Source of the DNA: Escherichia phage tiwna
DNA: 51,014 nucleotides
Sequence record: NC_054896.1
Direction: 5' to 3' (one strand)
Both the position numbers and the translations under genes were made by a program. This document shows, one piece after another, positions 1 to 51,014 of this stretch. Every line of letters begins with the position of its first letter. The first letter of the stretch is position 1. The notes beneath the pieces are model-generated. The model made no database searches. It was not told the origin of the DNA and was given only the letters and a program-made list of their open reading frames with translations.

Positions 1-1
1 A

Positions 2-337
2 GCCTTGCGCGCTATTGGCCTGGACAACATTGTTTGCGCCTTTGACGATTCGCCGAACGTGGTTAAGCACTTCCGCAGATTGGGGATCACAACCTATCAG
101 GTCACGGAATACGACAAGCCACACGCTCACATACAATCTCACGGCGTGGAGTCAATAAAGATCACGAAGCGCGCCCGATTCGTTGGCAGCAAAGATAGCC
201 TTGTCAATGCCAGCTTTACCAGAGGAATAGCCTATGACGTTGTTTCTTATCATGACAAGAGTTTTATAGTTCATGATGATTCTGGATGCGCCTGGTCATT
301 CGATCATAGTGACGGCGATTTTGTTAATGCGGAGTAA
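2..337 (+). CDS. hypothetical protein, probably 5'-truncated at the window edge (no in-frame ATG)
   Basis: Open frame runs from the window start to a stop at 337; the next gene starts 7 nt later with an RBS. Confidence 0.3.
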   Translation, partial: ALRAIGLDNIVCAFDDSPNVVKHFRRLGITTYQVTEYDKPHAHIQSHGVESIKITKRARFVGSKDSLVNASFTRGIAYDVVSYHDKSFIVHDDSGCAWSFDHSDGDFVNAE

Positions 338-343
338 TTATAA

Positions 344-535
344 ATGGCTGACTTTATGCATCAAATGATTGTTGTATTTAAGGGCAGTGAAGATGAAGAG
401 GTTCGCGAATGCTTCACCATTGAGAAATCATACAGCGCATCTTTAACCAGTTTTGGCAACATATCTATGATTGATGATAATGGCGATCCGTGGATTTTTG
501 AAGATGATACGGATTGCTTTGAGATTAAAGAATAG
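344..535 (+). CDS. small acidic hypothetical protein (63 aa)
   Basis: ATG with upstream GGAG; D/E-rich product; its TAG stop is the first triplet of the conserved box at 533. Confidence 0.5.
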   Translation: MADFMHQMIVVFKGSEDEEVRECFTIEKSYSASLTSFGNISMIDDNGDPWIFEDDTDCFEIKE

Positions 536-550
536 CACTTTTTGCAAAAA
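533..550 (+). promoter_or_regulatory. conserved box (variant TTGCAAAAA) with -10 TATAGT at 570-575 in a hairpin loop
   Basis: TAGCACTTTTTGCAAAAA; hairpin gggcttgcggTATAGTaagccc. Confidence 0.5.
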
Positions 551-606
551 CAGATTATCGGGCTTGCGGTATAGTAAGCCCATCGACAACGAAAGAGGAA
601 GAGGCG

Positions 607-906
607 ATGTTAGTACGCAATGCGATCTATAAATTCACAAACGAGATGGGGGTTCACCTTTACCACGTAAACCATCAAGGCAACACCTCAATTGCGATGT
701 ATCGCGACGCTCGCGGGAAGTGTAGGCCTTCTCTTCGTGGCAGAATTTCTCCTGCGTTCTTCATGTTTAGATGGTATGCAACAGAACAAATCAACCATAA
801 CCATTGGAATAAAGTATTGATTGCAGGAGGCCGAATTGTTGCCAGTCACGTAGTCGATCCTTGCAAACTAACCAGCCGCCAGCTTCGCAAAATGGCGCGC
901 AAATAG
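607..906 (+). CDS. hypothetical protein (99 aa)
   Basis: RBS gaggaagagg before ATG; TAG stop embedded in the box at 904. Confidence 0.5.
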   Translation: MLVRNAIYKFTNEMGVHLYHVNHQGNTSIAMYRDARGKCRPSLRGRISPAFFMFRWYATEQINHNHWNKVLIAGGRIVASHVVDPCKLTSRQLRKMARK

Positions 907-921
907 CACTTTTTGTTAAAA
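904..921 (+). promoter_or_regulatory. conserved box with -10 TATAGT at 941-946 in a hairpin loop
   Basis: TAGCACTTTTTGTTAAAA; hairpin ggcctgcggTATAGTaggcc. Confidence 0.5.
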
Positions 922-977
922 TCAACTTTACGGCCTGCGGTATAGTAGGCCCATCAACAACAAACGAGGATTAAATC

Positions 978-1241
978 ATGGCTAACAAGATCGAATTTTT
1001 TAAAGCGGTAGACATTATCGACGGCGCGCCTAGCTTCTTCGCTATCCATTCTATTGACGGCAAGGATATTGGGTACAACGTTATCCGTCGAGATGGAATC
1101 TCAAAACTTAGTGACCTGGTAGGTCATGTTGTGTCAAACGGGAAGTGTGCATGGCCCGATTCGCCACGAGAGCCACGCCGCCGCGACATGGTAGAGCCTG
1201 TTCTGCTTTACACGCTGGTAGTAGAAGGAGAAAATAAATGA
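978..1241 (+). CDS. hypothetical protein (87 aa)
   Basis: RBS gagga before ATG; tight packing with the next gene. Confidence 0.5.
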   Translation: MANKIEFFKAVDIIDGAPSFFAIHSIDGKDIGYNVIRRDGISKLSDLVGHVVSNGKCAWPDSPREPRRRDMVEPVLLYTLVVEGENK

Positions 1242-1423
1242 TTTGGCTACTTGCTTTTTTGGTTGTTTTTCTTTACATTTCAGGCCTGTTTACGTTCCGA
1301 ACATTGGTGAAATATTCTGACGCGACAGACAAGGACGATAAAATAGTTCTCGCTTTCTGGTTTGTTTGGGTGTGGTTAGCAATTTACGAGATCATCAGAG
1401 ACAAACAGAAATTTGATTGGTGA
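1238..1423 (+). CDS. small membrane protein (61 aa)
   Basis: ATGA start/stop overlap with the upstream gene; hydrophobic stretch LLAFLVVFLYISGLF. Confidence 0.45.
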   Translation: MIWLLAFLVVFLYISGLFTFRTLVKYSDATDKDDKIVLAFWFVWVWLAIYEIIRDKQKFDW

Positions 1424-1479
1424 TTCTTGCTATGGCGCATTCATGCAGTGCGCCATGTTGAGAAAACCTAAAGGGGGAA

Positions 1480-1623
1480 ATGATGCGTAACTTTGAAAAA
1501 ATCGTTACCAAAAAGAAGCGTCGCGGATACGATGAGCATGTAGAGTTTGTGAACAAGCAACGCAAGAAGCGCCATAGGCGCGAAATGCTACATAATATCA
1601 ACTCACGCTACGGAGATCATTAA
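1480..1623 (+). CDS. small basic hypothetical protein (47 aa)
   Basis: Strong RBS aaggggg before ATGATG; K/R-rich; ends 3 nt before the kinase ATG. Below the 60-aa cutoff of the ORF track. Confidence 0.35.
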   Translation: MMRNFEKIVTKKKRRGYDEHVEFVNKQRKKRHRREMLHNINSRYGDH

Positions 1624-1625
1624 TC

Positions 1626-2216
1626 ATGAAACGAGACATTATTATCCTTAATGGGCCGCCTGGCTGTGGAAAGGACACTATTGCAGCTTACCTAACGGGC
1701 CATCGTTACCCAGCGGTCAAGGCGTCATTCAAACAGCCGATGTTCGATATTGCGTTTTCCATGCTGGGCGTGTACAGATACGATGAATTTATGGACCTGT
1801 ACAACGACCGAGAGCAAAAAGAAAAGCCTCAAGTTATCTTAGGCGGCAAGTCACCTCGACAATTCATGATCTGGATTAGCGAGGAGGTCATGAAGCCAGC
1901 ATTTGGGGAACAGTATTTCGGGCGTCGCATGGTTGAAGAGATTCACGAGATGTACCGAGATTTGACGGTTGTGATCAGTGATGGCGGATTCCCCGAAGAA
2001 ATCAAGCCGCTTGTTAAGGAAGGGCATGAAGTGCATATTTGCCGATTGCATCGCGACGGCTTCACGTTTGCTGGCGATTCGAGAGACTACATTGACCTGA
2101 GCGGTTATCACTATCGAATCCATCACTATGACTTCCAATTGCAGGACGGCAAGCCGGAAATGGCTGTAAACGAGATCGTCAATACGGTCAAATGGAAGCA
2201 CACACAGATTAAATAG
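1626..2216 (+). CDS. P-loop nucleotide kinase (dNMP kinase / polynucleotide kinase-like)
   Basis: N-terminal Walker A LNGPPGCGKDT; overall resemblance to phage dNMP/polynucleotide kinase N-termini; TAG stop inside the box at 2214. Confidence 0.5.
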   Translation: MKRDIIILNGPPGCGKDTIAAYLTGHRYPAVKASFKQPMFDIAFSMLGVYRYDEFMDLYNDREQKEKPQVILGGKSPRQFMIWISEEVMKPAFGEQYFGRRMVEEIHEMYRDLTVVISDGGFPEEIKPLVKEGHEVHICRLHRDGFTFAGDSRDYIDLSGYHYRIHHYDFQLQDGKPEMAVNEIVNTVKWKHTQIK

Positions 2217-2230
2217 CACGAATTGCTAAA
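2214..2230 (+). promoter_or_regulatory. conserved box (spacer variant CGAAT) with -10 TATAAT at 2251-2256
   Basis: TAGCACGAATTGCTAAA; half-sites TAGCA/TGCTA preserved despite the altered spacer. Confidence 0.5.
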
Positions 2231-2286
2231 CGCGGGGTTATCTGCCCCGCTATAATGCGCACATCAACAAGCAAGAGGAAATTACA

Positions 2287-2667
2287 ATGGTTAACATCCG
2301 AAAAATCCGCGTCGGCACTAAATTCTTAGTTACTTATGCAATTCCCGATAGCGGAATGAAGAAGGGCCAGATTGTTAAGGTTGATAGCAAAAGGTTCGGA
2401 ATCCCTGGTATCAATGGCTATCTAATCAATAAAGATCTTGGATTCGACGGCTTCGCTATCCGTGCGCTTGAGGGTATTGTTGCCACTCTTAAGCGAATCA
2501 CTAATCATCGCGGTTGTCCAATCAAGACGATTAAAGCGCCAATAAATTACGGCAAACTGGATAATCGTCGAATCCGCCGCCTGGCGCGTAACGCGTTAAA
2601 ATTCCGTGGCGTAGGCGATGATTTCTACTATGGATACAAGAGGATTGCGCGCAATGCTGGTAAATAA
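2287..2667 (+). CDS. hypothetical protein (126 aa)
   Basis: RBS aagagg before ATG; basic C-terminus. Confidence 0.5.
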   Translation: MVNIRKIRVGTKFLVTYAIPDSGMKKGQIVKVDSKRFGIPGINGYLINKDLGFDGFAIRALEGIVATLKRITNHRGCPIKTIKAPINYGKLDNRRIRRLARNALKFRGVGDDFYYGYKRIARNAGK

Positions 2668-2766
2668 CAATAACGCAACGAATCCTAAGCCACCTTTTGA
2701 TTTTCATTCCGCAATGATTGCGGTATTATCAATGCTACTTTTTCTTTATAGCATGAGGGCGCTACT

Positions 2767-3015
2767 ATGGTTTTTAACGCATTGAAACGACTGTTTAAGC
2801 CGGAATACCGGATCGTATTTTGCCGCGACTGTTCTACTTATCATGTGCAGCGACGCAGTTTAGGCGGCAATTGGCACTATGTTACAGACGACTTTTTCGG
2901 CATCATTGCCACTGAATTTAAGTATTACAGTGATGCTTATATGTACGTCAAGAATCGCCACCGCTTACGCAAGTGTCGTTTTTCCGTACTGATTCACGTT
3001 AATGATTGTTACTGA
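2767..3015 (+). CDS. hypothetical protein with Cys pairs (82 aa)
   Basis: RBS gaggg before ATG; CRDC...RKCR Cys pairs. Confidence 0.45.
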   Translation: MVFNALKRLFKPEYRIVFCRDCSTYHVQRRSLGGNWHYVTDDFFGIIATEFKYYSDAYMYVKNRHRLRKCRFSVLIHVNDCY

Positions 3016-3022
3016 GGTAAAA

Positions 3023-3205
3023 ATGAAAACTGGTATTATTGTTCTTTTCCTGATCCTTTTCGGCAGCCATTTAACCATTAACTATGAGGGCATTATGGCC
3101 TTTTGGGGCAACTTGATGGTGTTTGCCGCTGGTTCAATTACTGGCTACTCTGACGGGAAAAAGGACGGCGTTCGCAAGATGCTGATGGGGCTTAAACAAA
3201 AATAA
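3023..3205 (+). CDS. small membrane protein (60 aa)
   Basis: RBS gaggtaaaa before ATG; two hydrophobic segments. Confidence 0.45.
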   Translation: MKTGIIVLFLILFGSHLTINYEGIMAFWGNLMVFAAGSITGYSDGKKDGVRKMLMGLKQK

Positions 3206-3216
3206 GGGGATCTGAA

Positions 3217-3507
3217 ATGGCAAACAAAACTTACCGCAAACTACTGGTTAACGCTTTTGAAAACATCGCGCAGTGTAACAAGTGGAACGACTCTAAACAC
3301 TCGCCAGTCACAATGAAGCGCGCCGGATTCAAAAATGCTCGTTCATGGGCGCGAGCTTTCGCAGCTTGCTATATGCCGGATGGCGGACTAGGAGCGATGG
3401 ACGATTTTTTGATCAACATGATAGAGGAAGCGGCGCGAGAGGATCGACCGCTGACACAGCTAGATTTTGATGACTTCGCGCGCGATGAGCTTTACTATCT
3501 GAGCTAA
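3217..3507 (+). CDS. hypothetical protein (96 aa)
   Basis: RBS aagggg before ATG; stop immediately followed by the box at 3508. Confidence 0.5.
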   Translation: MANKTYRKLLVNAFENIAQCNKWNDSKHSPVTMKRAGFKNARSWARAFAACYMPDGGLGAMDDFLINMIEEAAREDRPLTQLDFDDFARDELYYLS

Positions 3508-3525
3508 TAGCACTTTTTGTTAAAA
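3508..3525 (+). promoter_or_regulatory. conserved box followed by a hairpin
   Basis: TAGCACTTTTTGTTAAAA; hairpin aaggggcatttgataaagtgccctt. Confidence 0.45.
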
Positions 3526-3582
3526 CTTCCGAAGGGGCATTTGATAAAGTGCCCTTATTGAAGCGAAACAGAGGAAAGCGCA

Positions 3583-3795
3583 ATGAAAATCAAAATCACC
3601 AAAATCGACACTATCAACGGAGACGGATCAATCACTCTTGAGCAATGCGGTTTGGTTGTTGGTGATGTGCTGGAAGTTGACGGACATTTCAGCGACGGAT
3701 CTTATTGTGTTATTGCGCCGCGTAACAGCGAGTTTATCAAGGCTGGCGACAATATTAGTGTTAACCATGACGAATGCGAGGTAGTAGAAGAATGA
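3583..3795 (+). CDS. small acidic hypothetical protein (70 aa)
   Basis: RBS gaggaaag before ATG; preceded by a box-plus-hairpin promoter module. Confidence 0.5.
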   Translation: MKIKITKIDTINGDGSITLEQCGLVVGDVLEVDGHFSDGSYCVIAPRNSEFIKAGDNISVNHDECEVVEE

Positions 3796-4055
3796 TCACG
3801 ATTAACCTGTCAGAGCAGCAAGCGCGCATTATGTTGTCGGCCTTCGGTTGGCGAGACAATGACGGTTTACAGGCCACAGTTAAAATTTATGAGCCAGTGG
3901 CGCGTGAAGTTTTCAGCCAGCTAGAACACGCATTTGATCCTGCTGGGACTGAGCAAGCGGAAACTGCCGCATGGTTCGGAGAGAACGGATACAGAGATCA
4001 GCAAGTCGAAAACTGGAAGCGCATAAACGAGACTATGGAGGAATCAGGTTTATGA
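3792..4055 (+). CDS. hypothetical protein (87 aa)
   Basis: ATGA overlap with the upstream stop; internal ATG preferred over the track's alternative start at 3774. Confidence 0.45.
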   Translation: MITINLSEQQARIMLSAFGWRDNDGLQATVKIYEPVAREVFSQLEHAFDPAGTEQAETAAWFGENGYRDQQVENWKRINETMEESGL

Positions 4056-4366
4056 TTTACATTCACTACTACCAAATCGGAACTAACGAGAACAAAAAAG
4101 AGCATCGTTTCATCCACGATGATTTGGACAAGGCAAAGGCCCAGCAACAGGTTTTAGGCGGAGTCATTCAGGCTTTTGAGCCTGTAGAAGATATTGAGTA
4201 CCGCGAGCATTTAAAAGATGTTGTTATTGATGAGATCTCTTGCTTGATTGATGATATGACAAATCACGGCCCTGGTTCCCCGTGGGAAGATGCAGGATCT
4301 GTAACGTGGGATAAGGCCAAAGTTAAGACGCTAAACAACTTTCGAGAGATTCTCGACGGTTTTTAA
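4052..4366 (+). CDS. hypothetical protein (104 aa)
   Basis: GGAGG 11 nt before ATG 4052; ATGA overlap with the upstream gene. Confidence 0.45.
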   Translation: MIYIHYYQIGTNENKKEHRFIHDDLDKAKAQQQVLGGVIQAFEPVEDIEYREHLKDVVIDEISCLIDDMTNHGPGSPWEDAGSVTWDKAKVKTLNNFREILDGF

Positions 4367-4436
4367 TTAAAAACGCATAGCCGTTAGAGCGCCTCAATCG
4401 CATTCTAACGAGCTATTTTTCTGGTAAGGTGATTTA

Positions 4437-4565
4437 ATGGATGAGTACAAACAACCTTCGCAGTGGTGCAAAGAGAAGCAAGAAGAGGCACTGGAGCGCG
4501 GAGATGTGGAAGAAGCTATGAACTATTTCAAACTTGCGGAAGAATGGAAGGGGAGAGGATACTGA
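4437..4565 (+). CDS. small hypothetical protein (42 aa)
   Basis: ATG after ggtgatttaatgg; fills the gap and is translationally coupled to 4565. Confidence 0.3.
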   Translation: MDEYKQPSQWCKEKQEEALERGDVEEAMNYFKLAEEWKGRGY

Positions 4566-4795
4566 TGTTCGGCATGAATGAGGCGCAATTCAACGCAGCT
4601 AAACGCCAGGCTAAAAAGTGCGGCGAGGCGATGAAAGCGGATGTGGAAAAGCGCGGGAAGTATGTTGATGAAGTAATGAAGGGCATCATTGCAGAACACT
4701 ACCAGCCAATCGCGCCAATGTTGACGATCACTCAATTCATTTGGCTATGTGGTTACTTGCGTGGACGTTGGGGGAACGCTTTCGACAGGGAATGA
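4565..4795 (+). CDS. hypothetical protein (76 aa)
   Basis: RBS ggggagagga before ATG; the track ORF at 4463 starts at a non-ATG codon upstream. Confidence 0.45.
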   Translation: MFGMNEAQFNAAKRQAKKCGEAMKADVEKRGKYVDEVMKGIIAEHYQPIAPMLTITQFIWLCGYLRGRWGNAFDRE

Positions 4796-4824
4796 TTGAC
4801 AACTCTTTCCTGATTGGTTAGCAT
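4796..4824 (+). promoter_or_regulatory. sigma70-like promoter (TTGACA-17-TAGCAT)
   Basis: Consensus -35 at 4796-4801, 17-bp spacer, TAnnnT -10 at 4819-4824, upstream of gene 4958. Confidence 0.4.
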
Positions 4825-4957
4825 GGCGTCGTTTACATAAGAGCGGCTTAGTCCGAACGCGTGACGCGATAGTCACACAACAACGGCGATATGCAGGAGG
4901 TTTTTGCAACGCAAAATAATCCATAAGACGTATCGCCTTTTTTAATGGAGATCCAAA

Positions 4958-5191
4958 ATGATTAAATACAAATTAACAGTTTCTTTCCGTGATACCGTTA
5001 TTCATCCTTTATACAATAGCTTTGTTAACAGCTTTACGGTAGAGGCGACAGAGGATCAGCTGGACGGTGACGAAACTTGCATTTCTATTGGAAATGTTGC
5101 CTACCCGATTCACAACATTACCAGCATTAAGCGTGAGGTTGTCGCTGATGAATTACAAAGTGAAGATGACGATCCGGCGAATGGGGCGTAA
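4958..5191 (+). CDS. hypothetical protein (77 aa)
   Basis: RBS ggag before ATG. Confidence 0.5.
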   Translation: MIKYKLTVSFRDTVIHPLYNSFVNSFTVEATEDQLDGDETCISIGNVAYPIHNITSIKREVVADELQSEDDDPANGA

Positions 5192-5329
5192 TTGCCAATC
5201 ATGCAAACAGGAATATGAATGCGTAGTTGATGCTCTTGATGAACTGGAAGCAGTAGCAAAAGCAAAAGAGCAATCGGGCGCTAATCCTGAAACACATCAA
5301 TTTTCAATTAACCTTGTGAGGGCTTTACA

Positions 5330-5554
5330 ATGATCGCATTATCTTTCTGCATTGGTTTTATCATGGCTATCATTATCTTTTCCGTTGTCATGCGCTTTGC
5401 TTATAAGTTCGTGATTAATAAAGGTTGGTACGCTTCTGCAATCTGGAGCGAAAAACAAAAGAAATGGCTTGTACGTGGTCAATACCTGATGATCGGTAGC
5501 AAGATCCTAAATTCCATTCGAGCCAAAGATGGGAAAGTAAAATATACAGCTTAA
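5330..5554 (+). CDS. small membrane protein (74 aa)
   Basis: Hydrophobic N-terminus ALSFCIGFIMAIIIFSVV; followed by a strong terminator. Confidence 0.45.
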   Translation: MIALSFCIGFIMAIIIFSVVMRFAYKFVINKGWYASAIWSEKQKKWLVRGQYLMIGSKILNSIRAKDGKVKYTA

Positions 5555-5560
5555 AAATCA

Positions 5561-5583
5561 CCCGCCGAACGGCGGGTTTTTTA
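5561..5583 (+). terminator. rho-independent terminator
   Basis: Hairpin cccgccgaacggcggg followed by a T-run. Confidence 0.7.
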
Positions 5584-5595
5584 TTGCCCGTTGTT

Positions 5596-5604
5596 TGGTA
5601 TAAT
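5596..5604 (+). promoter_or_regulatory. extended -10 promoter element (TGgTATAAT) upstream of terS
   Basis: TG at 5596-5597 and TATAAT at 5599-5604, about 28 nt before the terS RBS. Confidence 0.45.
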
Positions 5605-5632
5605 CAGGCATCTAACCAAAGGAGGATTAACA

Positions 5633-6160
5633 ATGGCTAAAAACGTTGAGCCTGCTGTAAAGGCATTAAATTTCAAAGAGTTATACAATAAAACTTATGG
5701 CGATATTGTTACGCTAAACAACCGCCACAAGTACACGCCGGAACAGGTTTTTGATATGGCGATCCGCTATTTCACTTGGGCCGAAGAGAATCACATCCAG
5801 GCGGCTGAAACTGCTTCCTTTCAGGGTGACGTGTACGAGAGCAGAGTTTACAAGCCTCGCGTTTTCACGGTTAACGGATTCAGCTTGTATCTCGGCGTGA
5901 CTGAGGCCGCCGTAAGCAAATGGCGTAAAGAGCCTGGATTCTGCGATGTGATGGAGTTTGTTGATAAAGTAATTTACGAGCAAAAATTCCAGCTTGCGGC
6001 AAATAACATGATTAATGCTGGATTTATCGGTAAAGAGATCGGAGTAGAGAAGCCAGCAACAGTGAGCGTTGAAGCGAGCGCGGCAGCTAATGAAAGCATT
6101 GACGCAGTAACTGCCGATGAGGTGAAAGAGGCTGTGATTGATATTCTGGAGCAACTTTAA
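5633..6160 (+). CDS. terS: terminase small subunit
   Basis: Position immediately upstream of and overlapping terL; RBS aaaggagg; size about 175 aa. Confidence 0.6.
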   Translation: MAKNVEPAVKALNFKELYNKTYGDIVTLNNRHKYTPEQVFDMAIRYFTWAEENHIQAAETASFQGDVYESRVYKPRVFTVNGFSLYLGVTEAAVSKWRKEPGFCDVMEFVDKVIYEQKFQLAANNMINAGFIGKEIGVEKPATVSVEASAAANESIDAVTADEVKEAVIDILEQL

Positions 6161-7728
6161 TGATCATATGGGAAGATTTGACGGCGGCGCAAAAGCGAGC
6201 CATTAAAGAAATCAGTGAGCATTCATTCGAAAAGATGATCAGAATCTGGTTCCAATTATTGCAGGGGCAAAAATTCCAGAGCAACTGGCATTTTAGCTTA
6301 TTGTGCAGTGAGGTAGAGAAGATCATCAATGGAGAGTCGCAGAATGTGATTTTCAACATTACGCCAGGTAGCGGCAAGACTGAGATTTTCTCGATCCACA
6401 TGCCACCCTACGCGTCATTGAAAAGCCGGAAAGTGAGAAACCTTAACCTTTCGTTTAGTGATGGCCTTGTCCAGCAAAACAGCAACCGGATAAAGGAGAT
6501 TATCGGTTCTCCTGAGTGGCAAGAGCTATGGCCTGGAAAACTGGCAAAGGCGAGCGCTAAAGATCTGATAGTCACCGAAGGCGGCAAGGTTAAATTGCAA
6601 GTTAACTCACGTTCTATTGGCGGCCAGGTAACAGGTTTGCGTGGCGGCTATATGGATGATGGTTTTACTGGTATGCTGGTTCTTGACGATCCAGACAAGC
6701 CGGATGATATGCTTTCTAAGGTCAAGCGCGAGGCTATTCACATGCGGTTAAAAAACACAGTGCGATCGCGTCGAATGAAAGACACCACGCCAATTGTTAT
6801 GGTGCAACAGCGACTACACGTTAATGATTCCACCTGGTTCATGCTTAATGGCGGGATGGGTGGTATTGAGTTTAAAGTCGTGAGCATTCCGGCGCTGGTT
6901 ACGAAAGAATACCGCGAAACGCTTCCTGATTGGTTGAAGCCTGAATTTGATCGTGATGTGCTGTCAAGTAAGCCAGTGATGATAGATGGCGTCGCTCATT
7001 ATTCATTTTGGCCTGCGAAGGAAAGCGCGGAGGAGTTGCTTGCATTGCGCAATGCAGATCCTTACACGTTCGCCAGCCAATACCAACAGCAACCAATCGC
7101 GCTTGGCGGGAACGTGTTTAAAACAGAGTGGTTCCAGTATTACGGAAGCGGCGAAAAGTGCGCACTACCAAAACCGGATCGCTTTGAATACACATTTATT
7201 ACTGGAGATACCGCGCAGAAGGCCGGAGAGCTTAACGACTATTCGGTTTTTTGTTATTGGGGGATGTATAAGAATCGCGTTTACTTCATTGATGGCATTC
7301 GCGGAAAGTGGGAAGCGCCGGATCTTGAATTAAATTTTATTGCCTTCGTTAACCAGTGCTGGAAGCGCAATAAGGAGTGTGGCAGCTTGCGACGTATCCA
7401 CATTGAGGATAAGGCCAGCGGCACGGGTTTGATTCAGGGGGCCAAAAAGAAGATCCCGATTGATATAAATCCCGTTCAGCGAAGCAATGACAAGGTGACG
7501 CGAGCAATGGACGCCGCGCCAGTAATGAGGGCCGGACGTGTGGCGCTGCCAGAAAATCACCCCATGCTGCCTGAGATACTGGCAGAGGTTGCAGCATTCA
7601 CTTTTGATGATTCTCATCCCCATGATGATATTGTCGATAATATAGTTGATGCTGTTAACGTCGAAATGAATTTGGCAGATGATCCGGTAGCAAGGATGAA
7701 AAAGCTGGCAGGTCTACGCAATAAATAG
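6160..7728 (+). CDS. terL: terminase large subunit
   Basis: Walker A TPGSGKTE in the N-terminal ATPase, acidic nuclease-type C-terminus, 522 aa, precedes portal. Confidence 0.8.
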   Translation: MIIWEDLTAAQKRAIKEISEHSFEKMIRIWFQLLQGQKFQSNWHFSLLCSEVEKIINGESQNVIFNITPGSGKTEIFSIHMPPYASLKSRKVRNLNLSFSDGLVQQNSNRIKEIIGSPEWQELWPGKLAKASAKDLIVTEGGKVKLQVNSRSIGGQVTGLRGGYMDDGFTGMLVLDDPDKPDDMLSKVKREAIHMRLKNTVRSRRMKDTTPIVMVQQRLHVNDSTWFMLNGGMGGIEFKVVSIPALVTKEYRETLPDWLKPEFDRDVLSSKPVMIDGVAHYSFWPAKESAEELLALRNADPYTFASQYQQQPIALGGNVFKTEWFQYYGSGEKCALPKPDRFEYTFITGDTAQKAGELNDYSVFCYWGMYKNRVYFIDGIRGKWEAPDLELNFIAFVNQCWKRNKECGSLRRIHIEDKASGTGLIQGAKKKIPIDINPVQRSNDKVTRAMDAAPVMRAGRVALPENHPMLPEILAEVAAFTFDDSHPHDDIVDNIVDAVNVEMNLADDPVARMKKLAGLRNK

Positions 7729-7743
7729 CACTAATTGCTAAAA
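7726..7743 (+). promoter_or_regulatory. conserved box (spacer variant CTAAT) after terL, with atypical spacing to TATAAT at 7749-7754
   Basis: TAGCACTAATTGCTAAAA; half-sites preserved. Confidence 0.4.
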
Positions 7744-7755
7744 AGTTATATAATC

Positions 7756-7782
7756 AAGGCTGGATTTTTCCAGCCTTTTTTA
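7756..7782 (+). terminator. rho-independent terminator after terL
   Basis: Hairpin ggctggatttttccagcc followed by a T-run. Confidence 0.6.
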
Positions 7783-7798
7783 TTATGGAGATTTGACT

Positions 7799-9091
7799 AT
7801 GAGCGAAAAAACAAGGCTAGTTAAGGCCGATGGATACAACGAGATTTTCAAGGGTAGCAAGGGCAATGGGCGTGTGGAGTTGCCTTTCTTTATGCAAGGG
7901 TTCGAATACACCACGCACGCTGATTTTTACATTCGCGACGGCCTAGCGAAACGAATCATCGACGTTGTTCCAGAAGAAATGGTGACACCTGGATTTAATA
8001 TTGATGGCGTGGAAGATGAGGAGAGTTTTAGATCTTTGTGGGATGAGAAGCGACTAAACGATAAAATCATTGATGCGCTTTGCTGGTCGCGTCTTTTTGG
8101 TGGCGCTGCAATCGTGGCAATCGTTCAGGATGGCAGGGCATTAAAGTCACCTGTAGCGCCTGGTGCAATCCTTGAAGATGTTCGCGTTTACGATCGCTTT
8201 CAGGTTCGCGTAGAAAAGCGAGAAACTAATCCACGCAAGGTACGATATGGTGAACCATTAATTTACACCATTGCACCTGGTGCCGACTTGCCAGAATACC
8301 AGGTTCACTATTCGCGAGTCTGTATCATCGACGGTGAGCGGCTACCGAATCAGCGACGTCAGTCAAATGATGGTTGGGGTGAGTCGATCTTGAATAAGCG
8401 ACTTGTTGAGGCCATTTGTGATTATAACTACTGCGAAAACTTAGCAACTCAATTGTTGCGACGTAAGCAACAGGCGGTATGGAAAGCTAAAGGTCTTGCT
8501 GATCTTTGTGATGATGATGATGGTGTTAACGCCGCACGTTTGCGCCTTGCTCAAGTTGATGATGAGGGTGGCGTAGGCCGTGCGATCGGCATTGATGCGG
8601 AAGATGAGGAATATGATGTTTTAAATTCTGATATTTCCGGCGTCGATTCATTCCTGGAAAAGAAGATGGATCGCATTGTATCGCTTTCCGGCATCCATGA
8701 AATCATCCTCAAAAATAAGAACGTTGGCGGTGTTAGCGCGAGCCAAAACACGGCGCTTGAAACCTTCTACAAGCTGATCGATCGAAAGCGAAAGGAAGAA
8801 TACAAACCAATCCTTGAATTTCTGATCCCGTTCCTGATTCAAGAGGAAGAATGGAGTATTCAGTTTGCGCCGTTAAGCGTTCCCAGCGAAAAGGACCAGG
8901 CCGAGATCTTGAACAAGAATATTGATTCTTTGAGCAAGGCTATTGACGGTCAATTCATGGATACAGAGGAGGCGCGCGACACATTGCGAGCCATTGCGCC
9001 TAACGTTAAACTAAAAGACGGCAATAACATTAAATTACCTGAGCAGGACGTAGAGCCGGAGCCAGGAACAACCGAGGGTAGCAATCAATGA
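7799..9091 (+). CDS. portal protein
   Basis: About 430 aa directly after terL; GGAG 8 nt before ATG 7799; acidic C-terminus. Confidence 0.7.
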   Translation: MSEKTRLVKADGYNEIFKGSKGNGRVELPFFMQGFEYTTHADFYIRDGLAKRIIDVVPEEMVTPGFNIDGVEDEESFRSLWDEKRLNDKIIDALCWSRLFGGAAIVAIVQDGRALKSPVAPGAILEDVRVYDRFQVRVEKRETNPRKVRYGEPLIYTIAPGADLPEYQVHYSRVCIIDGERLPNQRRQSNDGWGESILNKRLVEAICDYNYCENLATQLLRRKQQAVWKAKGLADLCDDDDGVNAARLRLAQVDDEGGVGRAIGIDAEDEEYDVLNSDISGVDSFLEKKMDRIVSLSGIHEIILKNKNVGGVSASQNTALETFYKLIDRKRKEEYKPILEFLIPFLIQEEEWSIQFAPLSVPSEKDQAEILNKNIDSLSKAIDGQFMDTEEARDTLRAIAPNVKLKDGNNIKLPEQDVEPEPGTTEGSNQ

Positions 9092-9843
9092 TAGTGAAAG
9101 GCGTCGTTAAACAATGGCGCTTTCCTGAAGCAAGCGAGCGGCAATTGCGCCGCTCAATTCAGGAGGCGATAAGGGATCTTGTTGTGCTGATGCGCAGCAA
9201 AACAAAGGAAATGAAATTTGACGCGGACACCGAAGAAATCAACGCCGCAGAGGATGAGATTAGTAGCTTCGCGTTAAAGCTAATAGCTGGCATTGCCGCA
9301 TCACTTCCGGCTGTCGGCCTTGCTGTTTATAAATTCAACGCAAAGCAATTTATTAACGTAGCGAAATCAACGGGAGGCAAGTCAAATTCCGCCGTTATCA
9401 TCCTTATGGCTATTGGGGCCAATGCTAATGAGAGTTGGTATAGGACGCTATACGGTCAATGGCATGACATGACGATCGCATCTCTTCAAAAACTATTTGG
9501 AAACATCGTGTCTGACTGGTCAACCAATATTAGATCGGCAAACTTTCGCGGAATGAGAGATAGTCAGGTTAATGAATTGGCTGGTAAGAGATTTGCAGTG
9601 TATAGCTCTTGGGGTAAGACAAGGGCTGAAAATATCATAGGTGCTTGGAATAGTAGACTCATGCGCCAGCGTCTTTATGATGCAAAAGTAACTCATTATT
9701 TTTGGCATGGTATGCTTGATGACAGAGAACGATTGCAGCATGTACAATGGGAGGGTAAGCGCATTGCGCTAGATTCTGAACATGATTTTCCTGGTGAGCC
9801 TTTCGGTTGTCGCTGTTGGGCCATACCAGATTGGAACAGTTAA
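9088..9843 (+). CDS. head morphogenesis protein (Mu F / SPP1 gp7-like)
   Basis: Position after portal; C-terminal CRCW motif; ATGA overlap with portal. Confidence 0.5.
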   Translation: MIVKGVVKQWRFPEASERQLRRSIQEAIRDLVVLMRSKTKEMKFDADTEEINAAEDEISSFALKLIAGIAASLPAVGLAVYKFNAKQFINVAKSTGGKSNSAVIILMAIGANANESWYRTLYGQWHDMTIASLQKLFGNIVSDWSTNIRSANFRGMRDSQVNELAGKRFAVYSSWGKTRAENIIGAWNSRLMRQRLYDAKVTHYFWHGMLDDRERLQHVQWEGKRIALDSEHDFPGEPFGCRCWAIPDWNS

Positions 9844-9853
9844 GAGGTGTTAA

Positions 9854-10969
9854 ATGAAGGCAAAACAAAGATTTGATAGCGCCAAAGTAAAGGCGCACTT
9901 TGATGATAACGGGTTTTTAGTTGATCGCCCTATCGTGGCGCGAATTGGTTTGCAAGTCTATCAGACTCCTTTCGGTGAGCGCAGAGAATTTCGTCCGGCG
10001 TCCGAAGTATTCAAGGCCGACTCGCTCGCCACCTTCGCAGGTAAGCCAGTCACGGTTGGTCACGTCACGGTAACGCCAGAAAACGCCGAAAAGGTTGTGG
10101 TTGGTTCTTGTGCTGGCGCTGGCGTGCCGAACGGGATCGGCGTAGAGGTTCCGTTAAGCATTTACTCAAAACGAGCAATCGAAAGCGCGAAGAAGCGAGA
10201 CACGGCGGAAATTTCGGTTGGTTATACATCGGTTGATATTGATAAACCAGGCTGGGGCAATAATAAAACTGGTGAGTACGTTTTCGATGAGGATGTTAGC
10301 GAAGACTGGAAACCTGATTCTCCTGATTGGGTTAAGTTTGATGCAATCCAGACTGAAATCAAGGTAAACCACATCGCGTTAGTTTTCAGAGGCCGTGCTG
10401 GTATCGCAAAATTAAACCTTGATAGTCAGCAAGATTTTCCGTATAGTGACGAAGTTATTAACAACAAAGAGGATCAAATCATGACTGTAAAAATTAAACT
10501 GGATGGCGCTGTAGAATTTGATGTTCCGAAAGCAGTTGCGGATCACATTGAATCACTGAAAGCTGATGCCAAAGCACAGAAAGAAAAGGCGGACGGCTTG
10601 GAAGCTGAGCGCGATGCGCTGCAATCCAAAGTAGATGGCATTCAGGATCAGATTGATACCGCAGTCAAGAAGGCCAAAGAAGATGCCGAGCAATATGCTC
10701 AATTAGTGGCAGACGCTAAAGAGTTAGGCATCAAGTGCGACGGTCTGGATGCGAAAGCAATCAAGGTTGCATACATCAAAGAAGTCATGGGCAATGACGT
10801 TTCCGATAAAACTGATGCCTATATCGAAACAGCTTTCGACATCGCCAAAAACTCTGATAAAATGGCGGCGCAGCGTAAGAGCATTAAAGGTGACTCTTTC
10901 GCGAATGAAAAGCAGGATGACGCAGGTTCTAAGCTGAATCCTAACGCTCGTTTTGAGAAACTGAAATAA
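9854..10969 (+). CDS. putative capsid scaffolding (possibly protease-scaffold) protein
   Basis: Long C-terminal coiled-coil-like region rich in A/K/E/D; located between head morphogenesis and capsid genes. Confidence 0.45.
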   Translation: MKAKQRFDSAKVKAHFDDNGFLVDRPIVARIGLQVYQTPFGERREFRPASEVFKADSLATFAGKPVTVGHVTVTPENAEKVVVGSCAGAGVPNGIGVEVPLSIYSKRAIESAKKRDTAEISVGYTSVDIDKPGWGNNKTGEYVFDEDVSEDWKPDSPDWVKFDAIQTEIKVNHIALVFRGRAGIAKLNLDSQQDFPYSDEVINNKEDQIMTVKIKLDGAVEFDVPKAVADHIESLKADAKAQKEKADGLEAERDALQSKVDGIQDQIDTAVKKAKEDAEQYAQLVADAKELGIKCDGLDAKAIKVAYIKEVMGNDVSDKTDAYIETAFDIAKNSDKMAAQRKSIKGDSFANEKQDDAGSKLNPNARFEKLK

Positions 10970-10981
10970 GGAGTAATTAAA

Positions 10982-11491
10982 ATGGCTAAAATTGGAGCAA
11001 GTTATTTTGACACTATGGCGCGTGCGCTTCCTGGTCAGGTATCCGATACTTCGGCATATAACATCGACGGCGCTTGCGTTCTTGACAAGGAAGACGGCAT
11101 CCCAATCCTGGTTGGCGTGGCTGTTAAGCTAAAAGGCGTTGACTCAATGGGTAATAAGCTGATCGACGCTATTTCTGGTGGTGGTGATGTTCCTTATGGC
11201 GTTGGCATCCGATCGCACTTTCAAACCACGGCTGATAATGGTCGAATGGTTTATGAGGCTGGCGGCGGAATCAACGTTATGACCGAGGGCCGCGTTTGGA
11301 TGATTGGCGATGATTCCGATAAGAGCAAAAAGCCATCTTATCGTGAGCCTGTAAAAATTGATGAAAACACTGGCAAGGTTAAAAGTGCTGGTGCTATCAA
11401 TACCAATTGGATTTACACGGGAGATAAAACCACATTTGGAACTGGCGAAGATGTGTTGACTTTGTTTGAAGTTCAGGTGTTCCCTGGTTAA
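10982..11491 (+). CDS. capsid accessory/decoration-like protein, paralog 1
   Basis: Shares blocks (YNIDG, INV/ILT..G.VW, W.FTGD) with the next gene; followed by its own terminator. Confidence 0.45.
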   Translation: MAKIGASYFDTMARALPGQVSDTSAYNIDGACVLDKEDGIPILVGVAVKLKGVDSMGNKLIDAISGGGDVPYGVGIRSHFQTTADNGRMVYEAGGGINVMTEGRVWMIGDDSDKSKKPSYREPVKIDENTGKVKSAGAINTNWIYTGDKTTFGTGEDVLTLFEVQVFPG

Positions 11492-11497
11492 AATGAT

Positions 11498-11523
11498 AGG
11501 CGCTCAATTGAGCGCCTTTTTTA
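11498..11523 (+). terminator. rho-independent terminator
   Basis: Hairpin ggcgctcaattgagcgcc followed by a T-run. Confidence 0.65.
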
Positions 11524-11542
11524 TTATGTAAGGAGAAATGAA

Positions 11543-12325
11543 ATGGCTAAAGATTATTCATCTGTTATGGGTCTTTCTTGCCCTGGTTGTTTGGTTGATT
11601 CTACTCGCTACAATATTGATGGCACTGGAGTTTGCGGATCTGAGTCGATCATTGCTGGCAAAGTTGTTTTCTTCAAAGAGAGGGTGGAAGGTTATAACAT
11701 ATTTGTTGATCATAAAGAGTATGATGCGGTTGTTGCTGGCGTCGCGCTAAGGAGCAACATAACAACAACGGTTAACGAGGAAGATGGGTATTCTGACTAC
11801 AAGGAAGGAGACTCCATCAACATTTTGACAAGAGGTGTCGTATGGTGTGTAACTCAAACAATTGACTCGCCACCTGAACATGGTGATCTTGTTTATGTTA
11901 ACAATGATGGCTTTGTAGCAAAGAGTGACGGGGATGAAATTGTTGATGGCTGGATTTTTACTGGTGATTTTTACAAGTTTGATGAAACAATCAATATCGT
12001 TGGAGTTAGAATCACTCCTTTGCATCACAGAAAATACCCACTAACAGCGGCAATAATTGAGGCAGATGGCGATTATGTTGAGGGAACGCCAACAAGAAAC
12101 AACGTTCAGCTTAAAGTAACCGTAGCTCCTGAGTGGGCAGATGATAAGACTGGTCAATGGGTAATAACAAATCCTCAAAGTCCAAAGGTGGCAACAATTA
12201 GCCAAACAGGTCTGGTTGTTCCTTCTGGAGTTGGGGGTAGTGTTAATGTTAACTGGACCGCAAATGACGGTTCGGGCGTTGCGGATCAGTTCGATATAGT
12301 TTTTGAGAAAACCGTAGGCGAATAA
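11543..12325 (+). CDS. capsid accessory protein, paralog 2, with C-terminal extension
   Basis: AGGAG 7 nt before ATG 11543 (the overlapping track ORF at 11538 is too close to the RBS); N-terminal half is paralogous to 10982. Confidence 0.45.
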   Translation: MAKDYSSVMGLSCPGCLVDSTRYNIDGTGVCGSESIIAGKVVFFKERVEGYNIFVDHKEYDAVVAGVALRSNITTTVNEEDGYSDYKEGDSINILTRGVVWCVTQTIDSPPEHGDLVYVNNDGFVAKSDGDEIVDGWIFTGDFYKFDETINIVGVRITPLHHRKYPLTAAIIEADGDYVEGTPTRNNVQLKVTVAPEWADDKTGQWVITNPQSPKVATISQTGLVVPSGVGGSVNVNWTANDGSGVADQFDIVFEKTVGE

Positions 12326-12351
12326 CTAATAGCATAAAAAAACATTGCACG

Positions 12352-12368
12352 TTTAACAAAAAGTGCTA
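12352..12368 (-). promoter_or_regulatory. conserved palindromic box, inverted copy inside the late operon
   Basis: TTTAACAAAAAGTGCTAT, directly upstream of a terminator-like hairpin and the major capsid RBS. Confidence 0.4.
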
Positions 12369-12374
12369 TCATCT

Positions 12375-12400
12375 AGGCCGTTACATTTAGCGGCCTTTTA
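12375..12400 (+). terminator. weak terminator/attenuator hairpin
   Basis: Hairpin ggccgttacatttagcggcc followed by a short T-run. Confidence 0.4.
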
Positions 12401-12413
12401 TGGAGGAAACAAA

Positions 12414-13385
12414 ATGGCTAAAAAATACGATGAATTAGATGCTACTATTGTAGCAAATCATTTACAGGTTCAGGGCGTTAAGGGTGATGCTTCTGATATG
12501 GGTATTTGGACCGCTCAAGAGCTACACAAGATCCGCTCAACCGCATACGAGAAAGAATATCCGGCAGGTTCCGCGCTTCGCGTATTCCCTGTAACAAACG
12601 AGCTTTCTGATACTGATAAGACTTTTGAGTATCAGACTTTTGACAAGGTTGGCTACGCGAAAATTATCGCCGACTACACCGACGATCTACCGACTGTGGA
12701 TGCGCTGATGACTTCTGAGTTTGGCAAAGTGTTCCGCCTGGGTAACGCTTATCTGATCTCCATTGATGAGATTAAAGCAGGTCAGCGAACTGGCAAGAGC
12801 CTGTCAACTCGCAAGGCTAACGCTGCGCAAAATGCGCATGATCAGATGATTAACTTCCTGGTGTTCAAAGGTTCCAAGCCTCATAAGATCGTTTCCGTTT
12901 TCGATCATCCTAACCTTACGAAAATTGCATCCAAAGGATGGATTAGCAATGACGGCAATACCAAGTTCCCGCAGGTAGCAAGCGATGAACTGGAGGCTGC
13001 AATCGAAACGATCGAGGAAGTGACCAAAGGTCAGCACCGCGCGACCAATATCCTGATCCCGCCGTCCATGCGCAAAGTCCTGACGGTTCGAATGGAAAAT
13101 ACCACTGAAAGTTATCTGGAATACTTCCAGAAGCAAAACGGCGGTATCACTATCGACTCTATCGCAGAGCTTGAGGATATTGACGGCAAAGGTACGAAAG
13201 GTTGCTTGGTTTACGAAAAAGATCCAATGAACATGAGCATTGAGATTCCAGAAGCGTTTAACATGCTTCCTGCGCAGCCAAAAGACCTACATTTCAAGGT
13301 TCCTTGCACTTCCAAGTGTACTGGCCTTACGATTTATCGTCCGTTTACGATGGTGCTCATTACCGGCTTGAAAAAAGCTGAGTAA
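12414..13385 (+). CDS. major capsid protein
   Basis: About 323 aa; strong RBS ggagg; followed by a strong terminator (high-expression structural gene); position in the head module. Confidence 0.6.
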   Translation: MAKKYDELDATIVANHLQVQGVKGDASDMGIWTAQELHKIRSTAYEKEYPAGSALRVFPVTNELSDTDKTFEYQTFDKVGYAKIIADYTDDLPTVDALMTSEFGKVFRLGNAYLISIDEIKAGQRTGKSLSTRKANAAQNAHDQMINFLVFKGSKPHKIVSVFDHPNLTKIASKGWISNDGNTKFPQVASDELEAAIETIEEVTKGQHRATNILIPPSMRKVLTVRMENTTESYLEYFQKQNGGITIDSIAELEDIDGKGTKGCLVYEKDPMNMSIEIPEAFNMLPAQPKDLHFKVPCTSKCTGLTIYRPFTMVLITGLKKAE

Positions 13386-13395
13386 TTAGATAACA

Positions 13396-13423
13396 TGGGG
13401 AGCCTTAAGGGTTCCCCTTTTTT
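13396..13423 (+). terminator. rho-independent terminator after the major capsid gene
   Basis: Hairpin ggggagccttaagggttcccc followed by a T-run. Confidence 0.7.
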
Positions 13424-13441
13424 ATTTATGGAGTGCATAAA

Positions 13442-13708
13442 ATGAGCAAAAATTTAAAACTTAAAGTAACTGGCGTTTGCATGATTATTATGGACGGTAA
13501 GCGTTATCATCCTGGTGATGAAATTGAAATTGAATCTGAACGCATTAATGATTCCGCAATTGAATACCTGATCGCTCGCGGTGATGTGGAAGTTAAAGAC
13601 AATTCCGAAATTAACGAGCAAATCAAGGCGAAAGCGGAGAAGAAGCGCAAAAAAGATCCTACCGAGGGTAAGAGCCGCAAAGAGCTAGAGGACGGCGGCG
13701 AATATTAA
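13442..13708 (+). CDS. hypothetical head-associated protein (88 aa)
   Basis: GGAG 8 nt before ATG 13442. Confidence 0.45.
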
Positions 13709-13754
13709 TAATTGGGGCGCTTATGCGCCCTTTGTCACATCTGGAGAAAACAAA

Positions 13755-14174
13755 ATGGTAGATGAATTTTACACAGACGCTGAAATCATGCAGCAAATCG
13801 TAAAGTTAGCGCCGCCAATGAAACAAGTTGATCCCGATTTAATTGTTGCATGGATTGAGCTTGCTAAAGAGTTTGTTTGTAAAAAGCGGTTTAAAAACTC
13901 ATACCCGAAAGCGGTTGCGCTTTACACTCTTCACCTTATGACCTTAGACGGGGCAATGAAACAGGAAGGTGAAAGCGTAGAAAGCTATTCCCGCCGCGTT
14001 GCCTCGTTCACTCTGACTGGTGAGTTTAGTCAGACGTTTGATCGAATTTCTTCCGATACAAGCGGAAAGCAGATCCGACAAACGCCGTGGGGAAAAATGT
14101 ACGAAGTGTTAAACCGTAAGCACGGTGGCGGTTTTGGTCTTGTAACTGGATTGCGCCGGAGATGTTGCCGATGA
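13755..14174 (+). CDS. putative head-tail connector protein
   Basis: RBS ggag; position between capsid and tail genes. Confidence 0.45.
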
Positions 14175-14545
14175 ATTACAATGAGATTGCAAGAATGGCT
14201 ACTGCTGGGATTAACTTTTTCAGCGACGCCAACGGAATGTTTAAGTGTATCACGCAGCAGGGAGGGGTTGAGATTATCGGAGGTGAGGAATTTATAAAGC
14301 CGGAGATTTCAGTGATGATAAAGGGGCTTGTTAGATCCCCAAGAGTTAGAGAGGTTGACGGTGAAACAATCCGAGTAACCGACAAGTTGGGGATATTCAC
14401 CAATGAAACTGAGATCAAAAATGGTTATCAGATTGAAATTGATGGCGATCGTTATGTTGTTGTTGAAGCAAGACCAGTCAGGCAGACTAACATCACGGCG
14501 GCTTATCGTCCGATATTAAGGAGGATTGCTGTGCATGGCGGATAA
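14171..14545 (+). CDS. putative head-tail joining protein
   Basis: GGAG 10 nt before ATG 14171; overlaps the upstream stop. Confidence 0.45.
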
Positions 14546-14978
14546 TTATAAGATCAGGGAATTTCACGGTGATATAAGCAGGTGGATTGATTCAGTAAGC
14601 AGCGGCCTTGTTGATTGCGTTGAAATGTTTGCGACAAACGTCCACGAGGATCTTGTAAATCGCTCGCCAGTTGATACGGGGCGATATAAAGCTAACTGGC
14701 AGATAACAGCAAACAAGCCGCCGCTATATGCGCTCAACCAATACGATCGCGATGGTAGTAAAACCATTGCAGAAGGCAAGCGAGCAATATATGCAATCAT
14801 GCGTGGCGGTGGCGCGGTGCGGTCAATCTATTTTTCAAACATGCTTATTTACGCCAACGCGCTTGAATACGGTCATTCAAAACAAGCGCCGTCCGGCGTA
14901 CTTGGAATCGTGGCGGTAAAGCTGCGATCTTATATGGCTAAGGCAATAAAGGATTCGAGGGCAAAAAATGCACTATGA
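14535..14978 (+). CDS. putative head-tail joining protein
   Basis: GGAGG before ATG 14535; overlaps the upstream gene end. Confidence 0.45.
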   Translation: MADNYKIREFHGDISRWIDSVSSGLVDCVEMFATNVHEDLVNRSPVDTGRYKANWQITANKPPLYALNQYDRDGSKTIAEGKRAIYAIMRGGGAVRSIYFSNMLIYANALEYGHSKQAPSGVLGIVAVKLRSYMAKAIKDSRAKNAL

Positions 14979-15369
14979 TTTAATGTTGGCGGCAAGAAAG
15001 GCGCTGGCGGCTGAATATGAATCACGATTCAAGATCTACTATGAAAACGTTGATTTTGTACCGCCTGGAGACGGTTCTATGTGGTTAAAATTTGACTACA
15101 TGGAAGCAGACACGGATCGCATATCTCTTGATAGAAAATGTGTTTCTTATATCGGCTTGGTTCAGGTTGGAATTGTCATTCCTCCTGGCGGTGGCACTGA
15201 TAACGCTCGTTTGCTGGCTAAAGAGATTGCGAGATTTTTCTATGATGGTAGAATGTTTGAAACTGGCTATATTAGCGAGGGAGCAAACGTCCACGCATTA
15301 CTAAAAAGTGAAACAGGTTGGTTCTTGCCGATCCGTTTCAGTGTTAGGCTTGATACAAAGGAGGAATAA
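14968..15369 (+). CDS. putative tail completion protein
   Basis: Position just upstream of the major tail gene; overlapping start. Confidence 0.4.
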   Translation: MHYDLMLAARKALAAEYESRFKIYYENVDFVPPGDGSMWLKFDYMEADTDRISLDRKCVSYIGLVQVGIVIPPGGGTDNARLLAKEIARFFYDGRMFETGYISEGANVHALLKSETGWFLPIRFSVRLDTKEE

Positions 15370-15371
15370 TC

Positions 15372-16034
15372 ATGCACTTGCCTAATGGTTCTCAAATTTT
15401 CATCGGCGTTAACATGGGTGAGCCAATTAGCGCTACTCAAATCAGCAATGCTGATAATCCTGTTTTTACAACCGAAAACACTCAAAGCATCAAAAAAGGC
15501 GCTTATGTTCTTATTGAAACATCTTCCTGGGGCAAACTTGTTAGTCGCGTGCTTCGAGTTAAGGAAGTATCAGATAATGTAAGTGTTACTCTTGAAGGTG
15601 TTAGCACTAAAGATACAAACGTATTTCCAGAAGGACAGAACACAGCGACTTTCCGAGAGGTTAAATCTTGGGTAGAGATTCCTTGCGTACAGGATCTTGC
15701 TCAGGACGGCGGCGAGCAACAGTATTACACTTATCAGTGTTTGGCTGATGACCAGGAGCAGCAGTTACCGACCTACAAGAGCGCAGTTTCTCTTACCTAC
15801 ACTTTCGCGCATGAATATGATAATCCGATTTATCCGATCTTGCGCGAGGCTGAGGAATCCGGCGACGTAACCGCTTTGCGTATGTACGTTCCGAAAGCTA
15901 AAGAGATGCGTTGCTGGGCTGGCGTATTGTCTTTTAATGACATTCCGCAAACCACTATGAACGAAATGGAAACTGTTTCCCTTTCCGTATCTCTGAAAGG
16001 TCGATTTACGTTCTTATCTTCCGACATCAATTAA
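15372..16034 (+). CDS. major tail protein
   Basis: Strong RBS aaggagg; 220 aa; followed by a strong terminator; precedes the chaperone and tape measure genes. Confidence 0.6.
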   Translation: MHLPNGSQIFIGVNMGEPISATQISNADNPVFTTENTQSIKKGAYVLIETSSWGKLVSRVLRVKEVSDNVSVTLEGVSTKDTNVFPEGQNTATFREVKSWVEIPCVQDLAQDGGEQQYYTYQCLADDQEQQLPTYKSAVSLTYTFAHEYDNPIYPILREAEESGDVTALRMYVPKAKEMRCWAGVLSFNDIPQTTMNEMETVSLSVSLKGRFTFLSSDIN

Positions 16035-16038
16035 AACA

Positions 16039-16061
16039 AGGGGCGTTGCGCCCCTTTTTTC
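16039..16061 (+). terminator. rho-independent terminator after the major tail gene
   Basis: Hairpin aggggcgttgcgcccct followed by T6. Confidence 0.7.
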
Positions 16062-16100
16062 ATTCCTGTAAAATCAATCTATCAAATAAATCAATTCCAC

Positions 16101-16119
16101 TTTTAACAAAAAGTGCTAT
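16101..16119 (-). promoter_or_regulatory. conserved palindromic box, inverted copy abutting the chaperone RBS
   Basis: TTTTAACAAAAAGTGCTAT immediately followed by AAGGAG and ATG 16134. Confidence 0.4.
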
Positions 16120-16133
16120 AAGGAGATCTTGAG

Positions 16134-16451
16134 ATGGCAAAGATGAAACTAACGTTAGGCCCACTGCCTGATTTTAAGCTACCTGTTTCTTTCGTGCTTC
16201 CAAATGGTGATGAGCAAGTTATTGTTTTCACAGTACGCCACAAGAAGGCAAGCGAGATTCACGAGCGATACACGGCAGAAAAGCCGATGAGTGACGTAGA
16301 AATGATCACCTTCCTTGCTTCCGGTTGGGATCTGGATGATGAATTTAATGAGGAGAACGTTGCTAAATTGCTGGATTATTACCCGTCTGCGTCATTATCG
16401 CTGACTGGTCATTATATGAAAGCGCTTGCGGGGCAGCGGGTAAAAAACTAA
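16134..16451 (+). CDS. tail assembly chaperone (lambda G-like)
   Basis: About 105 aa directly upstream of the tape measure gene; ends just past a slippery heptamer. Confidence 0.6.
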   Translation: MAKMKLTLGPLPDFKLPVSFVLPNGDEQVIVFTVRHKKASEIHERYTAEKPMSDVEMITFLASGWDLDDEFNEENVAKLLDYYPSASLSLTGHYMKALAGQRVKN

Positions 16452-16768
16452 AGCGGGCGGTTTACCTGTTTTACCTCAAGCCGCCAACTGACGCACAATT
16501 AGAGGCCGTCGGCCTATCCCGTTCAGACTACGAAGGGGAGGAGCCGCCGGAGGTAATTTTTGATGAATCAATGTTTCAATCTTGGGATCTGTTTTGCGCT
16601 ATGCAGACGCAATGGAGATCGACTAGCGGCAGCGTGTATGGGTTCGACTATAACGTTTTGCCTATGCTTTTTGACATTTACAAGATTGAGGATCGGGAAA
16701 TGGCGCTAAATGATTTGCGCATCATGGAACAAAAGGCGCTAGAAATGATTCATTCAAACAAAACATAA
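16134..16768 (+). CDS. tail assembly chaperone frameshift product (GT-like), via -1 frameshift near 16442-16448
   Basis: The -1 frame is open from 16403 to 16768 and overlaps the end of G; slippery A AAA AAC in the G frame. Confidence 0.5.
16442..16448 (+). other. programmed -1 ribosomal frameshift slippery heptamer A AAA AAC
   Basis: X XXY YYZ pattern in the zero frame, 3 nt before the G stop codon. Confidence 0.5.
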
Positions 16769-16790
16769 GCGCCGCAAGGCGCTTTTTTAA
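16768..16790 (+). terminator. rho-independent terminator between GT and the tape measure gene
   Basis: Hairpin agcgccgcaaggcgct followed by T6. Confidence 0.55.
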
Positions 16791-16807
16791 TATCTGGAGG
16801 TTTTAAA

Positions 16808-19489
16808 ATGGCTGAGAAATACGCTGGCCTAACGCTAGGCGTTGACGTGTCGCAGGTCAACAATGCTGTTAAATCATTGCAGCAATTCAAGAAGGCAAAC
16901 GACGACGCAAAAAAAAGCGTTAATGAATTTGTTGATTCTGAGGTTGTGGCGCGACAGCAAGCTAAACAGTTTGCCGAAGAACTGGCGCGCCAGAAAGCAG
17001 AATTTAAGAAAATCCAGGAGTCAATTGATCCCACCGCGTCAAAGATGGATAAGCTGCGAAAAGCAGCGACACAGCTTGATGCGCTATGGAAAAAGGGCGT
17101 TGTTCCTGATGAGACTTTTTTTGAGCTTGGGGCAATTCTTGAGACACAGCAAAACAAGCTGATCGCAACCAAAAAGGCGATGACAGAGGAAGGCCGCGCG
17201 GCGCTTGAGGAATCAAAGAACAAGGCGCGTGCAGCGGAAGAGGCTAAAAAATTCATCCAGGCTTTGCGTGAGCAGGAAGAAGCAGCCGGAAAAAGCAAGT
17301 CTGAATTGCTGGAAATGAAAGCGGCACAGCTTGGAGTTAGCCAGGAGGCGGCGCCTTACATCGCAAGACTGAAAGAGCAGGAAAAGCAGATCCAAAAACT
17401 TGGGATTTCTACAGGCCAATACAATCAAGCAATGAAGCTATTGCCAATGCAGATCACAGACGTGGTGACTTCACTTGCTTCTGGTATGCCCGTTTGGTTG
17501 GTAGCAATCCAGCAGGGTGGACAGATTAAGGATTCTTTTGGTGGCGCATCCAATGCTTTAAAAGCGTTGCTATCTTTCCTGAATCCGGTAAACGTGGCGT
17601 TTGGCTTGCTTTCCGGCACGCTGGCAATTGCTGCATATAATGCATACAAAACACAGACAGAGTTTGAGGCAATTAAAAAAACCGTTCAGGAAACAACTGG
17701 CTTGACTGGTGATTTTGCCGAAAAGATTGCTACCGGAATCCAGGAGCTTTCCGACAAGACAGGCGAAAGCGCCGAAGATCTGGCAAAGGCTTACATCACC
17801 ACGAAAGACGGCGCGAGCGAGGCGATTAAAAAACTGGTTGACGTTGGCATGACTTATGATGACGCAAAAAAGAAAGTCAACGAGTACAAAGGCGCATCTA
17901 GCTTTGTTGGCCTGAATAACGACATTGCAAACCACAAAAATAAAATCCTTGAGTTGGGCGAGTCGTGGTATGAAGTTTTGAAAGCGAAGCGTGATTACGC
18001 TTCCCCGTCCGGCGGCCTGTTAGGTAAAGAGCTTGGCTATGTTAATCCTATGCTTAAGTTTGCACTTAACACTTATGAAGACATTGGAAAGGTCGTAAAA
18101 GATGCGAATAAGGACATGGCGGAACGAGCGGAGCGAATCGACAAAGAAAACCTTGCCTTGAACAGAGTGAGAGCAGCGCAGGAGGCTTTAAACAAAGCCA
18201 TTGAGGATCAGAAGGGCGTGGCGCGTTCGGCTGATGAAGAACTGAAAAAGCGCGCGGCTGAAAACGTGGAGTTCAGACGCAAAGAGCTTGAGGAGATCAA
18301 GAAGCAGGAGCAGAAAAAGAAAGAGGCTAAAGGTGGAATAGTTCGCGGCCCTACTGAGCAGCTTGATAAAGAGTTGTACGTTTTAAAAGCGCAACTGGAA
18401 ACTCTTAAAGAGCATCGCACTGTTAACGATGTTATTTCTCGCCAGCGTAAATCTTTATGGAGCATCGAAAAGCAGATCGAGATCCTGGAGGGTGCGCAGA
18501 GCAAGCGTAAATTGACAGGAGCGGAACAGGCGCTACTAAACGAGCAAAAAGCCGTTCTTGAAATGGCAAGGCAAAAAGCGGAGCTAGGGGATCAGATTGT
18601 TTTGCAGGAGCGCAAAAACAAGCTGGAGCAAGATAGCATTAAGTTTATCCGTGAAACGCAGGCGGCTATTGATGTGCTTGGCCTTAAGCAACTTGGCTAC
18701 ACTGAAAAGCAGATCGAGCGTGAGCTAGAGTTACGCAAGCTGCGCACCGACTACGAGGCGCAAGGCGGAAGCGTTAGCGATGAAGTTTTTCAGCAAATGG
18801 AGGCGAAACTTAAGCAGTATTATCAGACACAGGATGAGGTTCAAGGCAACTGGTTGGCAGGAGCAAAAAACGCATGGGAGATGTTCGCGGAAGATGCAAA
18901 CAATGCCTATGGCAATGTTCAGCAGATCGCAAGCGAGGCGTTAAACGGCCTTACAAACCAATTAGCGAATTTTATCGCTACTGGCAAGGCAAACTTTAAA
19001 GACTTCTCGACGGCTATCATCAAAATGATTATTCAGATGATCACGAAAATGGTTGTCTTTAATGCGTTATCTGGCCTGATGGGTGGTCAAACCTGGACGA
19101 TGGGGAGCCTGCTTAAGAATATTGGCGGATTTGCTGGCGGTGGATACACTGGCGACGGCGGGAAGTATGAGCCAGCCGGAATTGTCCATAAAGGTGAATT
19201 TGTCATGACGAAGGAGGCGACGCAGCGTATCGGGGTAGGCAACTTGTACCGCATGATGCGAGGCTATGCTAACGGCGGCGTTGTTGGTAGTTCCGGCTAT
19301 ACTGGCGGTGGCGCTGTCACTGGTGGAGCACCTCAATTTAACATTGGTGGGATTGATGTTAGCATCAATAACGGCAGCGATCCGAAGGGCATCGAAACTG
19401 GCGTTAAGATGATCTTTACTGATATGATTAAACGTTCCTGTATGCAGGGCGGGGAGGTTTACGAATTTGTTATGAGCAAGCGAGGTTGA
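16808..19489 (+). CDS. tail tape measure protein
   Basis: 893 aa, extensive coiled-coil-like A/E/K/Q-rich sequence, Gly-rich C-terminus; strong RBS ggagg. Confidence 0.8.
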   Translation: MAEKYAGLTLGVDVSQVNNAVKSLQQFKKANDDAKKSVNEFVDSEVVARQQAKQFAEELARQKAEFKKIQESIDPTASKMDKLRKAATQLDALWKKGVVPDETFFELGAILETQQNKLIATKKAMTEEGRAALEESKNKARAAEEAKKFIQALREQEEAAGKSKSELLEMKAAQLGVSQEAAPYIARLKEQEKQIQKLGISTGQYNQAMKLLPMQITDVVTSLASGMPVWLVAIQQGGQIKDSFGGASNALKALLSFLNPVNVAFGLLSGTLAIAAYNAYKTQTEFEAIKKTVQETTGLTGDFAEKIATGIQELSDKTGESAEDLAKAYITTKDGASEAIKKLVDVGMTYDDAKKKVNEYKGASSFVGLNNDIANHKNKILELGESWYEVLKAKRDYASPSGGLLGKELGYVNPMLKFALNTYEDIGKVVKDANKDMAERAERIDKENLALNRVRAAQEALNKAIEDQKGVARSADEELKKRAAENVEFRRKELEEIKKQEQKKKEAKGGIVRGPTEQLDKELYVLKAQLETLKEHRTVNDVISRQRKSLWSIEKQIEILEGAQSKRKLTGAEQALLNEQKAVLEMARQKAELGDQIVLQERKNKLEQDSIKFIRETQAAIDVLGLKQLGYTEKQIERELELRKLRTDYEAQGGSVSDEVFQQMEAKLKQYYQTQDEVQGNWLAGAKNAWEMFAEDANNAYGNVQQIASEALNGLTNQLANFIATGKANFKDFSTAIIKMIIQMITKMVVFNALSGLMGGQTWTMGSLLKNIGGFAGGGYTGDGGKYEPAGIVHKGEFVMTKEATQRIGVGNLYRMMRGYANGGVVGSSGYTGGGAVTGGAPQFNIGGIDVSINNGSDPKGIETGVKMIFTDMIKRSCMQGGEVYEFVMSKRG

Positions 19490-19490
19490 T

Positions 19491-19842
19491 AATGAAGCTG
19501 GATCAGTTTAAGTGGTGTACGCAGGTTCAGAACGGCGGCGGGGCAATGACGTCATCGAATAACGATCGAGAGATTGCATTCGGTAACGGATACACACAGG
19601 TAGCATCTGGAGGTTTTAACACAATCCGGCGAGAGTTTAGCATTGTTTACGCTGGGCTTGATTACATAGATGTTGTCAAGTTCCTGAATGAGCACAGGCT
19701 AAAACCTTTCTTGTGGATCATGCCAGATGGAAGCCCTGGATTGTTTAGGGTGAAAAGCGGTAGCGTCGGGCTTACCCCATTGTCGCCAACCGTTCAGGAA
19801 GTAAAAGCCACTTTTACGGAACAATTTACATCAATGCAGTAA
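19491..19842 (+). CDS. minor tail protein (lambda M-like)
   Basis: About 117 aa immediately after the tape measure gene; lambda-like tail tip gene order. Confidence 0.5.
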
Positions 19843-19846
19843 TTTA

Positions 19847-19871
19847 AAGCCGCCTTTGTGCGGCTTTTTTC
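19847..19871 (+). terminator. rho-independent terminator
   Basis: Hairpin aagccgcctttgtgcggctt followed by a T-run. Confidence 0.65.
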
Positions 19872-19904
19872 TTGATGTTACAATGAGCAAAAAGGAGGTA
19901 GAAA

Positions 19905-20666
19905 ATGGCTAATAAAGAATCAGGTAGAGTTGAATTTGAGAACTGCCTACAAAGTTTGTACCCAGGCGAGATTATAACGCTTGTAGAGATTGACGGGACG
20001 AAGTTCGGGGCAAATATTTACCGATTTCACAATGAGAACATCTCTTATACTGCCGAAGAATTAATGCAAGCTCAGCAAACCGGAATCTTGCCGCCGAAAG
20101 ATATTATTTTCCAGGGTGAGGTTTACGGAGCGCGGCCTTTCGGTGTGAGCGGGATTAACTTCACAAGTAACGGCAGGGCAGATAAGCCTCAGCTTATAGT
20201 GTCAAACCTTGACAGCAGGGTTAGCGCCATGATCAGAAATTACAATGGCATGATGCAAGCAAAGGTGACTTTCTGGATTACGGCAAAGGAATTTATAGGA
20301 GAAGGCGGAGCAATCAAAGATGGCGCTTACAGAAAATTGGTTTATTACATTGAGCGCCCAAGCCAGTATAATAGAGAGGTGGCGAAATTTGATCTGACAT
20401 CGCCTTACGATATGGATGGATTAATGATCCCGCCGCGCATCACTCAAAGCGTTTGCTATTGGGCGCAAAGGGGGTGGTACAGGAGCGGAAAGGGTTGCTC
20501 TTATAACGGATCGGCAATGTTCGATAAAGACAATAAGCCAGTAACAGATCCATCACAAGACTATTGCGCCGGAACTGTAACGGCTTGCAAATTGAGGTTC
20601 GGTCAGCAAAACGAATTGGATTTCGGCGGTTGCGCGGTTGCTTCACTGCTACGGAGGAATCAATAA
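19905..20666 (+). CDS. minor tail protein (lambda L-like)
   Basis: 253 aa; C-terminal Cys cluster CYWAQ...GCSYNG...YCAG...ACK; strong RBS aaggagg. Confidence 0.6.
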   Translation: MANKESGRVEFENCLQSLYPGEIITLVEIDGTKFGANIYRFHNENISYTAEELMQAQQTGILPPKDIIFQGEVYGARPFGVSGINFTSNGRADKPQLIVSNLDSRVSAMIRNYNGMMQAKVTFWITAKEFIGEGGAIKDGAYRKLVYYIERPSQYNREVAKFDLTSPYDMDGLMIPPRITQSVCYWAQRGWYRSGKGCSYNGSAMFDKDNKPVTDPSQDYCAGTVTACKLRFGQQNELDFGGCAVASLLRRNQ

Positions 20667-21397
20667 TGATTAGTGCAAAAATTAAACTTGAAATAATGCA
20701 GCACGTTAAAGAGGAATACCCTAAAGAGGCTTGCGGCGTCATAACTCAAAAGTCACGGGTACAGAAATATCACCGCATAACCAACGTGCATGACGATCCA
20801 GAAAATCATTTTGAAATGGACGCTGTAGAATACGCTGAATCGCTCGACAAAGGCGAATTAATCGCGGTGGTGCATTCCCATTGCGGGGATGGTGCTAGTA
20901 CGATACCGAGCGCGCACGACTCATGTATGTGCGATGAAATGGGTGTGTCGTGGATTATAGTTTCATGGCCCGAAGGTGATATGAGAATTGTCGAGCCGCA
21001 GGAGAGGCCGCTTATCGGTCGCCCGTGGTCGCTTGGGTCGTTCGATTGCTGGGGTCTTATCATGGCGTGGCATAAACAGCACGGAATAGTATTGAATGAC
21101 TTCCGAAAGCCTTACGAGTGGTGGAAGTCAGAATATGGTGAAAATCTTTACCATGATAATTATTTGAAAGAGGGATTTGTTGAAACTAACGAGCCTCCAA
21201 AACCTGGTGATATGGTGATTATGCAGCTATCATCGCCAGTCTGGAATCATGCGGGGATTTATTTGGGTAACAATCAGCTATTACATCATGCGTTTGGAAA
21301 GCTATCTCGCATTGACTTGTATTCTGGATGGTATCAGGAGCACACTGTAAAAATTTGCCGACATAAGGATCTGAAATATGACATTGAAAGTAATTAA
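20666..21397 (+). CDS. tail tip assembly protein (lambda K-like; JAB/MPN plus NlpC/P60 domains)
   Basis: HSHCGDG...SAHD (JAMM-like) and CWGLIMAWHKQ (NlpC/P60 Cys); ATG 20666 overlaps the L stop; the track ORF at 20564 is an upstream extension. Confidence 0.65.
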   Translation: MISAKIKLEIMQHVKEEYPKEACGVITQKSRVQKYHRITNVHDDPENHFEMDAVEYAESLDKGELIAVVHSHCGDGASTIPSAHDSCMCDEMGVSWIIVSWPEGDMRIVEPQERPLIGRPWSLGSFDCWGLIMAWHKQHGIVLNDFRKPYEWWKSEYGENLYHDNYLKEGFVETNEPPKPGDMVIMQLSSPVWNHAGIYLGNNQLLHHAFGKLSRIDLYSGWYQEHTVKICRHKDLKYDIESN

Positions 21398-21974
21398 GCT
21401 ATCTGGTTCCCTGGGGCGTAGATTTGGCGTCTTTCACAAAATGGCGGTTGACTCATACCCCGAAGCAATACGCGCGCTATCTTCCCAGGTTGAAGGGTTC
21501 AAAGACTACATGCAAAGCGAAGTAGGATCGCGCATGAAGTATGCTGTATTCGTTGACGGTAAAAACGTTGGTCAGCATGATGAAAAATCATGGAAGTGCG
21601 CGCGAGAGGTTAGAATAATTCCCGTTCCAACTGGTTCTAAGTCCGGCGGCCTGTTCAATGTTGTTTTTGGCGCTGTAATTATGGCTACTGCGTTCATTAC
21701 TGGTGGTGCAAGCCTTGCGGCTATGGGCGCTTTTGCATCTTCCGCATTTATGATGGGTGGTGCTATCGCGCTGGGCGGTGTCATGCAAATGATTTCGCCG
21801 CAGCAGGGCGGAATGAAACTGCAAAGCCAATCAGCAGAAAACAGGCCTTCTTACGCTTTCGGCGGTGCAGTAAATACCACGGCGGCAGGTTATCCGGTTC
21901 CTTTGCCATATGGATATAGGACGGTAGGCGGCGCGATCTGGTCGGCTGGCAGCTACGCAGAAGATAAAGCATAA
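21378..21974 (+). CDS. tail assembly protein (lambda I-like)
   Basis: About 198 aa with a Gly/Ala-rich hydrophobic C-terminal half; position between K-like and J-like genes. Confidence 0.55.
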   Translation: MTLKVIKLSGSLGRRFGVFHKMAVDSYPEAIRALSSQVEGFKDYMQSEVGSRMKYAVFVDGKNVGQHDEKSWKCAREVRIIPVPTGSKSGGLFNVVFGAVIMATAFITGGASLAAMGAFASSAFMMGGAIALGGVMQMISPQQGGMKLQSQSAENRPSYAFGGAVNTTAAGYPVPLPYGYRTVGGAIWSAGSYAEDKA

Positions 21975-21980
21975 AAAAAT

Positions 21981-22004
21981 ACCCGCCTTGCGCGGGTTTT
22001 TTTG
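21981..22004 (+). terminator. rho-independent terminator
   Basis: Hairpin acccgccttgcgcgggt followed by T7. Confidence 0.7.
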
Positions 22005-22052
22005 TGCCTTTATAATGTGCAAACCAAGAAACAGCACAAAAGGTTAAAAGTC

Positions 22053-25000
22053 ATGGCTAAATATATGATAAGCGGCAGTAAGGGAGGCGGTCAAAAGCCC
22101 TACGTGCCAAAAGAGATGGAAGATAACCTGATCTCGATAAACAAGATTAAAGTTTTGCTGGCTGTATCTGATGGCGAGTGCGATCCAGATTTTACGTTGC
22201 GTGATCTTTATCTTGATGATGTTCCGGTTATTGCCAGCGATGGCACTGTTAACTACGAGGGAGTTACGGCTGAATATCGACCAGGTACGCAGACGCAAGA
22301 TTACATCCAGGGTTTTACTGACACATCAAGTGAGGTTACAGTTGCCAGAGATATTACCGGAGACAATCCTTATGTTATTTCTGTTACAAATAAAAACCTA
22401 TCTGCGGTAAGAATAAAGATCCTGATGCCAGTAGGCATTAAAACAGAGGATAATGGCGATCTTGTTGGCGTAAGGGTTGAGTATGCCGTAGATATGGCTG
22501 TTGATGGCGGTTCTTATAGCGAGGTTATGAGAGATGTAATTGACGGCAAGACAAGATCAGGATACGACCGCAGCAGAAGGATTGATCTTCCTAAGTTTGA
22601 TGAGCGCGTTTTAATCAGGGTTAAGCGACTTACTCCAGACAGCACATCTTCAAAGGTGACTGATAAAATCAAACTGCAAAGTTACGCTGAGGTTGTGGAT
22701 GCAAAATTCCGTTATCCTCTGACTGGCCTTGTATTTGTAGAATTTGACAGCGAATTGTTTCCTACACAAATCCCTAACATTTCTATAAAAAAGAAATGGA
22801 AGATTATTAATGTGCCAAGCAACTATGATCCAATATCAAGAGAATATCACGGGTCATGGGATGGGACTTTTAAGAAAGCGTGGTCAAATAATCCTGCATG
22901 GGTTCTTTATGATCTGGTGACGAATCAGCGTTATGGGCTTGACCAGCGAGAGTTAGGGATACAGATCGACAAGTGGAGCTTATACGAGGCAGGCGTTTAC
23001 TGTGATCAGAAAGTTCCAGACGGTAAGGGCGGTACAGAGCCTCGCTACCTATGCGATGTGGTGATTCAGAATCAAGTTGAGGCTTATCAGCTAATCCGTG
23101 ACATTTGCTCAATCTTTCGCGGAATGAGCTTTTGGAATGGTGAGAGCTTATCAATCGTGATTGATAAGCCGCGCGATCCATCATACGTGTTTACTAATGA
23201 AAACGTCATCAACGGTGATTTTCAGTACACAACCGCAAGCGAAAAAAGCATGTACACGCAATGTAATGTGACGTTTGACGACGAACAAAACATGTATCAA
23301 CAGGACGTCGAGGGGGTTTTTGATACTGAGGCGGCATTACGATTTGGATACAATCCAACAAGCATTACAGCGATCGGGTGTACACGCAGGAGCGAAGCGA
23401 ATCGTCGAGGTCGGTGGGTTTTGAAAACAAACCTTAGAAGCACTACTGTAAACTTTGCTACTGGACTGGAGGGGATGATTCCATCCATAGGTGATGTGAT
23501 TGCTATCGCTGATAATTTTCAGAGCAGCAATCTAACGTTAAATCTTTCGGGCCGAGTAATGGAAGTTTCAGGCTTGCAAGTTTTCGTTCCGTTTAAAGTT
23601 GATGCGCGTCCTGGTGATTTTATTATCATCAATAAGCCGGACGGCAAGCCAGTTAAGCGAACGATCTCAAAGGTGAGCGCGGACGGAAAAACCATTGAGT
23701 TAAATATTGGCTTTGGTTTTGATGTTAAGCCAGACACTGTTTTTGCGATTGACCGTACTGACCTTGCGTTGCAGCAATACGTTGTGACCACTATCAGCAA
23801 GGGAGATGACGAAAACGAGTTTACCTATTCAATCACGGCTGTGGAGTACGATCCGAACAAATACGACGAGATTGATTATGGCGTAAACATTGATGACAGG
23901 CCTACTTCAATTGTTCAGCCTGACGTGATGGCAGCGCCGGAGAATGTTCAGATCTCATCTTATTCTCGCGTCGTGCAGGGTGTTAGCGTTGAAACTATGG
24001 TTGTTTCATGGGATAAGATTCCTTACGCATCGCTTTATGAAATGCAGTGGCGAAAAGGTGATGGTAACTGGCTGAATACGCCGCAGACCGCTAACAAAGA
24101 GATAGAGGTAGAAGGAATTTATTCAGGCAACTACCAAGTAAGGGTGAGATCCGTTTCTGCAAGCGGTAACACTTCCCCGTGGTCAAAGATTGCAACAGCT
24201 ACCCTGACAGGTAAAGTTGGCGAGCCAGGAGCGCCGATTAATCTTACAGCTTCTGATAATGAAGTTTTTGGCATTCGTGTCAAATGGGGCATGCCGGAAG
24301 GATCTGGCGATACGGCTTACATTGAGCTTCACCAATCGCCAGATGGAACGGTGGAAAACTCAAGTTTGCTTACGCTGATTCCATATCCTCAATATGAGTA
24401 TTGGCATAGCACGTTACCAGCGGGTAAAGTTGTATGGTATAGAATCCGTAGCGTTGACAGGATCGGCAACGTTTCAGGCTGGACTGACTTTGTTCGTGGC
24501 ATGGCGTCAGATGATGTTGAATCTGTTTTAGGCGACATTCTTGACAAGATTTTTGATACCGAAGCTGGTCAAGAAATCAAAGAGAACGCCATAGACAGTG
24601 CCAACAAAATCAAAGACCAGGCGCAATCAATCATCCAGAACGCATTGGCAAATGATTCTGATGTTAGAGTTATGAGAAAGGAGAATGGGAAACGGAAAGC
24701 TGAATTTAGGCAATCTATACAGATGATTACTGATGAAACAGAGGCAAGGGTAACAGCGTTAACGCAATTAAAAGCAGAATTTGATGAGGAGATAACTAGC
24801 GAAGTAACAAGACTTGATCAGGCGATCGCAACAGAATCAGAAACGCGAGCAACAGCTATAGAGGAATTAAAATCACAGATTGGTGATGATATTCAGGGGC
24901 AGTTAACGAGAGTTGAGGAAGCGATTGCAAGCGAAACAGAAGCGCGCGTTTCTGCCGATACTGCATTAACGGCAAAGTTTGGTGATCTTGAGTCAGCACT

Positions 25001-25478
25001 TACTGAAAAACTTGATTCATGGGCTGGCGTTGATTCCGTTGGTGCTCAATATTCAATGAAGCTGGGCCTAACCTATAACGGTCAGCAGTACAGCGCCGGA
25101 ATGGTTATGCAGTTAACGCAATCACCGCAAGGATTAATATCACAGATTCTGTTTGACGCTAACAGATTCGCGATCATGACAAGTTCTAGCGGCGGGGTAT
25201 ATACGCTTCCTTTCGTGGTTGAGAATAACCAGGTTTTCATCAATAGCTTACTTGTGAAAGATGGTTCAATAACTAATGCTATGATTGGAAACTTTATTCA
25301 GTCAAACAATTTTGTTCAAAATCAGCAAGGTTGGAGGCTTGATAAAAACGGAATATTTGAAAACTACGGGTCAACTCCAGGAGAGGGAGCTACTAAATTC
25401 ACCAACGAAGGATTGAAGGTAAAAGATGCAAACGGAGTATTGAGGGTTGAAGTCGGAAGGATTACCGGAAGCTGGTAA
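22053..25478 (+). CDS. tail tip / host specificity protein (lambda J-like)
   Basis: About 1141 aa, position after K/I-like genes, coiled-coil segment near the C-terminus; true ATG at 22053 lies after the terminator, so the track start at 22002 is rejected. Confidence 0.75.
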   Translation: MAKYMISGSKGGGQKPYVPKEMEDNLISINKIKVLLAVSDGECDPDFTLRDLYLDDVPVIASDGTVNYEGVTAEYRPGTQTQDYIQGFTDTSSEVTVARDITGDNPYVISVTNKNLSAVRIKILMPVGIKTEDNGDLVGVRVEYAVDMAVDGGSYSEVMRDVIDGKTRSGYDRSRRIDLPKFDERVLIRVKRLTPDSTSSKVTDKIKLQSYAEVVDAKFRYPLTGLVFVEFDSELFPTQIPNISIKKKWKIINVPSNYDPISREYHGSWDGTFKKAWSNNPAWVLYDLVTNQRYGLDQRELGIQIDKWSLYEAGVYCDQKVPDGKGGTEPRYLCDVVIQNQVEAYQLIRDICSIFRGMSFWNGESLSIVIDKPRDPSYVFTNENVINGDFQYTTASEKSMYTQCNVTFDDEQNMYQQDVEGVFDTEAALRFGYNPTSITAIGCTRRSEANRRGRWVLKTNLRSTTVNFATGLEGMIPSIGDVIAIADNFQSSNLTLNLSGRVMEVSGLQVFVPFKVDARPGDFIIINKPDGKPVKRTISKVSADGKTIELNIGFGFDVKPDTVFAIDRTDLALQQYVVTTISKGDDENEFTYSITAVEYDPNKYDEIDYGVNIDDRPTSIVQPDVMAAPENVQISSYSRVVQGVSVETMVVSWDKIPYASLYEMQWRKGDGNWLNTPQTANKEIEVEGIYSGNYQVRVRSVSASGNTSPWSKIATATLTGKVGEPGAPINLTASDNEVFGIRVKWGMPEGSGDTAYIELHQSPDGTVENSSLLTLIPYPQYEYWHSTLPAGKVVWYRIRSVDRIGNVSGWTDFVRGMASDDVESVLGDILDKIFDTEAGQEIKENAIDSANKIKDQAQSIIQNALANDSDVRVMRKENGKRKAEFRQSIQMITDETEARVTALTQLKAEFDEEITSEVTRLDQAIATESETRATAIEELKSQIGDDIQGQLTRVEEAIASETEARVSADTALTAKFGDLESALTEKLDSWAGVDSVGAQYSMKLGLTYNGQQYSAGMVMQLTQSPQGLISQILFDANRFAIMTSSSGGVYTLPFVVENNQVFINSLLVKDGSITNAMIGNFIQSNNFVQNQQGWRLDKNGIFENYGSTPGEGATKFTNEGLKVKDANGVLRVEVGRITGSW

Positions 25479-25508
25479 AAAAAAGGGGGCATAGCCCCCT
25501 TTAATTTT
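25476..25508. terminator. bidirectional terminator between J (+) and the leftward cassette (-)
   Basis: Hairpin agggggcatagccccct flanked by an A-run and a T-rich stretch. Confidence 0.6.
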
Positions 25509-26121
25509 AATCATAGTGTGATGCATTTATAACCAAAACAGATGAGGCGGTGTAAATACCAACAGGTCCAGGGGTTTGTGCAACCTGCCTGGAAAAAGAG
25601 TAGATCCCGTTACCATACGCGGCAGCTTGAGACTCAAAAATCATAAATCCACCTAAAGCCGGATTAGGTACAGAGTTTAACGCTGTTAGTGATGGCATTA
25701 TTGCGCAAGGGTAGCCCAGGTTAACATCAAACGCGATCCCGCTCACACCAACTTGCTTTGCATCAAGCGGCCTCATTTTTCCATGATAAACCATTTCACC
25801 ATGAGCGTTATAAAACGCTATGCCGTGACTACCTGGAGGAGTCACCATGTTACTAAAAGCATAAACAATAACCTCCCCTTGATTATCAGATCTATCAATT
25901 CTTATTGCGTGCCTTCCACCATTGTTAAATTGCGTAAATGATATGTATGATTTAGCAGTCAATCTAACAAAGAAAAAACATACCCTATCAACAGGAATTG
26001 ACGAAGTAAAAACGGTTCCGGTATTAGCAGATATTACGGCCCGATCAATTAGATTAACTGGAGTGAAATCTGGACTTAACCATAACGATCCGTCTGATTT
26101 TTTTATACTCATCCCGTACAT
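25507..26121 (-). CDS. hypothetical Gly-rich protein (204 aa)
   Basis: GGGGG RBS before ATG 26121; shares a short motif (G.A.Y...G.E.V) with the upstream 92-aa gene. Confidence 0.5.
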   Translation of the reverse strand: MYGMSIKKSDGSLWLSPDFTPVNLIDRAVISANTGTVFTSSIPVDRVCFFFVRLTAKSYISFTQFNNGGRHAIRIDRSDNQGEVIVYAFSNMVTPPGSHGIAFYNAHGEMVYHGKMRPLDAKQVGVSGIAFDVNLGYPCAIMPSLTALNSVPNPALGGFMIFESQAAAYGNGIYSFSRQVAQTPGPVGIYTASSVLVINASHYD

Positions 26122-26123
26122 TA

Positions 26124-26402
26124 TCACCCCCAAAAAGTATATATATATCTTGAATCAGATCCAGAAAGCCCACTCCATGTAACGGTGTCGCCACTTACCC
26201 CTAAGTTTGGTGCTCCAGGGTCGCCACCACGCCAGGAATTCATGCCAACATATATTGCTTTCAATGATTTACCTGGCGGCCTGTTTTGGTAAGTCTTGCT
26301 ACCTGATGGCTGAGTGAATTTATCAAGGAAGAAAACAGGCGTTAAAAGTCCTGTAACTTCCCTTCCTCGATCGTCATATATTGCATAACCATATTGCGCC
26401 AT
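26124..26402 (-). CDS. hypothetical protein (92 aa)
   Basis: GAGGTG RBS; TAATG overlap with the lipoprotein gene. Confidence 0.5.
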   Translation of the reverse strand: MAQYGYAIYDDRGREVTGLLTPVFFLDKFTQPSGSKTYQNRPPGKSLKAIYVGMNSWRGGDPGAPNLGVSGDTVTWSGLSGSDSRYIYTFWG

Positions 26403-26671
26403 TAATTACACCTCAAATCAATAAATTTACTTTCATTTTGCCAACGGTTGATAAATTTAACTTCTTTATTGTCAACGCTCAACCTGTATTGCTTTTGGCT
26501 GAATCTGTTTTCGCGTACTGCATTAATTTTAACTTCATGGAATCCGTTAACAGGGAATGTTTTAACGTTAAATTTTGCCGTGCAGTCGATCTCATTGAAG
26601 TTGCCAGTAGGAGACGCTGCGCACCCGGTCAGAGCGGCTACGGTGGCGATAACTGCGATTATTTTTTTCAT
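26402..26671 (-). CDS. small lipoprotein, candidate Cor-like superinfection-exclusion protein
   Basis: Signal peptide with lipobox LTGC (MKKIIAVIATVAALTGC); AGGAG RBS; located downstream of the tail tip genes. Confidence 0.5.
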   Translation of the reverse strand: MKKIIAVIATVAALTGCAASPTGNFNEIDCTAKFNVKTFPVNGFHEVKINAVRENRFSQKQYRLSVDNKEVKFINRWQNESKFIDLRCN

Positions 26672-26727
26672 CTTCAATACTCCTTAGTTGTCGTTGTCTG
26701 TAACTATACACGATCCGACAAGCGGCG

Positions 26728-26744
26728 TTTAGCAAAAAGTGCTA
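26728..26744 (-). promoter_or_regulatory. conserved palindromic box (minus orientation) with -10 at 26703-26708
   Basis: TAGCACTTTTTGCTAAA on the minus strand, 19 bp from TATAGT, upstream of the lipoprotein operon. Confidence 0.5.
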
Positions 26745-26854
26745 CTTGTTATTTTTTGTTTTTCGGTGTTATCGAATTTAAGACGGCGTAAATTTAGCGC
26801 AAATTTTAGCCAACATAAGGGCAATAAACAATCAATAAAATAGATATATACATA

Positions 26855-27060
26855 TAAAATCAATAGTTTATTTATTTATGTATGTATATTTGTTTTTTCT
26901 TGTTATCTGTGTTTCTTGTGGTTTTGGTTGTTTGTGGTGATTTTTCTTTCTGAGTATCTGTATGTGCCATCATTCATGTGTATGTATATAATCCGGCGTA
27001 TCTGAGAGAACAAGGGAACAAGAAAAATAACACATATTAATCATTGACTTACGTTTCAAA
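26855..27060. repeat. GT-rich strand-biased noncoding region A, homologous to 47395-47660
   Basis: Shared blocks ttatttatttat, ttgttatct, gtatctgtatgtg and gggaacaagaaaaa; top strand almost devoid of C over about 80 bp. Confidence 0.5.
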
Positions 27061-27114
27061 TTTGTTTTATTGCAATCTAAGAACGTTTAGAAAACAGAAA
27101 AAACAAAACAACTA

Positions 27115-27142
27115 TTGACTAAATCAACCAAATGGCTACAAT
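27115..27142 (+). promoter_or_regulatory. sigma70-like promoter (TTGACT-16-TACAAT) for the recombination module
   Basis: -35 at 27115-27120 and -10 at 27137-27142, about 30 nt before the exonuclease RBS. Confidence 0.5.
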
Positions 27143-27172
27143 GCACACACAAAGCAACAAGGAGCATCAAAG

Positions 27173-28228
27173 ATGAGTGATTTTAACGCCTACACTAGCG
27201 AAGAAATGAGCAATGAGCTTTATCATGATCCTAACGCGTGGACGGCTGAATACGTCAGCGGTTCCAGCTTGGCGGAGATTTACAGCACTTGCCCGGCGTA
27301 CTGGAAGTACAAGCCTCGCCAGGAAACTAAGGCACTTGTTTTCGGTACGCAGTCGCATACCAATTTTGAAAGCAAGGAGTTATTCGAAAAAACATATCGC
27401 CGCGCACCGTCGCAGGATGACTTTAAAGATCTGATCACAAGCCAAACGGCGTTGGCTTCAAAGCTGAAATCTTTTAGCCTGAAAGGCACGACGGGTAAGC
27501 AGTATCCAGAATTGCTGGAAATGCTGTACAAGTGCGGTGAGGATCTCAATGTATGGTGGCTTATCGAAATGATGGCAGAATGCCAGGCCGCAGCGGACGG
27601 AGTGCAGTTAATCGACGCGAAAGACTATGATGCCTGTGTAGCGATGCGGAGCGTACTTGAGGCAATACCTGAGCATAATGCTTGCATGAATAGCCCAACC
27701 GCGCAGCGTGAAATGTCAATATTCGGGATCATCAATGGCGTAAAAGTTAAAGTGCGTCTTGATCACGTTGACGTAAACAAGGATGTAAAGGCCACAATCA
27801 TTAACGGTTACGACGAAAAAGGCCGACCGATTTATGAAGAAGTCATCTATCCAGAAGCTGTGATTATCACTGACTATAAAACAACGGTTAGCGCAAATCC
27901 GGTTGACTTCCAGCGCCTGGCTTACAATCACGGCTATTATCTAAAAATGGCTTTGCAGCATGATTTATTTAAAAAGGCGTATCCAGACGATGAAAGGCCA
28001 GTAATTGTGAGATTGCTTGCTCAGGAGAAGAAAGAGCCTTACTTGCCGCTCGCATTCCGCATGAACATTGAGCAATTGAAGATCGGGCGTATCCAGTACA
28101 TGAGCGTGATCAACAAGTTCAACGTTTGCCAACAGTTAGATGAATGGCCTTCGTATGCAAACGGACAACCAGAAATTGATCTTGATACTCCTGATTGGGT
28201 TCGTGCTCAATTCAGGCAGTATCTATGA
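27173..28228 (+). CDS. PD-(D/E)XK family exonuclease (RecE/RecB-like)
   Basis: Motif VIITDYKT typical of the PD-(D/E)XK D..K core; position upstream of annealase and SSB; AGGAG RBS. Confidence 0.6.
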   Translation: MSDFNAYTSEEMSNELYHDPNAWTAEYVSGSSLAEIYSTCPAYWKYKPRQETKALVFGTQSHTNFESKELFEKTYRRAPSQDDFKDLITSQTALASKLKSFSLKGTTGKQYPELLEMLYKCGEDLNVWWLIEMMAECQAAADGVQLIDAKDYDACVAMRSVLEAIPEHNACMNSPTAQREMSIFGIINGVKVKVRLDHVDVNKDVKATIINGYDEKGRPIYEEVIYPEAVIITDYKTTVSANPVDFQRLAYNHGYYLKMALQHDLFKKAYPDDERPVIVRLLAQEKKEPYLPLAFRMNIEQLKIGRIQYMSVINKFNVCQQLDEWPSYANGQPEIDLDTPDWVRAQFRQYL

Positions 28229-28303
28229 CAAACCAAACAAATAGCTAAACTTTTATAATGGTTGGTGATATAATTCGCCAACCAGATAACGGGAGAATGA
28301 GAA

Positions 28304-28561
28304 ATGACAGATAAAGACAATGCCACATTATTGCATTTAGAACGATTCATTGATCGAGTAACCATTGCAATGAAAGAATTTATTAAGCCGATGAACATTA
28401 AAGAGTCGGAAGAAATGAAGACTTACATCAAGGACGTGGTTGCATCCATTGACAACGTTATCCTTGTTGCAACGATGAGCAAGGGAAACAAAGAGCGCGA
28501 GAGGTTGGTTGCTGAATCAACAGAAGAATTTATTAAAATGCTTGAAAGCGAGAAGGAATAA
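28304..28561 (+). CDS. hypothetical protein (85 aa)
   Basis: RBS gggag before ATG. Confidence 0.45.
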   Translation: MTDKDNATLLHLERFIDRVTIAMKEFIKPMNIKESEEMKTYIKDVVASIDNVILVATMSKGNKERERLVAESTEEFIKMLESEKE

Positions 28562-29218
<657 letters not shown>

Positions 29219-29261
29219 TAAACGGGGCGCTTGCGCCCCTTTTGTCATAGGAGAAAACAAA

Positions 29262-29714
29262 ATGCACGTTATTACAGGTGAGATCCGAAAAGAGCCAAAA
29301 GTAAAGCAAATGCCTAACGGCAGCACGCTATATGTTGTTGAGCTTTCCGAACGATATAAAGACCGTGAAGGCAATTGGCAGTATACAAACTATGTATTTT
29401 TCTTTAACGCGAAAACAGATGGCCTGAATGGTTGGTATGCTGAGGCGTTCCAGGTAGGCAAGGTTATTTCTGTTTCCTGCGATACCTTGCGAGTTGAAAC
29501 GCGAGAATACAACGGAAAGATTTACAGCACCGTGCAGCCTGGCGGATTTGCAAACTTGCTATTTAGCCAGCGTGGGGAAAGCCAGCAACAATATCAACAG
29601 CGAACGCAAGGAGGCTGGGGGCAACCACAACAGCAACAGCAACAAAATACTCAACAGCAGCCGCAGCAAAGCAATCAGCCGCCGATTGACTTTGATGATG
29701 ACATCCCTTTCTGA
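29262..29714 (+). CDS. ssb: single-stranded DNA-binding protein
   Basis: Q/G-rich linker and acidic tail ending DFDDDIPF (SSB hallmark); ATG 29262 follows a hairpin and AGGAG. Confidence 0.8.
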   Translation: MHVITGEIRKEPKVKQMPNGSTLYVVELSERYKDREGNWQYTNYVFFFNAKTDGLNGWYAEAFQVGKVISVSCDTLRVETREYNGKIYSTVQPGGFANLLFSQRGESQQQYQQRTQGGWGQPQQQQQQNTQQQPQQSNQPPIDFDDDIPF

Positions 29715-29719
29715 TAACA

Positions 29720-29750
29720 AAAAGCCCCGCATATGCGGGGCATATTTTAT
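29720..29750. terminator. bidirectional terminator between ssb (+) and the tail fibre gene (-)
   Basis: Hairpin gccccgcatatgcggggc with flanking A- and T-runs. Confidence 0.65.
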
Positions 29751-31879
29751 TTATCACTTAACTTTGAAATTAAATTTCTAATTTCGTTAATTTCTGATTT
29801 TAACATTTCTATTTCCTCTTGCTGTTTTTTTATTAATTCCTCTTGTCTATCTGAGTCAGAGATCATCTCATTTATAGCATTTACAAGCAATGCAGTAACG
29901 CCGCTATAACTTACACCCAAGTAATCAGAGTCTGATATTTTGTAAACAGCCTCCGGTAAAACATTTTGCACATCTTGAGCTATTACCCCAGCCTCCTCCG
30001 AATATATAGAATATTCATCTTCATAAAGATTACTGCGCTTAAAGTAAGTGTAACCCTTGATTGACTTCACTTTTTCTCTAGCGCCCTTAATCTCCTTCAA
30101 GTTTGCTTTCAGTCTAATATCTGACGTGCTGACCCATTGAACACATGAGGCGTAACCAGCATCATTAAATCCGAAAATCGCACCCCTTACATTAAAATGA
30201 GCCGCGCAACCTCCACTGCTATATCTGACAACATCAAGACCAGCAACCCATTCATAACCCCACCGAACGGCCTTAAAGATGCTTGAGGCTGCATCATCTG
30301 TTGGCAACTCAACAAGAAGACCAGACGCTCTATCCCTCCAGTCAGTAAAAGCACCTCCATATACTTGACCGCCAATTAGAGCATTGCCTCCGCCAATTCT
30401 AGATCCTGAAACTCTAATGCCATTTGCGTTATTATCAATAGGCCATATGGTTAAAAGACCGTTAAGGTGAGCTTGATATGCCTCCCATGTAAAAACATTT
30501 CTACCGTTTGCGAATGTCTGTAATATGCCGTCCCCACCTTGCTTAAACCCGGTGTCGCTATCACCTATAACTAACGAATTAGACCCAAGTGAATTTATAA
30601 TGCCTCTACCAATTGTTATTGTATTGTAATTTATGGCGTTTCCGCTTTCGTCAAATTGATAATAGTTTGTATCTCCACCTTCTCTTGTTACCTGTATTGT
30701 TGCTTTAGCTGTACCACCTATAATTTCATTGTAGACCCTTGAGTATGAAAGCTGCACACCTTCTGCGTTCTTGTTTCTAAGGTAAAGAATGCCTGATGCT
30801 TCTCCGTTGTTGTTATCAAGATTTACCCCCAAGAATACAGGGATATGATTTGTCGCAAGCCCTAAATTGTGCCTTACTCCATCGGGAGTTGTTGCGCCTG
30901 TACCGCCAGCGCCAATAGAAAGCGCATATGTAGCGTTATCACTATTACTTGCAACTCTCCATTCTCCATTGTTAGCAATCCTCAATTCATAGCTTGCTTG
31001 CGGATTAGCGAAGCTGTTGTAATCGCCAGGCGTTGAATGAGAAGCCGGATCATTGCTAATTACCGCTTGAACCTGCAACACTTTTCTTGCTTCAGCCTTA
31101 TCAGTAAGATCATTAAGGTTTTGATCCTTATGGAGAATATTTTCAGGATTTACTTGTTGCGCCCATTGCATAGCCTCATCTCTTGCAGATTCAGCGGCTG
31201 ATTTTGCACTTTCAGCATAATTCTTGGCATTGTCAGCCTCATTTTTAGCATTAATTGCGCCATCTCTAGCTGATTCAGCCTCTGATTTAATGCTTGTAAC
31301 CTCAACAACTGCAGAGTCCTTTATTTGCTGAGTCTGATCTTTAATTGATTGAGCCTCGTTTTTTATGGCGTTAGTTTCGCTTACTGCGTCATCTTTGATC
31401 TTCTGAGTTTCAGCTAGGGCAGAATCCTTTATCTGTTGAGTGTCATTTTTTAATTGCTCAGTGGCTGCGCGATCTGTTGCTACTTGTTGCGCAGACTCCT
31501 TAACTTGATTCACCAGATCCTTTAAGCCATCCAAATCAAAATCTTTAAAAAACTCTATTGCTTCTGCAATTTCTGTTTCCTTGCTCTGGTAATAACGCAA
31601 AGTTTCCGCTACATCCTGCGCAAGCCCGTCAACCGTTAACGAGTCATGAAGCAAGATCAGGTAATTTGTTTGCTGAACTACTTCACCGCCAGTAGTAATG
31701 GCGCGAATGCTTGTATCGCTAATCACCTCTGTGATCACGGCAGCTTGCAAAGGTTGAGTAAGAAAGAAAATAGTTGCACCTGGGCGAATCAATGTTAATT
31801 GCTCGCGCCATTTTGTTTCGTAACCAGTAACATAACCTTGAGCGTCCATCGACGCTTGGCCTTGTCTGTAAATCGCCAT
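29747..31879 (-). CDS. tail fibre protein with C-terminal intramolecular chaperone (S74-type) domain
   Basis: C-terminal SDIRLK motif and following about 110 aa resemble self-cleaving chaperone domains; coiled-coil Q/K-rich region; GGAGG RBS before ATG 31879. Confidence 0.65.
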
Positions 31880-31897
31880 TTGTAAAATCCTCCTAAA

Positions 31898-31914
31898 TAG
31901 CACTTTTTGCTAAT
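31898..31914 (+). promoter_or_regulatory. conserved palindromic box (perfect palindrome TAGCA-N5-TGCTA) abutting the tail fibre RBS
   Basis: TAGCACTTTTTGCTAAT; lies between the primase terminator and the tail fibre RBS. Confidence 0.4.
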
Positions 31915-31943
31915 GACAATGCAGATAATAGCATTTTCAAATG

Positions 31944-31970
31944 CAAAAAAAAACCCCGCATAAGCGGGGC
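31944..31970 (-). terminator. rho-independent terminator after the primase-like gene
   Basis: Hairpin ccccgcataagcgggg with a T-run on the minus strand. Confidence 0.65.
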
Positions 31971-31985
31971 AATACTAGCGGAGTT

Positions 31986-32915
31986 TTATAGCAGTGATTC
32001 GGGCTTGTATAGTTTTCTTTCTACGCCCTGTTTAAAATTATCGTTAACAGGCATCATTATGTCAAGACCTCTTTCCTCTGCCGCGATTATCACATCACGA
32101 TCATCTTTCCGGCAGATTACGCGCATTCTTCTTTCTCCTTTATATCTATGCGCAACCATTTCAAGATTTGAAGGAGTAAAGCAAGCCCACACTTCTTGAC
32201 CAGTTGATAAATGAACATGCTGGGAATCAACCCAATCAAGGCACAAATAGATCGTCTTATCTGTGCTACCTGTTTTAACAACAGATCCGCGCGTGTAGTC
32301 GCGAGCTAAAAACCAATCCTTTCCATCCTCATCAATGAAAAGCACGTTACACATTTCATCATCAAGCCCGTCATCATGCACCAAGTGACAAGGTAGCGCG
32401 TGAATGTATCGACCATCCTTGACGCCGCAATCATAATGACAACCTTCCGGCGGATATATCCCCTCATAAACGCTTAAAGGTGTGCGATCGAATTTTAATG
32501 TTTTTGCCATCACTTTTTCGCAGCATTCATGACTTGCCTGTTTCCCGAACGAGTAACCAGAAGAACGCGAAGCGCGCTTGTTTGCTCTGATCCTGTAATC
32601 CTGCGGCACTTTTCCGAGGAAGCGGCCCAAAATGTTGATGGCCTCGCTGTAAGGTTCGCCAGTTAATTTCATTAACCAACCGATCCCCGTGTCGTTACCG
32701 CATACGTTGCAGATCGCGCCGCCGTCGCCCTCTTCATTTAGCTTATCAGTCCATCTAAAACGATCCTTACCGCCGCAGTGTGGGCAAGGCTGATGCTTTT
32801 TGTTGAAAACATCGCTATGCAGTCCGCAAATGCTTTGTAGTGCTTCACGCCATAACCCCTTCATATATGGCAAAACATCTTCTTTCTGATAGGTCATAAA
32901 GTTTTCAGTATTCAT
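31986..32915 (-). CDS. DNA primase-like zinc-binding protein
   Basis: CPHCGG-x18-CNVCGN zinc-ribbon pair; ATG 32915 follows a terminator, so the track's upstream extension is rejected; adjacent to the helicase. Confidence 0.45.
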   Translation of the reverse strand: MNTENFMTYQKEDVLPYMKGLWREALQSICGLHSDVFNKKHQPCPHCGGKDRFRWTDKLNEEGDGGAICNVCGNDTGIGWLMKLTGEPYSEAINILGRFLGKVPQDYRIRANKRASRSSGYSFGKQASHECCEKVMAKTLKFDRTPLSVYEGIYPPEGCHYDCGVKDGRYIHALPCHLVHDDGLDDEMCNVLFIDEDGKDWFLARDYTRGSVVKTGSTDKTIYLCLDWVDSQHVHLSTGQEVWACFTPSNLEMVAHRYKGERRMRVICRKDDRDVIIAAEERGLDIMMPVNDNFKQGVERKLYKPESLL

Positions 32916-32925
32916 GGCAAACCTC

Positions 32926-32963
32926 AATAAAAAAGCCCAGCAAATATTATCATTTCGCTGGGC
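32926..32963 (-). terminator. rho-independent terminator after the HTH gene
   Basis: Hairpin gcccagc...gctgggc with a T-run on the minus strand. Confidence 0.55.
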
Positions 32964-32970
32964 CTTATCA

Positions 32971-33447
32971 TTAGCTATTCGTGCTGTTATCACCTTTGTA
33001 GAATCTTCCGCCTGGTTCGTAGTCTGAATTTTTGACTACGCGCAACATTTCGTATTTGTCGCAACGGGTAGTAAGAGGCTTGCCGTTAGAATCAAACCGC
33101 AGATCTGGACGACAAAACGAGGCGCGGTATCCTTTGCATCCATTATATTTGTAGTCGTTATGCACCTTTTGTGCTCCAGCGGCTGAAATCATACCACGCT
33201 TTCGCCACTGGTTAACGACTTGCTGAGATACGCGCAGACGTCGAGCCATAGCAGGAACACCGCCGTAATACTCGATCAGAATGTCAAGGCGAGATTTTAG
33301 GCTTGCTTTTACCTCATCTCGCAGGATAAGAAATCCGGTTCGGTGTTTTCGTGGCTTTTTGTCTTTACCTCGTCGCGTTCCGTTGTTACCGTTAATAGTG
33401 CGCTTGTCGATCTCACCCGTAGACACTGCAATTCGTGCATCTTTCAT
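32971..33447 (-). CDS. putative DNA-binding protein (HTH)
   Basis: Candidate HTH segment AMARRLRVSQQVVNQWRKRG; basic N-terminus; divergent from the helicase gene. Confidence 0.45.
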   Translation of the reverse strand: MKDARIAVSTGEIDKRTINGNNGTRRGKDKKPRKHRTGFLILRDEVKASLKSRLDILIEYYGGVPAMARRLRVSQQVVNQWRKRGMISAAGAQKVHNDYKYNGCKGYRASFCRPDLRFDSNGKPLTTRCDKYEMLRVVKNSDYEPGGRFYKGDNSTNS

Positions 33448-33459
33448 CTAGTCACCTCA

Positions 33460-33477
33460 TAGCATTTTTTGTTAAAA
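33460..33477 (+). promoter_or_regulatory. conserved box with -10 TATTAT at 33497-33502, in the divergent region between the HTH and helicase genes
   Basis: TAGCATTTTTTGTTAAAA with the 19-bp spacing to the -10. Confidence 0.5.
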
Positions 33478-33534
33478 CAGTTTATTGTAATGAGTCTATT
33501 ATATACTCCAAATGGCATTTTTTAAAGGTTTAAG

Positions 33535-35532
33535 ATGATTCCAAATATCGAAAAACAAATATCAGCGTTAGGCGAGGCAGTAATAAAAAGCATCCAAGAG
33601 CGATTCACTGTTGGCAATATAGTGCCTTATCCTTATCAGTGCGTTGCGTATGCCGAGATCGCAAAGCGCATGAAAAACTATGAGCATCCTTTCTTCGTTA
33701 AGGCTTCTGTGTCGGCTGGCAAAACTTTGATGTTTGCGATGGTTGCTGCGCAATGCCGCAAAATGGGATTGAAAATGATGGTCCTTGCTCGCCAGGCTGA
33801 AATTGTTGATCAGGATTCGGAAGAGATCAGCAATCTTGGCGTGCCAAACTCAATCTATTGCGCCGGACTGAAAACAAAAAGCGCATACTTTCCGATCGTA
33901 GTCGGTTCTGAGGGCACTGTAGTAAACGGATTGTTTAAGTCGTTAGGTGATTATGTTCCGCACGTTATCGGTATTGATGAATGTCACCAGGTGGATTGGG
34001 AGGATCTCGCCGACGCGATAGAAAATAATGAATCTTACCAGCAGATGACCACTAAGAAGGATTTGCCTGTACTGATTGGAGAAGAACAGCAATTTGATTC
34101 CAATGGCGATCCAATGTTCGGAACAGGGCGCGCACAGTACACCGTAATAATCATGGAAATGATGCGCAGGTGTCGCGAGGCATACGGGCACGAATTGCGA
34201 ATATTCGGTATGACTGGATCTGAATTTCGCGGCGTGGTTCCAATACTGGTTGAAGATAAGAACAAAAAGGGATTCTGGCGTGAGCAGGTGACTAACATAG
34301 ACACAAACTACTTAATCAAATTCGGTTCGGTAGTGCCAACAAATTTCGGCGACGTAGGCGACCTGGGGTATGACCTTTCAGAGTTCGAAGCCAGTAGCGA
34401 GGATGGCGTTTCAGACTTTGACGCTAAAACATTGCGCAAGATGGAAGAAAAAATCCATCAAGACGCAACAATGACACAGAAAATCATGGCTAAAGTCCAT
34501 GAGATATGCAAAGACAGGAACGGAGTTTTAGTTACATGCGCAGGGGAAAGGCACTGCAAGGAGGCCGCCGCCGCACTGCCGCCAGGCGTTGAATACAGGA
34601 TCATAACTGGCAAGACTGGAGATAATCAGCGTAAAGAGTGGCTAAGGGAGGCATACGAGGGAAAAGTAAAATACATCTTCCAGGTACAGGCGCTTACCAC
34701 TGGCGTTAACGTTCCGTTTTGGGATACTTCGGTAATACTGAGAAAGATAGGATCTCTAACATTGCTTATCCAGCTTTTGGGGCGCGGTATGCGACTGCTT
34801 AAGCAATGGCACATTGAGCAGGGATTCAAGAAAAAAGACCATCTTGTATTGGATTTTGCCGGTACTATGGATGAGTTAGGGGATTTGTATTTCGATCCAA
34901 TCCTTGAGCAAGCGCAATTCCAAAAGAGATTTACAAACGGGAAAGAGCCTAAGACTTGTCCGATATGTGGAACGCTAAACAGCTTTTACGCTCGCCGATG
35001 TATGCACGTAGACGATAACGGGAAGAGATGCGAGCATTTTTGGACTTACAGAATTTGCGAGGACCAGGTAGATCCGAGAACGAAAAAGATAATCAAGCGC
35101 GGTTGCGGAACAAAAAACGACGTAGTGGCGAGAGTTTGCCGTTGTTGCGATATTTCTCTTGTCGATCCTAACGAGAAGTTAAGCGGCAAGCACTACACCA
35201 AAAACGATTGGTGCAACGTTAAATCTTTCCGCGTTGATATGACGAAAAACCAGAAAGGAATTGTTTTTTGCTATGAGCTTGAGGCCAACGGCGACACGTT
35301 CAAGGCATACGAAAGATTTTTCCCTGAGTCAGAAAGCAACATTTGCCGGACGATATGGAGAAAAATAGCATTGCAGTACATACCGGATCGCAAGATTGCT
35401 GGTATGGTGGCGAGCTATAGAAATGCGCGTAAAATAATGTCATACGCTCATCACATCATGCCTCCTGTACGCGTAACGCATCGCAAAAACGGCAAAGGTG
35501 AGGATAACATTGCAAAACGGGAGTTTGTTTAA
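33535..35532 (+). CDS. superfamily 2 DNA helicase
   Basis: Walker A SAGKTLM, DExH box GIDECHQ, C-terminal Cys-rich zinc-ribbon-like segments; 665 aa. Confidence 0.7.
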   Translation: MIPNIEKQISALGEAVIKSIQERFTVGNIVPYPYQCVAYAEIAKRMKNYEHPFFVKASVSAGKTLMFAMVAAQCRKMGLKMMVLARQAEIVDQDSEEISNLGVPNSIYCAGLKTKSAYFPIVVGSEGTVVNGLFKSLGDYVPHVIGIDECHQVDWEDLADAIENNESYQQMTTKKDLPVLIGEEQQFDSNGDPMFGTGRAQYTVIIMEMMRRCREAYGHELRIFGMTGSEFRGVVPILVEDKNKKGFWREQVTNIDTNYLIKFGSVVPTNFGDVGDLGYDLSEFEASSEDGVSDFDAKTLRKMEEKIHQDATMTQKIMAKVHEICKDRNGVLVTCAGERHCKEAAAALPPGVEYRIITGKTGDNQRKEWLREAYEGKVKYIFQVQALTTGVNVPFWDTSVILRKIGSLTLLIQLLGRGMRLLKQWHIEQGFKKKDHLVLDFAGTMDELGDLYFDPILEQAQFQKRFTNGKEPKTCPICGTLNSFYARRCMHVDDNGKRCEHFWTYRICEDQVDPRTKKIIKRGCGTKNDVVARVCRCCDISLVDPNEKLSGKHYTKNDWCNVKSFRVDMTKNQKGIVFCYELEANGDTFKAYERFFPESESNICRTIWRKIALQYIPDRKIAGMVASYRNARKIMSYAHHIMPPVRVTHRKNGKGEDNIAKREFV

Positions 35533-35951
35533 TGGCTATAACTGATAAAGGCGATTATCTTGAGTTTTACGAAAGGGATCCAACCGACACGAGAAGGGAA
35601 GTTAATCACCAGATAGATAGTTTTCAGTGGTTGACTTATGCTCATCCTTATTTGCTGGCGTGGCATACGGTAAACGAGAATGAGAAGTCTAAAGCAACGG
35701 CGATGATTGATCAGCAGTCCGGCTTGGTTAAGGGAGTAAGCGATTTCATCATCCTGATTGGTTTAAACGGAAAATACCCCTTTGCAGCGATTGAGATCAA
35801 ACGAGTGAATAAATCAGGCAAGGGGAAAGCATCACCAGTCAGCGATGAACAAAAGGCTTTTTTGCGTCGCGTTCGCAGCTTAGGAGGATTCGCTGCGGTA
35901 GCCTACGGATTCAATCAGTTTAAGTTGGCTATTGAATACATGCTTAAATAG
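35532..35951 (+). CDS. VRR-NUC domain nuclease
   Basis: Motifs AIEIKR (E.K) and QKAFLRRVRSLGG typical of VRR-NUC; ATG overlaps the helicase stop. Confidence 0.5.
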   Translation: MAITDKGDYLEFYERDPTDTRREVNHQIDSFQWLTYAHPYLLAWHTVNENEKSKATAMIDQQSGLVKGVSDFIILIGLNGKYPFAAIEIKRVNKSGKGKASPVSDEQKAFLRRVRSLGGFAAVAYGFNQFKLAIEYMLK

Positions 35952-35966
35952 CACTTTTTGTTAAAA
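35949..35966 (+). promoter_or_regulatory. conserved box with -10 CATAAT at 35986-35991
   Basis: TAGCACTTTTTGTTAAAA; TAG is the stop codon of the upstream gene. Confidence 0.5.
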
Positions 35967-36031
35967 CTGGCGCGATGGATTGCGCCATAATTCAATAACG
36001 CGAGATGGCTTTTAATAGCGGAGAAATGAAA

Positions 36032-36757
36032 ATGGCTAAAGATATTTTAGATAAAGACACCCATGACGCATTCGTTAGCTTTGAGCAGTTGGAGAGAGAA
36101 ACGTTTATAGGGAATGCCCTTGCAACTGGAGGCCATTACCAGGCAGTAAAGCCAAATCAATATTATAAGGTAAGTGGCAACCGATACGCTGGAAGCACCA
36201 CGCCGGACGTTGTGCGCGATATGTGGAGTACGCCTCAAGAGATCGTGGAGTGGATGGAATCAGAATTTGGTGAATACGATCTCGACGCGGCAGCAAGCCA
36301 GGAAAACGCAGTTTGCGAGAAGTTCTATAGCAAGGAGACAAACTGCTTAAAGCGTTGGTGGGGTAGCAACAAGCACGTATGGCTTAACCCGCCGTACAGC
36401 AACCCAACTCCATTTATCAAGAAAGCAATTGAGCAAATGGAGCACAACAACCAAATTGATGTTTTGTTGCCAGCAGACAACTCTACAGCATGGTTTTATG
36501 AGGCGCAGAAAAACGCGGCTGAAATCATCTGGATCACTGGTGAGGTTTACGAAGAGGGTGGAGTAGAATACTCCCGCACCGGAAGAATCGCCTTTGTGTC
36601 TGGATTGACTGGCGAGCCTGTGCAGGGCAACAACAAGGGAAGCGTGATTTTTGTCATGCGCAAACTTAAAGAAGGCGAGGAGCAGAAAACGCGATACGTT
36701 AAGATCAGCGATATTTGCCCTTCTGTAACCGAACGTCGCGCACGCAAACGGAGCTAA
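36032..36757 (+). CDS. dam: DNA N6-adenine methyltransferase (phage Dam-like)
   Basis: DLDAAAS and NPPY motifs; GGAG 9 nt before ATG 36032 (alternative ATG at 36005). Confidence 0.65.
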   Translation: MAKDILDKDTHDAFVSFEQLERETFIGNALATGGHYQAVKPNQYYKVSGNRYAGSTTPDVVRDMWSTPQEIVEWMESEFGEYDLDAAASQENAVCEKFYSKETNCLKRWWGSNKHVWLNPPYSNPTPFIKKAIEQMEHNNQIDVLLPADNSTAWFYEAQKNAAEIIWITGEVYEEGGVEYSRTGRIAFVSGLTGEPVQGNNKGSVIFVMRKLKEGEEQKTRYVKISDICPSVTERRARKRS

Positions 36758-36761
36758 CACG

Positions 36762-37019
36762 ATGGAAAAAGAGAGAAGCGTTTATTTAAATGAAACTGGC
36801 GAGTGGTTGTTATTTCGCGCTATGGTGTGCGATGCACTTGATAAAAACCCTAACGTGAAAAAGATGATTGATTGCGATCCGTGGGAATTTTCAAGCGCAT
36901 TAGATATGAGCTTTGAGGAGACAAGAAAACTCCCGCTTGAAAAATGGCACGAACAAATCAGAAATGACATGCAAGAGTTTGTCGATTCGTGGAATTTTCA
37001 GCACGGAATGATCCACTAA
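36762..37019 (+). CDS. hypothetical protein (85 aa)
   Basis: RBS ggag before ATG. Confidence 0.45.
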   Translation: MEKERSVYLNETGEWLLFRAMVCDALDKNPNVKKMIDCDPWEFSSALDMSFEETRKLPLEKWHEQIRNDMQEFVDSWNFQHGMIH

Positions 37020-37065
37020 TAGCACTTTTTGTTAAAACGCCCGGCCTAGTGTCGGGCATAATTAT
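37020..37065 (+). promoter_or_regulatory. conserved box plus hairpin plus -10 CATAAT; left arm of the ~46-bp inverted repeat
   Basis: TAGCACTTTTTGTTAAAAcgcccggcctagtgtcgggCATAAT, nearly identical to the reverse complement of 40234-40279. Confidence 0.55.
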
Positions 37066-37094
37066 TTCAACGAAGCAAGCATGAGGAAATAAAA

Positions 37095-37274
37095 ATGGTG
37101 GTATTCGATAAACGCGCTTTTAATCTTGCCCAAGAAGTAGCAAAAGGTTCAGTGGATGGCGGTTCAAAGGAAGGATTCCAGTTTGATTGGGAGATCGCAA
37201 TGTTTTTACTGAAAGTTGCATACGGTCACGCACCAATTGAACAAGCGGAGGCATATTATAAGCATGAAGGTTGA
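37095..37274 (+). CDS. small hypothetical protein (59 aa)
   Basis: RBS gaggaaat before ATG; below the ORF-track cutoff. Confidence 0.35.
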   Translation: MVVFDKRAFNLAQEVAKGSVDGGSKEGFQFDWEIAMFLLKVAYGHAPIEQAEAYYKHEG

Positions 37275-37506
37275 GCAAGGAAGAGATGCGGTATGGAATC
37301 ACGCTAAAAAATGCGGTATTGCCGACGATATAAAGAAGATCGCGCAATACTTTGATATTGCAGATGTGAGCATAATTAGCGGCGACAAGATGACTTTCCT
37401 CAAGGAAAGGCCGCGAAAAATGGTAAGAGTTCCAGCAGTTCCAACAAAAATTGATTTCAAAGAGGCAATGGCTAAAATCCGAGAGCCTCGCAAATATTAT
37501 AAATGA
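37264..37506 (+). CDS. hypothetical protein (80 aa)
   Basis: Internal ATG of track ORF 37216; overlaps the upstream small ORF. Confidence 0.4.
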   Translation: MKVEQGRDAVWNHAKKCGIADDIKKIAQYFDIADVSIISGDKMTFLKERPRKMVRVPAVPTKIDFKEAMAKIREPRKYYK

Positions 37507-37600
37507 GGATAGTTATCATGTGGCGCTTGTTTGTTCTACCGTTACCCGTTATCATCGCTGTTACAGTTATGTACCATATAGTGATGAGATAGGTAGCAGA

Positions 37601-38716
37601 ATGAAAAATGTAAAAATTACAGATGAGCAATTCAAGATCGAACGGGCGGCAGGTAAGACATATAAACAGATCGCTCAAGAGTACGGAATGAATGTGAGAA
37701 GCGTCGAGCGTCGCGCGGCGCGTCTTGCAAAGCAAGGACAGTTATCGACCATCGGAGCGCCTGGTTTTGGTGTTCATGGTGAGTCAGTAATGACTGACAA
37801 AGAAGGAAATATAATCCTCAAGTGGACCAAAACCAGCAAGGATAAAGAGCAATTAGAGGCATTGATGCGCGCAGCAATGGAGGCATTTAGCGAGGAAGTG
37901 CCGCGATTAGATCCAGTTCCATTGCAGGAGCGTAACTATAATGAAACGCTTTCATTGTATCCGATCTTTGACATGCACTTAGGAGCTATGGCCCATAAGC
38001 ACGAATGCGGCGAAAATTGGGATACTGCGACGGCAGAGCGCGTTATGAATAACTTTATCGACTATGCTTTGATGTGCGCACCGGACAGCGAAAAGGCTGT
38101 TATCCTGATTGGTGGCGATATGCTGCATAGCGACGGCCTGGAGGCGGTGACACCTGCAAGCGGTCACGTACTTGATCAAGATAGCCGATATGCAAAATTG
38201 GTTTACGTTGCAATCCGTGCAATGCGTCGCGCAATTAATAAAATGCTGTTAAAGCATAAACATGTTGAGGTCCAGATCGTAGAGGGGAATCACGACCAAT
38301 CAGGAATGATTTGGCTACGCGCAGCAATGGCGGCAGCATATGAGAACGAGCCGCGCGTTTACGTTGATGTTTCTCCTCGCGTTGTTCACCACACGCAATA
38401 CGGAAAAACTTTCCTTGCGTACCATCACGGGCACACAGTGCGTAAACCGGAGACTTTGCTAATGATGTGCGCGTCAGATTGGCGGGAGGACTTCGGAAAC
38501 TCAAAAACGATGTATGCGCACGTAGGGCACTGGCATCACCAGACCGTGACAGAAACGTCGCTTGGCATCGTGGAGGTGCATAGCACCCTGGCGGCAAAAG
38601 ACGCATACGCCGCGCGAGGTGGCTGGAGATCTCGACGCCGTGCAGCGGTTATCATTTACGACAAAGAGCATGGAGAAGTCGGGCGATTTGTTCACTATCC
38701 AGAAATGATGAATTGA
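37601..38716 (+). CDS. calcineurin-like metallophosphoesterase with N-terminal HTH-like segment
   Basis: Motifs DMH, GGDMLH, GNHD, HHGH and GHWHH in canonical order; N-terminal KTYKQIAQEYGMNVRSVERRAARL; start could instead be upstream at 37451. Confidence 0.5.
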   Translation: MKNVKITDEQFKIERAAGKTYKQIAQEYGMNVRSVERRAARLAKQGQLSTIGAPGFGVHGESVMTDKEGNIILKWTKTSKDKEQLEALMRAAMEAFSEEVPRLDPVPLQERNYNETLSLYPIFDMHLGAMAHKHECGENWDTATAERVMNNFIDYALMCAPDSEKAVILIGGDMLHSDGLEAVTPASGHVLDQDSRYAKLVYVAIRAMRRAINKMLLKHKHVEVQIVEGNHDQSGMIWLRAAMAAAYENEPRVYVDVSPRVVHHTQYGKTFLAYHHGHTVRKPETLLMMCASDWREDFGNSKTMYAHVGHWHHQTVTETSLGIVEVHSTLAAKDAYAARGGWRSRRRAAVIIYDKEHGEVGRFVHYPEMMN

Positions 38717-38762
38717 TGAATTTTTATTTAAATCAATGACAAATTAAATCAAAAACTTGCAA

Positions 38763-38791
38763 AGGGGCGGCGTTTGTCGCCTCTTTTTTTT
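38763..38791 (+). terminator. rho-independent terminator
   Basis: Imperfect hairpin ggggcggcg...cgcctc followed by T8. Confidence 0.5.
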
Positions 38792-38861
38792 GTTTAATTC
38801 TTTATCATGTGCGTTTATCATGCGGTCAATATATTGACTTTAATTAATATGGAGAATAAAA

Positions 38862-39077
38862 ATGAAAGATTTTATTAACGCAGCTACCGCCGGATCTGGC
38901 GGTTCATCTATCGCAAGCGCCGCTACAGGGCAGTTAACCATTGCTATTGCCAGCTTTGTTTTAATGGCTGCATTCGGTGCATGGGGCGCTTACCTTCGCT
39001 GGCGTGATAGTAAAAAATTCCACGAGGCGATCGAAAAAGGTGATATTCAAAAAGCTATTGAGATCAGGGGCAAGTAA
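38862..39077 (+). CDS. holin (possibly pinholin-type)
   Basis: 71 aa with a Gly/Ala/Ser-rich first hydrophobic segment, a second TM and charged C-terminus; immediately upstream of the endolysin. Confidence 0.6.
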
Positions 39078-39568
39078 TGAGCATAAAGAACAGGGTAGCG
39101 GCTGCGGCCTTTGGCGTTGCGGTTGCCTTGACTTCTCCACTTCTTGAAGAGATCGAAGGGGTAAGATACAAGCCATACAAAGATATTGCGGGGGTATGGA
39201 CGGTTTGCGCAGGAATCACCGGACCCGATGTTATCCTGGGGAAAACGTACACTAAAAAAGAGTGTGATGCTTTGTTGGCTAAGCATATCCAGGTTGCTAA
39301 AAAGGAAGTTGACAAGCAAGTTAAGGTTGACATTCCTGATAGTATGCGTGCAGCAATGTACTCATTCACTTACAATGCAGGTGTGGGAGCTTTCAGAAAT
39401 TCAACAATGCTGAAACTCATCAATCAGGGGAAATTAAAAGATGCTTGCGATCAGCTTTATCGTTGGACGTATTACCATAACCCCAAAACAGGAAAGCGCG
39501 AGAAGTCTAAAGGCTTACTTAACAGGCGCAAGGTCGAACACAAATATTGCACAATGGATCTGAAATGA
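39077..39568 (+). CDS. SAR endolysin (lysozyme, E-x8-D-x5-T type)
   Basis: N-terminal weakly hydrophobic [12 protein letters not shown] signal-anchor-release-like segment followed by a catalytic E..D..T spacing ([16 protein letters not shown]). Confidence 0.7.
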
Positions 39569-39960
39569 TGAAGAAATTTTTACTTACACCAATCGCAATG
39601 GCGGTGATCTTGTCTGGATGTTCAAGCGTTACGCCACTGACCGGATTAATCGGCAGTAAGCCGGAAATCACAGCACAGGCTGGCGCGGAGAACGTGAAGC
39701 AGACAGTTGGCATTACAGAAAAGCATGACGCCAGCACAAAACAGAAAACCACAATAAAGGAATCTGCGGTTGACAAGGTTGACACGTCCAGCAAGAAGGA
39801 TTTCACAACATCAACCATTCAGGCCAATACCATCAAGGCAGACAAAATTCAGGTCGTGCAGGGTAATAACGGCAGATGGTACGATCCAATAATCATATGC
39901 GTGGTTGTGTTAATTGTGCTGATTTGTCTTTACTGGAGAGAAAAGAAAAAGGAGGCTTAA
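39565..39960 (+). CDS. unimolecular spanin (lipoprotein with C-terminal TMD)
   Basis: Lipobox ILSGC at the N-terminus and C-terminal [18 protein letters not shown], as in the T1-type u-spanin; the track start is TTG, real ATG at 39565. Confidence 0.6.
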
Positions 39961-39976
39961 TGCCTCCTTTATTTTT
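39945..39976. terminator. bidirectional terminator
   Basis: Hairpin aggaggcttaatgcctcct with flanking A- and T-runs, overlapping the spanin stop. Confidence 0.55.
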
Positions 39977-40199
39977 ATGCGTCGGGCCACATATGAGTTT
40001 CGTTTGTTGGCTTGTTCGATTCTTCGTACTGCCTTACTTCAATGCTGCAAGTGTCGCCGTACAGTTCTGCAATCTTGCGCTCATTTTCAACAGCCGATTG
40101 CTCACTCCATCCAAAATCCCTGTCATAAATTGTCGGGATTTCAGCAGAAGATCCGTTGTCATGATTATATACGCGAACTACTAAAAACTTGCTGGACAT
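39975..40199 (-). CDS. hypothetical protein (74 aa)
   Basis: First gene downstream of the minus-strand promoter module at 40236-40279. Confidence 0.45.
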   Translation of the reverse strand: MSSKFLVVRVYNHDNGSSAEIPTIYDRDFGWSEQSAVENERKIAELYGDTCSIEVRQYEESNKPTNETHMWPDA

Positions 40200-40233
40200 A
40201 ATTTTACCTTTTGGTTGTTTCGTTTCGATGAAA

Positions 40234-40279
40234 CAAATATACCCGACACTAGGCCGGGCGTTTTAACAAAAAATGCTAT
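40234..40279 (-). promoter_or_regulatory. conserved box plus hairpin plus -10; right arm of the ~46-bp inverted repeat
   Basis: Reverse complement reads ATAGCATTTTTTGTTAAAAcgcccggcctagtgtcgggTATATT. Confidence 0.55.
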
Positions 40280-40470
40280 TCCATACGCTTTACCGTAACC
40301 AGTAATACACCATCATCATTGCATAAAACATGTTCAGTGGTGCTAAAAGCGCGCATATCTGAATAAAGTAGCGTAAGTAAAGCATGAATAAAATCCTCAT
40401 GTGATATTGAATTTACGGCGCAGTGCTTCAAGATCTTGTCTATTAGCTTTTGCCTGGAACAATTCATCAT
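40276..40470 (-). CDS. hypothetical protein (64 aa)
   Basis: GGGGAG RBS; stop codon is the TAG of the box; overlaps the upstream gene by 74 nt out of frame. Confidence 0.4.
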   Translation of the reverse strand: MMNCSRQKLIDKILKHCAVNSISHEDFIHALLTLLYSDMRAFSTTEHVLCNDDGVLLVTVKRME

Positions 40471-40792
40471 CGCCCATCTCCCCTATTCTCGCCATATCCC
40501 TGATCCAGTCGTTGCGCATACCATCCAGGCTATACAATTCGAATCCGAAAGGCCGCTTTGACGATCCTTTGGACCAGTATTTACCGCAGACCCCATCTAT
40601 ATAGCCAGCCGTCATCATTCTTGCGCAAAATTCCTTAGATGCAAGGCTGGCGAACATTCGCGGCGTAAGTCCGGCGGCCCGTGCGAGCCGCTCACATTCT
40701 CTATGCTGATAGATAAATTTGGCTATGTGCTGCCTGTTAAACCAGTCGTATGACTCACACCATTTATACAGATCAAGCAAAAACATAATCAT
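40397..40792 (-). CDS. hypothetical protein (131 aa)
   Basis: ATGA coupling to the upstream ATPase gene. Confidence 0.45.
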   Translation of the reverse strand: MIMFLLDLYKWCESYDWFNRQHIAKFIYQHRECERLARAAGLTPRMFASLASKEFCARMMTAGYIDGVCGKYWSKGSSKRPFGFELYSLDGMRNDWIRDMARIGEMGDDELFQAKANRQDLEALRRKFNIT

Positions 40793-42369
40793 CCCAGCAG
40801 TATTGGATTGACAAAAATAACACCATTAATAACACAAACATAATTTCTTTCTTCCAGCATTGGCAGCAAGTGCCCTTCTATCCTCTTCATTACGCCAGCT
40901 TGACCAACGAAAGGTTTTACCTTTCTCGCTGATTCGTACAGGGCGCGAATATTCAGAATCCCTTTATTAGCCTTGCCGTGTCTAGTGATCAATTCAATCA
41001 ATTTGCCCATTTCAGCATCATCACCAGCATAACCAGAAGCATTGGCGGCGCTAATGTATGTTTTGCTCAATTCCTGAAACATGATCAGCGCCTCTTGCAT
41101 TGTTTCCACGTCGATCTCTTTCGACTTCTGCTGGTATCCAGCAGGATTAAACCAGTTGCGGATAACATGCAGGACGGAAGCAAGCCTGATCACCTGTTTA
41201 TCCATTTTACCCAGCGCACCGCGTAACATTGTATGAGAATACTTTCCGCCGTCTGCAAGATGCGGTTCCATATCCTGGCGAGCAATGTTGAGCACTCGCA
41301 TAGCTGAACGGCTTATTTTCAGCGATATATTTGATTCGCTCATGATGTTATGCACCAATTGATAATATTGGGCCTTCAATTCAGGATCCACCGCCTCATA
41401 GGTAGAATCACCATTTTCATCAATGAATGAGCGACGGCCTAAGAATGATTCCTCACGGACCAACAAAAAGCGCTCACTCACACCGATACCGCGCGATCCA
41501 GCGTCCATGATTCCGCTTATCGTTTCATCCTGGGCTATAACGCTCATACATCCAAGCGCGCGAAAACTCATGTTATTGTCAGCATTAGCACGGGCGATTG
41601 ATACGTGACCATTATCCCACGCCTTAAGCACTAGCTCGCTGTTAGTCTTCCTTTCGCTATTGGCATAGGTCAAGCCTAACAGGCTGTTAATACTTGTTGC
41701 TTCGTCAGATATTACGGCAAAGTTACCTTGCTTGTTGTTGATTTTCGCCAAGCCTTCTGGAGTTGTATCTGAAACAGGGAAAGTTATATCACACATTTTT
41801 TCCAGCTTCTCCTCCAGATCCTCTTTTTCCTGGTATAGAGATTCCATATCAGCGCCTGATCTTTCGCTTTTCATCTCCTTTGCAAGACCTGCCAACTTTG
41901 CCTGTATTTTCTTTCTTTCCTTGCGGCGTTGCTCGTTGATCTTCTCAACTTCCGCAATCATCGGAGCAATAGCCATGCTGTTGATCGCAGATTTACCAGT
42001 TGACGGCGGCTGGCTTGTAACGACGTAAAGCGCAGTCGGCTGATCGGTCCCGTGATAGTCAACCGTAAAGCGTCCAAGCATGGCGGCAGAAATGCAGCCG
42101 ATAAAGTGCATGTAAGCCGATGATTCAGGGAATTGAACGGATCGCGCAATGCTGCGTGATAACTTTCCGACAACATCAATATCATTACCAAGAGAAATTA
42201 CGGGGTAGCGATCGTGACCGCTATTTACATCCTTCACGTCGCCCCAAAAGCTGGACGACTGGCGATAGCCGTTAGCCTGAATTGATACGCGAACTGGTGA
42301 AAGGTTCTGGCTTTCAGCCATAGCGATTATTTGCTGTGGAGTTAATTTGTTCGTTTCTAATGAAAACAT
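40789..42369 (-). CDS. P-loop NTPase of unknown function (526 aa)
   Basis: Walker A SQPPSTGKSAI and Walker B-like FAVISDEA; GGAG RBS; first gene after the promoter box at 42423. Confidence 0.5.
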   Translation of the reverse strand: MFSLETNKLTPQQIIAMAESQNLSPVRVSIQANGYRQSSSFWGDVKDVNSGHDRYPVISLGNDIDVVGKLSRSIARSVQFPESSAYMHFIGCISAAMLGRFTVDYHGTDQPTALYVVTSQPPSTGKSAINSMAIAPMIAEVEKINEQRRKERKKIQAKLAGLAKEMKSERSGADMESLYQEKEDLEEKLEKMCDITFPVSDTTPEGLAKINNKQGNFAVISDEATSINSLLGLTYANSERKTNSELVLKAWDNGHVSIARANADNNMSFRALGCMSVIAQDETISGIMDAGSRGIGVSERFLLVREESFLGRRSFIDENGDSTYEAVDPELKAQYYQLVHNIMSESNISLKISRSAMRVLNIARQDMEPHLADGGKYSHTMLRGALGKMDKQVIRLASVLHVIRNWFNPAGYQQKSKEIDVETMQEALIMFQELSKTYISAANASGYAGDDAEMGKLIELITRHGKANKGILNIRALYESARKVKPFVGQAGVMKRIEGHLLPMLEERNYVCVINGVIFVNPILLG

Positions 42370-42422
42370 TCGTTAGCTTCTCCTTTGTGGGCCGTAAATT
42401 TTAACGGCCCAATACTACCCCG

Positions 42423-42441
42423 TTTTGTCAAAAAGTGCTAT
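42423..42441 (-). promoter_or_regulatory. conserved box (variant TTGACAAAA), minus orientation
   Basis: TAGCACTTTTTGACAAAA on the minus strand; TAG is the stop of gene 42438..42659. Confidence 0.5.
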
Positions 42442-42659
42442 TTGATCCGCTCTATTGCAACCAGAAGTCGATCAGGCTGGCGGTCGCTGTAGCATTCTCC
42501 TGTAATCCCATCCTTAAACGTAAAGTAAAGCGCCTTATGATATGAAAAACCAATCAGCCAACCTACCGCCGTTTTTTTGATGGGCCTGACTATATCGCCA
42601 GGCTTGAAAGTCTTTGTGGTAGAATGCGTTACTTTGTAACGGTTTTCACTGTTTATCAC
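42438..42659 (-). CDS. hypothetical protein (73 aa)
   Basis: ATGA coupling with the upstream gene. Confidence 0.45.
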   Translation of the reverse strand: MINSENRYKVTHSTTKTFKPGDIVRPIKKTAVGWLIGFSYHKALYFTFKDGITGECYSDRQPDRLLVAIERIK

Positions 42660-43042
42660 AGATATTTACCCTCAAAAAGATAACAGCCGCCAGCAGAGAA
42701 TCCGACCTCTTCACGGTACAGGTTCCAGCGGTCGCCGCACTCATCAAAAACATAACCCGCAACGCTTCCAAGCGGTCGCCCTTTCTCGATCTGGTATCGC
42801 TTGCCCTGCTTAAAGTGCTTTTTGCACGGCATGTTATGATCTACAAACGTGCAAAGAACGGTTTTTGTGTTAATGGCGCGGTAATCATCTCGGTTTGCTG
42901 GAAGCCAGCGGCTACCCTTAACAAGCGTCTTAACCTGGAACTCTTCCACCTCGATCACATCATCACTTCCTGCAATCTTCTGATAAACCGTTTTAAAACG
43001 GCCTTTCATCAATACGTTGGTTTCATTACAGATAACATTCAT
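42656..43042 (-). CDS. hypothetical protein (128 aa)
   Basis: GGAG RBS; downstream of the box at 43097. Confidence 0.45.
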   Translation of the reverse strand: MNVICNETNVLMKGRFKTVYQKIAGSDDVIEVEEFQVKTLVKGSRWLPANRDDYRAINTKTVLCTFVDHNMPCKKHFKQGKRYQIEKGRPLGSVAGYVFDECGDRWNLYREEVGFSAGGCYLFEGKYL

Positions 43043-43096
43043 GATCAGATCTCCTTTGTTTGTTCGATGTGATTATGCCAGGTTTTTACACCTGGC

Positions 43097-43115
43097 TTTT
43101 AACAAAAAGTGCTAT
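43097..43115 (-). promoter_or_regulatory. conserved box, minus orientation, with -10 at 43062-43067
   Basis: TAGCACTTTTTGTTAAAA, hairpin gccaggtgtaaaaacctggc, then CATAAT. Confidence 0.5.
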
Positions 43116-43822
43116 TTTGAGTTTGACTCAAAGACGGCGCGAGCAAAGCCGCGCGGAGTGAGGGAGCGGATCATCTTTGTGCGCGATGACTTACCGCCAG
43201 TTTTGGCCCAGCCTGGATTATCTTTGTCTTCCTCTTTCGGCAGGATTAAAGCGCGCGGAGGAATAACAAAGCCGTTGCCAGTCCAGAGGCACGTTTTCTT
43301 AAAATAGCGATCCCGTGCCGGAATAATATCAGGGAAGTCGGGATGTTTATCATCTTCCGGCAGATAGCCAGCGTAATCGCACGGATGGAACGTATAATCA
43401 GGCTTTCGCCATAACGTTGACAACTTGCCAACCGGATTTTCGATCATGTAAGGAACACCGAAATAATCAGCTATATCAGCCGCGATTCTGCAAGTGTCGG
43501 CGGCCTCATCCTGGAACGATGGATTCTCAAGGCGTTTTTTGGCCCAATGGCGAGATCCGCTATTTGCAAGGTCAGTGCATGGTGGGAAGGCCATAATAAA
43601 ATCAGGATTGCCCCACTCATTATTGATTGCCTTAACATAAAAAGCATCATCAATCCAGGCGTTAACGTATTCGATATTCTCATGCTGTATGCGCACTGAC
43701 TGGTAATCACCGTGATCGCCACCGTCAGCATTAAAGCAAATGCACTTATAGCCATTATCAGCCCAATCTTTAACGGCTTTACCAGATCCATCAAATAGGG
43801 AGAATATTAAACCTTTATACAT
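43112..43822 (-). CDS. small DNA C5-cytosine methyltransferase-like protein
   Basis: Motif I-like LFDGSG, motif IV-like FPPC, motif VI-like IENP in the expected order; GAGG RBS before ATG 43822. Confidence 0.4.
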   Translation of the reverse strand: MYKGLIFSLFDGSGKAVKDWADNGYKCICFNADGGDHGDYQSVRIQHENIEYVNAWIDDAFYVKAINNEWGNPDFIMAFPPCTDLANSGSRHWAKKRLENPSFQDEAADTCRIAADIADYFGVPYMIENPVGKLSTLWRKPDYTFHPCDYAGYLPEDDKHPDFPDIIPARDRYFKKTCLWTGNGFVIPPRALILPKEEDKDNPGWAKTGGKSSRTKMIRSLTPRGFARAVFESNSK

Positions 43823-43832
43823 CGTCATTACC

Positions 43833-44057
43833 TCAAAACGGAAAACAGCGCGGACAACTAGGATCGAAATCGCATCCACAATCATTAACAATCATATTGG
43901 GATCTGCAAATATTGCGCTTGATTCAAGATCCATATCCATATCACCTAAAGCCTCATCAAGAGTCTTAATTTTATATGCCACTTCAAGCGCCGCCTCTTT
44001 ATTTAGTCCGGCATCTTCTGCCATTTGAAGGCGCTCAAAAAAACCGTCCTGACTCAT
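43833..44057 (-). CDS. hypothetical protein with Cys-rich C-terminus (74 aa)
   Basis: C-terminal CGCDFDPSCPRC; acidic N-terminal half. Confidence 0.45.
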   Translation of the reverse strand: MSQDGFFERLQMAEDAGLNKEAALEVAYKIKTLDEALGDMDMDLESSAIFADPNMIVNDCGCDFDPSCPRCFPF

Positions 44058-44171
44058 CGCATAACTCCCTTAATAACAGCCAAGATAATAGCCAGGCCAG
44101 CAGCAGTAACCAAAAATCCAACCGCGCCAATAATCGAATAAAAAAAGAAATCAATAGCTTTATCTATCATT
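44055..44171 (-). CDS. small membrane peptide (38 aa)
   Basis: GAGGTG RBS; single TM IIGAVGFLVTAAGLAIILAVI; ATGA coupling to the downstream gene; below the ORF-track cutoff. Confidence 0.35.
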
Positions 44172-44212
44172 TTTCACCTCATTTAAAAGGCGGCAAAACG
44201 CCGCCAGATTAA

Positions 44213-44440
44213 TTAAAGAGCGCGCCAACTTTGAATATAGAAAGCGTTTTCTTCCAGCAATTCTTTTACCTGATCTTTATTGTATTTGCGCACCTTACCG
44301 CCTGGATGGATACCAATAAGATAGCCGCCTTTGCCCTCGGTGATAGTGATTTGGCTAATTCCGCAGGACTTATCAAGTTTTACAGCCACGCGGTGATGAG
44401 CGTCAATAGTTGCCATAATGTTTAAAACTTTTGCTTTCAT
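44213..44440 (-). CDS. hypothetical protein (75 aa)
   Basis: GAGGAT RBS. Confidence 0.45.
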   Translation of the reverse strand: MKAKVLNIMATIDAHHRVAVKLDKSCGISQITITEGKGGYLIGIHPGGKVRKYNKDQVKELLEENAFYIQSWRAL

Positions 44441-44548
44441 TTAAATATCCTCAATTGAAATATGAATGACGTGGCGCTCTTTTTCCGTCGCCGCCGTAAT
44501 GGTCATTTGCAACCGCCACCATCCAAGCGCTTTTGAAAATAAATAGCC

Positions 44549-44761
44549 TCATTTCTTATTTTTCAGCTTAAATTTATGACCTGGAACACCAGCGCCAATA
44601 TACCCATCGTTGTATTCCATTAAATAAAGGTGAAGACCATTATCTGAAATTACATGAGGATCTTCTTTGAGATTTCCCATTAGTGTATATTCTTTTCCGC
44701 GCGTAAATTTCCAAATTGAGTTATAAGTTTCTACGCATTTAAGTTTTAATTGCTTTGCCAT
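44549..44761 (-). CDS. hypothetical protein (70 aa)
   Basis: ATG overlaps the upstream stop. Confidence 0.45.
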   Translation of the reverse strand: MAKQLKLKCVETYNSIWKFTRGKEYTLMGNLKEDPHVISDNGLHLYLMEYNDGYIGAGVPGHKFKLKNKK

Positions 44762-45042
44762 TATGCGATCCCAGTTACGTTAAAACTTACAGCCTTTGTT
44801 GCGCTAAATACATAAGCATCAACAGCGCCGCCAAATACACGAATTTTACCCTGGCCGTACTGCGCATTCATATTTCGCCAAACCGTTCTATTAGAGCAGA
44901 ATGCGCTACCAGTCTTAATAAGCGTATCCATCTCTTTTCTTAGATCGCGATAGTCAAGCCAGAATCTAAAGGCACGCTGTTTAATTCGCGCCGCCTTGAT
45001 TTTTTCTCTTGCGCTATTGAAATCATTCTTTTCGTATGCCAT
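44761..45042 (-). CDS. hypothetical protein (93 aa)
   Basis: ATG overlaps the upstream stop. Confidence 0.45.
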   Translation of the reverse strand: MAYEKNDFNSAREKIKAARIKQRAFRFWLDYRDLRKEMDTLIKTGSAFCSNRTVWRNMNAQYGQGKIRVFGGAVDAYVFSATKAVSFNVTGIA

Positions 45043-45239
45043 TAAATGATCTCCATGTATGTTTCAAAGCCATTTAACTTGAACAGGCCGTTTTCACATT
45101 TGCGCACGTTCCAAGTTAGCCCTGAGTGGTACGCCTCCATATCATCAAGGTCAATGGTGATTTCAGCGCCTTTCTTAAACAAACCTTTTTCGTGAGACTT
45201 GTCGCGCTTAACAACTTTAACATCAACCTGATTTTCCAT
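45042..45239 (-). CDS. hypothetical protein (65 aa)
   Basis: GAGGA RBS before the internal ATG (MENQ...) of track ORF 45042..45290. Confidence 0.45.
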   Translation of the reverse strand: MENQVDVKVVKRDKSHEKGLFKKGAEITIDLDDMEAYHSGLTWNVRKCENGLFKLNGFETYMEII

Positions 45240-45295
45240 CTTTAAATCCTCGCTTGTTTTCGATGGGTGTAATATACCATTCAGGCGCACATCGT

Positions 45296-45314
45296 TTTTA
45301 ACAAAAAGTGCTAT
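45296..45314 (-). promoter_or_regulatory. conserved box, minus orientation, with -10 at 45271-45276
   Basis: TAGCACTTTTTGTTAAAA then 19 bp then TATATT. Confidence 0.5.
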
Positions 45315-45601
45315 TCAACAACTTTTCCAGTTAAAGAGATAAGTTGCCTTGTAATCTTGTGGCGGCGATACTTACGCGCAACAACAGGAAGGCTTTCACC
45401 GCTTTGATGACCAAAACAGATCGGCAATTCACCTTCAAGCGAACGGAAGCCGCCAAATTCAAGATCCCGCACTGGCTTAGCGCGCCAGGCTTCAATAAAT
45501 CCGCGCTCGTCACGAGTGATATAGCGGTATATATTTGGGAGGGGCAATTGTATCCCCTCAAAATCCACTGTGTCGGTGTAGCTGTAAAACTTAGAACTCA
45601 T
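45311..45601 (-). CDS. hypothetical protein (96 aa)
   Basis: GGAG RBS before the internal ATG (MSSKFY...); stop codon is the TAG of the box. Confidence 0.45.
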   Translation of the reverse strand: MSSKFYSYTDTVDFEGIQLPLPNIYRYITRDERGFIEAWRAKPVRDLEFGGFRSLEGELPICFGHQSGESLPVVARKYRRHKITRQLISLTGKVVE

Positions 45602-45744
45602 AGTCAACAACTCCAAACTCGTTAACGATTTGCGCCTTGTAGAATCCGCCATTTTTCGCTAGGTTGTAACAAGCGGCTACGGTTTCAAATTCGCGCGCTT
45701 CCGGCTGGCTGTTTTCATGTTCCCAGGTAATCAGAGTAACCATT
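45589..45744 (-). CDS. small hypothetical protein (51 aa)
   Basis: ATG about 58 nt downstream of the box at 45802; ATGA coupling to the next gene; below the ORF-track cutoff. Confidence 0.3.
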
Positions 45745-45801
45745 TTCAAATCCTCGCATTCGTTGTCGATGCGTGTAATGTACAGGAATGCGAGGATTGA
45801 G

Positions 45802-45820
45802 TTTTAACAAAAAGTGCTAT
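45802..45820 (-). promoter_or_regulatory. conserved box, minus orientation, with -10 at 45777-45782
   Basis: TAGCACTTTTTGTTAAAA then 19 bp then TACATT. Confidence 0.5.
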
Positions 45821-46084
45821 TTAGTCCAGGAATTCGATTTCACGCTCTCCAGTTAACGGATCCACAAGCCAGAATCCGAGCGGTTCGCCGTGAACACCGC
45901 CATAGAATCCAAGCGCCGTCAGATCTTCACCTTTAACGAATACCAGGTTTCCGCTACGGCTTACGTGAGACACGTTAACGATAACCGGAAATGTGCGATC
46001 CTTAAATGCAGGCCGCAGGGCGTAACATCCGTTGTTGAGCAAACGTGCTTTGCGCTTAACTGGAATAGGTGCATTAATTTTCAT
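45821..46084 (-). CDS. hypothetical protein (87 aa)
   Basis: Strong RBS aaggag; stop abuts the box. Confidence 0.5.
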   Translation of the reverse strand: MKINAPIPVKRKARLLNNGCYALRPAFKDRTFPVIVNVSHVSRSGNLVFVKGEDLTALGFYGGVHGEPLGFWLVDPLTGEREIEFLD

Positions 46085-46232
46085 GGTTATTACTCCTTAT
46101 CGTAAAGATTTAAAGACGTATAGTTTATTGCGGTAACTATATATCCGCATTGTTATTTCTCGCAGTGCAATATATTCCTTCCTGTTTTCCGGCAGACTGG
46201 CGAGCAACAACAGGCAGTATTTATAAGCGCGG

Positions 46233-46520
46233 TCAAGATTTCTTTCCGTGCCCCTGCAATATCCCTTGTTGCGCCTGGAGCGGTACAGCCATAACAATTT
46301 CTTGAACATTTCGGATACGCCCATACAGATCACAAACTTCGTTGATAAAACAGCGTTGAGACTCTTTATCCTGCTTCTCAGACATCGCACGGCACTCATA
46401 GCGGTGATTATGCACGATGACAACAACCATATTTTCAGGTGCTGACGGGTGACGCGCTGACGCGTCGCAGATTGAAACATCCATACCCATCTCATGTGCT
46501 TTCTTGATCACATCCAACAT
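46233..46520 (-). CDS. hypothetical protein (95 aa)
   Basis: AGGAG RBS before the internal ATG (MLDVIKK...). Confidence 0.4.
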   Translation of the reverse strand: MLDVIKKAHEMGMDVSICDASARHPSAPENMVVVIVHNHRYECRAMSEKQDKESQRCFINEVCDLYGRIRNVQEIVMAVPLQAQQGILQGHGKKS

Positions 46521-46774
46521 TTTTTCTTCTCCTGCAATAAGCAAACATCATTGATAAAATCAGCACGGCCCTTAATGTTGCTGATGTGGAACGTCTTTTC
46601 AGCGTACAGGCCATCACCTTCAATAACGATCATTACGCGAGTCGGTTTATTCACGGGCGCACACGAAAAGAGTGGTCGCGCCGGAAGAAATTTAGTAGCC
46701 ACATCCAGGTTAGCCCTGGCGGCCCTGCAAAATGCCTCCGCCAGATCCAAATCATTTTCGGTAATCACCGCCAT
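46508..46774 (-). CDS. hypothetical protein (88 aa)
   Basis: ATG overlaps the upstream stop. Confidence 0.45.
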   Translation of the reverse strand: MAVITENDLDLAEAFCRAARANLDVATKFLPARPLFSCAPVNKPTRVMIVIEGDGLYAEKTFHISNIKGRADFINDVCLLQEKKKCWM

Positions 46775-47046
46775 TACTTCTTGATCTCCTCACTGATAAA
46801 TTTCAGCACCTGACGTAAGAAAACCTCGTTGTTGATAGTCGCTGGCAATTCTTCTTTCACTTCTTGCGGCAGATAGATATTGCCGTGCCAGGTCAAGCAA
46901 TCGTAGTTGATACGATAAGAGCAAAGCCACTCGCAATCGTTATCTGCTTCCCAAATGCAGAGTTGCAGAACATCGCCAAAATCCTCAACAGTCAGATCCA
47001 GACCGTGACGCTTAGCGAAGTTGAAAGTGGTTTTGCTGATGTTCAT
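46774..47046 (-). CDS. hypothetical protein (90 aa); first gene of the leftward early cluster
   Basis: GGAG RBS; directly downstream of the promoter box at 47106. Confidence 0.5.
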   Translation of the reverse strand: MNISKTTFNFAKRHGLDLTVEDFGDVLQLCIWEADNDCEWLCSYRINYDCLTWHGNIYLPQEVKEELPATINNEVFLRQVLKFISEEIKK

Positions 47047-47105
47047 TGCTATCTCCTGAGCGGTTCGTTTTGATGTGTGTAATGTACCCGATCAGGTGGC
47101 CTGAG

Positions 47106-47124
47106 TTTTAACAAAAAGTGCTAT
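47106..47124 (-). promoter_or_regulatory. conserved box, minus orientation, with -10 at 47081-47086
   Basis: TAGCACTTTTTGTTAAAA then 19 bp then TACATT. Confidence 0.5.
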
Positions 47125-47394
47125 TTGACGGTTAGCGCCAGGATTGTGATCGAAATAATCAAAAGTAATCATTCGTAATCAAATCACGTCAAAATGATGA
47201 TTGCCTTTGCAAATTTGATGAGAAAAGCAATCACGTTTAATCATTGGTTGCAGGGGAGATAGTGAAACCTTCCCCTCTCGCCTCAATTTTCCGCCTGGCT
47301 GTCAGTGGTTGTTATGTTCCGTTCCCGCCTGTTCTTTTGTTGACCTTCCGCAAAATACGATAACAAAAAATAACAAACAATACCTATATAATAC

Positions 47395-47660
47395 ATTGAA
47401 AAATAAGGATTATTTATTTATATGTATCTATATATTCTCTTTTGTTATCTTGGTTATTGTGGTATTTGGTGGGGTATATAGTTTTTGTGTATCTGTATGT
47501 GTGTATGGGTATGTAGGGGCATATATATCTATATGGCACTTTCCGCGAGAAAACTTCGATAACAGGCAATGATAACATTGATTTATAAGGAAAAATAACG
47601 CCTATATTGTTATTGTGCCACCATGTAAAATTGATAAAACACGCGGGAACAAGAAAAAAC
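47395..47660. repeat. GT-rich strand-biased noncoding region B, homologous to 26855-27060
   Basis: Shared blocks ttatttatttat, ttgttatct, gtatctgtatgtg and gggaacaagaaaaa; G-runs ggtgggg and gtagggg. Confidence 0.5.
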
Positions 47661-47662
47661 AG

Positions 47663-47691
47663 TTGACACATTAAATAGCATTATTGATAAT
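47663..47691 (+). promoter_or_regulatory. near-consensus sigma70 promoter (TTGACA-17-GATAAT)
   Basis: -35 at 47663-47668 and -10 at 47686-47691, about 28 nt before the AGGAGG RBS of gene 47720. Confidence 0.6.
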
Positions 47692-47719
47692 GCCCACACC
47701 TAACAACCAGGAGGCAGAA

Positions 47720-48184
47720 ATGAGCGAGCAATCATTCACTGACACGCTGCGCCGTGCCGCTATTATGCTGGCTAATGGCGAGGAAGAGACGATCAAGATT
47801 CCTGACGCGTATTTGCAGGTCCACATGTTCGGCAAGAAGTCGGCAAGCAATCCGGCGGCCTACATTCGCCAGATCATGAGTCGAGTGCCAGAAGTCGCCG
47901 AGCGGGGGCGCGTATCCGTTACCCGTGGCGTTTACGGGCCGGAAGATGAAAACTTCGGTAGCACTTTCTACGAGGTGCGGATTGTTGAAGGCCGTCGCAA
48001 GGTTTACAACAAAGAGGCACTGGAAAGGGCAGTACGCCAGGCTAAGCGCAAGGTTGCAGAGGCGATCATTGATATGTCACCCAACCTGGCAAACTATGCG
48101 CCGGAAGAGTACGAAACATTATCAAAGGCCGTCGCTGACTTTCACGCGATGATCAAAAAAACTTTCCTGGAGGATGAGCAATGA
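47720..48184 (+). CDS. hypothetical protein (154 aa), likely immediate-early
   Basis: Consensus promoter plus AGGAGG RBS; internal ATG of track ORF 47684. Confidence 0.55.
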   Translation: MSEQSFTDTLRRAAIMLANGEEETIKIPDAYLQVHMFGKKSASNPAAYIRQIMSRVPEVAERGRVSVTRGVYGPEDENFGSTFYEVRIVEGRRKVYNKEALERAVRQAKRKVAEAIIDMSPNLANYAPEEYETLSKAVADFHAMIKKTFLEDEQ

Positions 48185-48441
48185 AAAAGGCATTAATCGG
48201 CGTTTTGGTGGCAATGGCATTCCTGACCGGATGCGAAAAGGCATCAGAATCAACGGTTGTCGTAGGCGTGGAGTCAGATTTCAAAGTCGGCCGCCTGTTC
48301 ACTGTTGACGGATGCACAGCATACAGATTCTATGATAACGGTCGCGCGATCTATTACACCAATTGCAAGGGCGCAACGGATAGCACGTACAACAGCGGAA
48401 AGAACGTAATGCACCAGCAAGTCACAACAGATATTAAATAG
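48181..48441 (+). CDS. small lipoprotein (86 aa)
   Basis: Signal peptide with lipobox LTGC (MKKALIGVLVAMAFLTGC); ATGA coupling. Confidence 0.5.
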   Translation: MKKALIGVLVAMAFLTGCEKASESTVVVGVESDFKVGRLFTVDGCTAYRFYDNGRAIYYTNCKGATDSTYNSGKNVMHQQVTTDIK

Positions 48442-48456
48442 CACTTTTTGTTAAAA
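48439..48456 (+). promoter_or_regulatory. conserved box with -10 CATAAT at 48476-48481
   Basis: TAGCACTTTTTGTTAAAA, hairpin gccaggcgcaaagcctggc, then CATAAT. Confidence 0.5.
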
Positions 48457-48513
48457 CGCCAGGCGCAAAGCCTGGCATAATAGCCTCATCGAAACGAGAT
48501 TGAGGAAACAAAA

Positions 48514-48699
48514 ATGGCACGTCGCATCACCAAAGACCTTAAAGTTCTTAACAAAGAAAACGTAGTTAAAATCCTGGTTATCTGGGGCTACAACGAAGAA
48601 ACAGCAAAGCAGAAGGTAGAGGCAGGTTATGACCTGGCTGTAAAAGCAATGCCAAACGACGACGCCAAAGGCATTGCAAACTATGTAGCTTTCTTTTAA
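48514..48699 (+). CDS. hypothetical protein (61 aa)
   Basis: RBS gagga before ATG. Confidence 0.45.
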   Translation: MARRITKDLKVLNKENVVKILVIWGYNEETAKQKVEAGYDLAVKAMPNDDAKGIANYVAFF

Positions 48700-48714
48700 T
48701 TAGCAGGTGAATAA

Positions 48715-48900
48715 ATGAAAACGAAATTAGTCCATAAATCAGAAATCAAGATCGGCGATACTGTGATTCACAACGGAGAGCTTAGAACGGTTGACAAAGA
48801 GTCAATAAGCCACGATGAATTTGTGGGGATTTTGTTGTTCGGTGACTCTTATCGTCTTGGTTACAAGATGGTTGAGCTTGTGGAAGAGGTAAAATTCTAA
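48715..48900 (+). CDS. hypothetical protein (61 aa)
   Basis: RBS aggtg before ATG; stop abuts the box at 48902. Confidence 0.45.
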   Translation: MKTKLVHKSEIKIGDTVIHNGELRTVDKESISHDEFVGILLFGDSYRLGYKMVELVEEVKF

Positions 48901-48901
48901 A

Positions 48902-48918
48902 TAGCACTTTTGTTAAAA
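48902..48918 (+). promoter_or_regulatory. conserved box (one T shorter) with -10 CATAAT at 48938-48943
   Basis: TAGCACTTTTGTTAAAA then 19 bp then CATAAT. Confidence 0.5.
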
Positions 48919-48998
48919 CTCAAAGACGACAACCAGGCATAATAAATCACATAGGGCGGCACGGCGTCGCCCAGTAAAATCAATCAGGAGAAAGCACC

Positions 48999-49889
48999 AT
49001 GTTAAAACTTACTGACATTAAATTCCCGATCACCTTCGAATCTCGCGGAGTTGGTCATTTCATGTTTACCGACGAGAAGACATGCACTAAGTTTAACGAA
49101 TACGGAAGTCCAAACGCTTCAACAATGGAGATTGAACACTTCATTGAAGCGCACAATAAACACTACAACTCACTCAGAGACTACGGTTACGCAATGCTAG
49201 GCTACACCTGTTTCCACTACAAGCCATATAAAGGCCAGGTGTTGCCAGTGCGCTCACCGGAACGCGTAGAGATTCCGATGGTCGAGATGAAAACCTGCGA
49301 CTATAAAAAATTGTGGCGCTTAAGTGTGGACAATATCAAGTATCCGATCACGTTCCGCTACGCTGGTAATTTAACGATTCGCTACACATCGCGCGACAAT
49401 GGCGTTTATAGCGGTGGTCAGAAATCAGAGCTTAAGGTGGATTTCTTTGTTAATGGTCATAATAAATACAATCCGCACAATGAAAAAGATAAGATTTACT
49501 ATGTGGAAGACATTACAAAACACTTGTTTGGAGAAACTCCATTCGGCGGCGGAAAGACGTCAATTCAAAAAATAATTGGCGAGGAGATCCACAAAGCGGC
49601 TGCCGAAATGAAAGCGCCTGGAGGCTGGCGTATTGATAAGAGCGCCTTTGCAAATCAAGAAATCGTAACGCAGGGCGCGATTGAAGATATGCCAGTTGCA
49701 GCCACGCTAAAAGGAGTCCGGCTTGATGATGGTGTGTGGTTTGAAGTAACGGCTACACCAAAGACGATCGAGATTCATGATGACGTTGTTATTCTTCTGC
49801 TTCACTACGGCGGCTATAAAAACCGGACGGTTGCAGGTGAGATCAGCATCAAGCGCGGAACGATGGTTAAGTGGAAGGTGAAGATTTGA
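48999..49889 (+). CDS. hypothetical protein with an internal tandem repeat (296 aa)
   Basis: RBS aggag; repeated segment IKFPITFESRG / IKYPITFRYAG. Confidence 0.5.
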   Translation: MLKLTDIKFPITFESRGVGHFMFTDEKTCTKFNEYGSPNASTMEIEHFIEAHNKHYNSLRDYGYAMLGYTCFHYKPYKGQVLPVRSPERVEIPMVEMKTCDYKKLWRLSVDNIKYPITFRYAGNLTIRYTSRDNGVYSGGQKSELKVDFFVNGHNKYNPHNEKDKIYYVEDITKHLFGETPFGGGKTSIQKIIGEEIHKAAAEMKAPGGWRIDKSAFANQEIVTQGAIEDMPVAATLKGVRLDDGVWFEVTATPKTIEIHDDVVILLLHYGGYKNRTVAGEISIKRGTMVKWKVKI

Positions 49890-49965
49890 GTTTGTTCACT
49901 GCGGCGCACGTCGCCGCATGGATCGGATTGTTTGCCTACCTGTTTAGCTTTTATTGAGGTGAGAG

Positions 49966-50118
49966 ATGGCTACATGGATTCTACTGATTCTTATGATTGA
50001 TGGCGGCGTTGACCATATCGAAATGAATAGCCAGCAATCTTGCATTGAGGCACGAGAGCAGATCAAGAACAACAACAGGTTTTATGCGTACACTCACACG
50101 CTATGTATTAAGAAATAG
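49966..50118 (+). CDS. small membrane peptide (50 aa)
   Basis: RBS gaggtgagag; hydrophobic N-terminus; TAG stop is the first triplet of the box at 50116; below the ORF-track cutoff. Confidence 0.35.
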   Translation: MATWILLILMIDGGVDHIEMNSQQSCIEAREQIKNNNRFYAYTHTLCIKK

Positions 50119-50133
50119 CACTTTTTGTTAAAA
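50116..50133 (+). promoter_or_regulatory. conserved box with -10 TATAAT at 50152-50157
   Basis: TAGCACTTTTTGTTAAAA then 18 bp then TATAAT. Confidence 0.5.
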
Positions 50134-50187
50134 CTCAAATGTGGGGCCAGGTATAATGGCCTCACTTTCAACGAAGGAGATAAAACG

Positions 50188-50418
50188 ATGTACATTAAAA
50201 AGAAGATGAAATGCGTTTCCGTTAACTATGCTTGCTCTGGCATGTTCAAGCCTGGCGAAATCTATACGGCGCAAAAACTGAAATCATCAACCGGATCTTT
50301 TTACGTGAGCAATAGTAAGGGGCATCGCATGTTCCTGAACGGCGGCGAAGGCACTAAGGTTATGGCACACGCTATGGTAATGGCTGAATTTGAGGAAGTG
50401 AAAGATGAAAACAAATAA
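50188..50418 (+). CDS. hypothetical protein (76 aa)
   Basis: RBS aaggag before ATG 50188; internal start of track ORF 50125. Confidence 0.45.
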   Translation: MYIKKKMKCVSVNYACSGMFKPGEIYTAQKLKSSTGSFYVSNSKGHRMFLNGGEGTKVMAHAMVMAEFEEVKDENK

Positions 50419-50626
50419 GCGCGTCAAGCACAGGTTTACTGATAACCACGGCGACGCGATTGATGTATACAAGTTCGGCGATCGCGTGTTTATTGATGGC
50501 ACGTTTGAAGGTGGGCGTAGGCCGGATTTTAGGTCGATACTTACCGTTGACCAAGTGCGCAAGCTGGCAGATAAGTTAAATGATCTGGCAGATGAAATAG
50601 AATACAAGCAAATCCATTTTAATTGA
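50405..50626 (+). CDS. hypothetical protein (73 aa)
   Basis: Overlapping start; compact arrangement. Confidence 0.45.
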   Translation: MKTNKRVKHRFTDNHGDAIDVYKFGDRVFIDGTFEGGRRPDFRSILTVDQVRKLADKLNDLADEIEYKQIHFN

Positions 50627-50637
50627 TAGGTTTGATA

Positions 50638-51014
50638 ATGAAAAAATACACTTTCGAACTGTGGGGCAAGAAGTACGAATTAATGACCAGCAAGCCGATT
50701 GTTATCGTTGATCTGGACGGCACACTATCGGACGGATCGCATCGTTTGCATTTGCTGCCAACTGAAAACTTGCACCTTACGGAATCGTGGCGCGAGTTTA
50801 ACAGGGCCGCCGCCGGAGATTCACCAATTAAAAGCACTATCGCGGTTATTAACGGTTTATGGGTGTCGGGATTTGCCATCGTCATCTTGACCGGACGCAG
50901 CGACGAGGTGCGCTATGAAACCTGCAAATGGTTGAATGAGAACGGCGTGAAGTTTGACGAAATCATTATGCGCCGCCAGGAGGACAACCGAAAGGATACG
51001 GTTATTAAAGAAGA
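50638..51014 (+). CDS. HAD-family phosphatase (polynucleotide 3'-phosphatase-like), 3'-truncated at the window edge
   Basis: HAD motif I IVIVDLDGTL, followed by ILTGRSDE and RRQEDNRKDTVIKE, resembling the phosphatase domain of phage polynucleotide kinase/phosphatase. Confidence 0.5.
   Translation, partial: MKKYTFELWGKKYELMTSKPIVIVDLDGTLSDGSHRLHLLPTENLHLTESWREFNRAAAGDSPIKSTIAVINGLWVSGFAIVILTGRSDEVRYETCKWLNENGVKFDEIIMRRQEDNRKDTVIKE

What the first reader, a model, noticed from the sequence alone, without database searches (positions are those of the whole stretch)
40276..40792. 74-nt out-of-frame overlap between two minus-strand genes (possible frameshift, overlapping genes, or sequencing indel)
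ORF 40397..40792 (131 aa) and ORF 40276..40470 (64 aa) overlap by 74 nt in different frames. The 64-aa ORF has a good RBS (GGGGAG) and ends on the TAG of the box, like the other genes here, so both look real. An overlap this long is atypical for the otherwise 1-4 nt overlaps in this genome.
Basis: seen in the sequence. Interest (0 to 1): 0.4.

Follow-up and report, generated by a model that had tools for sequence, protein, structure and literature searches.

The report
Real overlapping gene pair, T1-like phage
The 74-base overlap is not a sequencing error or a frameshift: two real, separately started genes of a T1-like phage share this stretch of DNA in different reading frames, an arrangement kept across hundreds of related phages; it is an ordinary kind of feature, though the small gene is missing from many annotations, including that of phage T1.

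Summary
The window is a Warwickvirus (T1-like, Drexlerviridae). Gene A (40397..40792, 131 aa, T1 gp10 homologue, predicted winged-helix protein) and gene B (40276..40470, 64 aa, phrog_9539) overlap by 74 nt, with B in the +1 frame.

The same pair occurs in 61 of 66 related sequences. B's ATG always sits at the same spot inside A's conserved ...S-D-E-E-L-F motif. A's stop wanders, giving overlaps of 35 to 146 nt.

Substitution patterns switch from A-constrained to B-constrained just after that motif (B dN/dS about 0.3, A about 1). No A-B fusion protein exists among 1.84 billion proteins. Sequencing indel, spurious ORF and programmed frameshift are all rejected.

A's core ends at ...ELF. B-less subfamilies have a 111-aa A that stops there and lack the ATG. 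A's 19-codon tail is therefore a read-on into B.

That tail is probably not junk in this lineage. Where a homing HNH endonuclease cassette has split the overlap, it carries recoded copies that preserve the A tail in one and B's N-terminus in the other.

The function of both proteins is unknown, and expression of B is inferred, not shown. This is a known kind of feature, of modest interest.

The parts
40789..42369 (-). Upstream gene of the operon: DUF3987-type DNA helicase (T1 gene 9 homologue). Its stop overlaps A's start (ATGA).
   Evidence: Pfam PF13148, E = 4.8e-44. phrog_2373 'DNA helicase', E = 4.9e-244. T1 annotation.
40397..40792 (-). Gene A, 131 aa ('YdbL' in some records; phrog_2794; T1 gene 10 homologue). 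Predicted winged-helix domain (aa 1-100), then the conserved motif, then a variable tail.
40457..40480 (-). Codons for the end of A's conserved core (E-M-G-D-D-E-L-F). B's ribosome-binding region and start codons are embedded here.
   Evidence: Alignments A2 and A3 show D108, L111 and F112 invariant, with the tail variable after F112. In B codons 2-6 the most variable position is A's third codon position.
40478..40483 (-). Shine-Dalgarno sequence GGGGAG of gene B, lying inside A's codons G-E.
   Evidence: Read directly from the sequence. Duplex energy is -8.3 kcal/mol.
40465..40470 (-). Tandem start codons ATGATG of gene B, formed by A's GAT-GAT-G (Asp-Asp-Glu).
   Evidence: An ATG sits at the homologous spot in 60 of 61 B-bearing sequences. 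The motif Asp codon is GAC (no ATG) in 4 of 4 B-less phages.
40276..40470 (-). Gene B, 64 aa, function unknown (phrog_9539). Predicted helix-helix-beta-hairpin fold.
   Evidence: phrog_9539, E = 1.6e-25. tblastn finds it in 690 records. dN/dS is 0.09 in the B-only part and 0.30 in the overlap. AF2 pLDDT is 75, with helix 4-20 encoded in the overlap.
40397..40470 (-). The 74-nt overlap, read in two frames: A codons 108-131 plus stop, and B codons 1-25.
40400..40456 (-). A's 19-codon C-terminal tail (QAKANRQDLEALRRKFNIT). It is a read-on extension over B's N-terminal helix and carries the lineage-specific motif ALR(R/K)(K/R)(F/Y).
   Evidence: The tail is variable or absent in other genera. A-frame dN/dS is 0.8-1.3 with a confidence interval that includes 1. 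It is nevertheless preserved at protein level in the recoded copy of the HNH cassette.
40261..40278 (-). Copy of the genome-wide direct repeat ('box') TAGCATTTTTTGTTAAAA. Its first triplet is B's stop codon.
   Evidence: 17 copies in the window against 0.26 expected. It matches the 21-nt repeat described in phage TLS, whose function is unknown (PMC11447400).
40241..40259 (-). GC-rich hairpin followed by ATATTTGTTT, directly after the box. It scores as terminator-like.
   Evidence: Comparable hairpins followed by a TATAAT-like hexamer sit after other boxes.
40290..40400 (-). Third-frame ORF (36 aa, hydrophobic) with an ATGA junction to A's stop. Judged not to be a gene.
   Evidence: tblastn finds it only in relatives at least 97% identical, while the B frame is found in all.
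39975..40199 (-). Next gene downstream (74 aa, phrog_27210), after the box and hairpin. Listed for context.

Best explanation
Two separate genes of the early/replication operon of a T1-like phage share 74 nt in different frames.

Gene A encodes a roughly 110-aa winged-helix protein whose conserved core ends with ...S/G-D-D/E-E-L-F. Gene B encodes a 64-aa helix-helix-hairpin protein. B is translated from its own Shine-Dalgarno sequence (GGGGAG) and ATG, both written inside the last codons of A's core. The ATG is made from A's Asp codon GAT plus the following G.

Because B's coding sequence follows immediately, A's frame has no stop at the end of its core. It runs on for 19 more codons over B's first helix until a TGA happens to occur.

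In that stretch B is the frame under clear purifying selection. A's tail is an evolutionarily labile extension, but in the Warwick/Hanriver-type lineages it has acquired a conserved basic motif (ALRRKF) that is itself selected. In this window the segment is therefore probably truly dual-coding.

Shown: conservation, frame-specific constraint, the conserved start, and the independence of B from A. Inferred: that B is translated, from which of the two ATGs, and what either protein does. The likely role is replication or regulation alongside the adjacent DUF3987 helicase.
For: (1) The B frame is conserved in 690 phage records, and hits cover aa 1-64 or 7-62. The alternative 36-aa frame is not conserved.

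(2) In 61 of 66 sequences examined (49 unique), B's ATG lies at the same homologous position with a B-frame stop 3-12 nt upstream. Overlap lengths are 35, 47, 56, 59, 71, 74, 77, 89 and 146 nt.

(3) Codon-position entropy switches along the overlap. In B codons 2-6, A's third position is the most variable (0.59/1.35/1.09). The rest of the overlap has B-like periodicity (1.02/0.75/1.26), like the B-only region (0.93/0.62/1.51).

(4) An OLGenie-style estimate over the 51-nt tail of the overlap gives dN/dS of 0.30 [0.11-0.63] for B and 1.28 [0.62-3.1] for A. In the T1 clade p(A-nonsyn, B-syn) is 0.136 and p(A-syn, B-nonsyn) is 0.000. The control in A's core gives the opposite pattern.

(5) B-less subfamilies (Braunvirinae, Rogunavirinae) have a 111-aa A that ends at ...LF(S/A/K)*, with GAC at the motif Asp in 4 of 4. 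B-bearing phages keep the ATG in 60 of 61, although GAT:GAC usage in the window's long genes is only 43:20.

(6) B persists when it is separated from A by an HNH gene (tonnikala, BEK7, Fulano1 and others) and when A carries stop codons (L064).

(7) In the HNH cassette the overlap is resolved into two recoded copies. The A tail DLEALRRKFNIT becomes QIKALRKRYGLE with 17 of 39 nt identical, a BLOSUM62 score of 25, 0 of 20,000 nulls reaching that score, and the B frame broken. The B' copy KLIDEILKFCATSQISHDDF has 37 of 60 nt identical, a score of 76, 0 of 20,000 nulls, and the A frame broken.

(8) Among 1.84 billion proteins, only 17 representative clusters match B. All are stand-alone proteins of 49-72 aa, and most align from residue 1.

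(9) B's SD is strong in this window, at -8.3 kcal/mol.

(10) AF2 places B's first helix (aa 4-20) inside the overlap, and places A's tail in a low-confidence region.
Against: - There is no direct expression evidence (ribosome profiling, proteomics) for B or for A's tail, and none was found in the literature searched.
- B's SD is weak in many relatives: the family median is -3.1 kcal/mol.
- The A-frame dN/dS confidence interval includes 1, so selection on A's tail rests mainly on one HNH-cassette event and on motif conservation across a few genera. Stop avoidance in A's frame is only marginal (P = 0.059).
- B is absent from two subfamilies, so it is not essential to all Drexlerviridae.
- The sequences are phylogenetically related, so the counts are not independent events.
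- The B structure model used only 4 sequences (pLDDT 75).
Confidence: 0.85

Rival explanations
1. A's 19-codon tail is purely neutral read-on. Only about 15-20 nt (B's start region inside A's ...SDDELF codons) is functionally shared, and the rest of the overlap codes usefully for B alone.
For: - A-frame dN/dS is about 1 in the tail.
- In the T1 clade all changes are B-synonymous and A-nonsynonymous.
- Tail length and sequence vary widely, and the tail is absent in several genera and in B-less subfamilies.
- AF2 confidence is low for aa 101-131.
Against: - The HNH cassette carries a heavily recoded copy of the tail. It keeps the A-frame peptide, and the stop at the same codon, while destroying the B frame (0 of 20,000 nulls).
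- ALR(R/K)(K/R)(F/Y) is shared by Warwick-, Hanriver-, Henuseptima- and Changchun-type phages.
- With random synonymous codons for B, A's frame would usually stop after 32-35 nt. P(overlap >= 74 nt) is 0.059.
Confidence: 0.35
2. Programmed +1 ribosomal frameshift: ribosomes translating A shift into the B frame and make an A-B fusion protein. On this reading B is not an independent gene.
For: B is always in the +1 frame relative to A. However, this follows trivially from descent without frame-breaking indels.
Against: - No conserved slippery or stop-codon shift motif exists, and A's stop context differs between clades.
- The would-be junction moves between 35 and 146 nt from B's start.
- B keeps its own ATG with an upstream B-frame stop in 60 of 61 sequences.
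- B persists behind an HNH gene and beside a broken A.
- No RNA structure is predicted around the site (z = +1.27), and there is no Rfam hit in the overlap.
Confidence: 0.03
3. Sequencing or assembly indel: A and B are one gene, or A is really shorter or longer, and the overlap is an artefact of a single-base error near 40400-40470.
For: None beyond the unusual overlap length.
Against: - The identical arrangement is present in independently sequenced isolates and metagenomic contigs (58 records cover at least 80% of a 1.1-kb query; loci L001-L065). It also holds in distant genera at 40-60% protein identity.
- Both frames carry their own conservation signal.
- No fused homologue exists.
Confidence: 0.01
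4. B is real but starts further downstream, for example at the in-frame TTG at codon 14, so the true overlap is short.
For: - Some annotators call shorter versions of 38-57 aa (BFVD targets).
- One relative (L027) has ACG in place of the ATG and would have to start at a TTG five codons in.
Against: - B-like codon periodicity and protein conservation begin at alignment column 10, which is B codon 7.
- The only start codons upstream of that point are the conserved ATGs.
- The predicted first helix spans aa 4-20.
- The SD is correctly spaced for 40470/40467.
Confidence: 0.05
5. B is a spurious, untranslated ORF. Its apparent conservation is a by-product of conserved DNA serving A or a regulatory element.
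For: B is left unannotated in T1, Sip, RefSeq vB_EcoS-95, ADB-2, SP-126, P818, Henu7 and Sin4.
Against: - Two thirds of B lies outside A and shows dN/dS of 0.09 with strong third-position variability.
- Protein similarity persists at 38-45% identity.
- The ORF is intact in all 66 sequences.
Confidence: 0.02

Closest known systems
Out-of-frame same-strand overlapping genes produced by overprinting or stop-codon displacement in small phages (for example phiX174 genes A/B/K and D/E, and the MS2 lysis gene L, which is in the +1 frame over the coat/replicase junction). Basis: established knowledge.
   Same: - Two proteins are read from one DNA stretch in different frames.
- The downstream gene has its own internal RBS and start inside the upstream gene.
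- Constraint on the two frames is asymmetric, and one of the two peptide segments is a younger, poorly structured extension.
   Different: - Here only the termini overlap (25 codons of a 64-aa gene), not a fully nested gene.
- The genome is 51 kb of dsDNA and is not under extreme size pressure.
- The overlap length drifts between genera (35-146 nt).
Translationally coupled ATGA/TAATG junctions, the ordinary 1-4 nt overlaps of phage operons. Basis: established knowledge.
   Same: Same operon logic: adjacent genes on one transcript with no intergenic spacer. A itself is joined to the helicase gene in this way (40789..40792).
   Different: B's start lies 74 nt upstream of A's stop. Termination-reinitiation at the stop cannot explain B's initiation, so B needs de novo initiation at an internal SD within translated mRNA.
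Programmed frameshift pairs of siphophages (the tail assembly chaperones G/GT, -1 frameshift). Basis: established knowledge.
   Same: A long out-of-frame ORF follows and overlaps an upstream ORF in a siphovirus genome.
   Different: There is no slippery heptamer, the shift would be +1, the downstream ORF has a conserved ATG and SD, the junction is not fixed, and B survives physical separation from A.
Free-standing HNH homing endonuclease cassettes of T-even, T5 and T1-like phages, which insert between or into conserved genes and carry cleavage-resistant, recoded flanks. Basis: established knowledge; annotated as 'homing endonuclease' in BEK7.
   Same: In relatives, an HNH ORF sits exactly in this overlap. 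The cassette is found in two genera at 89-100% identity, and the flanking host coding sequence is recoded while the proteins are preserved.
   Different: The window itself has no HNH gene here. Endonuclease activity and its target site were not tested. The special point is that the target lies in a dual-coding segment, so the cassette carries one recoded copy for each frame.

Membership tests
Dual-coding (out-of-frame, same-strand) overlapping gene pair | Both ORFs are conserved as ORFs in diverged relatives. | tested here: met
   A is found in 833 phage records and B in 690. Both are intact and overlapping in 61 of 66 sequences.
Dual-coding (out-of-frame, same-strand) overlapping gene pair | Purifying selection on the downstream gene's frame within the overlap. 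| tested here: met
   B-frame dN/dS is 0.30 [0.11-0.63]. In the T1 clade p(A-syn, B-nonsyn) is 0.000 against p(A-nonsyn, B-syn) of 0.136.
Dual-coding (out-of-frame, same-strand) overlapping gene pair | Purifying selection on the upstream gene's frame within the overlap. | tested here: inconclusive
   The first ~5 codons (SDDELF) are clearly A-constrained. For the 19-codon tail, dN/dS is 0.8-1.3 with a confidence interval that includes 1. However, the recoded copy in the HNH cassette preserves the A-frame peptide, with 0 of 20,000 nulls reaching its score.
Dual-coding (out-of-frame, same-strand) overlapping gene pair | Both products are made in infected cells. | not testable with these tools
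   No Ribo-seq or proteome data were available, and the literature searches found none.
Programmed ribosomal frameshift site | A conserved slippery or shift-prone motif at a fixed junction. | tested here: not met
   The A stop position varies from 35 to 146 nt after B's start, and its sequence context differs between clades.
Programmed ribosomal frameshift site | The downstream ORF lacks independent initiation signals. | tested here: not met
   The ATG is conserved in 60 of 61 sequences, a B-frame stop lies 3-12 nt upstream, and the SD scores -8.3 kcal/mol in the window.
Programmed ribosomal frameshift site | A stimulatory RNA structure. | tested here: not met
   Folding 40380-40540 gives z = +1.27 against shuffles. 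There is no Rfam match in the overlap.
PHROG phrog_9539 (gene B) and phrog_2794 (gene A) | A significant full-length profile match. | tested here: met
   B matches at E = 1.6e-25 over positions 5-64 of 64. A matches at E = 2e-60 over positions 1-126 of 129. Both families are of unknown function.
Winged helix-turn-helix DNA-binding proteins (gene A) | Helical bundle plus beta-hairpin wing fold. | tested here: met
Winged helix-turn-helix DNA-binding proteins (gene A) | Sequence-family membership, or demonstrated DNA binding. | tested here: not met
   No Pfam, NCBIfam or PDB sequence match was found. DNA binding is not testable here.
E. coli YdbL (DUF1318), the name given to A in some records | A match to the YdbL/DUF1318 family profile. 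| tested here: not met
   A has no Pfam or NCBIfam hit at all. The 'YdbL' label is an inherited annotation, not evidence of homology.

The most novel reading that the evidence does not exclude
The 74-nt segment is genuinely dual-coding: A's basic tail ALRRKF and B's first helix are both selected. It is also the homing site of a free-standing HNH endonuclease. The endonuclease cassette 'de-overlaps' the two genes by carrying one recoded copy for each frame, which amounts to a natural experiment showing that both frames matter.

B would then be an overlooked gene, present in most Drexlerviridae subfamilies but unannotated in phage T1 (complement 43993..44193 of NC_005833). It would probably work with the winged-helix protein A and the DUF3987 helicase in replication.
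Probability: 0.45. Interest if true: 0.45.

Novelty: new member of a known kind. Interest (0 to 1): 0.3.

Why it matters
The practical value is mainly for annotation.

- A conserved 64-66-aa gene is missing from the reference annotation of phage T1 and from many RefSeq Drexlerviridae records, probably because gene callers and curators penalise long overlaps.
- Other records truncate it to 38-57 aa.
- The 'YdbL' name carried by gene A has no support.

Biologically it is a clean, well-sampled example of how a long overlap arises. A downstream start is embedded in the last conserved codons of the upstream gene. The upstream frame then runs on until a chance stop, and the read-on tail can later acquire function. 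The HNH cassette that splits the overlap into two recoded copies is a neat natural control for dual coding.

None of this changes how phage gene expression is understood.

Tried and rejected
- **Third-frame ORF 40290..40400.** This 36-aa hydrophobic ORF has a canonical ATGA junction with A and looked like the 'proper' downstream gene. I rejected it because it is conserved only in relatives at least 97% identical.
- **RNA structure or known RNA family at B's start.** This could have explained translational coupling or frameshifting. Nothing was found.
- **The search for homologous proteins for B.** It gave only 4 hits because of the word-index limit for a 64-aa query. I used tblastn on phage records and IMG/VR loci instead.
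- **afdb50 fold search.** Not available.
- **Lower B-synonymous divergence in the overlap as evidence for A-tail constraint.** In the T1 clade the rate is lower in the overlap than in the B-only region. I rejected this reading because the overlap's rate (0.136) matches the synonymous rate of A's core (0.165). The B-only 3' part is simply more diverged, probably through mosaic recombination.
- **Literature.** Searches for this gene pair, for 'YdbL' in phages and for T1 DUF3987 found nothing relevant. The only useful paper was the TLS re-annotation, which describes the 21-nt repeat.

Full report
**What the window is.** The region is 99% identical to Warwickvirus phages of the family Drexlerviridae (T1-like), such as vB_Eco_Sip, Poky, vB_EcoS-95 and PeterMerian. 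The finding lies in a minus-strand early/replication operon. The order is a DUF3987 helicase (40789..42369, T1 gene 9 homologue), gene A (40397..40792, T1 gene 10 homologue), gene B (40276..40470), a repeat 'box' with a hairpin, and a 74-aa gene (39975..40199).

**Check of the observation.** Both ORFs and the 74-nt overlap are exactly as stated, and B is in the +1 frame relative to A.
- GGGGAG (40483..40478) lies 7 nt before a tandem ATGATG. Its predicted anti-SD duplex (-8.3 kcal/mol) equals that of the helicase gene and is stronger than 96% of internal out-of-frame ATGs in neighbouring genes.
- B's TAG is the first triplet of TAGCAyTTTTTGTTAAAA. That box occurs 17 times in the window against 0.26 expected, and in 10 of the 17 copies the TAG closes an ORF of 39 aa or more.
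- In the PeterMerian annotation, 32 adjacent same-strand gene pairs overlap, with a median of 4 nt. This is the longest; the next are 65 and 44 nt.

**Which frame is coding downstream of A?** Three ORFs compete here: B, and a 36-aa hydrophobic ORF (40290..40400) that has the textbook ATGA junction with A's stop.
- tblastn of each against diverged relatives settles it. The 36-aa frame is found only in relatives at least 97% identical. The B frame is found everywhere.
- Across the phage collection, B's frame is conserved in 690 records down to about 38% identity, and hits cover residues 1-64 or 7-62.
- B matches phrog_9539 at E = 1.6e-25.
- A search of 1.84 billion representative proteins finds only 17 clusters. 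All are stand-alone proteins of 49-72 aa, most aligned from residue 1, and none is an A-B fusion.

**Is the overlap conserved?** I collected 15 annotated loci and 50 IMG/VR loci.
- In 61 of 66 sequences (49 unique), A and B are intact and overlapping.
- B's ATG lies at the same homologous position, inside A's codons for the conserved motif ...(M/L)(S/G)D(D/E)EL F, with a B-frame stop 3-12 nt upstream.
- A's stop moves, giving overlaps of 35, 47, 56, 59, 71, 74, 77, 89 (T1 itself) and 146 nt.
- There are five exceptions. Two have an HNH gene between A and B. Two have a broken A but an intact B. One has ACG instead of ATG, with a TTG five codons downstream.

A sequencing indel is therefore excluded.

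**Where does constraint lie?** Protein alignments show A conserved up to ...SD(D/E)ELF. After that comes a tail that varies in sequence and in length, from 1 to more than 40 residues.
- *Codon-position entropy.* In B codons 2-6 the most variable position is A's wobble position (0.59/1.35/1.09 for B positions 1/2/3). From B codon 7 onward the pattern is B-like (1.02/0.75/1.26), as in the B-only part (0.93/0.62/1.51).
- *Two-frame estimator.* I wrote an OLGenie-style estimator. For the last 51 nt of the overlap it gives dN/dS of 0.30 [0.11-0.63] for B and 1.28 [0.62-3.1] for A. With closer pairs only, the values are 0.35 and 0.8.
- *T1 clade.* Differences in the overlap fall almost entirely on sites that are B-synonymous and A-nonsynonymous (p = 0.136). 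Sites that are A-synonymous and B-nonsynonymous have p = 0.000, and sites nonsynonymous in both frames have p = 0.007.
- *Control.* The same estimator applied to A's core gives the mirror image.

Constraint thus passes from frame A to frame B within about 15-20 nt of B's start.

**Origin of the overlap.** Braunvirinae and Rogunavirinae lack B. In those subfamilies A is 111 aa and stops right after ...LF(S/A/K). The motif Asp codon is GAC in 4 of 4, so there is no ATG. B-bearing phages keep an ATG there in 60 of 61 sequences, although GAT:GAC usage in the window's long genes is only 43:20. In one relative the ATG is kept even though the A residue changed, to AAT-G. So A's core ends at ELF, B's start is written into A's last conserved codons, and A's tail is a read-on into B's coding sequence.

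**Is A's tail junk?** Probably not in this lineage. Three observations argue for some selection.
1. The motif ALR(R/K)(K/R)(F/Y) is shared by Warwick-, Hanriver-, Henuseptima- and Changchun-type phages.
2. If B's protein is kept but its codons are resampled, A's frame normally hits a stop after 32-35 nt, which is where phage NBD2's A ends. P(overlap >= 74 nt) is 0.059.
3. At least 8 records in two genera carry an HNH homing-endonuclease cassette inserted in the middle of the overlap, after the equivalent of window position 40436. The cassette replaces the overlap with two recoded copies.
   - In the first copy, A's tail DLEALRRKFNIT* becomes QIKALRKRYGLE*. Only 17 of 39 nt are identical, yet the BLOSUM62 score is 25, the stop falls at the same codon, and 0 of 20,000 randomisations reach that score. 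The B frame there has two stops.
   - In the second copy, downstream of the HNH gene, B's N-terminus is preserved (KLIDEILKFCATSQISHDDF against KLIDKILKHCAVNSISHEDF). Here 37 of 60 nt are identical, the score is 76, 0 of 20,000 randomisations reach it, and the A frame is broken.

This is a single evolutionary event, so I treat dual coding of the tail as likely rather than proven.

**What the proteins are.**
- *B.* The model (pLDDT 75, from a shallow alignment) has helix 4-20, helix 24-41 and a beta-hairpin at 46-61. Its first helix is encoded by the overlap. Fold search finds only its own uncharacterised homologues.
- *Role.* The conserved order helicase-A-B suggests a role in replication or its control. 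This is inference only.

**How B is expressed (inferred).**
- B is most likely translated by de novo initiation at its own SD and ATG within mRNA that is also being translated in frame A.
- Reinitiation after A's stop is implausible, because B's start lies 74 nt upstream of that stop.
- No RNA structure or Rfam element is present.
- The SD is strong here and in the T1/Hanriver types but weak in many other genera, with a family median of -3.1 kcal/mol. Expression level may therefore differ between lineages.

**Frameshifting.** It is disfavoured by the moving junction, the absence of a conserved shift motif, B's own start signals, and B's survival when it is separated from A.

**Annotation state.** B is annotated in LL5, U136B, NBD2, K50, tonnikala and PeterMerian. 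It is absent from T1 (where it would be complement 43993..44193 of NC_005833, 66 aa, with an 89-nt overlap on gene 10), Sip, RefSeq vB_EcoS-95, ADB-2, SP-126, P818, Henu7 and Sin4.

**Verdict.** This is a real, conserved, out-of-frame overlap between two independently initiated genes. B is the dominant frame, and A's tail is a lineage-specific read-on extension that is probably functional here. It is a new, well-documented example of a known kind of feature. Interest is modest.

Noticed in passing
window, 17 sites. Plus strand: 533, 904, 3508, 33460, 35949, 37020, 48439, 50116. Minus strand: 12351, 16101, 26727, 40261, 42423, 43097, 45296, 45802, 47106 (start coordinates).: The direct repeat TAGCAyTTTTTGTTAAAA occurs 17 times against 0.26 expected, always in the direction of the local genes and at gene ends. 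In 10 copies its TAG is the stop codon of an ORF of 39 aa or more. In most copies a TATAAT-like hexamer follows 19-20 nt later, and in several a short GC hairpin lies between box and hexamer. It matches the 21-nt repeat aaATAGCACnnnTTGnTAAAA described in phage TLS, whose function is an open question (PMC11447400). The TTGTTA-to-TATAAT spacing of about 22 nt is too long for a standard sigma-70 promoter.
   Followed up: partly
L015 (phage T1, NC_005833), complement 43993..44193: The T1 reference genome has an unannotated 66-aa homologue of gene B (MKTCLANVETLIDRNVELCARLQLTKEEFEQGLL...). It overlaps gene 10 by 89 nt and ends just before the annotated terminator at 43966..43988.
   Followed up: yes
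L004 (tonnikala) 735..1208; L068 (BEK7) 762..1148; L069 (Fulano1) 768..1241: An HNH homing-endonuclease gene is inserted exactly in the A/B overlap in at least 8 phage records of two genera. It leaves a 12-codon remnant of old B (MMNCSRQKLIDNK*) inside A's tail, and a restored B' downstream. In BEK7 the HNH ORF is itself truncated.
   Followed up: partly
L066 (PeterMerian) 38894..38958 and 47291..47334; the equivalent positions in the window were not mapped: Two other long same-strand overlaps appear in the annotation of a 99.7%-identical relative: 65 nt between a Dcm-like methyltransferase and bas05_0051, and 44 nt between bas05_0078 and bas05_0079. They could be real overlaps or mis-called starts.
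   Followed up: no
L064 (IMGVR_UViG_2974611450_000001), about 1170..1590: In this T1-like genome gene A carries two in-frame stop codons while gene B is intact. This is either sequencing error or a natural A-null phage that keeps B.
   Followed up: no
L027 (IMGVR_UViG_3300045988_024360), about 300..500: B's ATG is replaced by ACG because A's Asp codon is GAC. The only in-frame start is a TTG five codons downstream, so the first residues of B appear dispensable.
   Followed up: partly
GenBank records MG0656xx ('Campylobacter phage A131, C4, A15a, E6 ...', hits H52-H56, H100): About 20 records labelled Campylobacter jejuni phages are T1-like coliphage sequences, 70-78% identical to this region. 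They are probably contaminant or mislabelled genomes.
   Followed up: no
L011 (Salmonella virus STSR3, MT500539): Gene A is split over three frames, and neighbouring genes are fragmented and oddly named (a 51-aa 'unimolecular spanin' lies over B). This looks like a record with many frameshift errors.
   Followed up: no
L073 (phage Sadiya) 616..813: In this B-less Rogunavirinae phage a different, unrelated 65-aa gene follows A with a normal ATGA junction. The slot downstream of A is therefore a site of gene replacement.
   Followed up: no

What the first reader, a model, noticed from the sequence alone, without database searches (positions are those of the whole stretch)
47290..47700. Homologous GT-rich noncoding hub B driving a highly expressed rightward early gene
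This is the second copy of the hub, with shared blocks ttatttatttat, ttgttatct, gtatctgtatgtg and gggaacaagaaaaa. It has a strongly strand-biased G/T composition with G-runs (ggtgggg, ggg, gtagggg) that could form non-B structures, and repeated GATAACA elements. It ends in a near-consensus sigma70 promoter (TTGACA-17-GATAAT) and an AGGAGG RBS for gene 47720. It sits at the boundary between the leftward and rightward early clusters, so it may be the site where transcription of injected DNA begins.
Basis: seen in the sequence. Interest (0 to 1): 0.6.

Follow-up and report, generated by a model that had tools for sequence, protein, structure and literature searches.

The report
Paired origin-like early-promoter cassettes, T1-like phage
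This noncoding stretch is one of two related cassettes found throughout the T1-like phage family, each combining the easiest-to-melt DNA in the genome, short repeats on both sides and a strong host-type promoter, which makes them the best candidates for these phages' still-unmapped replication origins.

Summary
The window is a T1-like coliphage (Drexlerviridae, Warwickvirus; 98.7% identical to phage atuna here). The four blocks each occur exactly twice, in the same order, at 26868-27027 and 47410-47658. The two regions are homologous (z about 7 against shuffles that keep local composition). Their cores are the two most G+T-rich 100-nt windows of the genome. TTGACA-17-GATAAT and AGGAGG precede gene 47720, a homolog of TLS gp01.

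The new result is that in 9 of 9 Drexlerviridae genomes from three subfamilies, the two least stable 60-bp duplex segments lie in these two intergenic regions, about 330 nt upstream of the gp01-like and RecE-like genes. Short "nAACA" repeats such as GATAACA flank them, partly in opposite orientation. The phage encodes an MCM-like helicase with a C-terminal winged helix.

My best reading (confidence 0.45, inferred) is an origin-like element, repeats flanking an unwinding segment, fused to a sigma70 early promoter. It resembles SaPI ori in build and SPP1 oriL/oriR in being paired.

The G-quadruplex idea fails. G+T richness is confined to Tempevirinae. The pac end mapped in TLS and the start of the T1 terminal repeat fall in the same intergenic region, left of the finding at about 47130-47260. 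Nothing was tested experimentally.

The parts
47065..47126 (-). Promoter element for the leftward operon, of the phage's 21-nt direct-repeat type. ATAGCACTTTTTGTTAAAAC reads on the - strand at 47105-47126, followed by a short hairpin and the -10-like TACATT.
   Evidence: It belongs to a family of at least 18 copies in the window. The family is described for TLS, with function unknown (PMC11447400).
47127..47270 (.). Probable pac or genome-end region. It holds the densest TGATT/AATCA cluster in the genome and the motif AAATGATGATTG at 47192-47203. It lies left of the finding's coordinates.
   Evidence: There are 7 pentamers per 150 nt against a mean of 0.8 (sd 0.93). The same genome-wide maximum falls at TLS record position 1, which is the mapped pac end, and at the start of the T1 2800-bp terminal repeat. 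The assignment in the window rests on synteny and is inferred.
47348..47378 (+). Left module, CCGCAAAATACGATAACAAAAAATAACAAAC: a CCGC..AAA motif followed by two ATAACA repeats 10 nt apart.
   Evidence: The equivalent module is present in hub A and in TLS, Samwise, A14a and tonijn.
47384..47443 (.). The second least stable 60-bp duplex segment of the genome (unwinding-element-like). It is the best conserved part of hub B between the window and tonijn.
   Evidence: Nearest-neighbour dG is -0.988 kcal/mol per step, against a genome mean of -1.364 (sd 0.085). It is about 95% identical to tonijn while its flanks diverge.
47440..47462 (-). Repeats in the opposite orientation (TTTTGTTATCTTGGTTATTGTGG). 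With 47358-47378 they form an inverted arrangement around the unstable segment.
47410..47520 (+). G+T-rich tract (C 5%), including GGTGGGG, GGG and GGGG.
   Evidence: It is one of the top two G+T-rich windows in 5 of 7 genomes tested. The tract is weak or absent in T1 and Rtp.
47543..47577 (+). Right module, CCGCGAGAAAACTTCGATAACAGGCAATGATAACA: a CCGCG..AAA motif followed by two GATAACA direct repeats 13 nt apart.
   Evidence: Relatives carry 2-3 nAACA direct repeats at 8-13 nt spacing in the same place.
47645..47662 (+). A GGGAACA repeat plus an A-tract directly upstream of the -35 hexamer (UP-element-like).
   Evidence: The UP-element reading is inferred from position and composition.
47663..47691 (+). 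Sigma70-type promoter TTGACA-17-GATAAT, the counterpart of TLS P01.
47709..47722 (+). RBS AGGAGG and the ATG of gene 47720.
47720..48184 (+). First rightward gene, a DUF7174 protein homologous to TLS gp01.
   Evidence: Pfam E 2.5e-28. tblastn finds it in 207 phage records, including TLS gp01.
26672..27172 (+). Hub A, the paralogous cassette upstream of the RecE-like exonuclease. It has the same order of parts: direct-repeat promoter element on the - strand at 26727-26745, TGTT repeats at 26745-26774, least stable segment at 26830-26889, IHF consensus at 26858-26870, G+T tract at 26867-26966, right module at 26993-27033 and promoter TTGACT-16-TACAAT at 27115-27142.
   Evidence: The intergenic region is 73% identical to Hanrivervirus relatives, against 77% for the adjacent exonuclease gene.
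40789..42369 (-). Candidate binding protein acting in trans: a DUF3987 'helicase' with an MCM-like AAA+ fold and a C-terminal winged helix (about residues 449-519).

Best explanation
Hub B (core 47348-47719) and hub A (26782-27172) are two paralogous copies of a roughly 450-bp cis-acting cassette that is conserved across Drexlerviridae.

The right end of each cassette is a host sigma70 early promoter with an A-rich upstream tract, a shared leader and a strong RBS. It drives the gp01-like small early genes from hub B and the recE-erf-ssb operon from hub A.

The upstream 300 bp is, in my reading, an origin-like nucleoprotein assembly site. It consists of an easily melted TA-rich segment, which is the least stable DNA in the genome, flanked by short 'nAACA' repeats (GATAACA, GRGAACA) at roughly helical spacing, some pointing towards each other across the unstable segment.

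Inferred mechanism: a phage DNA-binding protein occupies the repeats on both sides. The best candidate is the MCM-like helicase with a C-terminal winged helix at 40789-42369. The Cro-like HTH protein at 32971-33447 is the alternative. Negative supercoiling generated behind the diverging transcription units helps open the unstable segment. The helicase then loads itself, and the P4-alpha-like primase (31986-32993) primes synthesis.

Two copies could act as two origins, or as one origin plus a helper or fork-arrest site. In hub B the cassette sits next to the packaging start (about 47130-47260).

Shown here: the sequence anatomy, its statistical support, family-wide conservation and the protein folds. 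Inferred: protein binding, melting, replication initiation and promoter timing.
For: 1. The two hubs are homologous and collinear.

2. In 9 of 9 genomes from three subfamilies, the two least stable 60-bp windows of the whole genome lie in these two intergenic regions, 4.4-5.8 sd from the mean. The genomes are the window, A14a, C4, A16a, A120, TLS and Samwise (Tempevirinae), T1 (Tunavirinae) and Rtp (Braunvirinae).

3. The hubs are internally repetitive far beyond controls in all 6 genomes tested. T1 has all 6 genomic TGTAACA copies and 18 of 20 ATATATA copies in its hubs.

4. Repeats lie on both sides of the unstable segment. In hub B, two + strand repeats (47360, 47370) and two - strand repeats (47443, 47452) bracket it.

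5. Hub A, although noncoding, is about as conserved as the neighbouring gene (73% against 77%). The TA-rich core is the most conserved part of hub B against tonijn.

6. The phage encodes an MCM-like helicase with a C-terminal winged helix and a primase homologous to the P4 alpha primase domain (E 4.5e-14).

7. Precedents from the literature. SaPI Rep helicases, some of them MCM-like, bind 5-6-nt iterons through a C-terminal winged helix, and their ori has iterons on both sides of an AT-rich centre pointing in opposite directions (PMC9371898). [quoted passage not shown] P4 carries the same iteron in ori and in crr.

8. No origin is known for T1-like phages: the TLS paper searched for one and found none.

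9. The promoter part matches the in-silico P01 and P51 of TLS.
Against: There are no experimental data on replication, binding or transcription for any T1-like hub.

The repeats are short and degenerate, with a core of only about AACA, unlike the near-identical iterons of P4 or SaPIs. Window and tonijn have identical winged-helix sequences and 96% identical hub A, yet their hub B repeat flavours differ. A strictly sequence-specific iteron-binder pairing is therefore not shown.

Heptamer sharing between hub A and hub B of the same genome is only weakly higher than between genomes (17.7 against 10.9).

The helicase gene is 4.7 kb from the hub, not adjacent to it as in SaPIs.

The cassette always includes the promoter, so the upstream part could be purely transcriptional.

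AT-rich, unstable DNA is common upstream of strong promoters.

Cumulative GC skew follows gene orientation and says nothing about an origin.
Confidence: 0.45

Rival explanations
1. The hubs are purely transcriptional control regions. The repeats are operators or activator sites for a phage regulator, for example the Cro/YdaS-like HTH protein at 32971-33447, or for a host protein such as IHF or H-NS. They switch the two sigma70 early promoters on or off, and the TA/GT-rich DNA is an extended upstream activating or silencing region. Replication starts elsewhere.
For: The paralogous unit always includes the promoter, leader and RBS. P01 and P51 are two of only three sigma70-type intergenic promoters predicted in TLS, and the third drives the HTH protein together with the primase. 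The HTH protein is conserved family-wide, and its putative recognition helix varies between lineages. An exact IHF consensus, one of 5 in the genome, lies at the edge of the hub A core and is conserved in Tempevirinae. The direct repeats just upstream of a conserved TATAAT-like hexamer at the left edge of the core resemble activator-dependent promoters.
Against: The regulator's own promoter region (33448-33534) has none of the repeats. About 300 bp of conserved upstream DNA is far more than known UP or activator sites need. There is no A-tract phasing or curvature signal. Hub B of the window lacks the IHF site. This reading does not explain why this DNA is the least stable in 9 of 9 genomes.
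Confidence: 0.28
2. The hubs serve packaging or recombination. The G+T-rich, TA-rich DNA is a preferred site for recombination or for terminase action, helping concatemer formation or module exchange. Hub B is essentially the pac region.
For: The mapped TLS pac end and the start of the T1 terminal repeat fall in the hub B intergenic region. Mosaic junctions against tonijn lie inside hub B, at about 47334 and 47441. Hub A directly precedes recE-erf-ssb. From general knowledge, GT-rich DNA is a preferred pairing substrate of RecA-type recombinases.
Against: The pac-equivalent position (about 47130-47260) lies left of, and is separate from, the paralogous cassette. Hub A has no TGATT cluster, and no genome end has been mapped there. 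The G+T bias is absent in T1 and Rtp, whereas the unstable core and the repeats are kept.
Confidence: 0.1
3. The hubs encode something: a small protein (ORFs 47309-47572 on the + strand, 47414-47671 on the - strand, annotated as hypothetical proteins in relatives) or a structured noncoding RNA.
For: ORFs of 85-87 codons exist, and similar ones are annotated in MikeNSara and other relatives. The + strand RNA folds marginally better than shuffles (z -1.97).
Against: ORF strand, frame and length are not conserved among relatives. The translations are low-complexity products of the skewed composition. There is no Rfam match. The - strand fold gives z -0.19. Apart from the downstream sigma70 promoter, no promoter-like or terminator-like site is found in the region.
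Confidence: 0.05
4. The G-runs form a G-quadruplex or another non-B structure, and that structure is the functional element.
For: GGTGGGG, GGG and GGGG lie within 47468-47519 on one strand.
Against: There are only three runs of 3 or more G, with a 32-nt gap between the first and second. Hub A has no G-run of 3 or more in its core. Tonijn, T1 and Rtp do not conserve the runs.
Confidence: 0.03

Closest known systems
SaPI / SCCmec replication origins with self-loading Rep or Cch helicases
   Same: An AT-rich, meltable centre with short (5-7 nt) repeats on both sides, some in opposite orientation. The element encodes an MCM-like helicase with a C-terminal winged helix and a separate primase.
   Different: The repeats here are degenerate. 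The helicase gene is 4.7 kb away instead of directly upstream. There are two copies per genome. A sigma70 promoter and, in Tempevirinae, a G+T-rich tract are built into the unit. Binding has not been tested.
Bacillus phage SPP1 oriL / oriR
   Same: A virulent pac-type siphovirus with two similarly organised cis elements (direct repeats plus an AT-rich unwinding element) many kb apart. One of them is proposed to trigger the switch to recombination-dependent concatemer synthesis, involving an exonuclease, an annealing protein and an SSB. Here, hub A sits directly upstream of recE-erf-ssb.
   Different: SPP1 uses a dedicated origin-binding protein, a loader and a DnaB-type helicase. Its oriL lies inside a gene. 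There is no sequence similarity.
Satellite phage P4 ori and crr
   Same: Two separated noncoding elements share the same short repeat, bound by a winged-helix domain. The window's primase is homologous to the P4 alpha primase domain (E 4.5e-14). The TLS repeat GTGAACA overlaps the reverse complement of the P4 iteron TGTTCACC.
   Different: P4 iterons are near-identical octamers, and primase, SF3 helicase and winged helix are fused in one protein. The window's repeats are GATAACA or GRGAACA. The sequence resemblance to TLS may be chance.
TLS in-silico promoters P01 and P51, and the T1-like pac region
   Same: The promoter at 47663-47691 and the one at 27115-27142 are the positional counterparts of TLS P01 and P51. 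The TLS pac end and the T1 terminal repeat start in the same intergenic region as hub B.
   Different: Neither the TLS paper nor the SU57 paper describes the upstream TA/GT-rich repeat-flanked cassette or its duplication. The TLS paper states that no origin-like repeats were found.

Membership tests
Sigma70-dependent bacterial or phage early promoter | -35 and -10 hexamers close to TTGACA and TATAAT, with a 16-18 bp spacer | tested here: met
   TTGACA-17-GATAAT is an 11/12 match.
Sigma70-dependent bacterial or phage early promoter | Conserved position upstream of a gene in relatives | tested here: met
   TTGAC(A/T)-16/17-TAnAAT aligns in hubs A and B of most of the Tempevirinae relatives aligned, and equals TLS P01 and P51.
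Sigma70-dependent bacterial or phage early promoter | Mapped transcription start and early timing | not testable with these tools
   No transcriptome of a T1-like phage was found in the library.
Iteron-type origin of self-loading helicases (SaPI/SCCmec type) | AT-rich, easily melted central region | tested here: met
   The hubs hold the two least stable 60-bp windows genome-wide in 9 of 9 genomes.
Iteron-type origin of self-loading helicases (SaPI/SCCmec type) | [quoted passage not shown] | tested here: inconclusive
   Hub B has ATAACA twice on the + strand (47360, 47370) and TGTTAT plus GGTTAT on the - strand (47443, 47452). Hub A is less clear, and the repeats are degenerate.
Iteron-type origin of self-loading helicases (SaPI/SCCmec type) | Cognate helicase-initiator with a C-terminal winged helix encoded by the same element | tested here: met
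   [not shown]
Iteron-type origin of self-loading helicases (SaPI/SCCmec type) | Origin immediately downstream of the rep gene | tested here: not met
   The helicase gene ends 4.7 kb from hub B.
Iteron-type origin of self-loading helicases (SaPI/SCCmec type) | Specific binding, melting and replication activity | not testable with these tools
   This needs EMSA or footprinting, KMnO4 probing and a plasmid ori assay.
P4 ori/crr system | Two separated cis elements sharing the same repeat | tested here: met
   The hubs are 20.5 kb apart and share GATAACA, GRGAACA and longer blocks.
P4 ori/crr system | Near-identical TGTTCACC octamers | tested here: not met
   The P4 repeats were read from NC_001609. 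The window has no such octamer array, and only the TLS GTGAACA resembles it.
P4 ori/crr system | Fused primase-SF3 helicase-winged helix alpha protein | tested here: not met
   Only the primase domain is homologous. The helicase is a separate, MCM-like protein.
DnaA/oriC-type origin | DnaA boxes and GATC clusters | tested here: not met
   No TTWTNCACA occurs in any hub of the 8 genomes checked. GATC is depleted in the hubs (2-3 per kb against 6.1 per kb genome-wide).
G-quadruplex-forming element | Four G-runs with short loops, conserved in the paralog and in relatives | tested here: not met
   Three runs with a 32-nt gap; absent in hub A, tonijn, T1 and Rtp.
pac site of headful-packaging phages | Coincides with mapped genome ends in relatives | tested here: inconclusive
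   The TLS pac end and the T1 repeat start map to the same intergenic region, but at the equivalent of about 47130-47260, outside 47290-47700. No end data exist for this phage.
Known structured RNA family (Rfam) | Match at the gathering score | tested here: not met
   There are 0 matches in the whole window.

The most novel reading that the evidence does not exclude
The two hubs are the long-sought replication origins of T1-like phages. Together they form a two-site system in which an MCM-like, winged-helix helicase loads itself at repeat-flanked unwinding elements that are opened with help from diverging early transcription. One copy (hub A, next to recE-erf-ssb) would act as a second origin or as a fork-arrest site that switches replication to recombination-driven concatemer synthesis. 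The G+T-rich strand would be a lineage-specific loading or priming strand.
Probability: 0.3. Interest if true: 0.7.

Novelty: new variant of a known kind. Interest (0 to 1): 0.55.

Why it matters
T1 is one of the seven classic T phages, and Drexlerviridae are common in sewage, gut samples and phage-therapy collections. Even so, their replication origin, their early transcription programme and the role of their large intergenic regions remain undescribed. The 2024 TLS re-annotation looked for an origin and found none. This analysis gives two precise, family-wide candidate sites together with a candidate binding protein, which makes the origin question testable by marker-frequency sequencing, footprinting and plasmid ori assays. 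It also shows that gene calls over these regions in database records are probably spurious, and it indicates where genome engineering should avoid cutting. If the reading is wrong, the hubs are still the main early-promoter cassettes of the family.

Tried and rejected
- **Rfam and tRNA scans of the whole window:** nothing found.
- **RNA folding of 47340-47662:** z -1.97 on the + strand and -0.19 on the - strand, so there is no convincing structured RNA.
- **Coding potential of the hub ORFs:** not conserved in strand, frame or length across 8 genomes.
- **Intrinsic curvature (AA/TT periodicity at 8-13 bp):** below the shuffle level in both hubs.
- **DnaA boxes and GATC clustering:** absent or depleted.
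- **G-quadruplex:** too few G-runs, and not conserved.
- **Phage-specific repeat co-varying with a protein:** the idea looked attractive (window GATAACA, TLS GTGAACA, T1 GTGTAACA), but tonijn has an identical helicase winged helix and a different set of hub B repeats. The A-versus-B heptamer-sharing matrix is only weakly diagonal. I therefore treat the repeat as a degenerate nAACA core.
- **Fur-box, OmpR-box and H-NS-motif resemblances to GATAAC or GTTACA:** noted by eye and from memory only; not conserved between lineages, so dropped.
- **P4 alpha C-terminal origin-binding domain:** no homolog in the window by tblastn. A sequence search of the helicase against the PDB found nothing, so fold comparison was needed.
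- **The search for related loci in viral contigs with gp01:** gave only two near-identical loci.
- **Literature:** one search was wasted on over-general terms. The Rtp genome paper could not be retrieved.

Full report
**Identity of the window.** The 674-nt intergenic region 47047-47720 is 97.6-98.7% identical to 14 records of Escherichia/Shigella phages, including atuna, MikeNSara, JLBYU10 and EC167. MikeNSara is classified as Drexlerviridae, Tempevirinae, Warwickvirus. The window is therefore a T1-like virulent siphovirus, probably a whole genome. The gene order matches T1, TLS and Rtp:
- small rightward genes, then terminase and the structural genes;
- a short leftward cor-like cluster, followed by hub A;
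- recE-erf-ssb;
- a leftward tail fibre, primase and HTH protein;
- a rightward SF2 helicase, Dam methylase and lysis genes;
- a leftward cluster that includes a DUF3987 helicase, followed by hub B.

**Check of the observation.**
- The four named blocks each occur exactly twice in 51 kb, on the same strand and in the same order.
- The two intergenic regions align with a local score of 82, against 30.8 +/- 6.8 for block shuffles that preserve local composition. The similarity is therefore homology, not shared composition.
- The G+T bias is real but local. 26867-26966 (0.83) and 47414-47513 (0.78) are the two most G+T-rich 100-nt windows of the genome, against a mean of 0.50 and sd of 0.061. Over the whole 47290-47700, G+T is 0.525.
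- GATAACA occurs four times in hub B and twice in hub B's paralog, hub A.
- The promoter TTGACA-17-GATAAT (47663-47691) is one of three 11/12 matches in the genome.
- AGGAGG lies 5 nt before the ATG at 47720.
- The downstream gene is a DUF7174 protein homologous to TLS gp01. tblastn finds it in 207 phage records.

**What the literature already holds.** The 2024 re-annotation of TLS (PMC11447400) reports only three intergenic sigma70-like promoters: P01, P51 and P57. It also reports 18 intergenic 21-nt direct repeats, aaATAGCACnnnTTGnTAAAA, of unknown function. It states that no origin-like repeats were found. By position, P01 is the hub B promoter, P51 is the hub A promoter upstream of recE, and P57 drives the HTH protein and primase. 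The window has at least 18 copies of the same 21-nt element, one of which (47105-47126, - strand) drives the leftward operon out of hub B.

TLS record position 1 is the experimentally mapped pac end. The paper gives about 5,882 bp to a HindIII site and about 2.7 kb to an EcoRV site. I find HindIII at 5876 and EcoRV at 2733. The T1 record starts with its 2800-bp terminal repeat. Both points fall inside the hub B intergenic region, about 110 nt beyond the leftward promoter element in TLS. The Rtp record is also opened inside this intergenic region. The SU57 paper likewise places the T1 pac site in this untranslated region.

The densest TGATT/AATCA cluster of the genome lies at TLS position 1, at the T1 start and at window 47110-47260. 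The probable packaging start of this phage is therefore at about 47130-47260, just left of the finding. This is inferred.

**New comparative result.** I assembled nine Drexlerviridae genomes and scanned them whole: the window; A14a, C4, A16a and A120; TLS; the Klebsiella phage Samwise; T1; and Rtp.
- In all nine, the two least stable 60-bp duplex windows of the entire genome (nearest-neighbour free energy, 4.4-5.8 sd from the mean) lie in hub A and hub B, about 330-345 nt upstream of the recE-like and gp01-like start codons. In the window these are 26830-26889 and 47384-47443.
- The G+T-rich tract directly to the right of this segment gives the two top G+T windows in 5 of 7 genomes. It is weaker in TLS and Samwise and absent in T1 and Rtp. 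It is therefore a Tempevirinae elaboration, not the defining feature.
- In T1, 18 of 20 genomic ATATATA heptamers and all 6 TGTAACA heptamers are in the hubs.
- Heptamer repetitiveness of the hub pair exceeds random genomic pairs and shuffles in all six genomes tested.
- Hub A is 73% identical between the window and Hanrivervirus relatives, against 77% for the adjoining exonuclease gene. This argues for purifying selection on noncoding DNA.

**Anatomy.** A multiple alignment of 12 hubs and inspection of T1, TLS, Rtp, Samwise and tonijn give a common order. Hub B coordinates are given first, with the hub A counterpart after "/" where one could be placed:
1. a left module: a CCGC/CCGGCG..AAA motif plus two nAACA direct repeats about 10 nt apart (47348-47378);
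2. a TA-rich, least stable segment beginning with a CTATATAAT-like string (47384-47443 / 26830-26889);
3. opposite-strand repeats, TTGTTATCT.. (47440-47462);
4. the G+T-rich tract (47410-47520 / 26867-26966);
5. a right module: CCGCG..AAA plus 2-3 nAACA direct repeats at 8-13 nt spacing (47543-47577 / 26993-33);
6. about 70-80 nt of spacer;
7. an A-rich tract;
8. TTGAC(A/T)-16/17-TAnAAT (47663-47691 / 27115-27142);
9. a shared leader, AATGC.CACAC..CAAC.AGGAG, and the start codon.

The paralogous unit therefore runs from the left module to the RBS.

**Proteins that could act on it.**
- The primase (31986-32993) is homologous to the primase domain of P4 alpha.
- A Cro/YdaS-like HTH protein (32971-33447) is conserved in the family and is co-transcribed with the primase.

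**Mechanism proposed.** By analogy, the hubs look like origins for a self-loading helicase.
- In SaPIs, Rep helicases, some of them MCM-like, recognise 5-6-nt iterons through a C-terminal winged helix. Their ori has iterons on both sides of an AT-rich centre, pointing in opposite directions (PMC9371898).
- SPP1 has two similarly built origins 13 kb apart. One is thought to arrest forks and trigger recombination-dependent concatemer synthesis (PMC6316719).
- P4 has the same iteron in ori and in crr.

I therefore propose that the repeats are bound on both sides of the unstable segment, that diverging transcription adds negative supercoiling, that the segment opens, and that the helicase and primase start synthesis. 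All of these steps are inferred.

**Weaknesses.**
- The repeats are degenerate. Tonijn has an identical winged helix, 99.4% identical helicase and 96% identical hub A, yet the flanks of its hub B core are replaced by diverged sequence with other repeat flavours (GTTAACAG, GTGAACAG, ATAACAG). Only the TA-rich core stays about 95% identical.
- Repeat sharing within a genome is only weakly above sharing between genomes.
- The helicase gene is not adjacent to the hub.
- The promoter is always part of the unit, so a purely transcriptional role cannot be excluded. In that case the repeats would be operators of the HTH protein, and IHF would bind at the conserved hub A site.

**Readings rejected.**
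- G-quadruplex: three G-runs, not conserved.
- Intrinsic curvature: no phasing.
- DnaA/oriC type: no DnaA boxes, and GATC is depleted.
- Structured RNA or small protein.

**Verdict.** The non-B DNA idea is not supported. I read them as origin-like early-promoter regions (confidence 0.45), with a purely regulatory role as the main rival (0.28).

Noticed in passing
window, at least 18 sites, e.g. 903, 2213, 3507, 7725, 35948, 37019, 48438, 50115 (+) and 12369, 16119, 40279, 43115, 45314, 45820, 47124 (-): The element ATAGCACnnnTTGnTAAA recurs about 18-22 nt upstream of a -10-like hexamer, often with a hairpin in between, and about 75 nt upstream of start codons. It is the element reported for TLS with unknown function. 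Its 3' part (TTAAAA) could be a weak -35 hexamer. Two - strand copies (12369, 16119) lie inside the + strand structural gene block.
   Followed up: partly
window 47127-47270: The genome-wide maximum of TGATT/AATCA pentamers, plus AAATGATGATTG, matches the position of the mapped TLS pac end and the start of the T1 terminal repeat. This is probably the packaging start of this phage.
   Followed up: partly
window 47334-47380 and 47441-47720, compared with L017 (tonijn): Against tonijn (same genus), 47047-47333 is about 98% identical and the TA-rich core 47381-47440 about 95%. The left module and everything right of about 47441, including the gp01 gene, are replaced by diverged sequence. Mosaic junctions therefore lie inside hub B, whereas hub A is 96% identical throughout.
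   Followed up: partly
[not shown]
   Followed up: yes
window 32971-33447 (-): A Cro/YdaS-like HTH protein with a basic N-terminus and a conserved Cys-containing C-terminal part is conserved in T1, TLS, Rtp and the Klebsiella phage. It is co-transcribed with the primase from the third sigma70-like promoter region (33448-33534), which also carries a direct-repeat promoter element for the opposite helicase gene.
   Followed up: partly
L001 (MikeNSara) 3133-3626; window ORFs 47309-47572 (+) and 47414-47671 (-): Relatives annotate short hypothetical proteins across hub B. These ORFs are not conserved in strand, frame or length among relatives and look like by-products of the stop-poor A+C-rich strand.
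   Followed up: yes
L008-L011 (MG065641, MG065657, MG065671, MG065636): Four UNVERIFIED 'Campylobacter phage' records are T1-like Drexlerviridae, with hub architecture and genes very close to the coliphages. The host assignment looks doubtful.
   Followed up: no
whole window: GATC occurs 311 times against about 193 expected from base composition. The phage carries methyltransferase genes. The two hubs are relatively GATC-poor.
   Followed up: partly
window 37018-37074 and 40224-40280: A 57-nt inverted repeat, 91% complementary, is formed by two direct-repeat promoter elements facing each other across 3.1 kb. It is the longest inverted repeat in the genome.
   Followed up: no

What the first reader, a model, noticed from the sequence alone, without database searches (positions are those of the whole stretch)
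47720..48441. Immediate-early pair: strongly expressed 154-aa protein plus a second lipobox lipoprotein
Gene 47720 has the best sigma70 promoter and RBS in the window and no recognisable motif. It is translationally coupled to an 86-aa lipoprotein (lipobox LTGC). A second small lipoprotein expressed from the very first transcript could be a receptor-blocking exclusion factor, and the 154-aa protein could be a host-takeover or anti-defence factor.
Basis: inference. Interest (0 to 1): 0.55.

Follow-up and report, generated by a model that had tools for sequence, protein, structure and literature searches.

The report
First early genes of T1-like phage
The interval holds two real but uncharacterised early genes of a T1-like coliphage: a conserved 'first gene' of unknown function and an exchangeable outer-membrane lipoprotein that is not the phage's usual receptor blocker. 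It is mostly ordinary, with a few testable leads.

Summary
The window is a complete T1-like phage genome (Drexlerviridae, Warwickvirus type; 98.7% identical to vB_Eco_Sip). Both ORFs are real genes under purifying selection. They overlap by ATGA and follow a canonical sigma-70 promoter and an AGGAGG ribosome-binding site. The superlatives fail: the promoter ties with two others, and six other gene starts carry AGGAGG.

The 154-aa protein belongs to Pfam DUF7174. It is the first gene right of a 673-bp AT-rich control region throughout Drexlerviridae. Its predicted N-domain has winged-helix-like topology, but structural matches are weak. It is inherited as one cassette with the right half of the control region.

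The 86-aa protein is a lipoprotein of a widespread phage family related to DUF4884, with a predicted six-stranded beta domain. It is the third lipobox protein here, after a Cor-type cassette and a u-spanin. It has no similarity to Cor-type lipoproteins. Its alleles are uncoupled from the receptor-binding module, so it is unlikely to block the phage's own receptor.

The two genes are independent mosaic modules. In many relatives a non-lipoprotein follows gene 1. Both functions remain inferred: a nucleic-acid-binding early regulator and a receptor-independent envelope or exclusion factor. Interest is modest.

The parts
47310..47662 (.). Right half of the 673-bp divergent control region (47047-47719). 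It has an AT-rich core (about 30% GC) and clustered GATAACA/TGTTATC motifs, and it is inherited together with gene 1.
   Evidence: Composition is and repeats. GATAACA occurs 18 times in the window against 6.4 expected, four of them in this region. Identity to JLBYU26 drops at about 47310. The same 14 phage records hold copies at 95% identity or more of both this stretch and gene 1.
47652..47691 (+). Sigma-70 promoter: A-tract (UP-like) 47652-47661, -35 TTGACA 47663-47668, 17-nt spacer, -10 GATAAT 47686-47691.
   Evidence: An equivalent promoter and A-tract are kept at the same distance from the start codon in most diverged alleles. No experimental start site is known.
47709..47714 (+). Shine-Dalgarno AGGAGG, 5 nt before the ATG of gene 1.
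   Evidence: It is one of seven AGGAGG-led gene starts in the window.
47720..48184 (+). Gene 1, 154 aa, Pfam DUF7174 / phrog_4841. The model gives a confident winged-helix-like alpha/beta N-domain (residues 1-90) and a lower-confidence C-terminal helical hairpin.
   Evidence: dN/dS is 0.03-0.19.
48169..48173 (+). Shine-Dalgarno GGAGG of gene 2, inside the 3' end of gene 1, 7 nt before the ATG.
   Evidence: read directly from the sequence.
48181..48441 (+). Gene 2, an 86-aa prolipoprotein. The signal peptide is 48181-48231, with lipobox LTGC and the Cys18 codon at 48232-48234. The mature 69-aa domain is all-beta, with invariant Cys45 and Cys62. It belongs to a DUF4884-related family (phrog_6360).
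48437..48481 (+). Downstream boundary of the two-gene unit: the 21-nt box AATAGCACTTTTTGTTAAAAC (48437-48457), a GC hairpin (48458-48476) and the -10-like CATAAT (48476-48481). It looks like the promoter of the next unit. No U-tract terminator follows gene 2.

Best explanation
The interval is the first rightward early transcription unit of a virulent T1-like phage.

Shown:
- A canonical sigma-70 promoter with an A-tract and strong ribosome-binding sites drives two overlapping genes.
- The unit is bounded downstream by the next phage 'box' promoter-like element.
- Gene 1 (DUF7174) is the positionally conserved first gene of Drexlerviridae.
- Gene 1 is a roughly 150-aa protein with no signal peptide. 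Its only invariant residues are L, R, G, R, G and P, so it has no catalytic-type residues.
- Its model has a confident alpha/beta N-domain of winged-helix topology and a helical C-terminal hairpin.
- It is inherited as one cassette with the right half of the AT-rich, repeat-bearing control region.

Inferred for gene 1: it is a non-enzymatic, probably dimeric nucleic-acid-binding early protein. It would act on its own linked control region (early-promoter control, origin or packaging-site function) rather than on a host defence.

Shown by sequence for gene 2: a Sec-type signal peptide with a lipobox, Glu at position +2, and a six-stranded beta domain with an invariant Cys pair.

Inferred for gene 2: it is lipidated at Cys18, sorted to the outer membrane, and carries a periplasmic disulfide. 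It is an exchangeable accessory cassette of a widespread phage lipoprotein family. It most likely alters the envelope early, giving superinfection exclusion or protection at a step that does not depend on the phage's own terminal receptor, such as DNA injection or other phages' receptors.

The two genes are neighbours, not obligate partners.
For: Identity of the phage.

Promoter, SD and overlap. The promoter position is conserved across most alleles.

Gene 1:
- Family and distribution.
- It is first in Rtp (hmmsearch E 1.4e-18), and there is a weak match to the first gene of T1 (E 2.5e-4).
- The T1 record marks bases 1-2800 as its terminal repeat, which contains that gene.
- Model: pLDDT is about 90 for residues 1-90, with topology H-S-H-H-S-S.
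- Invariant R11, R55 and near-invariant Y48, R50 lie in or beside the putative recognition helix.
- Cassette linkage: the same 14 records match both the control region and gene 1. Breakpoints fall at about 47310 and 48180.
- Selection is purifying within alleles.
- Repeat motifs differ between allele groups: TAACA, GAACA or AAACA types.

Gene 2:
- Lipobox and invariant Cys residues.
- 291 homologous clusters, mostly on phage-sized contigs.
- All-beta model with mean pLDDT 82.
- Homologues in other phages (Pseudomonas phage Jeremy, Serratia phage MTx) sit among small hypothetical genes, not beside annotated tail or lysis genes.
- Alleles are uncoupled from the Cor/receptor-binding cassette.
- No profile similarity to Cor-type lipoproteins.
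Against: Gene 1:
- No HTH or winged-helix sequence family matches.
- The family is not basic: median pI is 6.7, and the window N-domain is 5.8. The 'wing' loop is acidic and variable in length.
- Linkage with the adjacent control region could reflect adjacency alone.
- The motif-allele covariation rests on few lineages and is not phylogenetically controlled.
- A separate Cro/YdaS-like HTH protein exists and could bind the repeats instead.
- Two GenBank relatives carry frameshifts in gene 1. If real, they suggest it is dispensable.

Gene 2:
- No experiment, structural match or homologue of known function supports any specific envelope role.
- Lipidation, localisation and the disulfide are predictions.
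Confidence: 0.35

Rival explanations
1. Gene 1 is a host-takeover or anti-defence protein. It would be made first and abundantly, and would bind and neutralise a host protein such as a restriction or defence component, RNA polymerase or a nuclease.
For: It is the first gene behind a strong host-type promoter.

Its alleles are highly diverse: 33 clusters at 50% identity, and 216 of 233 phage records are below 60% identical.

Alleles are exchanged as a mosaic.

A neighbouring small early protein in a relative, Gp54 of Bas11, is a trigger of the CapRel defence and a suspected counter-defence factor (PMC11578894).

Frameshifted copies in two records hint that it may be dispensable.
Against: It is present at the same position across the whole family, on hosts from Escherichia to Klebsiella and Cronobacter. 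Accessory counter-defence genes are usually patchy.

Selection is strongly purifying within alleles, with no sign of diversifying selection.

It is not an acidic DNA mimic (pI 6.2).

It matches no characterised protein by sequence or structure.

The BASEL paper found no genomic feature that tracks restriction resistance in this family (PMC8594841).
Confidence: 0.3
2. Gene 2 is a receptor-blocking exclusion lipoprotein after all, but directed at a receptor other than the phage's own. It would keep unrelated phages out (heterotypic exclusion).
For: It is a small outer-membrane-type lipoprotein behind an early host-type promoter. The known precedents Cor and Llp are small phage lipoproteins that bind FhuA (PMC13164509).

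The family is spread across unrelated phage groups, as expected for a generally useful exclusion gene.
Against: The mature domain shows no sequence or profile similarity to Cor-type proteins, and there is no structural match in the PDB.

The mature domain is highly conserved across hosts as distant as Pseudomonas, Serratia and Escherichia. That fits poorly with binding a variable surface loop of one receptor.
Confidence: 0.2
3. Gene 1 is the activator that recognises the 21-nt box found in front of most other transcription units, giving a T4 MotA-like early-to-middle switch.
For: Gene 1 lies behind a canonical sigma-70 promoter. In contrast, 16-19 other sites carry the box at about -51 to -31 with no -35 at normal spacing. 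The N-domain has winged-helix-like topology.
Against: The box is almost invariant across the family, including T1 and Rtp. Gene 1 diverges to 25-30% identity and is barely recognisable in T1.

A conserved Cro/YdaS-like HTH protein at 32971-33447 (-), annotated 'transcriptional regulator' in phage Kalemo, is a better candidate.
Confidence: 0.07
4. Gene 2 acts in lysis or progeny protection. It might modulate the spanin or envelope, or prevent released virions from adsorbing to debris, rather than exclude incoming phages.
For: It is a predicted periplasm-facing outer-membrane lipoprotein. Progeny protection has been proposed for Llp and Cor (PMC13164509).
Against: It lies about 8 kb from the lysis cassette at 38.8-40 kb and behind an early-type promoter. 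It is absent from many relatives that have the same lysis genes.
Confidence: 0.08

Closest known systems
Pfam DUF7174 (PF23796) / phrog_4841, including Rtp1 of phage Rtp and weakly the first gene (ST77) of phage T1
   Same: Full-length match well above the curated cutoff. It has the same length and the same position as the first gene right of the control region and genome terminus.
   Different: The family has no known function. The window allele is rare: 14 of 233 phage records are at 95% identity or more.
Pfam DUF4884 (PF16225) / phrog_6360 small lipoproteins
   Same: It shares the core motif LFTVDGCT.YRF.D....Y.TNC.G. All 56 family members tested hit DUF4884 (best E 1.7e-8), and sources name relatives 'DUF4884 domain-containing protein'.
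   Different: The window protein scores 24.7 bits, below the 30-bit cutoff. This is a phage branch carrying an N-terminal lipobox. No function is known.
Cor (T1, phi80, N15) and Llp (T5) receptor-blocking exclusion lipoproteins
   Same: It is a small phage-encoded lipoprotein with a lipobox and conserved cysteines, and is probably made early.
   Different: The mature domain has no homology to Cor-type proteins (hhalign probability 0.13%). The PHROG Cor model does not hit the window protein and hits only 11 of 56 family members weakly (best E 1.3e-4). The gene is not next to the receptor-binding locus, and its alleles do not track the receptor-binding alleles. The window has its own Cor-type cassette at 25507-26671.
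Winged-helix DNA-binding proteins (such as CtsR, and the plasmid initiators RepE and Pi)
   Same: The predicted topology is helix-strand-helix-helix-strand-strand, with conserved Arg/Tyr on the third helix. The gene is adjacent and linked to a repeat-bearing AT-rich region, as for iteron-binding initiators.
First early genes of other virulent coliphages (T7 gene 0.3 Ocr; T5 pre-early A1/A2) — recalled from general knowledge, not tested here
   Same: The gene lies at the genome end behind strong host-type promoters.
   Different: There is no sequence or structural similarity. It is not an acidic DNA mimic (pI 6.2).

Membership tests
Pfam DUF7174 (PF23796) | Whole-protein HMM score above the gathering cutoff (27 bits), with a full-length match | tested here: met
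   99.2 bits, residues 1-150 against profile positions 2-150 of 153. All 31 aligned relatives match.
Pfam DUF4884 (PF16225) | Whole-protein HMM score above the gathering cutoff (30 bits) | tested here: not met
   24.7 bits, E 2e-5, residues 32-60 only. All 56 relatives do hit the model at E 0.1 or better (best 1.7e-8). It is best filed as a related phage branch, not a curated member.
Bacterial lipoprotein (Lgt/LspA substrate) | Positively charged n-region, hydrophobic h-region, and lipobox [LVI][ASTVI][GAS]C within about 15-25 residues of the start | tested here: met
   The sequence is MKKALIGVLVAMAFLTGC. Cys18 is invariant in 56 homologues.
Bacterial lipoprotein (Lgt/LspA substrate) | Actual lipidation, signal peptidase II cleavage and outer-membrane sorting | not testable with these tools
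   Needs globomycin sensitivity, palmitate labelling and fractionation. Outer-membrane sorting is inferred from Glu, not Asp, at position +2.
Cor/Llp-type receptor-blocking exclusion lipoproteins | Homology of the mature domain to Cor or Llp | tested here: not met
   hhalign of mature gene 2 family against mature Cor-type proteins gave probability 0.13%. The Cor PHROG model does not hit the window protein. The Cor NCBIfam model hits 26402-26671 weakly, below its cutoff (19.4 against 31 bits), and does not hit gene 2.
Cor/Llp-type receptor-blocking exclusion lipoproteins | Encoded beside the receptor-binding locus downstream of the J-like tail-tip gene and co-varying with it | tested here: not met
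   Gene 2 lies about 22 kb from the J-like tail-tip gene (22002-25478). Lipoprotein alleles at 93-97% identity occur with three different receptor-binding cassettes, and one Cor allele occurs with two lipoprotein types.
Cor/Llp-type receptor-blocking exclusion lipoproteins | Exclusion phenotype and physical binding to an outer-membrane receptor | not testable with these tools
   Requires plating and adsorption assays with cloned gene 2.
Winged-helix DNA-binding domain | Alpha1-beta1-alpha2-alpha3-beta2-wing-beta3 topology | tested here: met
   AlphaFold2 model: H3-19, E25-28, H29-36, H45-54, E63-71, E82-90, with pLDDT about 90. This is a prediction only.
Winged-helix DNA-binding domain | Significant structural or sequence match to known winged-helix proteins, and a basic DNA-binding surface | tested here: inconclusive
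Sigma-70 promoter | -35 and -10 hexamers with 16-18 nt spacing, correctly placed upstream of the gene | tested here: met
   11 of 12 matches with a 17-nt spacer, 28 nt before the ATG. The position is conserved in most relatives examined. The transcription start has not been measured.
Ocr/ArdA-type DNA-mimic anti-restriction proteins | Strongly acidic protein (pI about 4) mimicking DNA | tested here: not met
   pI is 6.19 for the window protein, and the family ranges from 5.2 to 9.1.
Known defence-system proteins (PADLOC-DB) | HMM match | tested here: not met
   No family at E up to 1 for either protein. Anti-defence libraries were not available.

The most novel reading that the evidence does not exclude
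DUF7174 and the co-inherited right half of the AT-rich control region may form an allele-specific protein/DNA-site cassette in strictly virulent T1-like phages. It would set early-promoter, origin or packaging specificity, somewhat like the immunity or replicon modules of temperate phages and plasmids. The neighbouring DUF4884-type lipoprotein may be a receptor-independent exclusion factor acting at DNA entry.
Probability: 0.15. Interest if true: 0.6.

Novelty: new member of a known kind. Interest (0 to 1): 0.33.

Why it matters
About half of the genes of T1-like phages have no known function (PMC13164509), and these phages are common laboratory and fermentation contaminants.

Gene 1 is the one early gene kept at the same place throughout the family. 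Knowing what it does would say how these phages start their programme.

The lipoprotein family occurs in phages of several Gram-negative genera. It could be a new kind of exclusion or envelope factor.

As it stands, both are catalogued hypothetical proteins and nothing here overturns current views. The practical gain is a set of cheap, well-defined experiments in the BASEL phage PeterMerian, whose gene 1 protein is identical to the window's.

Tried and rejected
Searches that found nothing useful:
- PADLOC gave no hits.
- PDB sequence and profile searches gave no hits for either protein.
- Rfam found nothing in 46900-48700.
- NCBIfam gave only signal-peptide noise.
- The BFVD fold search for gene 1 found only uncharacterised Drexlerviridae homologues.
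- The AlphaFold-database library was unavailable.
- The search for related loci with the full alignment failed. Two sub-alignments then gave 16 loci.
- Literature: no paper mentions DUF7174, and DUF4884 appears only in annotation tables. No Drexlerviridae infection transcriptome was found. The Rtp genome paper is not held. No held paper contains the 21-nt box. One search was wasted on the ambiguous term 'rtp1'.

Ideas rejected:
- Gene 1 as activator of the 21-nt box. The box is invariant while gene 1 is hypervariable.
- The lipoprotein as a Cor homologue. The mature domains show no profile similarity.
- Gene 1 disrupted in phage JK16. It is a partial tandem duplication with an intact copy.
- A gene 1 homologue in a '78-kb phage'. 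N5822 is classified as Drexlerviridae and the record looks like a misassembly.
- The upstream TTG start at 47684. It lies inside the -10 region and is not supported by the N-termini of homologues.

Full report
**What the window is.** The 51,014-bp window is a complete, circularly permuted genome of a T1-like virulent siphovirus. The region around the finding is 98.7% identical to Escherichia phage vB_Eco_Sip and 98.4% to phage atuna. Annotated close relatives are classified Drexlerviridae, Tempevirinae, Warwickvirus. The gene order is typical:
- small early genes run rightwards from 47720 through the window end to about 5500;
- then come terminase, head and tail genes, and the J-like tail-tip gene (22002-25478);
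- then a three-gene Cor-type cassette on the minus strand (25507-26671);
- then recombination, replication and lysis genes;
- a leftward arm of small genes ends at 47046.

The finding lies immediately right of the 673-bp divergent intergenic region, 47047-47719.

**Checking the observation.**
- The promoter is TTGACA-17-GATAAT at 47663-47691, with an A-tract just upstream.
- AGGAGG lies 5 nt before the ATG of gene 1. Gene 2 has its own GGAGG 7 nt before its ATG.
- A whole-window scan shows that the promoter's 11 of 12 hexamer matches is shared with two other sites, 29163 (+) and 32065 (-), both inside coding sequence.
- Seven gene starts carry AGGAGG, and some have longer matches. The signals are strong but not uniquely best.
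- A strong sigma-70 promoter with an upstream A-tract lies about 28-32 nt before the start codon in most relatives, even where the protein is only about 30% identical and the surrounding DNA is unalignable.
- Within allele groups dN/dS is 0.03-0.19 for gene 1 and 0.09-0.29 for gene 2. Both are therefore real genes under purifying selection.
- A lipobox scan finds three lipoproteins, not two: the Cor-type protein at 26402-26671 (-), the u-spanin at 39568-39960 (+) and gene 2.

**Gene 1 (154 aa).**
- *Family.* It matches Pfam DUF7174 over its full length (99.2 bits against a cutoff of 27) and phrog_4841. Both are of unknown function.
- *Size and spread.* The family is small and phage-restricted. 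An exhaustive search of 1.84 billion cluster representatives found 33. tblastn found it in 233 phage records on Escherichia, Klebsiella, Salmonella, Citrobacter, Cronobacter and Enterobacter hosts. Of those, 216 are below 60% identical and only 14 are at 95% or more.
- *Position.* In every context examined it is the first gene right of the large intergenic region. That includes Rtp1, the first gene of phage Rtp (E 1.4e-18), and weakly ST77, the first gene of T1 (E 2.5e-4). The T1 record starts 538 bp upstream of that gene and marks bases 1-2800 as its terminal repeat. The gene therefore sits at the packaged genome's end.
- *Conserved residues.* Invariant residues are L10, R11, G20, R55, G63 and P121. 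F6, Y48, R50 and I145 are nearly invariant. None is a catalytic-type residue, which argues for a binding protein rather than an enzyme.
- *Structure.* AlphaFold2 gives a confident N-domain (residues 1-90, pLDDT about 90) with helix-strand-helix-helix-strand-strand topology. Two long C-terminal helices have lower confidence, pLDDT 55-69.
- *Charge.* The family is not basic (median pI 6.7).
- *Conclusion.* The winged-helix reading is a lead, not a membership.

**Linkage of gene 1 to the control region.**
- Identity to phage JLBYU26 is 96-100% up to about 47310. It falls to 26-80% from there to about 48180, and returns to 92-100% from the start of gene 2.
- Exactly the same 14 phage records carry copies at 95% identity or more of both 47310-47719 and gene 1. 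The next tier, at about 70% identity, largely coincides.
- The region has an AT-rich core (about 30% GC), a GC-skew turn and clustered GATAACA/TGTTATC motifs. GATAACA occurs 18 times in the window against 6.4 expected, four of them here.
- Relatives keep the architecture but use different repeat variants (TAACA, GAACA or AAACA types), which roughly follow the gene 1 allele group.
- This fits a protein that acts on its own adjacent DNA. Adjacency alone could also produce the linkage, and the covariation is not phylogenetically controlled.

**Gene 2 (86 aa).**
- *Signal peptide.* It has a textbook lipoprotein signal peptide (MKKALIGVLVAMAFLTGC) with Glu at position +2.
- *Family.* Its 69-aa mature domain carries the motif LFTVDGCT.YRF.D....Y.TNC.G, which is related to Pfam DUF4884. 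The window protein scores 24.7 bits, below the 30-bit cutoff, but all 56 aligned relatives hit the model.
- *Spread.* A profile search found 291 clusters of 80-95-aa proteins, mostly on phage-sized contigs. They include Pseudomonas phages Jeremy and Dolphis. tblastn also found relatives in Serratia phage MTx and an Erwinia phage. In Jeremy and MTx the gene lies among small hypothetical genes, not beside annotated tail or lysis genes.
- *Conserved residues.* C18, C45 and C62 are invariant.

**Is gene 2 a receptor blocker?** Three tests argue against its being the cognate blocker of this phage's own receptor.
1. The window already has a Cor-type cassette beside the tail-tip gene (phrog_1119, phrog_425). 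A recent paper links this arrangement to FhuA-using T1-like phages (PMC13164509).
2. Profile-profile comparison of mature domains shows no relation between the gene 2 family and Cor-type lipoproteins (probability 0.13%). The PHROG Cor model does not hit the window protein and hits only 11 of 56 family members weakly.
3. Alleles are uncoupled.
   - The window's Cor allele (96% identity or more) occurs with the window-type lipoprotein in atuna, Sip, FritzSarasin and Kalemo.
   - The same Cor allele occurs with a type that is about 48% identical in SECphi27, tonn, tunus and JK16.
   - The window-type lipoprotein (93-97% identity) also occurs in PeterMerian and JakobBernoulli, which have a different receptor-binding cassette, and in KarlJaspers, whose Cor is 53% identical.

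Exclusion of other phages, or a block at a receptor-independent step, remains possible but untested.

**Are the two genes a pair?** They are not a functional unit.
- JLBYU10 has a 99% identical gene 1 but a 52% identical lipoprotein. The breakpoint lies just after the shared signal peptide, at about 48235.
- JLBYU26 has a 28% identical gene 1 but a 97.7% identical lipoprotein.
- Across 24 loci the gene after gene 1 is a DUF4884-type lipoprotein in six. At least 12 others carry acidic 78-86-aa proteins or unrelated small proteins.
- Tight spacing (-3 to +4 nt) to the next gene holds at most of these loci. It reflects operon compaction rather than partnership.

**Timing.**
- A 21-nt box, AATAGCACTTTTTGTTAAAAC, occurs 16 times at three mismatches or fewer (0.01 expected), and 19 times at four or fewer.
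- In 17 of the 19 copies it points the same way as the local genes; the copies at 12370 and 16120 are antisense to the structural genes.
- In most copies it is followed after about 18 nt by a -10-like hexamer, then an RBS and a start codon.
- One copy begins at the stop codon of gene 2 (48437). Another heads the leftward arm (47125-47105), and another precedes the Cor gene (26746).
- The box is kept almost unchanged in T1 and, as a variant, in Rtp.
- It lies at about -51 to -31, so these promoter-like sites lack a -35 at normal spacing.
- The gene 1 promoter is the clear exception. That is consistent with expression by unmodified host polymerase as soon as the DNA enters. No transcript data are available.
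- Because the box is invariant while gene 1 is hypervariable, gene 1 is unlikely to be its binding factor. A Cro/YdaS-like HTH protein at 32971-33447 (-) is the better candidate.

Gene 1 is a catalogued but uncharacterised family-wide first gene. My best guess is a nucleic-acid-binding early regulator tied to its own control region. A host-directed takeover role is nearly as likely.

Gene 2 is an exchangeable phage lipoprotein of unknown role. It is not a Cor-type protein and is not tied to this phage's receptor.

The case is ordinary in kind and modest in interest. It offers cheap, decisive experiments in BASEL phage PeterMerian.

Noticed in passing
window (+) 531, 902, 3506, 7724, 31896, 33458, 35947, 37018, 48437, 50114; (-) 12370, 16120, 26746, 40280, 42442, 43116, 45315, 45821, 47125: A 21-nt box, AATAGCACTTTTTGTTAAAAC, occurs 16 times at three mismatches or fewer (0.01 expected) and 19 times at four or fewer. 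In 17 of the 19 copies it points the same way as the local genes; the copies at 12370 and 16120 are antisense to the structural genes. In most copies it is followed after about 18 nt by a -10-like hexamer, an RBS and an ATG. The spacer often forms a GC hairpin whose stem sequence differs between copies, sometimes enclosing the -10. The box is conserved in T1 and, as a variant, in Rtp. It looks like a family-wide phage-specific promoter class lacking a normal -35. No held paper contains it.
   Followed up: partly
window 47047-47719: This 673-bp divergent control region has a left part with repeated AATCA/TGATGATTG motifs, conserved across relatives. A central conserved AT-rich core (ATTATTTATTTATATGTATCTATA) is followed by a G/T-rich stretch. 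There is also a direct duplication about 190 bp apart (47352-47421 and 47551-47613) and a GC-skew turn. The T1 and Rtp records start in this region, so it may hold the packaging site and/or an origin. Several relatives (JK16, BEK12A, BEK26, PeterMerian) carry a second partial copy.
   Followed up: partly
window 25507-26671 (-): A three-gene cassette lies downstream of the J-like tail-tip gene: a 208-aa 'membrane associated protein' (phrog_425), a 91-aa protein and an 89-aa Cor-type lipoprotein (phrog_1119). The Cor gene is preceded by a box-type promoter at 26746. PeterMerian and JakobBernoulli have a different cassette at this position, with an unrelated 75-aa lipoprotein.
   Followed up: partly
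window 45042-45290 (-): This ORF encodes a homologue (53% identity, E 1e-20) of Gp54 of phage Bas11. That small beta-barrel protein directly activates the CapRel(SJ46) defence system (PMC11578894). Whether this allele is a trigger is unknown.
   Followed up: no
window 32971-33447 (-): This 158-aa protein has a weak Cro/YdaS-like HTH match, below the Pfam cutoffs. Its counterpart in phage Kalemo is annotated 'transcriptional regulator'. It sits at a second divergent junction with its own sigma-70-like promoter (33526-33498) and a box at 33458. It is a candidate binder of the 21-nt box.
   Followed up: partly
L003 1973-2221, L004 923-1171, L005 1929-2189, L016 and L018 (relatives): In Hanrivervirus, Tlsvirus and Henuseptimavirus relatives the slot after gene 1 holds a strongly acidic 66-86-aa protein (for example MENFDLEALMATID...) instead of the lipoprotein. 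It could be a DNA-mimic-type factor, but this was not examined.
   Followed up: no
L032 476-945 (pSf-1) and L020 1601-2075 (2019SD1): Two GenBank relatives carry frameshifts in gene 1. pSf-1 has a 1-nt deletion. 2019SD1 has a 1-nt deletion plus a later 2-nt deletion that restores the frame. The surrounding sequence is otherwise well conserved. These are either sequencing errors or evidence that the gene is dispensable in culture.
   Followed up: partly
L031 470-676 (JK16): Phage JK16 carries a partial tandem duplication: a 68-aa N-terminal fragment of gene 1, followed 380 bp later by an intact copy of the gene.
   Followed up: partly
phage records MG0656xx: About 20 records labelled 'Campylobacter phage' (47-50 kb, host C. 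jejuni) carry these T1-like coliphage genes at up to 92% protein identity. This suggests mislabelled or contaminant coliphages.
   Followed up: no
window 47673-47681: The spacer of the gene 1 promoter contains AAATAGCAT, an 8-of-9 match to the start of the 21-nt box. If the box-binding factor also binds here, it would sit between -35 and -10 and could shut the promoter off later. The motif is seen in Warwickvirus-type relatives only.
   Followed up: no
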